64,000 bases of DNA from Octopus vulgaris. Lineage: Eukaryota. The stretch is from assembly GCA_951406725.2 (NCBI GenBank), contig OX597818.1, positions 33,046,001 through 33,110,000 of the forward strand. The letters run 5' to 3'. Shown piece after piece: positions 1 to 64,000 of the stretch. The first letter of the stretch is position 1. The number at the start of each line of letters is the position of its first letter. A program made the position numbers and the translations under genes. A model generated the notes under the pieces. The model did no database searches. It was given only the letters and a program-made list of their open reading frames with translations, and was not told the DNA's origin.

Positions 1-680
1 CAACACAGAATACTACACGCCACAAATACGTACCCAATCCTGCGCATGAGCGTAATGCTTAATTATGAATGTTTAGAAACACGCAGTAACACACACACGG
101 CCTATTTCTATCGCAGTTACAACATAAAAAAAAATCAACGCTCACACACACACACAACCTCACACACGGACAAACACATAAACACATATACGAGATATAT
201 GCACCCATATTATATCATTTAGAGAGGCAAGTATATTGATAAAGAAATAGATAGAATAATTTAATATATAGATATGTATTAATTCTGTGAATCTCTCTCT
301 CCTAATTTCTCTCTCCTTTTTCTCTCTCTCGCTATCTTTCATCACATATATATGTATGTATATATATGTGTGTGAAGCGCCCATATAAATGCTTGTATAC
401 ATCTACCCATGTGAAGACGCGTATACTGACGAGTATATATGTGTGCAAAAATATTTATATTAGTTTAATAGGAACCATAAAAGCACTAAACGAAGCTTTT
501 GACCTATTTAGTGTTTCTATTGCCTTACCTCGAATTCAGAGCTACCCCAAAACATATCTATGATACACATGTTCACATATATAAATGTGAACATATATAT
601 ATATACAAACATTCCCAAACCTGTACATATATATAAATATATGCATATATGTCTACATATATATGCATATATGTATGCGT

Positions 681-711
<31 letters not shown>

Positions 712-802
712 CATATATATATGCGTGTAAATATATGTGAGCGTGTATTGAGTGTATGTGTGTACACACATGCATACATACATACACACACATGTATATA
801 TC

Positions 803-843
<41 letters not shown>

Positions 844-1084
844 ATATATATCTATATATGCATATATATGTATGTGTGTATGTTTTATATACGTTGATAT
901 ATACCGATATATCAACGTGTGTGCGCATTTTTATAGTAGAATGACTCACATACAACTTAGAGCAAGTTTTATATTTTACCGAAATTGTTGAATGCCAGAA
1001 GCAGAACCCATGAAAGTGGGGCATATGTCCGATCATCTACGCTTGTGAAACTCTACAACATCATTTCGGAATTCAATGGTAATA

Positions 1085-1295
1085 TACTCTTTTTTCTCTT
1101 TTACTTGTTTCAGTCATTTCACAGCGTCCATGCTGGAGCACCGCCTTTAGTCGACCAAATCGACCCCAGGACTTGTTCTTTGTAAGCCTAGTACTTTTTC
1201 TATCGGTCTCTCTTGCCGAACCGCTAAGTTACGGAGACGTAAACACACCAGCATCGGTTGTCAAGCGATGTTGGGGGACAAACAGAGACACACAA

Positions 1296-1330
<35 letters not shown>

Positions 1331-1503
1331 TATATATATATATACATACATATATACGACGGGCTTCTTTCAGTTTGCGTCTACCAAATCCACTCACAAG
1401 GCCTATAGTAGAGAATACTTTCCCAAGGTTCCACGTGCTGGGAATGAACCCGGAAACATGTCGCTGGTTAGCAAGCTACTTACCACACAGCCACTCCTGC
1501 GCC
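1085..1503 (-). mobile_element. tRNA-derived SINE family A, near full length
   Basis: Reverse complement begins ggcgcaggagtggctgtgtggtaag (A box) ...gggttcattccc (B box), has an internal (TA)/(TG) tract and ends in a (gtaaaaga)-type tail. Confidence 0.9.
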
Positions 1504-1534
1504 TTTGTTTTAATTTTTTTTTGAAAACTTCTGT

Positions 1535-1617
<83 letters not shown>

Positions 1618-2072
1618 TATAAAGAAGCATTGGTTATAGTTTAAGCATTAAATTTGGGCCAACGACTTTACATACAACACCATCCCTCAAACATTTAATC
1701 ATATACTCCTTTATCTTCGTCTCACTTATATTTGAGCACTTCTTTTGCTGTCCTATAAAGCCATTTGTTTCAATTAGAAGAGACAAATCTTATTTCTTGT
1801 TGTACATATATAATACAAATAATTAGAAAGTGGAGAAAACCTCAGTTTAGCAAACATATCGACTAGACCATATTTATAGCTTTTTTTCTTAATGCAATAT
1901 GTTATGCGTTGTATTAAAATATATGCGACAAATGTGGTCCAATCGATGTGTTTGTTACTCTGAGGTTTTCTCCATTTTCAAATTATCTGCATTGGTCCCT
2001 GATAAACTCTTGTTTATTCTGTTGTTACCTTCACTGTACGTGTACGGTGTGCCTGCACACCAATTCCCGGGG

Positions 2073-2250
2073 ATAATACTGGTAACGGATACCGATAGTA
2101 TATACAGATATTTTATTCCTTAGTCGGATATTATAACCGTTAACTCTGCTTACACGATATTATATATCGTGTAAACAGAGTTAGCGGTTATAAAACCGAC
2201 CAAAGAATAAAATATCTGTATATACTATCGGTATCCGTTATCCGTATTAT
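2073..2250. repeat. Fold-back palindrome with ~88-bp arms
   Basis: ataatac...taacggataccgatagtatatacagatattttatt... is mirrored around ~2160. Confidence 0.92.
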
Positions 2251-3739
2251 ATATTAATGTGAGTGTATGTGTGCATGTGTGTGAAATGCAAATTCAAGGA
2301 ACTCCGGTCGACGAACTTCATTTCTGTATCTTTTATATATCAATCGATTCTTAATATATTTATTCTAAAAGAATCTTTGTTTTCCCCACCGGTTTCAATT
2401 AATTGAACGAGAAAATCATACTTCTGCAACTTAGAACATTCTAACTGTTGTAATAGCGTTCTTCAATTAAATATTTAACGTTATAATTATAAATCAAATA
2501 TGAAGTAATTCATTAATTATAACTTCCAGTGAATGCACTTTATTGATTTGGTGCTGTTATAGGTCTCTCTGCACATAGGCATAAATGAAAACTTTTAAAA
2601 TTTAACTGATATTTATCAGATTATATAATGATATACTCACAATATATAGCCTGGAGATTTACTCTCTGGTCAATGCTGCATCACTTGCAACTTATTCCAG
2701 TTTGTCCAATATAATTTTCATCACATGTTGAACATTTTATACAATACAGTTCATTACTTATACAACTAAAATAATTCATTGTTATGTGTTATTCTTTTGG
2801 CTTACTATACAATTTCATTACATCGGACAGGTTGATACATATTTCAAAGTAGAATCTCTCACTTTTCAAATACTGGTTCTCTTACGTTGAATATAATTTG
2901 AGATTTATTAACATTCTCCGTCGCGATATTTCTTGTTTTTATTAGATTAGTGTGGGTTTGTAAAACTCTATTCACTCCGCTATCCTTTTCAAGTATTTGC
3001 AGATTTTGACAAAGTAATACCAGAGGTTTTATATTTAGGATTGTGAATAAAGTCAAATAATTATTCAAGTATATTGTATTAGAATTTGAGTATCAATAGT
3101 CTTGGTTCGTTATTTACAGAATATATCAATAATATCTTTGAATATGAGAAGGTGCAGTCACACTAAAAGAAGCTGTATTGATCAACAAATTTTTCAGCAA
3201 AAGTCAAAACCAGAATTTTGTTTTTGTTTTCTAATTCTCATACTGTTTCGGTATATAAATACTCACGAAAATATTCGTCACTGACTTTCAGAATTCCGTG
3301 GTGGTTAAATGTTTGCTTGTGCGGTTGTGGCGTGTTACGCTTTCATTGCACGGTTTATTTAAACATCTTAAAACATCATCTTAAGTAGTACAGCTAGAAA
3401 AAAAATTCAAAACTTTCTGGTGAAACGTAATCACCAGAAGTCTGAGAAGATAATCACTGGTTGCGTTGTATGTGGCTTTTATTCCCCAAAGCTAAGCAGC
3501 CGATAATATAGGGTGCGTCAGAACGAAATCGACTTTCTGAGTTGTAGTTCATGTTTCATGCAGTCAACAGCAATTTTGAAATGTAATAAACCACGATGAA
3601 AGCCAATTTAAATTTGTCATTAATTTAGTACGAATTAAATTAATTTCTACTGGCATATTGTGGGGAAAATGCTTACAATGATAATTATAGCTGTAGTTCT
3701 AAGTAGTTATTGCAATATCACGTGGAGAGTCGGCCATTA

Positions 3740-3740
<1 letters not shown>

Positions 3741-3813
<73 letters not shown>

Positions 3814-3926
3814 GTCTCTCTGTCTATCTATCTATCTATCTGTCTATCTATCTAACTATCCTTCTAGCTATCTATCTATCAATCAATCTATGTATCTGTT
3901 TATCTGTCTATCTGTCTATCTATCAA

Positions 3927-3993
<67 letters not shown>

Positions 3994-4035
3994 AATGAAT
4001 CTATCTATCTCTCTGTTTATCTGTCTATCTGTCTG

Positions 4036-4090
<55 letters not shown>

Positions 4091-4210
4091 ATCTATCTAT
4101 CTGTCTGTCTATCTATCTATCAATCAATCAATCTATCTATATATATATATATATATCTATATGTATGTATATGTGGAGGGGAGAGTGAGAGAGAGAGAGA
4201 GAGAGAGAAA
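3741..4210. repeat. (TATC)n compound microsatellite
   Basis: Direct reading. Confidence 0.98.
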
Positions 4211-4884
4211 AGGGATTCATATTACTTAGTACTTATCTAAATATGTATACAAACGCATAAGTGTAACTAGTTTACGTACATTTACACTCATATATATATA
4301 GCAACAAAAACAGACATAAACCTACGGGTGTACATATATATACATAGATACAAACAAAGCTGCGTTCGGTTTCAACAAATAAACAAAATATTCCACTTCT
4401 CTTTAAATTCATTCGAACTGCTACACTTTTTCAGCAAGTGAAAAACAGATCTCAGTGTGAAATGAAATGGAAATATATATTTAATTACAATTTTCTTTAA
4501 GACATTTGTAGTAGCGTGACATCTACAATGAATCTAGGCATAGCTAATATCAAAGTATAAAAGTAAAAGAAACATCTCAAACATCGTAATTTATCGGTAA
4601 AATATAATATAGTTTAATAACAATATATGAAACGTCATTCCAGACTTCTTACTGTGCATCTATGATTGTGTTCTACACAAGATTAATCTGTTTCTTAATC
4701 TGTTTCTTAATCTTATCTTGAAGAACACAAAATTGCAATTGCGAAATAGAATATGTTGAGTACAGCATGATAGTGCTGCTTTATATATGTCATTTTGTAT
4801 TAGGATAAGGCAGTGCCAAATAGTTCTGAAAAATGCAAATTGTACGTCTTTCTTAGCACTCACGCAAGCGAGCATGCACGCAAC

Positions 4885-4991
<107 letters not shown>

Positions 4992-5060
4992 TACATAAAT
5001 ATATATATACGGGCATATGTATATATATACATATATGTATGTATGTATATACATATATAA

Positions 5061-5274
5061 TCTTTTCTACACGTGGCACAAGGCCCGAAATTTTGGGGGA
5101 AGGGGCCCACTCGATTAGATACACCCAAGTACGCAACTGATACTTAATTTATCGACCCCGAAAGGATGAAAGGTAAAGTCGGACTTGGCGGAATTTGAAC
5201 CCAGAACATAAAGACTGACGAAGTACCGTTAAGCATTTCGCCCGACGTGTTAACGTTTCTGCCAGCTCGCCGCC
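5061..5274 (-). mobile_element. tRNA-derived SINE family B
   Basis: Reverse complement reads ggcggcgagctggcagaaacgttaacac...gggttcaaattccgcc...cctttcatcctttcggggtcgataaattaagta. Confidence 0.9.
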
Positions 5275-5347
5275 TTATATATACACATATATAATGACAG
5301 ATATGAACGCCTTATGGGATCACCCTGCGTTTTATGTCCATAAAGCG

Positions 5348-5387
<40 letters not shown>

Positions 5388-7637
5388 CATATATTATATA
5401 TATACATACATGCATACATGCATACATATATGCATACATACATACATACATACATACATAATACATACATACATACATACATACATACATACATACACAC
5501 ATACATATTGTGGAGTCTCCTGTCGTTAGACGACGCATTAGGGTTCTGCAACTTCTTTTGTTACCATACAGCGATGTTTTGTTGATTGTGATGAAACGTT
5601 TGTGCTCACTTAAACTGATTCCCACTCAAAATCGACATTACTTGTACAGGTGCACGAGGTACCACATGTCACATGACGAAATGATAGCAGAGCAATTGCT
5701 CTAATGTGTACGAGGAAGAAAAATCAAATATGTTTCGAAGACAGATGCAGTGTAGTGTATTTGGCCGTTTACCAAAAGAAAGTGATGAACACTCAAACTT
5801 ATATGCATGCACTGAAGCTATTTCAGACGCTAGAATTCAGTTAATATGATTGTAAGGAATATGTAACAAATTGGAATGGACATAATCGCCCTTCTATCAA
5901 CCTCCTAAATCAAAATCAAAAGGACATCGAAATTATCCATTATAGTCTCAAAGTTGTTGCATTGTCCTTGTTATCTAGCACCAGTCACTTAGTCTGTTTA
6001 GGGCGTGCGCGTTGGAATGTCATCGAATAATCAAACAAAGCAAGCAAACCTGGTACACAGACAGACTGCGTTTCCGTTTATTTGACGAAGGACTGTTCAC
6101 TCCTACATGCAGAATTCCATGGTCAGTGTTGTTACATTTCTCTACTGCCTAGTCGCTTTTGATAAAATCATTGTCTAAACTGAAAGTGGTTTTCTTTAGT
6201 CATAAGTCGACCCTGACCAGGAAGACATACGATAAACGGTTCATCCATAACTATTTTCCTTTTTTCTTTTGTATCCTGGGCTACATTATCAAATACTTCA
6301 TTCCTTTTTGTAGATGACAGGGTGTAGTTTTAAGGAAATTTGATTGCTACTTTAAGCAGGTCGATCCACAACGTATATGATTTCTCATTGGTCGATTGCA
6401 TATATCTGTAGGTTCTGGTAGATCGGAAGAAGGTGACACAAGGGGAACTTAGACGAATGAGTTACAAAAACTATTTACTTCATAAATGACGTCCTTAATA
6501 CGTAAACAATATTAAATGAATCTTTAACACTTTTCGTACAATTAATCCCCCTTATTCCCCTTTAAATATACCACGTACAATACTTAACATTTTGTACTTT
6601 GTACACAACTGATACACCACGCTATATAGGTTAGAGTATTTTAGCACGATTTAACCAGAATGTTTTATTCGCCATTAAATACAAGGCTACTGAGTAGAAC
6701 TTACTTTTAAAGAGAACACAAACACAAAAACCCAGTTATAATTGTAATTACATAGTTTTTTCTATAACAATTGACTGAGATAATTTTGTATATTTTGCCG
6801 GAGGTGGTTAGGTAAAGTTCTGATCAGATGAATAACCTATTGTCTGTCTTGTGTTATCTCACCGTATTTTAATGTCTCGAGTGTATTTTAAGAAATTTTC
6901 ATAAAAAGCCTTCGTTAGATTTTGCCAAGAAATGAAGAATAATTGATTTACGAACCATTAAGTTATTTCTTGCATTTCTACAATTATTCTTCAGTTGTTC
7001 TTGTTTCTCTTCTATTTATTGTTATTGATATTATTTCTTACGTTAGTTGATTTTTATGGTGGCTGTTGCGCTTAATCATAATGTCTTATTTTGCATTGTT
7101 GTTGTTGCTATTGTCTTCGTTGTTTTTCCCTCATGGTGGTAGATAGTTATGGTGCTAAATGTTCAATTTATTTCTTGAATGATGCGGCTGTTAATAAGAT
7201 TTTGTTTTGTTATTGATGATGCAGTAATTTTTTTTTCTATCATTAATTAACACCATACTGGACTGTTATAAAAGTTCTGTTGTGGTTCTCAGTTTGTTGC
7301 AGTCATTTCATTTATATCAGAAAGCAACGAAGAAGGGGAAGAGGGTAAAGAGGGAGATAGATGGGTGGAAAAAAGATGGAACAATATCAATGATGTAGAC
7401 AACCATAATAACAGAAATAGTAAGAAATGCTAGCGATGGAGATGGAGTAATGATGGTGGTCATGCTGGTGACGATGGCACTTATAGTGCTGATACATGCT
7501 GGCGGTAACTGTTGTGATAATAGTGTATATGATGTTAATATTCTTCATAGCGAGAGTACAAGTGATGCTGGTGATGAGGTTGGAGGGAGGTGGTTGTGGT
7601 TCTAATGGTGTTTAAGATAATGATAGGTGTGGTGATA

Positions 7638-7851
7638 TACACTTTTTACTCTTTTACTTGTTTCAGTCATTTGACTGCGGCCATGCTGGAGCACCGCCTT
7701 TAGTCAAGCAGATCGGCCCCAGGACTTATTATTTGGAAGCCTAGTACTTATTCTATAGGTCTCCTTTGCCGAACCACTATGTTACGAGGACATAAACACA
7801 CCACCATCGGTCGTCAAGCAATGTTGGGGCGACAAACACAGACACGCAAAC

Positions 7852-7897
<46 letters not shown>

Positions 7898-8058
7898 GAC
7901 GGGCTTCTTTCAGTTTCCGTCTAGCATATCCACTCACAAGGCTTTGGTCAGCCGAGGCTATAGTAGAAGACACTTGCACAAGGTGCCAAGTAGTGGGACT
8001 GAACCCGGAACCATGTGGTTGGTAAGCCAGCTATTTACCACACAGCCACTCCTGTGCC
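7638..8058 (-). mobile_element. SINE family A, full length
   Basis: Colinear with 1085-1503. Confidence 0.9.
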
Positions 8059-8363
8059 TATATGTAGCAGTCGTTTGGTAAAATTATGCTTTGTGTTGTT
8101 ATTGATGCAGACGATGGTAGTATAGTAATAAAATGGTGTTGCTGTTGTTATTAGTAGCTCTGTTGATATGTATGACTTTCATATAATTTATTGCACATCC
8201 ACTAACAATATATATATATATATATATATATCTTCGTTATGTTTCACTTTCCTTCCGTTAAATGTAATGTTGTTTCTAATTGGAAACATCTTTTCTGTAG
8301 CTATACTAACGGAGTTATTTTTAGCACTAGAGCTATCCACATAGTGGTAACTCTCTAATAATT

Positions 8364-8429
<66 letters not shown>

Positions 8430-8896
8430 CACACATTTATGAAGCGCCGTTTCAGATAACCAAGCTGTGAATGAACCTCTACCACAATATGAGCGCCTTT
8501 TATTATAGTATAAATCCAAGATCTGCAAGGAAATTAACTGCTGTTTATTTACTCAGAAATATATAACCATGAAACTGATCATTTACTCTGAATACATCTT
8601 ACTGTCCCAACGTCAGCATTTTCTTGTTTTCGTTGTTGCTGTAGTTGCTCCTGCTGTGGATAATGTTTAGATATAGGGCAGCTGTATCTCGCAAACCTAT
8701 GATCAAAGGCATTGTAACTCTTCACATTATACTTTATTACTTGTATAAAGATCTATATTATCTGGTTTATTACTGTTACTATTCTTCTTCTTCTTCTTCT
8801 TCTTCTTCTTCTTCTTCTTCTTCTTCTTCTTCTTCTTCTTCTTCTTCTTCTTCTTCTTCTTCTTCTTCTTCTTCTTCTTCTTCTTCTTCTTCTTCT

Positions 8897-9057
8897 TTCA
8901 GTCAGGACTCACGCCATTAGCCACAAAGAATAATCTCTAATTCGAACCTTCTCTAAGCTACTAAGAATGGAAATGGCAACTTGAAGATCCCCCACTACCA
9001 CCACACGCGATAGACTGGCGGTTGCACGGGTGCGAAAGCTACGTTATCCTCATTCCT
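8897..9057 (-). mobile_element. 3' fragment of SINE family C inside (TTC)n
   Basis: Reverse complement of ~42643-42800; flanked by TTC repeats. Confidence 0.8.
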
Positions 9058-9066
9058 GCGTACATT

Positions 9067-9097
<31 letters not shown>

Positions 9098-9124
9098 TTA
9101 TTATTATTATTATTATTATTATTC

Positions 9125-9234
<110 letters not shown>

Positions 9235-9790
9235 GAGTGAGAGAGCAGTGCATGCCATCAAAATGACACTGGGGTTAAATATACAAAGCCCAGTATAGCC
9301 ATCATGACTACCCGTCTGATAAGGGTACACTAGGCACATGCATCAAAACCATATGTGCGCGACATGGTGATCTCATATCATGATCAACAGCACATGACCT
9401 TGCAGGTGGGGCCCAGTTAGTATTTTCTTCTGGTTGAGTAACCCATCCTGCTCTAAAGGTCCCTGAATGAGGGGTGTTTAAGGATGTTAAACGAAACACC
9501 AATGTTTCAAGAGGTGAATTATTCAAACTCCAACGAATCACTCTCAGCACATGGCAATGATGCTCCCCCACTAATTCTGCTCATGATCAGAGATGCACAT
9601 ATCGTCAGCCACTAAGGGACATGCTCAACTGGTTAAGGTCAAACAACTGACAAGCAAATCTGAGGTATTGAGCAGAATATTTGCTGTATCCCATCTTTTA
9701 TACCGAGACAAAACAATGTACATGATAACACTTCCAGTCAGTTAAGATCAGAAGCCACGAGAGCCACTGCCTGGTACTGAATCAAGGCAT
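9235..9790. mobile_element. ~555-bp non-coding insert bounded by (TTA)n on both sides; probable non-autonomous, microsatellite-targeted retroelement
   Basis: Complex sequence cleanly embedded in TTA repeats with no credible ORF; family not assigned. Confidence 0.5.
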
Positions 9791-9830
9791 TATTATTATT
9801 ATTGTTGTTGTTGTTGTTGTTGTTATTAAA

Positions 9831-10127
<297 letters not shown>

Positions 10128-10142
10128 CATTATTATTATTAT

Positions 10143-10612
<470 letters not shown>

Positions 10613-10657
10613 AGAAGCAGATAGACCCGGTTTCACTCGGGTTATAAACCTAAACAC

Positions 10658-10751
<94 letters not shown>

Positions 10752-11174
10752 TGAAACAGAAGTAGACAGAAACGAGTGCAAACCTGACTCATTTGCCGTT
10801 CGTGAAGACTACATTAAAACAAAACATTTGCCCCAATATTAACGAAGCACTATGCTCGAAGACCTTGATTGGATTATTGTATCGTTCTACGGATTAATTG
10901 CATCATCCAACTACAGATGCAATCTACCCATCTAGCTTACCGCATGCATTTTCCTTTCACACAGTTTCATTCAAGAGTTGGGATGGACGGATATACGTAA
11001 TAAATAAATAAATAATTTAAATACAGACGATAGTTTATGATACTGTACACTAAGATCGAACGTGAGCTATGTATTTTCAAAATTTATTGCCTAACTACAT
11101 GGAAGCTCTTGTGTATTCAGAATCGAATTAGTACTCTTGTTGTTAAAAGTGATATTATTGATCTTGTTATGGAT

Positions 11175-11385
11175 GCGAGGTGGCAGGATTGTTATCACGC
11201 CGCGCAAAATGCTCAGCGGTGTTTCGCCTGTCTTTATGCTCTGAGTTCAGATCCCGCTGCGGTAAACTATGTATTTCTTTCTTTCGAGGTCGATAAAATA
11301 AGAACCTGTTGATTACCGGGGTCGATGTAATCGATATCACCCTCCTAAGAAATTACTGTCCTTATGCCAAAATCTGAAAACATTA
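11175..11385 (+). mobile_element. SINE family B, degenerate
   Basis: Diverged match to the family B body. Confidence 0.7.
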
Positions 11386-11718
11386 TTGACCTTGTTTAGC
11401 CCAAGTTAGCATGACTGAGTAGATCAACTTAAGGGAAGCCCTCATTTTATCGAGGTCTTTATTCTTCAAAGATTTCATAACGGTAGAGTTATGTGATTTG
11501 ATGAAATTTAATTGTTACATAAAATAAGGTGGCGAAAAGTTGCTGGCTTTGAGTAAAAATTAATACCGGAATGTCAGTCAGTCAATTATGATTTTATTCA
11601 CACATTTATTGCATCAGTCCTTCAGTTTTTCTAAGCCCTGTAAAAGAATTCGGAAGGTTGGGCCTCCAAACAGGCCTATCACGATAGCCTTAAAGCCATC
11701 AACTTTTGAGAACTCCAC

Positions 11719-11766
<48 letters not shown>

Positions 11767-11959
11767 ATATATATATATATATATTCAATGTGTGACCGCG
11801 TGCGTATTTTTGGCGATATTTTCCTCCGTCCTCCCTTCCTTCTTTCCTTCCTTTCTGAGTGTCCAATAACACACTATACTTGTTCCACGTCCTCGCGTTG
11901 TTGTGTTTTCTCTTTGTGTTTTCATGTTTGGATTGACTATATATATATATATATATATG

Positions 11960-12155
11960 TAAAGGCCAGCAAGTTAGTTAAGTTCGTCAATTTTATCCAT
12001 TCCAATGCTCAAACTGGTACTTATTTTATCGACCACGAGAGAATGAACGGCAAAGTCGACCTCAGCGCAATTTGAACTCAGAATATAAAAAAAGCACAAA
12101 ACGAAATGCCGCTAAGCAAGCTGCCCGGCGTTCTAATAATTCTGCCTGCTCACTG
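11960..12155 (-). mobile_element. SINE family B, degenerate
   Basis: ctggtacttattttatcgacc...ggcaaagtcgacctcagcgcaatttgaactcagaa. Confidence 0.75.
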
Positions 12156-12184
12156 CTTTAATCGGTCTTATTGGCTTCGAACAA

Positions 12185-12620
12185 GGCGGCGAGATGGCAA
12201 AATTGTTAGCACACTGGTTAAAACACTTAGCGGAATTTCGTCTGTCCTTACGTTCTGAGTTCAAATTTCTCGGGGGTCCACTATGCTTTTCATCCTTTCG
12301 GGGTCGGAAAAATAAATACGAGTTGAGCACTGAGGTCGATGAAATCGACTTAGCCCCTGTCCCTATATTTATGGCTTTGTTCTAAAATTTGGTAGGTATA
12401 TTGATTTCGAATAATATTAAGGTGGTGAGGTGACAGAATCATGCACCGGAAAAATGCGTAGCGGCATTTCTTCAGATTCTACGCACTAAGTTCAAATGTT
12501 GCCGGAGACCGCTTTCATTCTTTGGGAGTCAATAGAATAAGTAACAACTCAGCACTAGGGTCGATGTAATCGACGAAACCTCTTCCCCAAAGCTGCTAGC
12601 ATTAGAGCAAATTTTGAAAT
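12185..12620 (+). mobile_element. Two consecutive SINE family B copies (~12185-12395 and ~12420-12620)
   Basis: Both show the ggcg(a)g.tg.cagaa head, a B box and the gtcgat body. Confidence 0.75.
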
Positions 12621-13926
12621 CCATAATGCGAACAATATTATATCTTAATTCCGCTCACCATAATATTAATTACTAGTCATTAACAGATTTTGTGGCATTA
12701 AAGACGCACTCACTTTCAAAAAAAAAAAAAATTAATCACTCCGGGTCTTTTACGCGAAGTTGCTCTTCCCACAAGCTTAAATGCACTAAAAAGTTTTCCT
12801 CTTGAATGTACGCTGCTGAAATATGTCTGTACCTCTTTTATGCTTTTCTGGTGTGTTCTTCTTCAGATCAATAGGTTCAAGGTCTCACATCAAGGTGGGA
12901 AACGCAAAAGGGGGAAGACGTGTTAAACTCTCTCTTTCACTCTCTTTCACCAAAAGCCAATCACATACGATTGATCATTGAAAACGTGATTATACTGGCA
13001 GTGTTCCAGCATGGCCACAACCTTAATGCTGAGACATATAATAGAATAAAAAGAATAAAAGTATATAGCGGTGTTAATATTGTTTATTCTGTTGTTAGAA
13101 ATCGTTCTTTTCCTTTATGTGATCAGAAAGTACGTGATAATCAAAGTAATCTGATGCACAGATGGAAAGTGTTTATTATAATAATTGCAATGGAAGGACG
13201 TTATATTCTAACTCTAAGTTGCTGTAGAATATTGAAATCACGTGTATCAGTGTTCCAGTTCAAATCTCAGGTCAAAATTTGACTTACAAATGTCTCTTGA
13301 TAAAATAAGCACCTGGTAGATAGGTAACTGGTGTCTGTCGATTAAGCCATTTGATTCCAGTTATGCAAATTTGTCGTCTCACGGAAATAATATAGGATTT
13401 CACAGCTAACATCCGGTAATCTATCTGCTAGAGACACCAGTTAAATATCTTTTAAATCACATCCCACAGGTTTAGAATAGGGGAAGAGAAATTACACCAT
13501 GTATTAAAAGACACCTCTTCAAAGATGAAATGGCCGCGGTTGGAAAATCTTTCATCAGGAGTGAGAGACGTGACGGTTACCACCAACCTCGTATCATGAT
13601 ATGGTTTAAAGAAACTCATTCATGTCACTTATATCCTATTTCCTCCTTTATTCTTTAGCTTCTCTGTCTTTGACACAAAGGCAAAGGAAGGAAAGCAAAA
13701 GAAAGAAAAGAACTAATATATGTTGCCACTTCTTTTTACCACTAGGCTATCACTTTGAATAAAGATGTACCTACCATTACAATCTTGATCTGTGGAAACA
13801 ATTAGCTGCTATTTATAACAATTCGAGTAGCTGCGTAGATAGAATGTATGCCTCGATTGACTAAGTCAGCTGTACGCTAGAATATGCAAACATAAATACA
13901 TAGATACATACTTTCATATATGACAG

Positions 13927-14088
13927 GGGTATTTTTTGTAGATATGCCCCAAGAATTGCTTACCCATTAGTGTTATCTATAGACAGCGCTCGACCAAACA
14001 AAAGGTTCGATAAAAATTTGGCCGAACGCAACTTATAGATAATTCTCATAGATAAGCAATTCTTGGGAACATCCACAAACAATATCCC
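13927..14088. repeat. Degenerate inverted repeat (MITE-like)
   Basis: cccaagaattgctta/taagcaattcttggg and ttatctata/tatagataa pairings. Confidence 0.8.
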
Positions 14089-14931
14089 AATCCCCGCAAG
14101 ATATATATGTGTGGGTGGATGGGGGGGTGCTAATGTTAAAATTTTTATCCAACCTTTACGTTGGGTCTGGGTCTCTTGTTAATGATTTTAAAGCCACACC
14201 TAGATGAAATACGCCTTTCAACTTTGTGAGGCTTATAAAAGAACCATATGGCCAGTGTTGTGAACTGGTAAAATATTTTTGTGTTAAAAATATGTAGAAG
14301 CTTTCACAGCTGAATGTCTTCTGAGTTCAAAACTCTCCCACTGTCACCGGTAAAAAAGAAACAAAGAGAAAGTTTAGGAAACCTTTAATCAAATACCCAA
14401 TTATTTCAGCTCATCTGTATAGTTCATTTTATCCTTGGCTATGCAGGAGTCCCGACTTAATTAATTTTCTATCAATTTCGCTGTTGCTTTATATTCGGTG
14501 TGTACCCTTGCAGTGTTTGCTGGGCCGCAATCGTCATTAGGATTTTATAGTTTGTCCTTTTTAATGTTTCAGTACAGGTTTGTTTTGTATTTCCGAATCC
14601 TTCAAGTACGTTGTGACAATTTGAATACGCCTAAACATCAGACTGGTCCCATACGGTGATTTTGCTGGAGATTTTGAAGGTGGGGGTTTTTGGTATCAGA
14701 CAGTATCTACTAGTTCGTGCGTTAAAATTTTCTCTAATGCTGAAGTTTGGAATATACTTACATTGGTTTAAAACTACAAGTTTTGTGAACGAATTTCCTG
14801 TCTCCGAATTACGAAGATAGCTAAGATTTGAGTCCTTGTTTCGTTGATAAATGGAAATTTATATATACGTGTGTGTCTGTGTCTGTGTGTGCGTGTGCGT
14901 ACATCTATGTGTGTATATGTGTAGTGTGTGC

Positions 14932-15054
<123 letters not shown>

Positions 15055-15058
15055 ATGT

Positions 15059-15116
<58 letters not shown>

Positions 15117-15857
15117 GTATATATATGTATGTATGTATGTATACATATATATATGTATATATTGATACATATGTGTGTGTGTGTGTGAAGGTGTATTTGC
15201 TCGTCTAAGTGTGTGAGCTTACGGTTAAATTACTGTGTGCGAATTTGTACTCCTAAATATTTATGAATTTTATCTTTCGATTTAATGCAACTCTGTTTTA
15301 TCTAAAATTCTCTCTTAAATTTTGAGTAAATCATAGAATCTTGTCAGAGAGAAGTCACATGTTGGGGCTTCCTGAATTTCCTTCTATAACAGTTTGAACG
15401 CTGCCACGAAGATCATTGTAATGAAATGTGGATGTTATTTATGGATATGTAGATATATCATCACTACGTCAATGTATGAAATTGTATGTTGTAAATCAGC
15501 AGATGCGCAGCATAATAACACAGTGATAGGCAGACAGACAGACACATACGGACGCATTTAGGCACACCAACAAACGGACAAACACATACATTATCAAAGA
15601 ACATCACATATGTATATGTAATTCATATAGAAATGCGGCCAACGAAGTGTCCATTTTGATTTTGCATCTATTCCTTTGTATGTGTGTGTATATGCGTGTG
15701 TACGTATATGTATATATAAGTGTGTGTATGTGTGCCTCGGTATGTGTGTGTGCGTGGGTCTGTGTGTCTGTGTGTGTGTTTGTGTGTGTTTATATGTGTA
15801 CGCAAATGCAAACATATATGTGAAACTATATGTATTTGTAAACATGCATATATATAC

Positions 15858-15912
<55 letters not shown>

Positions 15913-16088
15913 CGTGTGTGTGTATAGGTAAATATAAATTCTATATATTTATATGAACATATATATACATACATATATGTGTATCTGTGAGTAAGCATAT
16001 GTGCACGCACACAAATACACAGACACACATAGCTTACATATATGCACGAATGCACCCACATTTTATGAGCTTCACGATAATGGGAGAT

Positions 16089-16128
<40 letters not shown>

Positions 16129-18151
16129 TCTATATACAAGATACCACACCCATATATACATACACATATATATTTGTATATATATATATGTGCGTGTGTG
16201 TTTGTGTTTGCGTGTGTATTTGTGTGGATCTGTGTAGATTTGTGCGTGTCTGAGTATGTGTTTGTGATTGTATCTGTGTGTGTGTTTTTACTTTTGTTTG
16301 TCGCCCTCCATTGCTTGTTAATTGGTGTCAGGTTGTTCACGTCCTCTTACTTTTCGATAAAATATTTTAAAATACCTTCTGCGGTTGGTTTGTTCGACCA
16401 AACCTTTCATGGCGTGGCCCAGCATAGCCATAGACAAATGTATGAAACAAGTAAAAGAAAAAAAATACCAAAAATATTAGAAGATAGGTATCAGTATATT
16501 ATAGAATCTTTCTTTGATTAAAAAAACACTGGTGATTAAGTAATTTACCTTAAACTTATAATAAATTTGTTTTGGAAATATTGTATATATTGGATACAAT
16601 TTATTCCGGAGAAATATAAAGTTTCCATCGGGGATATTTTTACTTTGGTCTCTCAAAGAAATTTTGCCAATATCTATTATATCGCGCCTTTATATAAAAG
16701 GAAAGAAAATACGAAAACGAAATGCGTTCTTTAGTACATCTGACAGTTGATGATGATTAGCCATAAGTGAGCCTTTGTCGAGACGACATATTTTCTGAAG
16801 AATTCTAGTCAAGAACATTCGCTTTTAACTCTACATATATCTAGAACAACACCATCAAGTATATTCTTTTTTATACTGTAGCGTATGATTGAAAAAACCC
16901 TTTTCCCAGTAGTCATGTAAAACTTCCTGCGATAGTTTCTAAGTTCTCGCATGATTCATTGTATTTCAGCTTATATCTCGTTAATTAAACTCTTAACTTA
17001 ACAACTAAAACGCTTGTTAACTAACGTCTGGTTCTGTAAACAAAAAAAGAAATTTGAAATGACCTAAATGACCAGCTATTAACTATAAATATAACGCTAA
17101 GAAATTAACTAACCGATACTTCTGCAAAGAATTTAACGCAAACAAAAGAATCCTGTGATATAGATCTCGGTAACACGCTAGTATTTACTACTAAGAAGAC
17201 GGATTATATAAACACACATGCTATCTAAAGACTAACATTTTCCTACTAAACAAATCTAACAGAAGTTAATCTTTTCCCTCACTAAATACTAATACTGGCT
17301 TCTATCGTATTCTAAAGGTTAAAACTAAGGAAATAAGCAAAAACTCTTTTCTAAGTTTCATGTCTTTCCTTGTAATATTTAAGTGGCAGGTTGGTTGGTA
17401 TTTAGTTTGTTAATAGCTACAACAGTTCGTTCAAAATGACTAGCTCCAGGACGAAACAGCTGTGGTTGCCTTTAATGTGTGTTCTTATCAACCTTTCCCT
17501 TTCAGGACCGTTACCAATTAGATTTGGCAACTCCACCAGTTGAGAGTCCTATATCTGTTTATCAAGTGACACTTGACCTCTCTCCTTATTACAATTCGGA
17601 ATTATATCTGTTAATTAAGGGATTCTTTCTCTCGATTCCTCCCTCTCTTTGCATTACTTATCAGCAATTTGTTCCACCACCCTGTATTTTCCCGTTTCGG
17701 TGTCTGGCTTTGTCTTTCTTTTCTTACATTCTATGCAGATTGATGCGAGTAGTCTCTTTACAACACGCATACATACACACATACACACCTATTTTATGTA
17801 TACAAACACACACACACACTCACACACACACTGATCTATACTGATACGAATACAAGCCAGAGTGTTGACACTTCGTTTTAAGGGCATTTTATACATTCCA
17901 ATAATAACACTGCTTTTTCTCTAACCGGAATTAAGCAGGCAGGAAAAGTTGAATGCTTCATTATCCATAGTATAGACAATTTTTATTAAAGTCATACACC
18001 TAAGTATGAATGACAGTATCCCAAAAGCGTATGAGGAAAAGAAGGGGCATACGTAACTATTGTTACTGTTTCTGACTAGATAAGCGTCACCAACATAGCC
18101 GACCAAAGCTTTGTGAATGACTTTTGTAGACGGAAACAGAAAGAAGCCCGT

Positions 18152-18188
<37 letters not shown>

Positions 18189-18366
18189 CATAAAGGAAAG
18201 TGGAGGACAAACTTTCATAGGTCAAATTCCTGTATCAAAATTCTTATGCGAAATACATAGATGCAGATTCATCGGAACTTTTAGGTGTCAAGCATTCCTA
18301 TATTACAAGTGAACGAGGAAGATAGATTTGCTGCCATAGAGTAAGTTTTTCCTCCCTCTCTCTCTC

Positions 18367-18431
<65 letters not shown>

Positions 18432-18809
18432 GTATAAAGAAAGAAGGGGCAACCGTAACTGTAGTTTCTGACTAAATAAGCGTCACTAACATAGCATTAC
18501 ACTTTTGATATAGAAACACGTGTCCATTATTGTGTTACGCTTTTGAATCGAGATTGTCATTTTCTTTGAGGGTGTTAAATTTTGGAGAACATTTCTTAAT
18601 GACTTGAAATATGTTTGCTTGCTTTTTTTATCCACAGTCACAAACAAAAAGCGGGAAAGACTATTCTTTTTAAATATACAAACTCCATGGACCTTGCTAC
18701 CAAATTCGTGATACTGGCCCCATTGAATTATTTTCTGATAGCACCTTTTAGTTTCTTTAAAGTTTATTCAAAATGAAACTGAGCATTTTAAAAAGTAGAA
18801 TTTTTGCTT

Positions 18810-18984
18810 TACACTTTTTACTCTTTTACTCTTTTACTTGTTTCAGTGATTTGACTGCGGCCATACTGGAGCACCGCCTTTAGTCGAGGAAATCGACCCC
18901 AGGACTTTTTCTTTTCAAGCCTAGTACTTATTCTATCGGTATCTTTTGCCGAACCACTAAGTTATGGGGACGTAAACACACCAG
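18810..18984 (-). mobile_element. SINE family A, 3' fragment
   Basis: Matches the tail half of family A. Confidence 0.85.
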
Positions 18985-18986
18985 AC

Positions 18987-19083
<97 letters not shown>

Positions 19084-19456
19084 GATAAGCAGAGCTATGA
19101 ATTACTATATCGTATTATATATTTCCATATTTACACATTAGTAAATGCTTCTGTGAGTTTCTGTGGGTGAGTCTGTTTGGGTGAGTGTGTCTGTCTCCAT
19201 TTTATATGAAATACAAGATTCCAATCATGAATTTACTCTACTTACTTTTTATGATCTTACAACGTTTGAATGAGTTTATTGCACCGGTACACTAGTTACA
19301 CTGTGGGTATTGATTAACAAGATCACGCATAAGCTTTGATTTATTGTTTTAGTTCGAGCTTAGGCTGATATAAATGCTATGTACATGCACTGCACAGCGA
19401 TGGATTTTCTCTCTTGTATATTCATATGTTAGCTCCCTTCAAAGTAAATGATACTG

Positions 19457-19549
<93 letters not shown>

Positions 19550-19556
19550 TCCCCCC

Positions 19557-19713
19557 TTGGCACTTGTGACATCGTAACTCATTTCTACAACTGAGTGAAC
19601 TGGAGCAACGTGTGTCTTGCTCAAGAACACAATACGCAACCCGGTCCGGGATTCGAAAGCACAACCTCACGATCGTAAGCTCGAGACTCTAACCATTGGT
19701 CCCTGCGCCTTCA
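19557..19713 (-). mobile_element. tRNA-headed SINE fragment (family D)
   Basis: Reverse complement reads tgaaggcgcagggaccaatggttagag...ttcgaatccccggaccggg...tgtgttcttgagcaagacac. Confidence 0.65.
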
Positions 19714-19717
19714 CTGT

Positions 19718-19763
<46 letters not shown>

Positions 19764-19917
19764 GTGTGTGTGAGTGTGTGTGTATATATATATACACACA
19801 TATATATATTCACACATACATATATATGCATCTATATGCACACACGCTTAGATATTTCATATGCACATGCACGCACTGAAGCACACACATACAAGTACTT
19901 ACATGGGCCACATGTGT

Positions 19918-20820
19918 GTACTGGCTGACGTACCCGGTAATTTCCGGAAAAGCGGGGATTATCTCTTGGTTCCCTTCTCATAATTGTTACACTAATCCAA
20001 TAACAACAATACAAAGTATGTAGCCCTTAAAAGAGTTCTTGTGCATTTACAGAGAATACCGAACTGTCTTACGCAGAATCTTGTTTTCAGGAATTTCCAA
20101 TAAGTTATGAATACCCAAATTAATGAAGACAGTTCTGTAAAAGCATGAAATTTGTTATACGATTGTAAGAATTCAAATAAAGTAGCCCCGAAAAGGGCTT
20201 TAATGCATTCCCAGAGTATATAGAACTTAGGAGGAAATACTGCTAAGGTATGTATACAAAAATCGTAAAGCATGTTACGTAATAACAGGCTAATCATATA
20301 TGAGATAATAACAATTCAAAGTAAATAACGCTGAAAAGGGATTTTGTGCGTTCCCAAAGAATATTACCTTCAGTGGCGCTAGAGTTGGTATATTCATGAA
20401 TAAGTCACTAACCGGAATACGTGGATCTATTGTTTAGGAAAAAACTATTTACTTGTTTAAGGGTTATACTGGATAAAATGCGAAAATAACTCTAACAGTT
20501 CAAATACTAAGAAATAAACATACTCAATTACCAAATAATTTAGGAAAATGAATGGGTTATTTCCCCTGGTTATATATACGGATCCTTTCCATGGGCTAAC
20601 AGGTTATTTCACTTGGCTGTTAAAAGAAAATATATTAGACATATATAAAGATCCCTTCCTGGGGACGTATTATCGATTTTCCAACAACCGGAGTATGCTA
20701 TGAGGTTTCTAGATATGAGTTCTACTCACGTGTCAAGTTTCATCAAAATCAATATAACGATGTATTAAGAGTTAGCTAACAACTCCACAAACACACCTAC
20801 AGACAGAATTTCCCACATAT
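19918..20820 (+). mobile_element. Possible degenerate non-autonomous Helitron-like (HINE/Lep1-type) element
   Basis: 5' tactggctgacgtacccggtaatttccgg and 3' gtgtcaagtttcatcaaaatc...acagacagaatttcccacatat resemble the termini of these elements (from recall, not aligned). Confidence 0.4.
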
Positions 20821-22093
20821 GATGTCTGCATTGTGAATAAATGTTTATTTTATACGTATGTGTGAGTGTGCTGTACTTCATTAAACTTTTGTTTTAGTAT
20901 GTAATAAAATGACTTCAACGAAAAATACGCCTTGTTTACAATGTAGAATTGTATTTTGTCGTTGTTTAATCGTATGTCAATCTTGAGATTGGACAGGCCT
21001 ATAAGGAAAACTATCCCCTCACTCACTTCTTGTTATTATACAGGCAAAATTATTTGTATGAATCCATTCTTGGTGTAACATTCTCTCTCTGAAGCTAGTA
21101 GGGTTTGTTTTCATGTATATGTGGATTTAGTTTTCAGAATGTTCTGCACTCAGTTCCCACAAATATAGGTTCATCGTCACATTTCATCAATATCAATTAA
21201 ACATTGGGGTAGCTTTAATCCACCATTCTCCTCCCTCGAAATTGCTGTAGGTGTCCAAAATCAGAAAACCCTATTAAGCATGTATACATGAAGTTTATGG
21301 ATTAGTGGAGTCGTTAGAATGTTTGGTGCGATTCTCTACATTGTGATTTCATATTTGTTGGAGTTCTAGTTTGTATTACATTTGTGTGGATTCGATAAAA
21401 TGATAACTCCACGGCGATAGATTGATATAATTTTTAGAGAGTCAAACTAGTCCATTGTGGGACTGCTCCTGTCACCGAAAAAATTCTGATATTTCTCTCA
21501 TGGGTTTTCATCGAATCGACAGATAGACTACATTAGAAATTAGTGAAACCGATGCTAAGCCTGCTACAACTGCTGCTGCTGCTGATGGTGATGCTGATGA
21601 TGATATTGATGGTGATGATGATGACGAAGATTATAATGTTGTCGACGACGACGACGACGATGATGATGATGATGATCATGAAATCAAAGAAGCTGACAAG
21701 GATTAGTAGGAAGAATTAATTGTATTAACTACGTGAAATTTAATTTTACAATATCAACAGTACTCATTCTTGTTTTGTTCTATATTTTGAGTCTTTTCAG
21801 TCCATCATTTTTGAAAATCCTTGAAAAGTAAAAAACTAATACAAGCAGTTTAAATATACTTGATATAACAAGTTTTTGATTTTGAACAAACAAACAAACA
21901 CACAACCAAAAGAAGATAGAATACAATAAACTAACTCTTAAATACGTTTGACAGCAATAAATAACAGGCTTTAGTCCTGACAATGAAAAAGTAATATTTA
22001 TGAGATCAATCAGCGAAAATTTCATTAATATTTGTATTATATTCGATGCTGTTACTTTTAAACTACTGTTAGACCATGATCATCGTCATCTTA

Positions 22094-22299
<206 letters not shown>

Positions 22300-22301
22300 T
22301 A

Positions 22302-23196
22302 CGAAGTCTGATCAATAAGTATTCGGACTGTTACCATAGTAGCTTAGCTAAATCACGCAGAGCGAAGCCGCTTGACAACATTTGACTTTGAAATCTGTTG
22401 TGCATTCGCACAATGTTTTAGCGTCCTAGCTCAGTTTATCTGTTTACAGCAGTTCTTGGTAGGAAGGTGTGTAGCGTGTGATAGTCACATTGACCATGAC
22501 AGCGAAAGTTGTCACGGTGATACCTGCTTAGAGGCTTATACGATGTTGTAGAAAGTGTATGTAGAGGAGTTTATGAGCCGAACACAAGTGTATAAGTGAT
22601 TCAGACGTTTCCAAGATGGCCGAAAAAATATTAATATTGATGGAAGTTCTGTGAGACCGACAACCAGCAGAAATGAGAAAAACATCGCAGATGGGCGTGC
22701 AGATGTGAGAAGAAATCGTTAAATCTCCATCTGTGATTTATTCGAGGATGTGCAAATTAGTTACGGTTCCGTTTAGTCCATTACCACTAAAGACTTCAGT
22801 ATGACACGTGTGTCTGTCAAGTTTCTACCAAAACTGCTTTCAGCTGACCAAAGATACACTCGAATTTCAGTTGCGCAAGACCTCTTTGAATGTGCCGCGA
22901 ACGATGAAAAATTTTTGAACACTTTGCGTAGGTCTCTGAGCAGGTATTGCCAAGCTTTTATCAACATTCGGTGGAGATTCTCTGCTCAACTTTCTCTGTC
23001 ATTATCAATCCGACGATCACACGCTACACATCTTCCTTCCAAGCACTGCTTTAAACAAAAGACGTGAACTAGAACGTTAAAACTTAGTGCACATGCACAG
23101 CGGAGTTCAAGATTAATCTGTGCCAAGGGTCTTCACTCTGCGTGCCATAGATTCGTTACTATGATAACAGTCCGAATAATAATTGATCAGACAACA
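22302..23196 (+). mobile_element. Internally deleted mariner (Tc1/mariner) element with long (~210 bp) imperfect TIRs and TA target sites
   Basis: TA|cgaagtctgatcaataagtattcggactgttaccatagt... matches ...actatgataacagtccgaataataattgatcagacaaca|TA in inverted orientation. The inverted similarity spans ~22302-22511 and ~22988-23196. Confidence 0.85.
22518..22923 (+). pseudogene. Mariner transposase N-terminal remnant (HTH region to WVPxxL-like motif) with stop codons
   Basis: Translates as EAYTML*KVYVEEFMSRTQVYK*FRRFQDGRKNI...RPTTS...ISYGSV*SITTKDFSMTRVSVKFLPKLLSADQ, typical of a mariner N-terminus. The DDD domain is absent. Confidence 0.85.
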
Positions 23197-23767
23197 TATA
23201 TACATACATAAAGTGTCTACATTGCCTGAACTGATTTGCTCTATTATTATGTATTTTATTCTACATTGTTACCTTCAGATAACTAATTTTCTTTTATCAA
23301 AATTCTTTAACATCCACTCTTTCTATTTGCCACCCTTCTGTCTTAGCTGATTCGTCTTTCATCCCTAAATTTCTTTCCTCCCGATTTTCTCTCAATTTTC
23401 CTCCTTTCCTATCATTATTCTTCCTCAGACGACGATAATGCTATTTGAAAACAAACGATAGCACACTAGAACAGGTAACTGATCTATTCCCCTTTCAGTT
23501 TCACCAAATGCACGAAAGCATTTAATTACCTAATTATTTCGGCAAATAAAACTCTGAAAGACTAAAGACCTGAAGAAAGAGGTTATTTTATATGACTTAA
23601 TTGCGCGAAAAAATATGGTTGCCTTAGTTGCTGTTTCAACTATAGATTATGATTGTTAAAAGTACATGCACACACACACGTCCACACATGCGCCCGCGCA
23701 TACACACACACACACATACACATACACAAACACACACACAAACACATATATATATATATACATACAT

Positions 23768-23816
<49 letters not shown>

Positions 23817-26800
23817 CATTAATGCCTACCGCTTCTGTAACGGGACCTGACCTGATGTGAGATATCTCACTTGTCTATGAATTTCAGGTATTTTAAAACC
23901 AGGCGTATCGACGAGAATATGTTTCTTACGGTTATAAATAGCAGCCTGTCCACGAACTGGCAAAACATTATATATATATTCTGTGTGTATATATCTATGT
24001 GTATGTGTGTGTTAACGTTAGGATGTACAAACAGTAAGATTATTAATGAGAATTCTCGTCGTTTACCCCTTGGCCGAGAAGACGTATGATGAAAAACTTT
24101 CTAGTCTGGCCGTTGTATTTTTTCACGTATAGCAAGTATATCTCCTTACTTCATTGTTCCAAAGCGTCCTTCGTCTTTCTCATGGAATAGTAAGGTTTGG
24201 TTCAGCAGCGATCTGCTACTTCTAAAATATTCAATGGCAATGTACTATTTTTTGGCTGCATCTGTAAAATGTAGAAAGTACGCAACTGAATGCGTATGGT
24301 ACAAGAAAAAGAAAGTATAATGCAGGATATGGTAATATCTTGTGAACAATACAAATGTAGATATTTTACTTCGTATTAACCTAATTAATTCATACTTTAA
24401 TTTCCTGTTTGGGTTAATAAATAGTGTTATATACAAGAGTTTAAACATCTCTTAAAATATTGTGAATTCCTTCTTGGCTCTTGAAATCGTCTAATTATCC
24501 GTTAAGCCCAGTAGACTCCAGAATAAAACGCCAAATTTCTATGTCTTAACGTATCTATTTTATCACTAGCTAAAATGGATTCTATATTGTCAATAAATTG
24601 TCTCCCTTTACAGAATAGCGCCAGTAATGAAAGAGGAATATCTGAATATTTAACATAGTCACCGATCAATATGAGAAATTCTCTTGATTTTGTCAATCGT
24701 TATTATTATTAATAGTGTTGTTGTCGTTATTTCCATAATAGACATTTACATTTGTCCATTTGTTTTTAATGGCTATTTTTCTCTACCGAGTTGGCAGAAT
24801 CTAAAGAGTTGTTAATTTGTTTTATTCGTCTTTAGTAGAAAAGTAATCGATTTGAATGAAGTTTACGTTATGTTTTCACAATAAAGAAGAGTAATTAATA
24901 TGCAAATCAAAGTAGATTCTTGTGGTTTGAATTAAAATGACTTCAACAATTAGGTGTTTTGTGTAAATTAGAATATCATATGTGTTGTTGTCTACACTAA
25001 TATTTGTTATTTTTGATGTATTTAGATTTATGCTAATTTCTATTTAATTTATGAAATATAAATCAATGTTTTCTGTTTATTTTGTAACTACATAAATAAC
25101 TTCTGTGAAACTATAATGGGTCTCTTTTTATGCCTGCCATAGATGAAGTCTTTCTTTTCATCGAAGTTCACTGTTATATAGAATCATAATATTTTCCTCT
25201 TCAATATTCAAAGGAACTACTGTAATAAAGAACATCTTGTAAAAGTACATTGGACCCTTGGACTTATATAGTGGCAAGGGAGGTAAAATTGATTATCTTC
25301 ATGAAGAAAAAAAGGAAGAAATCAATTTCTACGCATTTCATATTTGCTGCCGTGCTGCAAATATTTTATGCCAATTACATTCATTAATGATTTACAATAA
25401 CTTTGGGTTAACATAGTGCTGTAGTATAACTGAAGCTTTTAGTCTACACTGGCGCTTTTAGTTAGTGTTTAATATCATGATTTTTCCAAAAATCATCGAT
25501 AATAAAGTTATTTTGTGTTCAAAATTATAGGAGTTTTCCAAAGGCTATAGATAATATAAAGTACTACCTATTTTACGATATTTTACATCTTAATATTTTT
25601 GTACGTGTCAATGATAAAATATCAACAGAGTCACTCGACTTACTCAAATTTCATCCTACCTTCTTAACAGAAGAGAAGTCTTTAAACAATTAAGTACTAT
25701 ATATAAGTGATGACGGTGGTTGAAATAGCTTTCATAATTTCTGTCCGAGTTATTGGTTAATCTGTGGTTTAACAAAAATACAGAAAAATAATTTTGTTTG
25801 CATATTTCGTAATGTTTATTTAATTTATTTGTTTTTGGTATGTTTATGATTTTGATATTTATTTTAAGAATCTTGTCTGCCTTTTTAAGGATCTTGTATG
25901 GCCTTTACTGATTACTGTGATCGATGCTGATGTTTGCAAGAAATAAAATATAGGAGCTGAAATTATGTACGATGGTTAGTGCGGAGACTGGTTGATTGTC
26001 ACATTAGGAGTGGTTAAACGGAGGGACTAAAGTTCGCGATTTCTCGAGTGGAAGGGGCGTGACAACGGTTAGAGAATGGTGACTGTGTAAAAGGCATTTA
26101 TGCTGATAGTCTCATGATTCTAGTATCTCGGCTCTATAAATAACTCCTCCTTCTCAGTAGCCAACGGTACCATTTTGAAAGACCAATATGTACCGAATGC
26201 ATGCGCTCAAATGTCGGTCTGTAATTTTCATTTTCGAGTACTTCAACATTAGTAATGTTCTTACTGTTGCCAAAAACAAGGGAATTGTGTGTCTGCTGCG
26301 AGAAACTCCCAAAATGTTGCTTCCTAGAACTAATAATATTTCTGAATACTTGGATAGAAATCCTTCGTCAAACTGCATGTATGAAATCCTTCGTCAAACT
26401 GCAATGTATGCTGAACTTGGTTTCTCTGAACCGTACATCATGTACAATGCTCTAACGCTTAAGTTACCTAATAAATCACTTTGTAAATAAAGGTGTCGTC
26501 TGATTATAACCCTTTTCACAATTTCCGTAAACCTCGACACACAGGTAACAATAATATGCAATCTCAACAGTTCGTACCGCACATGCGAACTGTTGAGATT
26601 ATATGAACGATGACCTGGTGAATATTATGTAATGCGATGGAAGGCATGGCGAATTTAACACTTTCAACAAAACGGAAACACAATCATTGCACACGTTAAA
26701 GGAAAAAATTCTTGCACATGAATCTCCTTTACCATTGATAAATTACAATTGCAAAGTATAATAGTTGCTACACACGCTAGACCTCACAAGAACATGTATA

Positions 26801-28844
26801 ATATTGCTCAAACGGTATCACAAAGACTAGCACTTTCAGGTAGCATATACTTCAGATTTGATCATTTTCTGACTCTTCGCTTTACATAAATAGGACCGTG
26901 AACCCTGCTGAAATTGCTATAGATCGTAACTGACGCTATTTGACTTGTCGGTAATCATTCATAGACTAACACTCTTCAACCTTCTTGCTCACAGGACAGA
27001 CTTAATCAATCATCCGTTTGAATACTAACATCTGGTCCTTGATGCAGTTTGCTGAGTCCACTTTGATACAAGCGTTCGGAACATATCTGCTCTTTGCTGG
27101 TGTCTTCTTCCTGCTTCCCTACTACCGTCGATTAACTTGCATAAGACATGGGCAACATGCGTCGCTACTGACTAACAGGTAAAAAAACGAAATGACTCCG
27201 GTCTTATCTCGTCCCTTCCACATAATTCTTACTGGAATTCCCTAATACTCAGCAGAATCATTTCCCCCCTGCAATTCTCTTCACAACCCTGCTCGCTGCT
27301 TTAGTTTGTCTTTATATATTCAAACTGTACTTCAGCTACAGCAATCTCATCGGCTTGAGAGGACCTTCATGGGTCACAAGCGCTTGTCCTTCTCTCGTGA
27401 CTAACTTATAAAAATATACTAATAATAAATAATAATAAATCAAGTAGACAGCACTAAGCTTCATTGTAGAAGCAAAAAACTTTTACATGAATGGATGAAA
27501 TATCTAAAACTGTCCTACAATGTAACTCTACTCAGGTTTATTGTGAAAAACTGGCTAATATAAAATTCTACGGAAGCTTCTTCCTACGCAGGAATTCTCA
27601 TATAACTTTCGTTCTAATCGGAACAGAAACGCATAATAAATGGATTATTTTGTCAATAATTTTCTCTTTGCTATAAAAGGGAAGAAGAGCTAATTTAATT
27701 TCCTTATATTTCGCTGTCATCAATCTTTCACGAACTAATATTTGTATGTTCACTTATATATCAGATGTCATAAGTCAGAGGTCAAAGTTGATATATTACA
27801 TTAGAGATGTCATCCAATCGATGGGTTGTTTTCATTGAGAAGAGAAAATAATTATTGTTATTTTTTCTTATATTTTTCTTTTTACTACAGCAGGCATTTT
27901 CCTCATTGTTGTCGCCGTCGCCATCGTCGTCATCTTCACCCTTATTGCAATTCTTGTTATCATTCTTATTGTTATTTTTGCTAATCGCTACGTTTGTTGG
28001 CGTTGTTGTTGTTGATGCGATCGTTCTAACTGTTGTTGTTGATATTCCTGCTTCTTAATAACGTTGTTGTTGTTTTTTTGTTGTTGTTATTCTCGTCGTC
28101 ATCGTCGTCATAGTCATCGTCAATGTGATTCCTGTTATTGCTGCTGTTGCTGTTACTATTTTTTTTGTTAATATTGGTGTTGACATTTTTTCTTTTCTCA
28201 TTGATACAATTGTCATTGTTCTTGCAGCTGCTGTTTTGTTGTTGCTGTTGTTATTGTTGTAGCTATGGTGTCTGATTTCTCTTGCTGATGTTTTAAATCA
28301 GATTGTTTCAATCGATATTATTGATGTTTATAGAAGTTTTTGCCCCACTAGTTGTCGCCGTTGTGGCCTACCATTCCTTCTATTATTGCTGTGGCTGTTC
28401 ATGAGACCTCTGCTGGAGCTACAGTAGTAGGTGTTTTGGCCTAAAAATAATTAAAAACAACCAAAAATCAAACACCAGCCATTGTCAGATTCTTCATTTC
28501 GACTGTCCTATTCCTGGCATCATGCTATCCTTTTTGTATAATATATATTCCTTCTTTTCTAATACCAGAATTTATATTTGTTTTGACTAAAGTTGTTTAT
28601 GTACGTTTTACTATAATATAATTTTTTTTTATTTATAATTGTTCTTTCCATTGTTATTTCTTAAGATATTGTTACATTATTAACACAAACTATGTAGAAA
28701 AACCCCAAAAAATATTCGAGTTCTTTCTACTGAAATTGTTGTTGCTGTTGTGATTGTTGGCATTGGGTTTTCTCCTTTTCTTTCCTAGTATATCATATTT
28801 ATTCCCGTTACTTTATGGATGTGATTACTGCGAGAACAATTGCT

Positions 28845-29755
<911 letters not shown>

Positions 29756-29943
29756 CTTCGCATCATCCTCAGCGACAGCTTCATCTTCACCGTTCTCTCA
29801 TCACTTCATCTTTTTTCATTGTTCTGCAATACCTGACGTGTTAATACTGTGGGTTGTCGACCCGGATTTCCAATATCCTCGAATATACCTCATATTATCC
29901 TGAATAATTTTTATGTAGTTATTCATTAATTTTTATATATTCA

Positions 29944-29974
<31 letters not shown>

Positions 29975-30417
29975 TTCGTTTAATTTTATTGATAGCGATG
30001 AAAGTGTCGGAGATCATAGGTGAACGAGGCAATGCAATAACTCTGATATCAATGCCTGTTATTAACTTTTTTTTTTCAAAATCCGAAGAAGAGTGAACAA
30101 TAAGCGAAATATCATGTGGCAATATGGGTGTTTCTTCAATGTATTAAATTCCCTCCTATAGAGTTACTACTGCTGCTGATACTTGAGAGAATATTATATT
30201 ATACCACGTCTACCACGAACTACACAATCGCCACCACCAACAACAACAACTCTAGCAACAACAGCAACGCCCAGCACCATTATCATTGCAATTGTTATTT
30301 CAACTTGATGTGCCATTATCACTATAATTCCCGAATGATCTTCTGATATACATATAAATCCATGCGAATATGCGCACACACATATACATGATGCATGAGT
30401 ATATATGTATAAGCAAT

Positions 30418-30457
<40 letters not shown>

Positions 30458-31011
30458 TGGAGGGAGAGATACTAGCAGCAAAAGACAGAGTTACATGATG
30501 TAAAGTATCACAGTATAAACTATTTAATGAATTAACGAGAGAAAATTATTTATATTTCAGTAAAATGTCTTTTTAAACAATGTTCTGTATTGTCGCTGAC
30601 AAAATACACAGCTTCGTCTCTGAAACGAGAACCAGGGACATACATGTGACCATGGGAAAATTGCAATCTTCCAGTTGTAATTCAGTGCTCTTTAAATTTC
30701 GTCTCTGCGATTTGTTGAGGCATGTGTAAGAAAATATATTGACTGGGATCTGCTGACTTCTAAACAATATGGAATAGTTGGGATTCTTGAAATAAGCACA
30801 TGGTCACCATATGTACAGTCATATTAGAATTGCTGCTTCCAGTAGATGTGACGTCAGTTGTTTGAAGACTTAGTGCTTCTTTTAGGAATAATAAGAACAC
30901 CAAGTTTCAAACTTATGAAGCAAAACAAATGTCTTTATTACTATTGCTGTCCACTAACCATATTGTCTCATAGGTGTCGCTTGAAACATGCTTCTCTTTC
31001 TGTAACACAAG

Positions 31012-31050
31012 CATCTTCGAACATTGGATAGTATCCAATGTTCGAAGATG
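31012..31050. repeat. Perfect palindrome, 19-bp arms, 1-nt spacer
   Basis: catcttcgaacattggata-g-tatccaatgttcgaagatg. Confidence 0.95.
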
Positions 31051-32189
31051 GCCATATTTACTTCGTCCTAAAGCATCCTAATAAGGGAAAACTGCATAGT
31101 CTTCCCAAAGGATAATAAAATCTAATACCTCTGTAGCTTTAAATGCGAAGGTCATGCTTCCATAGTGTCTCTACATCTTCCTATTCGAGGAGTAATATAA
31201 AATAACACGATGACAGAGAATCGTTTCAGTACGTATATCAACGAGGAAATTATTTAATATGACATGTCTTTGTGGCATCCTTTTGATTTAGAGTTTAATA
31301 CATTGCAATTCTTTCGGTAAAAGAACAATTTTTCGTTTGTTTATTATTGTCATGACAATCAGTAGACTTCTGAGTGACTTGATATCTTTAGAGTATTTTC
31401 AGAAAACCTCATTGCTAATGATTTATCTACCAGCCGATATTAGCTTACCCAAGTACTGAAGTTCTGTAGTAGCAAAGCACTTGCTGAGGAATATGAAAAT
31501 CTTCACTATATATCTCACCGAATTACAAAACTTTATATTATAATTATCGTTACGTAATTTTTAAAGGACTGAACGGTATGGAACAATGCGCCCATTGTCT
31601 ATTTTAATCACCCTCTTCTAATATTAAGTGCGGTTTGAAATCCACCTCTATCTGGTTTCTTTCGACAACATGAAGTATGTTAGCTTTGGATTGTTTACTT
31701 CTTTTCTAGCACTATTAGCAAATGAATTAAGAATCATCCCATTTCTCTCAAGTGAGTTACACAAACTATCATGAATATATGATACGACTCTGTCTCATTG
31801 GTTCACCACTATGCAATGAGCCTGAAGATGAATCCAGCTAAGATTGAGTTAAGCCAAGCTTGCAGAGCAGGAAAGGGGTCCAAACCATGTACATAGGAGT
31901 GGACTTCAACCCTGCTCTGTGATCTATTGAAGCGTAGTTAGGCAAAACCCGAATTCTGAGAGGAGGTATCACAATTGTAAATATTTACCAGAATCTTGGA
32001 GTGGCTAGACTGGGAATTCAGTTGCTAACAGAACGAGAGAAATAGCAATAAGAATAATTCCGCAGAGATGCTATCAGTGTTTTAACAAAAATAATCAGTC
32101 CTCGCCTAAATCTAAAAGCTTGAAGACCACAATTAGAAACCTTTCAAAATATACCTGCTCGAAAAAGGCTGATTTAAGGCTGAATGAGT

Positions 32190-32405
32190 TTTTCTACTAT
32201 AAGCACGAGGTTTGGAATTTTGTGAGACGGTGCTAGTCGATTACATCGACTCCAGTGCTCAACTGATATTTATTTCATCGATCCCGAAAAATGAAAGGTA
32301 AAGTCGGTGGATAGTAAAGGCGGAATTTGAACCCAGAATGTAAAGCCGGAATAAATGTTGCTAAGCATTTTGTCCGGCGAGCAAACGATTCTACCAGCTC
32401 ACCAC
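32190..32405 (-). mobile_element. SINE family B
   Basis: Colinear with 5061-5274. Confidence 0.8.
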
Positions 32406-32412
32406 ATCAGAC

Positions 32413-32634
32413 CTCGTAACGCTTCATGATACTTATAAAAAAAATCTCTGCATTCTATAATGTCAATATTGCAAGGCATCAGAATTTTTTGCTGCTTTTG
32501 GGGAGTTTTTTTGTATTGTTGTTGTAATACCTGTATAACAATAATACAAAAACAGTGTAAATGAATCTGATGCTTTGCAATGTTGACTTTATAGACTGTT
32601 GTGAAGACTTATGAGTCCCACGAAGCGCACCGAG
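32413..32634. repeat. Degenerate inverted repeat (MITE-like)
   Basis: gtcaatattgcaaggcatcaga/tctgatgctttgcaatgttgac plus inner and outer pairings. Confidence 0.75.
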
Positions 32635-33216
32635 ACTTCATGTGAAACTATGACAGGACAATTTATATTCGAGACCCTTAGTTCTTCAACTTATTTGGAC
32701 TGAATGGAAATAGTTGTTTACTATAACAAGAAATATTTTGAAATTTTGATTTTTTAATTTTTCTTACGATTATGTATACAAGTACATATGTCCATATATA
32801 TGGGTGTATATATATACATATATGTAAGTATGTATGTATACAAATTCAAAAACACACATGGCTAAATATATTTATGAACTACTCACCAACTCATACTTCA
32901 CATAAGGACAAACACTGACATAAATGCATACATACAGGCATTCATATATGCATATTGTGAATATTCTTATTGCTATTGTAAGACTGTCAATATTTAGTCA
33001 TCAGCTCAACAGCTCACAATTCTTACCAGCTTGCCAGTTTCCTCTCTACAGAACAGGAAATGAAGTTGAATAACATCATTTATAATATACCTCCGCATTC
33101 CACCATATTTTTTTCTTTTGTCAGTCCCTGAAGAATGGTTTTCATAACGCTTCCTTCCGTTATTTTTTAAATTATATATCCAGCGTCTATTGTATATAAT
33201 CACTGTCATTATTCAC

Positions 33217-33494
33217 TCACCTGTCTTTCAATCTTTTTATCATTGTATATATTTCGGTTACATTTTTGTCCCTTTCTCACTCAGTGTCTATACTCTTTCT
33301 ATATAGCTCTCATTTTTTTTTTTCCTAATTTTCACCCTCTCTCCTGCGCCTCTCCTCCTCTAATTTCATCACTTTCCACATTCATTGGTACTTTGAATAG
33401 ATTATTAAATTATACATTTTACGCATGAATGTTTTGTAAAAAAAAAAAGAAAACACGTAAACATTTGTAAGAAAGTATATTTATTAGACCACTC
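33217..33494 (+). repeat. Donor copy of a ~280-bp local direct duplication
   Basis: tcacctgtctttcaatc...ttattagaccactc is repeated at 34255-34535 with small indels. Confidence 0.95.
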
Positions 33495-34254
33495 ATGCAT
33501 GGAAATCGAACTGAATGCATGCAGGTCCCCATTCCTAGATAGCCTGGTGGCTTGTAATTAAGAATGATGAAAATATGTCGATGATGATGATGATGATGTT
33601 TCATGATGATGATGTTTCATGATGATGAGGATGATGGTGATGATGATGATGATGATGATGATGATGACAGTGACGATGATGATGATGATGATGATGTTTC
33701 ATTATGATGAGGATGATGGTGATGATGATGATGACGACAGTGACGATGATGATGATGATGATGTGAGTAGGAGGTGAAGATGGAGGCGGACGCGGACTGT
33801 GATGCCGTGGATGGCATGACGTTGCCTCCTACCCTCACTTTCAAGAGCATAAACAATAAAAAAATTAGTTGTAGCAATCATAATTGTCATAATGAAATTG
33901 ATAATGATGATGATGATGATAATGGTGTTGGTGTTGGTGGTGATGGTACGAAATAGCAGCAGCAGCAACAACAACAGCAACATTATTATTGCCATCAGGG
34001 CCATTCATTCACACTATAGAACTTGTTACAAAACAAAAATAATTTACAGAAATTGTGGGGATGCAGTAATATTCATTTGTATGAAAAAGAGAGGTGGGTC
34101 AAATACGTGAATATCTATTAATGCATAGAGATACATATTTCAAAAATTTGGTGCTTATATATACATAGAATAAATGTGTTTCTGCATGTATATATGTGTA
34201 TGCAAATCTTTACTTATACATGCAAGTGTATGTATGTATGTATATATATATATA

Positions 34255-34535
34255 TCACCTGTCTTTCAATCTTTTTATCATTGTATATATTTCTAGGTTA
34301 CATTTTTGTCCCTTTCTCACTCAGTGTCTATACTCTTTCTATATAGCTCTCATTTTTTTTTTTCCTAATTTTCAATCTCTCCTGCGCCTCTTCTCCTCTA
34401 ATTTCATCACTTTCCTCGACATTCATTGGTATTTGAATAGATTATTAAATTATACATTTTACGCATGAATGTTTCGTAAAAAAAAAAGAAAACACGTAAA
34501 CATTTGTAAGAAAGTATATTTATTAGACAGCACTC
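34255..34535 (+). repeat. Second copy of the ~280-bp duplication, fused to the retrozyme 5' junction
   Basis: Begins right after a (TA)n run and ends where the inverted array fragment begins (34536). Confidence 0.95.
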
Positions 34536-34660
34536 CGATAACATAAGGGACTCAGCCATCTGAATATGGCTAGGGACAGAGGCAGGGTGGTGGGGGTGTT
34601 ACTGTTGCATTTAGCCCCAGGCGAACATCGACGTCACCAGAAAGGCTCGACACCGTCACG
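34536..34660 (-). repeat. Inverted partial copy (~125 bp) of the array unit at the 5' end of the array
   Basis: Reverse complement of unit segment 34713-34836 (gtgacggtgtcgagcc...cccttatgttatcg) with only a few differences. Confidence 0.95.
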
Positions 34661-34976
34661 TGTGGTTTCCGCTTCATCGGGGAATTACCTCCCTTTGCAG
34701 GTTAAGGGCACAGTGACGGTGTCGAGCCTTTCTGGTGACGTCGATGTTCGCCTGGGGCTAAATGCAACAGTAACACCCCCACCACCCTGCCCTGTCCCTA
34801 GCCATATTCAGATGGCTTTAGTCCCTTATGTTATCGAGCAGTTACTGTCTATATCTCTCTTAGAGAATTATTATTGCTTTCGAACAGGTTTTCGAAATCA
34901 GCAAATGTATTTTGCTTGAAAATCTATATATGAATATCCTGCAGAGTGAGAATTCGTCGAGGAAGCGGAAGCCTAC

Positions 34977-35022
34977 CACACGCCGACGATAGGCAATACA
35001 CCTTGAAACCATGGTCCGTGTG
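34977..35022 (+). ncRNA. Type I hammerhead ribozyme (unit 1); predicted cleavage after GUC at 35016
   Basis: Stem I cacacg/cgtgtg; core CCGACGA (U4C variant of CUGANGA); stem II agg/cct with loop caataca and U.U at 10.1/11.1; GAAA; palindromic stem III ACCAUGGU; triplet GUC. Confidence 0.85.
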
Positions 35023-35333
35023 TGGTTTCCGCTTCATCGGGGAATTACCTCCCTTTGCAGGTTAAGGGCACCGTGACGGTGTCGAGCCTTTCTGGTGACG
35101 TCGATGTTCGCCTGGGGCTAAATGCAACAGTAACACCCCACCACCCTGCCCTGTCCCTAGCCATATTCAGATGGCTTTAGTCCCTTATGTTATCGAGCAG
35201 TTACTGTCTATATCTCTTAGAGAATTATTATTGCTTTCGAACAGATTTTCGAAATCAGCAAATGTATTTTGCTTGAAAATCTATATATGAATATCCTGCA
35301 GAGTGAGAATTCGTCGAGGTAGCGGAAGCCTAC

Positions 35334-35379
35334 CACACGCCGACGATAGGCAATACACCTTGAAACCATGGTCCGTGTG
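35334..35379 (+). ncRNA. Type I hammerhead ribozyme (unit 2); cleavage after 35373
   Basis: Same motif as 34977-35022. Confidence 0.85.
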
Positions 35380-35693
35380 TGGTTTCCGCTTCATCGGGGA
35401 ATTACCTCCCTTTGCAGGTTAAGGGCACCGTGACGGTGTCGAGCCTTTCTGGTGACGTCGATGTTCGCCTGGGGCTAAATGCAACAGTAACACCCCCACC
35501 ACCCTGCCCTGTCCCTAGCCATATTCAGATGGCTTTAGTCCCTTATGTTATCGAGCAGTTACTGTCTATATCTCTCTTAGAGAATTATTATTGCTTTCGA
35601 ACAGATTTTCGAAATCAGCAAATGTATTTTGCTTGAAAATCTATATATGAATATCCTGCAGAGTGAGAATTCGTCGAGGAAGCGGAAGCCTAC

Positions 35694-35739
35694 CACACGC
35701 CGACGATAGGCAATACACCTTGAAACCATGGTCCGTGTG
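35694..35739 (+). ncRNA. Type I hammerhead ribozyme (unit 3); cleavage after 35733
   Basis: Same motif. Confidence 0.85.
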
Positions 35740-36052
35740 TGGTTTCCGCTTCATCGGGGAATTACCTGCCTTTGCAGGTTAAGGGCACCGTGACGGTGTC
35801 GAGCCTTTCTGGTGACGTCGATGTTCGCCTGGGGCTAAATGCAACAGTAACACCCCCACCACCCTGCCCTGTCCCTAGCCATATTCAGATGGCTTTAGTC
35901 CCTTATGTTATCGAGCAGTTACTGTCTATATCTCTTTAGAGAATTATTATTGCTTTCGAACAGATTTTCGAAATCAGCAAATGTATTTTGCTTGAAAATC
36001 TATATATGAATATCCTGCAGAGTGAGAATTCGTCGAGGAAGCGGAAGCCTAC

Positions 36053-36098
36053 CACACGCCGACGATAGGCAATACACCTTGAAACCATGGTCCGTGTG
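36053..36098 (+). ncRNA. Type I hammerhead ribozyme (unit 4); cleavage after 36092
   Basis: Same motif. Confidence 0.85.
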
Positions 36099-36411
36099 TG
36101 GTTTCCGCTTCATCGGGGAATTACCTCCCTTTGCAGGTTAAGGGCACCGTGACGGTGTCGAGCCTTTCTGGTGACGTCGATGTTCGCCTGGGGCTAAATG
36201 CAACAGTAACACCCCCACCACCCTGCCCTGTCCCTAGCCATATTCAGATGGCTTTAGTCCCTTATGTTATCGAGCAGTTACTGTCTATATCTCTTTAGAG
36301 AATTATTATTGCTTTCGAACAGATTTTCGAAATCAGCAAATGTATTTTGCTTGAAAATCTATATATGAATATCCTGCAGAGTGAGAATTCGTCGAGGAAG
36401 CGGAAGCCTAC

Positions 36412-36457
36412 CACACGCCGACGATAGGCAATACACCTTGAAACCATGGTCCGTGTG
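36412..36457 (+). ncRNA. Type I hammerhead ribozyme (unit 5); cleavage after 36451
   Basis: Same motif. Confidence 0.85.
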
Positions 36458-36771
36458 TGGTTTCCGCTTCATCGGGGAATTACCTGCCTTTGCAGGTTAA
36501 GGGCACCGTGACGGTGTCGAGCCTTTCTGGTGACGTCGATGTTCGCCTGGGGCTAAATGCAACAGTAACACCCCCACCACCCTGCCCTGTCCCTAGCCAT
36601 ATTCAGATGGCTTTAGTCCCTTATGTTATCGAGCAGTTACTGTCTATATCTCTCTTAGAGAATTATTATTGCTTTCGAACAGATTTTCGAAATCAGCAAA
36701 TGTATTTTGCTTGAAAATCTATATATGAATATCCTGCAGAGTGAGAATTCGTCGAGGAAGCGGAAGCCTAC

Positions 36772-36817
36772 CACACGCCGACGATAGGCAATACACCTTG
36801 AAACCATGGTCCGTGTG
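36772..36817 (+). ncRNA. Type I hammerhead ribozyme (unit 6); cleavage after 36811
   Basis: Same motif. Confidence 0.85.
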
Positions 36818-36985
36818 TGGTTTCCGCTTCATCGGGGAATTACCTCCCTTTGCAGGTTAAGGGCACCGTGACGGTGTCGAGCCTTTCTGGTGACGTCGAT
36901 GTTCGCCTGGGGCTAAATGCAACAGTAACACCCCCACCACCCTGCCCTGTCCCTAGCCATATTCAGATGGCTTTAGTCCCTTATG

Positions 36986-37054
<69 letters not shown>

Positions 37055-37161
37055 AGCGGAAATGAAACTTTACTTCTGTAAAATCAGCGACTGTGTGTTT
37101 TCTTGAAATATATACATTGCGAGCAGAAGCGAGGTGCTACCATCTCTAACAGACGAGGTGT

Positions 37162-37212
37162 CTGGTACTGTGGAGTTTCAGATATAGCCCGAAACCAGAA
37201 CTGGTCTACCGG
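37162..37212 (+). ncRNA. Divergent type I hammerhead, probably degenerate
   Basis: Stem I ctggta/taccgg; core CTGTGGA (A6 to U); weak stem II; GAAA; stem III accag-aa-ctggt; GUC ends at 37206. Flanks also pair (ctaccatct/aggtggtag, gcgagg/tttcgc). Confidence 0.7.
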
Positions 37213-37599
37213 TCCTGTCGCTAGAAGGTGGTAGGGTTTCGCACCCCTGCGCACAATTTATCGGATGCAGCTGTCATTAGTCAACCGACCAGAGATGTCC
37301 CTTTGGGGATAAAAAAACCGCAGTTGAGTCCGGTCGAACGAACAGCCATGTTAAATTGGCTACGAATATTAGTTATATGTGGATATATATATATCAAATA
37401 GATGTCTTATAAAACAATAACAGCCATCCTCAGTTGCCCCACGGATATCAGAATGGTTTCGAAACCTGGAGAGTACCATTCAATACGGCACTGTCAACAG
37501 CACTAAAATATGTGTTGCTTCGGAACAAACGTAGATATCACCACATTCATTCAATCTTAATTCTTGGAAGGATTAAACACTAACATTATTAAACACTAC

Positions 37600-37688
<89 letters not shown>

Positions 37689-37802
37689 GTGTGTGTGTGT
37701 GTGTGCGCGTGTGTGGAGAATAAATGTGGCTAACTACTAAGGGTGGTTGCTACTGTAGCTTGTAGCCCCAGGAGAACATCTCCAGCTGGCTATTGACATA
37801 CT

Positions 37803-37899
<97 letters not shown>

Positions 37900-38007
37900 C
37901 GTAAATTCATTGCAGTTACCAGCACTTCCTGCTTGTCTTCAATGTCCTGTTTGTGTTACCTGTTTTGCCTCTCCTTAAAATCCCAAATTTTATTTAATTA
38001 GCTTGGC

Positions 38008-38102
38008 GGGAGCAACAGTTATATCGAAAGCGTATATTGTTGTTAAATGGTCGAAATACGAGACTAGAAAAACAGACAACAACTGATGAAGGCTCGTTCT
38101 TT
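38008..38102 (+). ncRNA. Circularly permuted (type II-like) hammerhead candidate
   Basis: GAAA 38026-29; NUH triplet AUA 38034-36; 8-bp stem I ttgttgtt/gacaacaa abutting CTGATGA 38083-89. Stems II and III are imperfect. Confidence 0.5.
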
Positions 38103-38564
38103 ATTAAGTTTCTTTTGTTTTTCATTTTGTTTTTCATTGTTCATGTTCCACGTACTCGTGCTTCGTACCTTTTTATTATATACGTTTCATGACGTCCTGT
38201 GCCCACGTATGCATATAAATAATGCCAAAAGATACTTGTTTCTCATAGCTGTAGCCTCACAACCATTCTTTCTGTATTCAGTCGATTTTGGGGCCGACCA
38301 AGGACTTGCGAGTAGATTTGGTAGACGGAACCTGAAAGAAACCCGTCGTATATATAATAGATGATGGTGTCGTTGAAACCCAAAGGTGTCAGGTAATGCT
38401 GAATAAGTGCTATAGACAGACCATAGTTAAGTTCCAGATTCGGTAATATTGCGAATAAAGGGAGCAACGTTGGTTCTATGTCAGCGCGTGTATATAAGAA
38501 TTTTTTGCGTAATAATATAAAAAAACCAAGGCTGTATAGATATTAGAGCATTTATAGATAGAAG

Positions 38565-38616
38565 ATCTTACAGCTGTTTCTAGGATATTTATTAATTATA
38601 TCCCTTCATTGGAGAT
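38565..38616 (-). ncRNA. Minimal Penelope-type hammerhead, likely inactive (core CCAAUGA)
   Basis: Reverse complement reads atct-CCAATGA-agggata...tatccta-GAAA-cagctg-TA-agat; G5 is mutated. Confidence 0.55.
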
Positions 38617-38641
38617 GGTGTGAGAGGAAAATTAAGTCATA

Positions 38642-38693
38642 GTCACCGATGAAGGGATAATATTAATTAATATCCTAGAAACAGCTGTAAGAC
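38642..38693 (+). ncRNA. Minimal Penelope-type hammerhead
   Basis: gtca-CCGATGA-agggata...tatccta-GAAA-CAGCTG-TA-agac; palindromic stem III ACAGCUGU; GUA triplet; A.A mismatch at the base of stem I. Confidence 0.6.
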
Positions 38694-38717
38694 CTTCTAT
38701 CTATAAATGGTCTAACA

Positions 38718-38762
<45 letters not shown>

Positions 38763-38774
38763 CATACATCTATA

Positions 38775-38821
<47 letters not shown>

Positions 38822-38925
38822 GCGTATAGATGTATGTACGTATACGTACGTATATATAACAATTTTTTGCGTAATAAGATAAAATACCAAGGCTGTATAG
38901 ATGTTAGACCATTTATAGATAGAAG

Positions 38926-38977
38926 GTCTTACAGCTGTTTCTAGGATATTAATTAATATTATCCCTTCATCGGTGAC
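38926..38977 (-). ncRNA. Minimal Penelope-type hammerhead (inverted copy of 38642-38693)
   Basis: Reverse complement of the same motif. Confidence 0.6.
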
Positions 38978-39004
38978 TATGACTTAATTCTTCCTCTCAC
39001 ACCA

Positions 39005-39054
39005 TCTCCGATGAAGGGATATTATTAAGTAATATCCTAGAAACAGCTGTAAGA
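39005..39054 (+). ncRNA. Minimal Penelope-type hammerhead, best preserved of the four; cleavage after 39051
   Basis: tct-CCGATGA-agggatatt...aatatccta-GAAA-CAGCTG-TA-aga; 3-bp stem I and a long stem II. Confidence 0.65.
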
Positions 39055-40185
39055 CCTTCTATCTATAAATGCTCTAATATCTATACACCCTTGGTTTTTT
39101 TATCTTATTACGCAAAAAATTCTTATATACACGCGCTGACATAGAACCAACGTTGATCCCTTTATTCGCAATATTACCGAATTTGGAACTTAACTATGGT
39201 CTGTCTATAGCACTTATTCAGCATTACCTGTCACCTTTAGGTCTCAACGACACCATTATCTCTTATATATACAATGGGTTTCTTTCAGGTTCCGTCTACC
39301 AAATCCTTGGTCGGCCCCAAAATCGACTAAATACAAAAAGAATGGTTGTGAGGCTACAGCTATGAGAAACAAGTATCTTTTGGCATTATTTAGAACTAAG
39401 AAGGAACGAGGGAAGTGGGGAAATTGTCGTTAATACTCCTGAAGGTTTTTAATATTTTCCGCTAATATTTAATTAAATTCTTTGGATTAGAGAAAAAATG
39501 GCAATTGCCTTAATTACAGATCACTTATTAAAAGCTTAATGAAATTTAGTGGGTTTCTTAGTATGAATGGATTTTGTATTACACATAAATGTAACGAAAC
39601 CTTCTTGAATCATTACCATATTATGTTGATTTCTGCATGAAAATTATTGCGTGAAAAGGCGATGAGACGAAGGAAAAATAAAGGAGGCGAAACAAGTGAA
39701 CATTTTAAATGTGTGAAGTGGGTGTAAAATCTATTGCATACTGTATTTCGTATTTGGAAAATATTCCACGAAAAATTCTTAATTAGAAGTAATCCTCACA
39801 GATTAATAGATCCAAGATATTGAAGTTGGAGTTATTCAATAAGAAAGGAAATATATAATCAAAATTAACTCTGCTAAGTCAGCAAAATTAAAACACACAC
39901 ACATTGCTACTCACACACACGCACACACACACACACATAGTATAGGAAGATAGTTTTATAAATTCGTTAAACCGAAAAGCAATTACGTTAAACCGAATAA
40001 AAATGCAGCTGGATTTGCTCAGGTGACACCGAGGCGAAAAGTGTTTTACCATTGGGTGCTGTGTTGTTTTAATATGTATTTACGATAATTTGCATTTACG
40101 ATAATATTTACGATTAATTATAATTTGGGAATGATATAAATTTGTTTTGACCGATTGTAGCTTTTATTCATTATACTTTTTAATT

Positions 40186-40225
<40 letters not shown>

Positions 40226-40737
40226 CGGAAATGAGGAAAGAGAAATATTTTTTAATCATACAGAAACATATATGCACATGCAAGCACGCTCACACACATA
40301 TATGCTTAAATATAAATGTGTTTCCATTCACATATGTATATGCATGCATACGTGAGTGTACGAATATGTGTGTGTGTTTGTGTAGGGGGTACAATGTTAT
40401 ATGCAAACTACAATTATGTTCCAGATTAATGTTTTCTCAAACGGTTTTTTTTTTGTTTTTAATTTGTTCGTATTTCCTTATAATAGCCATTCGGTTTGTT
40501 TGGAGCAATAAATTTCCTGGATTCATTTTTATCTTTGCTTTCTGAAAATCATCAGAGATATATAAAATGGCTTTAGCTTCTGTACACTCTGTGTGCTAGT
40601 GTTTGTATGTGTGCATGCGTGTGTGCGTATACACAGCTACATAAATAGAGACACAGACCGACAGACAGACAAACAGACAGATAGAAAGAAAGATAGATAG
40701 ATTTATAGATAGATAGACAGATAAAGAGATAGGTAGG

Positions 40738-40833
<96 letters not shown>

Positions 40834-42363
40834 ATTAGCAACTTATTTTCTACAATGATTTGACCATTTGAAGTCTACTTTTTCAGCCAGTTTCAGGTGT
40901 TAGAGGTATGTGCCATCAGTCATACGCTTATGATGTATCTTACAACTGCGTCTTTTGAGCTTTTCATTCATAATGTGTTTAACGCATCTCCGTATTATCG
41001 GTACTATATTGCACACGGATAACGTTTCTTTGATTCACATGTGTAGAAACACTGCCAAAAGTAATATAGCTGTCAATCCATAATTTGGTCAGACGGTTCT
41101 GCTTCTATCTATTGTTTTTTTTTATATGGCTTTGTCGATCAGAATTTGATTCATAAAGGTATATGAATTTTTGCATGAGTCTATTAGACAATTTAAAAGA
41201 GAAAGAATAAGATAGTGTGGTTTTTGAGGAGGATATAAGAATCAAGTTCAGCGGAACCATAAATGAAAGACAGTTGCTGTTTAATATAGTTTCTTAATTT
41301 CTTGGCGCCTTCGTTCTAATAAAGGGAAAATATTAAAGAATTTGGAATACAACGTAGCAAATAGGAAATGAATTAAGCATGGTTTAGACAGAAGCGGAAG
41401 GAAAGAAATATATACATTATGAACATGTGTGTGTGCGTACATGAGTGTCAATGTGCTTGTGTGTATGTTAGAGTGTGTGTGAAATGTAAGAAAAGAAAGA
41501 AAGAACAAAAAGAAAGTTAAATACGAAATAAACCACAAAAATAAAGAAAATGAGTATTCTTTCAAAAATGTATCGATCCATCATCATTATTTTCCAAGGA
41601 CACAACCATTTATTGATATGATATTAGCACACACCTTTACGAATCTTCGTAACCTATGTGCGATTATCTGTGACTTGCGTTTTCTTAAAGTCGTGCTTAT
41701 AATTAACGATATACTGTTATTAACTTTATAAAATAATAGCAAAGATCAAAGATATTTCCTTAATAGACATTATGAAACTGTGAAAATATTGACGAAAACA
41801 TGAAAAACAGGGGGGAAAAATCACTGTTTATTATGAATGCATATTGTTGAATAATTTCAAAGGAACAGCATTCTTGAGGTTGTAAATTTGTAAGTTATTC
41901 AAAAGATAGTCTTGTTTACATTACAATGTTGTTTATAGTTATTAAAATATCAGAACCTTATTTTTTACGATATAAGATCATGTGATATATCAGAGGAGCT
42001 GTTATTAACTGCACAAACATTGTAGGGGGTACAATGTATTAACTATTTCAAAGTAACATACTTGCAAGAGATAATCTGTAGTATTTAAATGTCATTCGTT
42101 TTCAAGAAATAATTATAAATTTAGTTTCTTTTGAATTATGGAAGAAATGTTTTCTCAATAAGAAAGGAAAAAATATTAAACTCATCAAATGTGAAGTGAC
42201 ATTATAAGAAAGACTAAACGGAAAAGCAACACAAAACTTTAGGAATATGTAACAATGACACTGAAGTCACACTTTAACAAAATTTGAGAATATTTAGGCA
42301 TTAGCCAAGACTGTACAGCAGTACTCATTTATGATTGGATATCGTCATACAAACGTATGCAGT

Positions 42364-42818
42364 GGAGGCGTAATGGCCCAGGGATTAGGGCAGCGGAATC
42401 GCGGTCGTAAGAACGCGGTTTCGATTCCCAGACCGGGCATTCTGAGTGTTTATTGAACAAAATCCCTCTGTAGTCTTTCACCACGACTTCCTCTCACTCT
42501 TTCTTCCAACTTCTGCCACAATACAGAGGAACCATGGTGTAACCCATTACGGTGTGGTAAACTTTCAGGCACTCGTCTAGATTGCCAAACCTCTGTACCC
42601 CAGGATGGATCAGTTCTCCACCAGTAAAAAGCCACCGTTTACGGAATGAGGATAACAACGTAGCTTTCACGCCCGTGCAACCGCCAGTCTATCGCGTGTG
42701 GTGAAAGGATCTTCAAGTTGCCATACGCATTCTTAGTGGCTTAGAGTAGATTCGAATTAGAGATTATTCTTTGTGGCTAATGGCGTGAGTCCTGATTGGA
42801 AGAAGAAGAAGAAGAAGA
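42364..42818 (+). mobile_element. tRNA-headed SINE family C with a (GAA)n tail
   Basis: Head ggaggcgtaatggcccagggattagggcagcgg...ggtttcgattccc; the 3' ~170 bp is shared with 8897-9057 in inverted orientation. Confidence 0.75.
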
Positions 42819-43535
42819 CAAACGTACGCAGGCTCACAAATACAGAAGCACAAACACACATATATTTAGATAGAGAGACATACCTACATTCACGATTATA
42901 AATAAACATATTCGCACACTCACACAAAAGCGCATACGCATGTATATTTCTATCTATTTATTTATCTATTTGCAAGGTAAAATTGAACTTGCTTCCCCCA
43001 TACACCACTAAGCATTAGCAGTGTTCAGTGATGTTCCTTCTCTGTTCCTAATTTGTATCAGAGGTCATAATCTATCGCTGTCTTTCAGCCTTTGAGAACG
43101 AGGTTTTGCCATTACGGACCCACTACGATTGGCTTGAAACGTTTTACAATGAACGCATGATTGTTCGTCACGAAGAAGTAACCACATGCTCTATCAAGCC
43201 CTGTCTGGTCAAATGCTGATGACAACATTGTACGAGTCTGTAGCATTTTTACGTTGAGCAAGTGATTGACTACCGGGGATAGAATAAAAAATAAAATGCA
43301 AATTAATCCAGGGCCTACAGCGGAAATATTCCGAAAAAAAATATTTGACTTTAATACATTTTTTATGCAACATGAAGCTTAAAACAACCAACAGAATTGC
43401 AAATATTCACACACATTCACGCGCGCGCACACACACACACACATGCACACATTCACATACTCACTATTTTATTCTTGAGAATCAATACTACTTACAGTTA
43501 TAACTATTTACTGTTATTCATTTTAATGTAGGCTT

Positions 43536-44119
43536 AAGGCGGCGAGCTGGCAGAAACGTTAGCACGCCGGGCGAAATGCTTAGCGGTATTTCGTCTGCCA
43601 TTACGTTCTGAGTTCAAATTCCGCCGAGATCGACTTTGCCTTTCATCCTTTCGGGGTCGATTAAATAAGTACCAGTTACGCACTGGAGTCGATATAATCG
43701 ACTTAAACCGTGTGTCTGTCCTTGTTTGTCTTCTCTGTGTTTAGCCCCTTGTGGGTAGTAAAGTAATAAGTATTTAGTCTGCCGCTACGTTCTGAGTTGA
43801 AATTCCGCTAGGGTCGACTTTGCCTTTCATCCTTTCGGGGTCGATTAAATTAAGTACCAGTTGCGCACTGGGGTCGATATAATCGGCTTAATTCGATTGT
43901 CTGTCCTTGTTTGTCCTCTCTGTGTTTAGCCCCTTGTGGGTAGTAAAGAAATAGGTATTTCGTTTGTCTTTACGTTCTGAGTTCAAATTCCGCCAAGGTC
44001 AGCTTTGCCTTTCATCCTTTCAAGATCGATAAATAAAGTACCAGCTGCTTACTGGGGTCGATCTAATCGACTGGCCCCAGCCACCCAAAATTTCTGGCCT
44101 TGTGCCTAGAGTAGAAAAG
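43536..44119 (+). mobile_element. SINE family B trimer (one head plus 3 tandem bodies) with a 16-bp TSD
   Basis: TSD attttaatgtaggctt at 43520-43535 and 44120-44135; the tacgttctgagtt...cctttcatccttt body occurs three times. Confidence 0.9.
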
Positions 44120-45167
44120 ATTTTAATGTAGGCTTTATATATGTGACGTTTTACGTCGTATCTGCGTTGATATCCGACATACCCGCAAGGCTACACATTA
44201 TCAGAAGAGACGAAAGTTTAAAAACAACTATATGTTGACTAAATCGTTTAGATAAGTTTGAACTTAGAACTTAAACGGGCATAACTATTTATCATAAAAC
44301 ATTATGTGGTTTGCTTAGGGCAATTCTACAAATCTACAGCACTCGTTCTTTGAAATTTCAAATCCCCTCCTTAAACAGTTGCCGCCCTCTAATCACAAAA
44401 AAGTATCAGCTAACAGCACTACACATAGATGTTGTAAGTTGCTGCACTTACATTTGAAGTTCACTGGTAATATTTATGATGCATTTTGATAAGGCTCTTT
44501 AAGGCGGTCTGATACATAATATAATGTAGCCGCGAGGATTTAATCAGTTACCTCATATAATAAATTTAAGAGATTGTACTAATTCAACCTTCATTCATTA
44601 CAACTAGAGAATTCTCATAGGCGACATGCAAATGTCAGATACATACCTCGCATACCCACATAACAACTCATATGTAATACACACACACATCTAGCTATCA
44701 GTTTGTATATGTGTGTGTGTCTGCGCGCGTGCGAGTGCGTATGCGTGTGTCCCCTGCAGTACCTACAACCCTAAATTCCTTGAGTGAGTTGTCGGGCGTT
44801 GTCGTGACATACGACTTGTTTTGTACGTTTTATTATTTTTTTTGACCTAGTGAAGCCCATTTCTTTCGAAATCTTACACCAGCTGGTTTATTCGAGAAAA
44901 CGTGACAGATAGACAGAAAGTGTGTAAGATAAGAATCGAATTCAATACAGGATTGTTAGGTAATTTATAGATCCTGAAATGACGAAAAGAAAAGTTGACA
45001 TCGGCGCGATTTGAACCCAGAGCACAGAACCCGAACATTTACCGCAAACAATCTATCCGACACTGATGACTTAGAGTAGAAGACCCGAACAATCACAGTA
45101 AAGAAACGGAGACGGAGGTAAAGCTACTGCATCGACCCCAGTTCTCAAATAATACCTATTTTATCGG

Positions 45168-45957
45168 AGGGCGGAGAGCTGGCAGAATCGTTAGCACGCC
45201 AGGTGAAATTCTTAGTGGTATTTCATCTGCCGCTACGTTCTGAGTTCAAATTCCGCCGAGGTCGACTTTGCCTTTCATCCTTTCGGGGTCGATTAAATAA
45301 GTACCAGTTACGTACTGGGGTCGATATAATCGACTTAATCCGTGTGTCCGTCTTTGTTTGTCCTCTGTGTTTAGCCCCATGTGGGTAGTAAAGAAATAGG
45401 TATTTCGTCTGCCGTTACGTTCTGAGTTCAAATTCCACTGAGGTCGACTTTGCCTTTCATCCTTTCGGGGTCGATTAAATAAGTACCAGTTACGCACTGG
45501 GGTCGATGTAATCGACTTAATCCGTTTGTCTGTCCTTGTTTGTCCCCTCTGTGTGTTTGCCCCTTGTGGGTAGTAAAGAAATAGGTAATTCGTCTGTCAC
45601 AACGTTCTGAGTTCAAATACCGCCGAGGTCGACTTTGCCTTTCATTCTTTCGGGGTCAATAAATTGAGTACCAGTTACGCACTGGGGTCGATATAATCAA
45701 CTTGATCCGCTTGTCTGTCCTTGTTTGTCATCTCTGTGTTTAGCCCCTTGTGGGTAGTAAGGAAATAGAAATAGGTATTTCATCTTCAACTACGTTCTGA
45801 GTTCAAATTTTACTGAGGTCGACATTGCCTTTCATCCTTTCGAGGTCGATTAAATAAATACCAGTTATGCATTGGGGTCGATGTAATCGACTCAATCCTG
45901 TTGTCTGTCCTTGTTTGTCCCCTCTATGTCTAGCTCCTTGTGGGCAATAAAGAAATA
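45168..45957 (+). mobile_element. SINE family B tetramer nested inside an antisense family B copy
   Basis: Four ~180-bp bodies flanked by aatac(c/t)tattttatc on both sides. The interrupted minus-strand copy continues at ~45960-46027. Confidence 0.85.
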
Positions 45958-46189
45958 AATACTTATTTTATCCACCTCGAAAGGATGAAAGGCAAAATTA
46001 ACCTCGTTGGAATTTGAACTCAGAAAGCAAAGAAACCACCGTTACAAACGCCACTGCCACCCCACCACCACCGACAGCAAAACAAACATTAACAACGCTA
46101 CGTTGCATTAGTACTAGCTCTGACACTACCACAATATTAGTCTTCACTAGTACCACTGCAGACACTACGGTCTCTCCTTCTAGCAACAT

Positions 46190-47100
46190 CTTCACCATTG
46201 CAAGCATCGCAATCTCTCTTCGCCTTCACATCCACCATCGATGCCACCACTGCTACTACTACCACAACTACTACCACGACAACAACTACTATACTAACTT
46301 GTCCAAATATAAGCTTCGAATCGCTTCCACAGACCCGTTCCTCACACGACTCCACCACCGTAACAGTAATCCTCACAAGCCATATACTAAATATTACTTC
46401 TCCCACCACTACTAGCTCTGAAAGCACTACGAAACAGGAATGTTACTACAAGACTTGCTACTACTAGTACTACTACTACTACTACTACAACTGCCACCAC
46501 CACCACCACCACCACTACTACTACTAATCCCCTTCCTCCTCCTTCCCCTCCTCCTTTCCCTCCTCTTCCTCCTATTACTACAACTACTACCATCGCCTTC
46601 AACGATACCACCACCACTATCACCACTACTACTACTACCACCACCACCACATCACCTCCCCACCAACTACTGCCAGCACCACTATCGCCACTACTAGTAC
46701 TACAACTACTACCACAGCTTTTGCTGCCCCTACTATTACCACTACTACAGCTTCCGCTATTACTGCTACCAATACTCCCATTCCTCCTCCTCTTTTTCCT
46801 TCTCTTCCTCTTTCTCCTCCTCCTCCTCCTACTACTACTACTGCTACAAATTACTATGACTACAGCCATCACCATCGCCTTCACATCCACCATCGATACC
46901 CCACCACTACTATCACCACTACTACTACTACTACCACTACTATAACCACCACCATTACTACTACTACTACAACTACTACCACAGCTTCTGCTGCCCCTAC
47001 TGTTACCACTAATACAGCTGCAGCTATTACTGCTACCAATACACCCCTTGCTCCTCCTCTTTTTCCTTCTCTTCCTCTTTCACCTCCTCCTCCTCCTCCA

Positions 47101-47131
<31 letters not shown>

Positions 47132-47229
47132 TTCTTACTGCTACAAATTACTATGACTACATCCATCATCATCGCCTTCACATCCACCATCGATATCATC
47201 ACTACTATAACCACAACCACCACAATTAC

Positions 47230-47262
<33 letters not shown>

Positions 47263-47270
47263 TACTACTC
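46190..47270 (+). repeat. Low-complexity (ACT/ACC/CCT)n block with degenerate ~290-bp internal tandem duplication
   Basis: The motifs tcgccttcacatccaccatcgat and ctgctacaaattactatgactac recur. Confidence 0.8.
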
Positions 47271-48143
47271 GCGTCACAATTGCCCCATATCACAACAGCT
47301 ACCATCACTATTATGAGCAAAATCAACAACGGCAACAACAACAAAAAAAACATGACGTAAGATTAAAACAAACAGCGAAAAAGAACAATGAAACAAGAGA
47401 TTGGAAGCCATATCGAAACCATCTGGTTCCACTGTATGTGGTACGCCATTACTATAAACCTTCCTATTAGAAAATAACTGCCAGGGGTACAGGGGGGGAT
47501 CAAATGACATAACTAGCTAGACACCTACAGACAGTGGAAGCGTGAGAGAAAGAGAGAAGAGGAAAAGAGGACAGGAAGAGAGAGAGAGAAAAAGAGAAGA
47601 GGAAAAGATGACAGGAAGAGTGAGAGAGAGGGTGAGAGAGGGAGAGCGAGAGAGAGAGAGGGAGCGAGAGAGAGAGAGAGGGGAGCGAGAGAGAGAGAGA
47701 GAGGGAGCGAGAGAGAGAGGGGGAGAGAAAGAGAGAGAGAGAGTGTGTGTGTGTGAGAGAGATAGAGAGACAGGAAGAAAAAAATAAGAAAGAGTGGAAT
47801 TTAGGAAGAGGAAGAAATGTAGAAAAGGTAAGGGAAAAAATGCAAAGGGGAAGACTGTGAAATGCATGAGAGAGAGAGAGAGAGAGGAAGAGGAAAACGA
47901 AAGTGTTGGAAGTTAGACAGAAGAAAGACGAAGAAAGAAAGGGAAGAGCGAATGCTTGACCTGCTTTGTATTGTTCGTTTCATTGACTTATATATACAGA
48001 CATACACAGACATATACAAACACGCCCACACCTACACACACACAGGCGCAAACGTAAATACATACATATGTACACACGAGTACATAGATACAAACGAGCT
48101 ACGAACATGCATTTGTGTGTGTGTGTGTGTATATATGTATATG

Positions 48144-48190
<47 letters not shown>

Positions 48191-48326
48191 TTGTATGTAT
48201 ATACATATATATATATATATATCCATATATAGATAGATAGATAGACAGATAGATAGATAAATAGATAACATATATATATAGATAGATACATAATATATAT
48301 GTATATATATATATAAGTATATATAC

Positions 48327-48373
<47 letters not shown>

Positions 48374-48520
48374 CATATATATATGTATATATATACTTAT
48401 ACATATATGCATATGTGTCTATGTATGCGTTAACTTGTGCCTATGCTTATATATGTGTATGGGTATGTAGTCAGCACACACACATATGTATATAATTATA
48501 TATATATGTGTGTGTGGATG

Positions 48521-48612
<92 letters not shown>

Positions 48613-50044
48613 TATATACATACATGCACGTATTGTCATAATGGAAACTGTTTTATTTTGCTTTCCATTTCTAGAGAGGCCGAAAAAGAAACAATAAAAA
48701 TTCGGTAAACATAAGAACTGTATTTTCGATTGTTTAACAATATCTGTTATTTCTACAGTCAGTAAAGAACAGAAAAATATAAGGAATAAAAATTAAAATA
48801 AATAAGTATCAAGGCAAACTATAGGAAAAAAAGAACGTAATGAAATAGGGGAAAAAAAGTTCGAGGTATCTTTTAAGAATCCCAGCATAAACTTCTTCCG
48901 TCTCCCTTTTATTTTTTTGTCACCCTTTCTTGTTATTTCTTTATTGCTGTGGTTCCTGTTTTATTTATATATTTATTCATTCATTTACTTTTTACCATTT
49001 CATTATTTAGCTTGTTCCGGTAATTGAGTTAAGCTATTTTGCAGATAATAAAGTTGTTGGCTAGTTTTCCACTTGCAGTTACGAATTCTTCTTTTTTTCT
49101 TTTTTTCAATTTTTTTTTTTTTTTTGGTTTTTGTTATTTTATATGTACGACTTGAAAGTTTTTTCTCAGTCTTAATATAAACCGTAAGATTACCACGATG
49201 TTGCTACCACATTTCGTCTTGACGGAACCCATTTATTTCTGTATATACTGGAGGCTTGAACGGCTACAAATCTTCGACACCAGACGAGATTTGAGAAGGA
49301 GGATTGCTCTGAGCTAAAGAATTCTAGGATGCATGTAGCCGGAATGCCTTTGATCGTAGGCCGTCTTGAGTGCAATTGGGTTGGTGTTAAGTAACTTATA
49401 GCTTTTTTCTACCTACACCAGAGCCCATAAGAGTGCACCTGATATACAATTAATAGAAGCCAAACATTTCCTAAACAATACGTATTTCTTCTTGTTCTCC
49501 CGCGCCACAAAAAAAAAGGTGTCACAACACAGACAATAAGTCTTAAGGAAATCCTCTGTATTTAACATCTGCGATAATAGTTCTGCTCAGTTTAAGCTGA
49601 CCAGGAGCTAAGTAGCAATAAATAGCCAGTCTTAAGATAACAAAAATAATAATATTAATATTAATTTCGTTCCATACACAAGTCCGTTAATTGCAAGGCA
49701 TGTATTTTCATTGGTCATTTTAGTATAGGTACTTAATAAAGACAGACAAACTGATAGATAGATAAATAGATTGATAGATAGACAGAAATATATATATATC
49801 GTTTTTGGATTTGGTTTGCAAGATTTTTTGTATGAGTTCGTGTGTTGAAGCATATTCTGTTGTGTCTGGGGAGAGTCATTTTCTTTTTGTGCTTTCTAAT
49901 TCAACACACTCACCGGTAAAATTTTCCACTTATTTCCTATTTTTATTTTTCTAAAATTTTCGTTGCGTCTTGCAACCTTTTCAACAGTCTATATAGACAG
50001 ACAGACAGACAGACAGACAGATAGTTAGATAAATAGATAGATAA

Positions 50045-50123
<79 letters not shown>

Positions 50124-51052
50124 TGTATGCACATAGGATAGCATTCTGACATTCTTGATCACACAACGGACATCTCGAAGGCATCATAATTGAGTGAATT
50201 ACAGAAATTACCATGATAATTTTTGTACACTAATTATAGTCGAAGCATATAGGCTATTTTCAGACGCTAGTACATTTACGTTCTTGCGTCATTATGGTCT
50301 TTATTTTCTAAATGCCGAGACAGGTGAGGAGAACTTGCTTGCCAACACTCTCTTTGTATTCTCCAATGAAAATACTATAAAGATATAGTGATCATCAAAA
50401 ATTTTCACCAGGGTTCTTTTGTGTCTGGTAACACAAAACAGGGAGGACATCGATGGAATTTATTGTGTCGTAAATGAATAGAGGGTAAAAGACAGCTTAT
50501 TCATGTATGAATTAGAACCAAGACGTGCCCTACTTTTATAGCTGTTCATTAATGGTTTAAAGGAAAAATGCTGGAATGCGAAATGTTATTTCTACATCTA
50601 CGGTGATTTTCAAAGAGTAACAAAGCAATTAAATCCCTTTCGTTGTCGACGTTAGTGTCGCTCTTTACTCCTAGGTCAGTTTCTTTATTAACCATGGGGC
50701 TGAGAAAAAGAGGGGACGATACGAGGACAGACAAAACAAACATTGGGGTCAGGGTATCGAATGAGACGAAACGTATGAATAAACAAACGATTAAAATACA
50801 TACAATTAAATGAGAATGAGTGATTTACAAAAGTGAAGCGGAGGACGCGGTCGATCCCACAAACCACATACGTTGAAATCGGTCCGATATGGTAATAATG
50901 GAATTTTTTAGAAATTTCTGTCGGCTTTTTTTCGAGTAGCGTGCGTATTGTGAAAATTTATATGATTATGGACAACTATGTCCAATTTTCGGCATATTTG
51001 GCATTAGAAATTTTTTCTTTTGTCCTTATTTATAAGTTGTATGTATATATAT

Positions 51053-51450
51053 GAGTGGCTGTGTGGTAAGTAGCTTGCTTCCCAACCACATGGTTCCGGT
51101 TTCAGTCTCACTGCGTGGTACCTTGGATAAGTTTCTTCTACTATAGCCTCGGGCCGGCCAAAGCTTTGTGAGTGGATTTGGTAGACGCAAACTGAAAGAA
51201 GCCTGTCGTATATATGTATATAAATATATGTATGAGTGTGTATATGTCTGTGTGTGTCCCCCAAACATCACTTGACAACTGATGCTGGTGTATTTACGTT
51301 ACCCGTAACCTAGCGGTTCGGCAAAAAGAGACCAATAGAATAAATACTAGGCTTACAAAGAATAATTCTTGTGGTCGATTTGCTCGACTAAAGGCGGTGC
51401 TCCAGCACGGCCGCAGTCAAATGACTGAAACAAGCAAAAGAGTAAAAAGA
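51053..51450 (+). mobile_element. SINE family A, near full length
   Basis: gagtggctgtgtggtaagtagcttgc...atgactgaaacaagcaaaagagtaaaa. Confidence 0.9.
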
Positions 51451-52191
51451 GAGACATATCAATGTATGTATCTAAATATATGTAAATCCCTCACCATGTT
51501 AGTTCCGTGCCTTTTATTTTCTCTCACTTAAATTCGTTCAGTCTTACATCAAACTTATCTACACCCTTTAAATTTTATGGCTATGCAGAATGTTACGTTA
51601 CCAAATATTGTTAACCAATTCATAGCTCTAAAGTATGTGTAAGCGTATGTGTGTGTGTCTGTCTGCGTGCGCGTGTGAAGGTTTCTAACTATATTTCGTG
51701 ATTATTAGCTAAACTATGAAATAGTATTCCTTCCTCTCTACTTATCCACGCTTCAGTAATCCTGAACAGCCATAGTCGTTGCTATCAAAAACACGTAAAT
51801 TCACTCGAGTTCACATTTATATCCATATAAGCATCTACACACATACACACTTAACACACATATGTATGCATGTATGTATTTATAAAAACGCACGCGCGCG
51901 CGCGCGCGTGTGTGTGTGTTTGCATATATCTTTATATCTATGTTTCTATCAATATATATATGTATACACATATATTTATATTTAAAAGGTAACGAGGAAA
52001 AAACTTACAGGTGAGGGCATATAAACCGAAACTTCGAAGTTACAATTAACTATATCCTTTATACTTATATAAATATGTTAGTGTGCTCAACGGAGGATTT
52101 CTTCGTACTATGTTTAAAATTTTTTATACATAACTTTAAATCTAAGCATTAACATATTCGCCTATGTGTACACACAGATCCCTCTCTCTCT

Positions 52192-52237
<46 letters not shown>

Positions 52238-52242
<5 letters not shown>

Positions 52243-52493
52243 TACTAAATACACTCACAACGCTTTGGTCTGCTCGAAGCTATTAGGAGAAGACATTTGC
52301 GCAAGATGCAATGCAGTGGGACTCAACCTGGAATTATGTGGTTGAGAATAAAGTTTCTTACTACACAGCTACGCTGTGCCTTAAAAATTCGTGAAGATTG
52401 TGGCTTTAGTAGAAGACATTTGCCCAATGTGCCACACAGTGAGATTGAACCTTGAGCCATATGGTTGGGGAATTAAACTTCTTACCACACAGT
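52238..52493 (-). mobile_element. Two degenerate SINE family A 5' fragments
   Basis: Two partial matches to gaagacacttgcccaaggtgccacgcagtgggactgaacc...cttaccacacagcc. Confidence 0.7.
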
Positions 52494-52507
52494 CATATAC
52501 TTATATA

Positions 52508-52547
<40 letters not shown>

Positions 52548-52713
52548 ATAAAATATATGTATATATAAACATGTATGTACGTACCTACCTCTACATCATA
52601 TATATATGTGTACAGGACACCAAAAGGACGTCGAACACATAGAGAGACGAAAACATAGACACAAACCAAGGAACAAGACAAGCAAAAAGGAGATACAGGA
52701 CAATAAGCACAAC

Positions 52714-52798
52714 GAAAAATCCCCTTCTTCAGTCGCTAAAGTTTCATCTACTAAACGTTTCGATAAAGCGAGACGTATACTTCGATAAAAATTCCTTC
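52714..52798 (-). ncRNA. Second copy of the permuted hammerhead candidate
   Basis: Minus strand reads tc-GAAG-tatac-GTC-tcgct...agcga-CTGAAGA-agggg. Same register as 38008-38102 with a different stem I sequence. Confidence 0.45.
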
Positions 52799-53323
52799 CG
52801 AGACAACAAATCAATTAAAATTCTGAGATCTTGTCGCGGAGGTAAAAAAGGCAAGACGGTACGACAGTACAAACATATAAACAGTAAAAAATATATATAT
52901 AAACAGTGGAAAAATAAATATATAACAGTGAGAGACAGGACAAGGAGAACAAGATAAGAAGGGCTGTTAACGCCAGACGAAAAAGTATTGCAAACGCTGG
53001 ATTATAGTGGACGACGAGAGAGGAAGATGTCGACCAGTGGCCTTAGAAGGCAGGTGAGGAAAGACAGGAAAGCAGTTACGACGGAAGTACGTCGCAGATG
53101 GACGACGGAATGGGGAGGAGGAGCAGAGGAAGAGAGAAGAAGGGGAATAGGAGACCATGAAGAACAGTGAGGGGAGGAGAGGAAGAGACAAGTTAAGTGA
53201 GGAAAAAGGACGAAAAGGGAATGGGAGAGAAAGAAAGAAAGAAAGAGCAGAGTCGCGTGAGAGTTAATATCAAGGCGAACTTGATAAACAGAACAATCTT
53301 ACTTAATAGGTGCTCGTTTAGTC

Positions 53324-53406
<83 letters not shown>

Positions 53407-53477
53407 CAAAATGGTAAGACAACAAAAGAATGAAAGAGACCTCGATATTATATAAATAGAGGAATTTATCTGTAAAT

Positions 53478-53544
53478 ATATGTGACAACTATTCGGTAGC
53501 CAAACTTGGAATTTTATTATGGCTACCGAATAATTGTCACATAT
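53478..53544. repeat. Hairpin with 25-bp arms inside a TA-flanked insert
   Basis: atatgtgacaactattcggtagcca / tggctaccgaataattgtcacatat. Confidence 0.9.
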
Positions 53545-53555
53545 TATAATTACGG

Positions 53556-53595
<40 letters not shown>

Positions 53596-53769
53596 ACCGG
53601 AATACCGGATAAGCCACCCATACCTGGATACAACTCACTAAACAAGAACTCACTACTTGAATGGACCATAAACAAATTTGACTTAAACAGGATTTAGATA
53701 ATCCTGTAATATTGTGCTATTAGACATAGCCTGGACCAATCTTTGCTCGAAACATATCTAAGTTTATGT

Positions 53770-53811
<42 letters not shown>

Positions 53812-54374
53812 CGATGAGAACGAGAGATACATACGTGCCTATAAATACAAATATATAGTGAGGGAGAGCGACAGAGAGAAAGAGAGGGATTTACACAGAT
53901 GCATACTTGTAAACACTACCCCTGTGTATTTTAGTTTCCTGACGTTAAAATTTTCCTCATGGGAGCACACCGGAAATATTATCACTACCTTGGCAAATAA
54001 AGCACTTTCGTGTTCTCTTCGTTTACCTTCATCGTTTCAATAGTTTTATATGCAACACCACGCGGTTAAAAGATAGGCGTAACTCTCTATGTTTGGTGCA
54101 TGTTTCTTTCAACGTTAGCCAAAAACAAAAACAAAACAACATATTCTTAGGTTGTTCGGTGTCCCGGTAGATCTACTTTAATTTAATTCTAGACATTAAT
54201 TGATGAGTGTAGGGAAAATTCATTCTTTCCATTTATGTACTTAGAGGTTGACATTCATCGCAGTCCCTTGCTAATCTGTAAGTAGTTATAGAATACTCCC
54301 TGCGAATAATTTTCTTGATTAGACGAATTAAGATATTTGTGACTTCCATTTGTGTCTAGTTAATACACATACCC

Positions 54375-55190
<816 letters not shown>

Positions 55191-55867
55191 TACTAGCAAG
55201 ATATGTCAGGCGAATCGTTCTGCTTCATACTCTAAAAAAGGGCATGTTGGTTTACCAGTCTTGCATAAAATATGCCTGAACAGAAGGCAAGGCCCTAGCG
55301 AGAATCCCTTTCATCGTATCGGTTTGACTTATACGGTTTGAGCTGTAGGTAAACAACAACAATAAACACTGATGCTAATACACATATAACATCACGATCA
55401 CCACCACTAGCACGACTATTATTATTACTACTCGCCTACGTAAGGACTGAGAGTAGCTGCATCTGCTGAATATAGCACCCAACTTCCCTCAGGTACAGCC
55501 ATCTGTCACTTGCGAATCAATATGATTTCACCTGTATCATGCTTTCAGCAATTTTGTTTTCGGTGCTTATATAGATAAGAAGTTATAGATATAATTTAGA
55601 CTCCTTTAATCTCTACCCAGCAGAATACTTGAATTGTAACAACTAGGGAGCGCGAAAAGGGCTACATCAGTCCCTGGCAAGTAGACATTACAGTTGATTA
55701 AACTGAAGCAACGCGGAATGAAGACCCTTGCTCGAAGACATAAAATGCATCCTGGTCGAGAAAACGAACCCAAGATTTTGTGATCATTTACAGTAGCCAG
55801 TAGACCAGAAATGCAAAAGACTGTGTGTCTGAATAATAACAATAATAATAATTATTATTATCATGGT

Positions 55868-56254
55868 TTTAGCGCGCTGGACGAAATGTTAGCGGTATTT
55901 CGTCTGCCGTTACGTTCTAAGTTCAAATGCCGCCGAGGTCGACTTCGCCTTTCATCCTTTGGGGGGGGGGCGATAAATTAAGTACCAGTTACGCACTGGG
56001 GTCGATATAATCGACTTAATCCGTGTGCCTGTCCTTGTTTGTCCTCTCTGTATTTAGCCCCTTTGTGGGTAGTAAAGAAATAGAAATAGGTATTTCGCCC
56101 GTCGCTACGTTCTGAGTTCAAATTCCGCCGAGGTCGACTTTGCCTTTCATTCTTTCGAGGTCGATAAATTAAGTATCAGTGAAACACTGGAGTCGATATA
56201 ATCGACTCGTCTCCAATCCACAAATTTGAAGCTTTGTACCTCCAGTAGAAAGGA
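55868..56254 (+). mobile_element. SINE family B dimer with TSD
   Basis: Two bodies; attattattatcatggt is duplicated on both sides. Confidence 0.85.
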
Positions 56255-57044
56255 ATTATTATTATTATTATCATGGTCACGACTGAAACGCTTATGGTGA
56301 TATCGTCTACTGCTACTGCGACTACAATGACTATTAGTTACACTGCTGCTGCTGAAAGTAATTTCTTTGATCCTCCTGCCTCACTTAAATATTTCATTTG
56401 CCTACTTTCGTAGAAGTGAGATTAATGTCTTTATATTTACACAGAAGAAAGAGACATCAGTCACTGGCTTCTCAATCTGCCAGTCTTTTTCAAGTGCAAG
56501 TTCAAATTACACTTCTATATATCTATATCATAAAGACGTTGTTTGGAGAGCTGTAAGTGTATAGATGATATTTTCATTCTGCCTTCAACGGCAAGATACT
56601 ACCCTGTATATCACACGTTACTATCACCTTCCTGTATTACTTATACACGCCGACTACATTTTGAAGATTAGAACTGATAAAATCTAAATGAATCAATCAA
56701 TAAACAAATAAAAATTAAAATGAAATAAAACATAGCTAAAGAAGATAAGTCAACGAATAAAATAAATCTGGAAAACCATTTATTTATTTCCACGTGCTTA
56801 AAAAGAAAAAAAAAATGATTTCAAATCCAGTGGCGAAGTAAAGACTGACGTATATTGAAAACTAAGTTAAATAAATTGTATGTCACTAGTTTGCTACTGA
56901 GGCGGTTGCTGTTGCTGTTATGGTTCTTTCTTTTAGCTCTCGGTGAGACTTGATTGAAGAGACATGCGATTAAAGGCATTTCAAGCATGACCGTTATCTC
57001 ATAATATTCTTCAGACGTACTGTACCTGAATTTGCTTTATCCAA

Positions 57045-57450
57045 TACTCTTTACTCTTTTACTTGTTTCAGTCATTTGACTGCGGCCATGCTGGAGCACC
57101 ACCTTTAGTCGAGCAACTCGACCCCGGGACTTATTCTTTGTAAGCCCAGTACTTATTCTATCGGTGTCTTTTGCCCAACCGCTAAGTGACGGGGACGTAA
57201 ATACACCAGCACCGGTTGTCAAGCAATGCTAGGGGGACAAACACAGACACACAAACATACACACACACACTGATATATATATACATATATACGACAGGCT
57301 TCTTTCAGTTTCAGTCTACCAAATCCACTCACAAGGCATTGGTCGCCCCGGGGCTAGAGCTGAAGATACTTGCCCAAGATGCCACGCAGTGGGACTGAAC
57401 CCGGAACCATGTGGTTGGTTAGCAAGCTACTTACCACACAGCCACTCCTG
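57045..57450 (-). mobile_element. SINE family A, full length
   Basis: Colinear with the other copies. Confidence 0.9.
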
Positions 57451-59063
57451 TCACTTTTGAAAATGCTTGAGTGCGATCTGAGGGAGCATTAGCTGCTTTT
57501 TCTAACTGATGGAGCGACTAAGTTGATCCTTCCACCGCTTTTATGAAGTTAGTCTGGTGAACATAAAATTCAGGTTAGCGCAGATCAAGTAAAGTTTTTG
57601 CACAAATGTGTTCCAGGCATGACTACCATGTTATTTACTTCACACCTCTAAAATTTCGTCATCGAATGTGTCCTTCCATATTTTTAAGACGTTAAAGTTT
57701 AATTCAAGATAAATTTCGCTACTATTTCGAAATTTACAGTTCTCCATTAACTTAGGACTTGTTTGTTATTTCATAACGTAAACTTAGAAGGAACATTCAA
57801 TAGACTACGGGCATTTACTTTTATATTAATGCCATACCCTTAATTCTATGATGCATAGCTCGTTTCTGGAAGTGTTATGTGATTAATCAGAGTTCTGTTA
57901 CTGTGATTTTTTCCATCTCTTTGAATCTTGAGTTAAGAATAAGCATTTCTTTCAAATTTTGGCACAATGTCAACAATACTCAACTGGCACTACCATAAGT
58001 AATTTAAAGAATATTCCTGCAGTGAGGATAGATTTGGGCCTCGTAAAAATTAATTCGTGTGGGTTCTTGGCGAGGAATATTACACATAAAAACAACGAAT
58101 ACATTCACCGGGAAAACTCATAGTGTAAAATGTGTACAGGTTACACTTTTAAATGCCCCTTTATTCGTAGTTTAGAAATGCTCAAAATGTGTATAGATCA
58201 TTATGTTACACCTACATGTATTACATGCAAAGACATACCTATGCGTTACGGAACAACCCAAAGTTACTCTACGATTTTCACGAATGCTGAATTCAGTGAC
58301 GCAGATACGGCTGCACGCACACACACACACATACACACACACACGCGTACACATGCACACACACACACACACACACGTTCATATGCAAGCACACATGCAC
58401 ACACACACGTTCATATGCACGCACACATGCACACACACGCACACACACGTTCATACGCACACACACATACATACATAATACATATATATATACATTGCTT
58501 ATGATGGGTCAGGTCTCAAGTGGTTCGCTTCTTGAAAAAAATTCCCTCTGGTCACTGTAGATTCTATCGAGCATATTGAACGAGTATATGGAGGAAATAC
58601 TTAGGGATGTTTTCTGCTAGAAATAAAACATATAGTAAAGTGTAAGTAAACAGACTGAGCCTAACAAGTTTTAGTTAATTTAAAATTACACCTGCTGCTA
58701 TGAAGAAATTACTGTTTCTTCATAAAGAATAAACAAACATGTTGCTTCTTTATATTAGTCCGTGCCATTTCTGTCACGGGAATATTTTCTCCCAAGTTAG
58801 TCCTGGTGCATCATACTCAAAATATTTTAATAACACTGGGTTTAACTTTAGACTTGAAAGCTGAAGTCTAGGGCCATGAAATCTACAATCACCAACATTG
58901 GGATGTAGTATTTTTGATACTGTTCATAGATCTTTTGGGAGGAGCTTTACAAGTGTTATAATGTGAGGTAGCTTTACATTTGAAATCCGTCGCTGTCTTT
59001 TAGAATGCAATTAAGGCATTACCTTAGTGACCAGGCAACCTTTTTATTAGTCTATCTAGCATT

Positions 59064-59274
59064 TTTTTCTACTCTCGGTACAAGGCCCGAAATTTTTTGG
59101 GGAGGGGGCCAGTCGATTAGTTCGATCCAGTACGCAACTGGTACTTAATTTATCGACCCCGAAAAGATAAAAAGCAAAGTCGACCTCGGCGGAATTTGAA
59201 CTCAGAACGTAAAGACAGAGAAAATACCACTAAGCATTTCGCCCGGCGTGCTAACGATTCTGCCGGCTTGCCGC
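59064..59274 (-). mobile_element. SINE family B
   Basis: Colinear with 5061-5274. Confidence 0.9.
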
Positions 59275-60656
59275 ATTGAGCAGTCTAACTGTACACACAC
59301 ACACACACACACTTATACATGCGTACATATAGATACGTATAGACATATATACACCTATATACACCTATATACACGCATGCATGTATATGCATGTATATAT
59401 ATATATATGTATACACACTGTTAGACTCTTTTGTCTTGTTACTATTTATCCCAACAAATATTTATATAACTTCTCGCTCCCTACATGCCATCCCGCCCGG
59501 ATTTCTCATACAAAGCTTTCTCTCCCTCTCACTACCATTATTTCTCTGATTCTCTCTCTTGCTCTCATATAATACTCCCCATTCTATCTCTCTCTCTCTC
59601 TCTCTCTCTCTCACTCACTCTTTCTTTCTCTCTCATCATCTCTCACTCACTCTCAGCCTTTCTTTCCCTGTAGCTCTATGACTCCTAGTTTTTTTTTCTC
59701 TCAACTCCCATCGTTGCCATTGCTACAACTCATCTGTGTTATATTCAAACTTATTCCAACCGTGTTTCTTGTCAAGCGTGAACAGATGCTCGCATGTGAG
59801 AAAAAGAGGCATTTCATTTTGGCCAAATGGTAAACTAAAGATCACTTCAAATCTTCCCACATAGTTTCCTGTTTTTCTCGTTTAAGCACATTAACTATCC
59901 CTCCTTCCTGTATTCCATCAAGCCACTCTTAGTTACTCTCATTCTTTCTTCTTCCTTCCTTCATCTCTCTCTTCATCTCTTTCTTTCTATATTTATTCGC
60001 GTCATTCTCCAATTTTCTATTTTTGTTTCTCCTCTTTCGTTGTTTTACTCTTTCCTTGTTTTACTTCATTTTTTGCGTCCTTCATTCTTTCTTTGTTGCC
60101 TTTCGTTTACCCTCCTGCCTTTCCTTTTCTTCTTTGAATTACTGTTTTCTCTTTTAAATTTAAATTTTTATATGTTAGCCATCTTCTGTTTGTTCTCAGC
60201 GCAAAAGATCTTCTCACTGACTTCATGTTTTGCTATTCATTCTTCCATTTTTTTCTCATCCTTCAACAATGAACTCTACTCTCCACCATACTTCTCTTTC
60301 CTTAATTTCATTCAATGTTTTTGAGCTTTTTTGCCTGTGTTTTCGTTTTTTTCATTGCTATATCAACTCATAGAAAGAAGAAACTAAAACACAAAATACA
60401 CAAGAAACTAAATACATAGACATCCAATTGCGCATAATTTTTTCTTACTGACAGACACGCACACATTTACCTACAATCTTAGATGAAAGACCCAATAATA
60501 TTAAAAAGCCTGTGCCTCCATGGTAATATATTAATATAATTAGTATATTACTAATATAATAGTTTACGCAGCAGGTGATTCCATTTGTCACATTTTCGAT
60601 AGAGATCATACACTCAAAAATGCTTTCTTTTGAGAATATCAAACAACAATGATTGC

Positions 60657-60707
<51 letters not shown>

Positions 60708-61333
60708 CATTATTATGAGTTTAGCATCAAAATACACACATAAACCCACATTCTATCTTAACATCTCTGTTAATTCTATGTCTCTTGACGTTTACAAAAA
60801 GAAGTCATCACATCAATTAACTTTATTCATCTTTATTACACGCAGAGAGAGAGAGAGAGAGAGAGAGAGCGTGATAGATCACTATGTCCGCAAAGCGCGG
60901 AAGAGCATTTGTTCATCTTTTTAGCAACGTCCACTTACGTTCAGTGTTGAAACTAACCGTAGACGACCTGGCTTTGTATGTTTTGGGAATCGGCGAATTA
61001 AGTGCAAATCAAATACCAGCATCAATTTAATTAAATATATCTTTCAATGCATGAATTGGTTAGAAACACCATTACTCCATACACAGATGTGTTGCAATTA
61101 GAATACACCTCAGATCAAATCTTATCATATTCGAATTTGAGATTCATCCCTCTGGAGTTGATAAATTCTATTGTATTCAAGAATTTAGTTAGAGTATCTT
61201 CTGTTGTACTTGTATGTTTGTGCATCTGTAAAAAACTAATATCATATGCTACAGATGTCATACCCGTAATATAATATACATGTATTGCATACAATCATAT
61301 TTAGATTCAGGTATACATACATGCATTTACACA

Positions 61334-61375
<42 letters not shown>

Positions 61376-61529
61376 GATTTGTCTCAAGAAAATCCTTTCT
61401 TAGTGGTAAGACCATAGCGGGGCGTCTACTTCTAGCATAATGGATGTCCCCTTAGTGGTCATCCCCCTTATATCTATATAAGCAATGTATATATATATGT
61501 ATTATGTATGTATGTGTGTGTGTGTGCGT

Positions 61530-61603
61530 GTGGAAGGATCAACTTAGTCGCTCCATCAGTTAGAAAAAGCAGCTAATGCTCCCTCAGATCGCACTCAAGC
61601 ATT
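61530..61603 (-). repeat. Exact 74-bp inverted copy of 57462-57535
   Basis: Base-for-base reverse complement, directly after a (TG)n tract. Confidence 0.92.
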
Positions 61604-62354
61604 ACATGATACTTTCAAGGTAATTTTTCGTTAGACATGCCACTTAGAAAGTCCCGCGTGCCAGAGGTTATCCATGACTGCTGTATATGTAGAAGAAGTT
61701 ATAAAAATTCTGGAGCGCCAATCTGGAGTATCAGGAAAGATTGCATCAATTCAACATCTTATTCACCCCTAATTTTTTCTGGCGCTTTTATCTGTCATTG
61801 AAAAAATATCAATATTCAGCTTACTGACAGAAGCTAATGATGTCGAAAAAAAAGTTAAACAAAAACATAGGTTAACAACACACCTATGTATTTGGAGCAA
61901 TACTTAAAATTAACTCAGATAGAAAGCTGGTAGAATCGATAGCACCCTAGGCAGAATGCTTTACGTTCTGAGTTCAAATTCCACCGAGGTTGACTTTGCT
62001 TTCATTATGATTATTTGATTTTGGAATCCTAGCACAGAATAAACAGTGATATTGCGGGCAGTAAATTAAGGTATTCATTTTCTTGGCCTTTAAAATAATA
62101 CCGTTTTTCAACAGACATAAAATAATTGTCCGGTATCCAGTCATTGGGCTTGAAGTCATTGTGTTTTTCTCATAGAAAACTTAAAATAACTGCCTGTTAT
62201 TTGGTCTTTCGGTTCCTTCATATCAATGGAATAAGAAAGGGCATAAGAAACGTAAAGTGTATTTCCAAACATTATAGCTCTTTTGGTAGCATTTTTATTA
62301 GCCAGTGTAGATAATTTATTCAGAATATATATTCTGAAATATTTAGAAATGTTG

Positions 62355-62560
62355 ATTTCAAATTTTGGCACCAGGCCAGCAATTTTGGGGAAGTTGGGCA
62401 AGTCAGTTGCCTCAATCCCAGTGCTGAAGTGGCACATTTTTATCGACCACGAAAAGAACGAAAGGCAAAATCGATCTCCGTGGTATTTGAACTGAGAACG
62501 TACAGTCGGATGAAATACTGTTATGCATTTTTACCGGCTCGGTAAACATTCTGCCAGCCC
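62355..62560 (-). mobile_element. SINE family B, degenerate
   Basis: Diverged match. Confidence 0.7.
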
Positions 62561-62774
62561 ACAGCACTGATATATACAAATGTTGATATGTAATATGAGA
62601 CTTTTATTGTTCTAAACAAAATATAAAGGAATAATGAAGGAATATTTAAAAATAGTCATACTCCTCGAAATCCCAAGTTACATACGCATTTGTTGCCGGA
62701 GTGATATTTTTATATTTTGTAACAGCTGAGACAAGAAGGAAATTCCAGCGCCCATGATATTTCTTTATACTTTT

Positions 62775-63007
62775 AAGGCGGCGAGCTGGCAGAAACATTA
62801 GCACGCCGGGCGAAATGTGTAGCCGTATTTAGTCTGCTGTTACGTTCTGAGTTCAAATTCCGCCGAGGTCGACTTTGCCTTTCATCCTTTCGGGGTCGAT
62901 AAATTAAGTACCAGTTACGCACTGGGGTCGATTTAATCGACTTAATCCGTTTGTCTGTCCTTGTTTGTCCCCTCTGTGTTTAGCTCATTGTGGGTAGTAA
63001 AGAAATA
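62775..63007 (+). mobile_element. SINE family B monomer with a 19-bp TSD
   Basis: TSD gatatttctttatactttt at 62756-62774 and 63008-63026. Confidence 0.92.
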
Positions 63008-63639
63008 GATATTTCTTTATACTTTTTTCAGTGCTTCCCCACAAGTTTGTGGTAAGAATGGTACTAGTTATACTCGAGCCAGAGCCCGGTCTGGATATTT
63101 GTAAGAGAGTCAACAACGTTAAACGAAGCCCTCCGGTGCTAAACCCGTCGATTGATTAACTATATCAATTCAATAACTCCAAATACAAAGAAACGGAATA
63201 AATACCGAATAATATTTCGCCTGGTGCTCTAACATTTCAGCCAAAACAATACTATTGATAAGAAGATTACTTTATGAACTCCGGACCCCAAAAAGGAAAA
63301 ATTGAACTTTGCGTGATTTGAACTCAGAACTGGACGTCGTTTTGTCCTACTCTCTAACAATTCTGCCAAACCGTTTAGAAACAGATTTGAAAACATTAAT
63401 GTAGACGTGAGCTACTGTCACCAAAAGAATTTAGTTATCATCGACTGAGACAACTACAAAACTGTTGTCAATTAGCAGTAGCAGCATCAAAGCAGCAACG
63501 CAAAAGCAACATTGCAGCAACGGTAACTCGGTGGCATCGGCACCAGTGGATGCAGTGGAGCGGTGGCTATGGCGACAGTGATGAACTGGAGTCAGCCGTT
63601 TGGCGTGGGTGACGGTGACGCTGGCGAGCGAGCGGCAGC

Positions 63640-63972
63640 GGCGAGACGGAGGTGGTGGTGGCGGTGGTGGTGGTGGCGGCGGCGGGCGAGTGGTGGTGGT
63701 GGTGGTGGTGGTGGTGGTGGAGATGGTAGTGGTGTTGATGGTGGTGAAGGTGGTGATGGTGGTGGTGATGGTGGTTGTGGTGGTGGTGGTGGTGGCGGCG
63801 GGTGGTGGTGGTGGTGGTGATGGTGGTGGCGGCGGGGGTAGTGGTGGTGGTGGTGGTGGTGGTGATGGTGGTGAAGGTGGTGATGGTGGTGGTGATAGTG
63901 ACTATTGTGGTGGTGATGGGGGTTGTGTTGGTGGTGGTGGTGGCGGTGGCGGTGGTGGTGGTGGTGGTGGTT
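63640..63972. repeat. (GGT)n-rich low-complexity tract
   Basis: Direct reading. Confidence 0.95.
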
Positions 63973-64000
63973 TGCGACTATTGGCAGATAGATTGTGGTA

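Follow-up and report, generated by a model that had tools for sequence, protein, structure and literature searches.

The tandem array at this octopus locus begins within a few bases of the point at which each of its units is predicted to be cut by a hammerhead ribozyme, which raises the question of whether the inserted cDNA ends there because its RNA template had cleaved itself. The sequence-only reading of the window (the whole 64,000-nt stretch of Octopus vulgaris DNA that was analysed) had proposed this, and had regarded the coincidence as independent evidence that the ribozyme was active and that the array arose by retrotransposition rather than only by unequal crossing-over.

The locus and its predicted ribozyme

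Positions in the repeat are counted from the first base past the predicted cut (monomer +1, window position 35374) in a unit of 360 nt, with one real window monomer serving as the reference. An arm is a run of monomer sequence in a single orientation. The features of the locus are as follows:

34255..34535 (+): left flank, a 95% copy of 33217-33494
34536..34660 (-): inverted arm, monomer 56-180 (blastn, 97.6% over 126 nt)
34659..34660: head-to-head junction of both arms, with a 1-nt overlap
34660..36989 (+): forward arm, 6.5 tandem 360-nt monomers with 99% matches, from monomer +4 to the fixed 3′ end at 178
35322..35389 (+): one of six predicted type I hammerheads, with the cut after 35373 (by-eye reading, constrained fold, covariation)
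35552..35595 (+), in unit 3: monomer 179-222, the 44-nt ‘tail’ between the family’s two fixed 3′ ends
36987..37051: (TA)n microsatellite at the forward-arm 3′ end, the putative target

The motif GTC directly followed by CGTGTGTGG, with the cut predicted between the two, occurs six times in the array at a spacing of 357-360 nt, as the sequence-only reading had described. The predicted cuts fall after 35016, 35373, 35733, 36092, 36451 and 36811. The array start at 34660, about 3 nt past the scissile bond, was likewise confirmed as monomer +4; position 34660 is the junction with the inverted arm and 1 nt is common to both arms, which leaves +4 and +5 as equivalent starts. To begin at +1, the arm would need a 2-nt GT deletion, which is rare elsewhere (1/24 rows). 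Two variants recur in the array, in non-adjacent or adjacent units, and the array is far longer than its partner arm.

Relative to the array, the inverted arm shows a single insertion, a single deletion and a single substitution (3 differences in 126 nt), and it is without the 181-222 tail and the (TA)n end that are usual for partner arms. A 281-bp direct duplication (33217-33494 / 34255-34535, 95%) abuts its outer end exactly. This outer end may have been replaced by a local rearrangement, or the arrangement may be a feature of the assembly. Another subfamily or an autonomous partner was considered as the source of the odd outer end and rejected, the adjoining sequence being the local duplication of 33217-33494.

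The predicted hammerhead, as read by eye, consists of a bulged helix I, the core CCGACGA (U4C), GAAA and GUC. Helix II has a U.U at its base (10.1/11.1) followed by 3 bp, and helix III has 2 bp and a palindromic CAUG loop. Palindromic loops of this kind make cleavage as a dimer possible, and the U3-A8 pair is on record as a natural covariation (PMC4209133). When each variant is counted once per locus over the 162 loci sampled below, positions 3/8 are C-G in 65 cases, U.G in 16, U-A in 11 and C-A in 1, which places 92 of 93 locus-variants in the first three states. The helix III loop is CATG in 72, CTAG in 15 and another sequence in 5, and is thus a palindrome in 87 of 92; the exchange of CATG and CTAG is a double change that preserves the palindrome. 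This covariation suggests that the ribozyme is under selection, and we infer from these features that the 360-nt unit would be active as a ribozyme.

Several observations count against this reading. The core departs from the canonical form (U4C, U.U), and the monomer in its active fold lies far above the minimum-energy fold (-11.4 versus -28.9 kcal/mol under constrained folding). Rfam is also blank: it gave 0 matches at gathering score over the whole window, and a search of 34400-37900 with E up to 10 gave 46 matches among which a hammerhead was absent, the top ones lying on AT/AC microsatellites. U4C is found naturally in a viroid with lowered activity (PMC3088659). The axolotl retrozyme hammerhead HHR_Amex2, which resembles the octopus motif in its U.U at the base of helix II and its 2-bp helix III, is described as able to cleave, and to do so better as a dimer (PMC7229834).

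A dispersed family of two-arm insertions

A 22-mer from the monomer has 2332 exact matches in the 2.8-Gb genome, against 0 for a control. Exact matches to patterns made of an arm end plus AT comprise 542 arms ending at monomer 178 and 775 ending at 222 genome-wide. The 360-nt repeat is dispersed over several hundred loci and has the form of a short non-coding tandem repeat (150-450 bp) present at many such loci. Statistics were taken on 162 loci drawn in positional order from the 22-mer list and the two end-plus-AT lists, the window locus not being included. These loci provided 283 arms after 14 had been dropped because they had a different 3′ end or lay at the edge of a locus; four of the 162 yielded no arm, and pieces shorter than 25 nt were ignored. 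A further 40 best-hit loci were excluded unless also position-listed, because they are biased to full monomers.

The 3′ ends of the arms cluster at monomer 178 and 222. Canonical two-arm head-to-head insertions account for 112 of the 162 loci, and 46 loci are single-armed or complex. Both ends are canonical in 112 of the 122 head-to-head junctions, and all of these join a 178 arm to a 222 arm, with no 178+178 or 222+222 pair among them. The set chosen by the 222 end gave 178+222 in 29/29 cases, although 222+222 would be enriched there. In the sample, 254/284 arm 3′ ends run into (TA)n, a figure that is partly built in by the end-plus-AT patterns, which demanded AT after the end; at loci chosen without the AT requirement, most ends also enter (TA)n. 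Three loci (L190, L172 and L307) are very long two-armed arrays of about 3+3, 3+5 and 3.7+2.5 kb, respectively, and form large perfect inverted repeats.

The footprint described for Penelope elements combines a truncated copy in inverted orientation with a one-sided tail and a bias for (TA)n (PMC8557442, PMC3846280). The octopus family has an inverted 5′-truncated head-to-head copy (at the window locus too), a one-sided tail and a (TA)n target. At the window locus, the tail end has been lost to the flank rearrangement.

The distribution of 5′ ends around the predicted cut

If inserted cDNAs ended where self-cleaved templates end, 5′ ends should peak just after the GUC, and this peak is absent. 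Only 6 of 283 arm 5′ ends lie at +1..+5 (2.1%, CI 0.8-4.6%; uniform expectation 1.4%, p=0.30), while 81 lie at 10-60 and 25 at 301-360. The GUC is crossed at least once by 168 of the 283 arms, with 314 read-throughs in total, and the window forward arm itself crosses six intact GUC sites. Taken together, the 5′ ends depart from uniformity (chi-square p=4e-14): they are broadly enriched at +10..+60 and depleted upstream of the cut. The uniform spread that the sequence-only reading had named as the contrary outcome is therefore not seen over all ends, but it does hold for the class of long insertions to which the window locus belongs (p=0.46).

End counts were extended to the genome using patterns that demand non-consensus bases upstream of an anchor. 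The pattern window 353..+9 returned 27 rows, which by eye comprise 14 ends at +1..+5, among them that of the window locus, together with 10 at 353-360 and 3 at +6..+9; one of these last three is without a family arm. By the same inspection, 5 of the 27 end exactly at +2. The window 13-29 returned 38 rows, and the window 337-352 about 16 true junctions by eye in 75 rows, its pattern having been swamped by indel variants. Corrected for capture, the number of ends per base is about 9.8 at +1..+5, 4.4 at 353-360, 6.4 at 13-29 and 2.7 at 337-352. The density at +1..+5 is not above that of the downstream window (p=0.29) and is 2-3x that of the upstream ones (p=0.003). A second pattern pair, from which positions 23-26 were omitted because of chance matches, gave 8 ends in 5 nt, to be compared with 19 in 13 nt on the downstream side (p=0.83) and 9 in 11 nt on the upstream side (p=0.19). 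The cut site marks a step in end density, with no spike.

Much of this distribution traces to a class of short insertions. Both arms end inside the terminal monomer in 36 of the 112 pairs (the 178 arm does so in 40 and the 222 arm in 48; odds ratio 45). The ends of this short class span +14 to +166, and none is nearer the cut, which places all of them at least 14 nt short of the GUC. Six further pairs overshoot the cut by 15-34 nt, and the next 105 nt are free of any pair’s farther end. The association within pairs is strongest with the boundary placed between -30 and +30. The +10..+60 excess is mostly this short two-arm class; the uniform ends noted above are the 152 ends of the other 76 pairs. 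In the first pass, 63/231 arms stop in +1..+60 versus 16/168 in the next 60 nt (p=7e-6). Later passes give 27/173 versus 9/146 when pooled (p=0.008), and 7/34 versus 3/27 in the replicate alone (p=0.49).

Two sources could account for the short class. It could derive from cut linear monomers whose cDNAs were trimmed before joining, which is what survives of the original proposal. It could also derive from RT stalling in a predicted long helix that pairs monomer 2-48 with 279-327; in 20-nt bins, the stop rate correlates with predicted pairing to a downstream partner (rho 0.71). Divergence does not differ between the short and long classes (p=0.66). Among two-arm loci, the short class is rarer in one subfamily (6/35) than in another (16/39), a gap that could reflect different templates or different ribozyme activity.

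About 4% of two-arm loci show a start at the cut, and the start of the window array three bases past the predicted cut is likely to be chance. Because the long-class ends are uniform and no peak occurs at +1..+5, the coincidence does not count as independent evidence for an active ribozyme: the match is no closer than chance allows, and with the failure of the cut-site claim the window locus offers no proof that the ribozyme was active. The logic of that claim is familiar from elements of the R2/R1 type, in which an HDV-like ribozyme sets the 5′ end. The octopus family differs from them in that just 2% of its ends lie at the cut, and the ribozyme therefore does not define the inserted 5′ end; neither the sample (6/283) nor the genome-wide windows contain a peak at the scissile bond.

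Template, integration and related elements

Sequence variation bears on the template that was copied. Arms of one locus differ at 0.39% of sites, versus 2.9% between loci (83 pairs). In-register and out-of-register monomers are equally divergent (0.30% versus 0.30%), as a monomer bottleneck predicts. Multimer loci contain 101 singleton differences versus 8 common to several copies, and five rare variants in them are fixed in every copy of both arms. The simplest reading is that two coupled RTs made repeated copies of one monomer sequence, as would happen on a circle, although clonal arms could also come from homogeneous linear source arrays. Two observations count against the circle: the step at the cut in later passes is outside the predictions of a pure circle model, and the arms of the window locus differ at 3 places in 126 nt. 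A 390-nt contig (360+30) present in 3/4 sequencing runs is equally expected from tandem DNA, multimer RNA or a circle.

The locus is probably best explained as a two-armed non-LTR retrozyme insertion, copied in trans by a Penelope-like enzyme from what was likely a circular monomer template, with the start at the cut likely due to chance. In the proposed mechanism, tandem transcripts would self-cleave as dimeric hammerheads and be ligated to monomer circles, and a dimeric RT/GIY-YIG protein would nick both strands of a (TA)n tract. One cDNA would then be primed at 178 and the other at 222. Both would circle the template, often for several turns, with about a third aborting jointly in the first pass, and the cDNA 3′ ends would be joined, blunt or via short microhomology, at whatever point they had stopped. 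The ribozyme would act upstream, making the template and leaving the cDNA end unset. Retrotransposition itself, the other conclusion of the sequence-only reading, stands because the copies are dispersed, lie at (TA)n sites and have fixed 3′ ends at 178 and 222, with one of each per insertion; the argument from the cut site does not hold.

A more specific form of this mechanism is offered tentatively. A dimeric Penelope enzyme would hold one ribozyme-made circle, on which both target strands would be primed at two fixed sites 44 nt apart, one per protomer. Rolling-circle copying would then proceed in both directions away from the target before the two cDNA ends were joined. If true, a single cycle of a dimer on a circle would account for the head-to-head inversion, for the PLE tail and for the way in which retrozyme arrays are born; the short class would represent either an abortive first pass or linear cut monomers.

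Copying of an uncut linear multimer transcript, with no part for the ribozyme in insertion and with the +10..+60 excess produced by RT stalling in the 2-48:279-327 helix, is a somewhat unlikely alternative. It accommodates the crossing of the GUC by most arms and the correlation of stop rate with predicted pairing, and in vitro insertion by the anole Penelope protein is described as unimpaired by ribozyme mutants (PMC11167929). A multimer template should, however, pass private variants on monomer by monomer, which is not seen, and it leaves the rare variants fixed in both arms and the covariation that suggests selection on the ribozyme without a place. Stops are also rarest at 281-320, where the RT would enter the helix in later monomers.

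The original proposal, in which a linear RNA cut at the GUC was the template and the window cDNA reached within three bases of its 5′ end, is unlikely, as ends rarely lie at the cut. In its favour, the window array starts at +4 and its partner arm stops at 56, short of that site; ends at +1..+5 are denser than at 337-360, a fifth or so of the 27 genome-wide rows end exactly at +2 as judged by eye, and the step is seen in first and later passes. Against it stand the proportion of ends at the cut, the lack of any excess over +10..+29, the six GUC sites crossed by the window arm and the distance that short-class ends keep from the cut. Among two-arm cases with an end at +1..+5, the partner arm crosses the same in-register GUC in 8 of 12 resolvable cases, which is relevant only if both arms copied one molecule.

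Rather improbable, too, is the view that insertions were born short and that arrays grew later by unequal crossing-over. The 99% likeness of the units, the great length of the window array relative to its partner and the two recurring variants agree with it, and local amplification is discussed for retrozymes (10.64898/2026.07.22.740005). Against it, the reach of paired arms correlates (rho 0.66, n=112), with rho 0.31 in the 60 pairs in which both arms cross the GUC and 0.03 in the replicate set, which has 14 such pairs. Both arms extend over several kb in L190, L172 and L307, and rare variants are fixed across inverted arms. Retrozyme arrays are likely to have been born long. A single cDNA that folded back at the junction and primed its own second arm, a route proposed in PMC3846280, is very improbable: 21 of 90 junctions are near-symmetric, with both arms starting within 12 nt of the same monomer position and several lying in palindromes, and the arms have a haplotype in common, but 69 of 90 are asymmetric and no arm lies within its partner: in 49 of 83 pairs the 178 arm is the one that extends farther 5′, and the 222 arm extends farther 3′.

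As a probable non-LTR retrozyme, the element is of a known kind, and its interest lies in the footprint of the family. Like the metazoan non-LTR retrozymes described (PMC7229834; 10.64898/2026.07.22.740005), it is a tandem repeat whose non-coding unit falls within 150-450 bp and carries one predicted type I hammerhead; it also has a rod-like predicted fold and a GC content below 50%, and is dispersed as dimers to multimers. It differs from them in the U4C core of most octopus copies, and also in its mostly two-armed head-to-head copies, whose 3′ ends are fixed at two positions and lie in (TA)n. In the preprint (10.64898/2026.07.22.740005), a word search found ‘inverted’ solely in the reference list and no use of ‘tail’. 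One proposal is that tandem cDNA is copied from circular retrozyme monomers and that Penelope elements are candidate helpers (PMC7229834), and retrozymes have been tied to Penelope pLTRs by phylogeny, with local amplification invoked (10.64898/2026.07.22.740005).

The family also resembles EN+ Penelope-like elements (Penelope/Poseidon, Neptune, Naiad), which are described as having an inverted 5′-truncated copy, an AT-rich or (TA)n target, an optional one-sided tail of 30-40 bp (44 nt in octopus; PMC8557442) and two internal RT start sites with a hammerhead upstream of them (PMC8557442, PMC3846280, PMC11167929). Unlike these elements, the octopus repeat has a 360-nt unit and many-copy tandem arms without an RT/GIY-YIG ORF. 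The window locus contains solely 360-nt units, an ORF scan found no RT/GIY-YIG ORF of at least 180 aa within the arms, and the RT and GIY-YIG ORF between pLTRs that marks an autonomous Penelope-like element is absent. Purified anole Penelope protein cuts and extends both strands and is predicted to be a dimer; two internal start sites bound its tail, and ribozyme cleavage is dispensable in vitro (PMC11167929). In that report, no RNA-seq reads started or ended at the cut site, and the in vitro system showed no strand difference in start site (PMC11167929), whereas octopus insertions use one of each start in 112/112 cases.

Literature searches, mainly of open-access main texts and extending to head-to-head or dimer integration mechanisms and to cephalopod hammerheads, found nothing on the 360-nt family or on strict pairing of the two ends. 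Beyond co-occurrence and phylogeny, the octopus insertions provide footprint evidence that animal retrozymes are mobilised by Penelope machinery. The family is young and numerous enough to serve as a readout of Penelope-type integration, the mechanism of which is called unresolved in the literature. The strict one-of-each starts, the coupled arm lengths and the monomer bottleneck are testable points for the existing in vitro system.

Also against the proposed mechanism, no autonomous partner carrying the 360-nt repeat was identified in the locus flanks searched, although Penelope-like ORF fragments were noted by eye near some loci (L182, L192, L200, L217 and L013). At L123:1964-3034 (-), a 357-aa open frame that is Penelope C-terminal-like by eye lies about 270 bp upstream of a decayed repeat copy; its Pfam search was blank. 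Directly after the (TA)n tract of the window locus, 37052-37240 (+) holds a second, unrelated hammerhead-like motif, read by eye as CAGACGA near 37150, GAAA near 37191 and GTC near 37204, with a stretch of weak similarity to monomer 239-275 (E=0.005) ahead of it. This segment is possibly another Penelope-type repeat. Shortly before another (TA)n, 36 nt at 37745-37780 (-) have 83% identity to monomer 87-122; similar short matches are present in other loci, and the match may be a motif common to related Penelope-type ends. The window also contains two arrays of a 185-bp tandem repeat, at 43586-44072 and 45217-45957, which are 85-87% alike.
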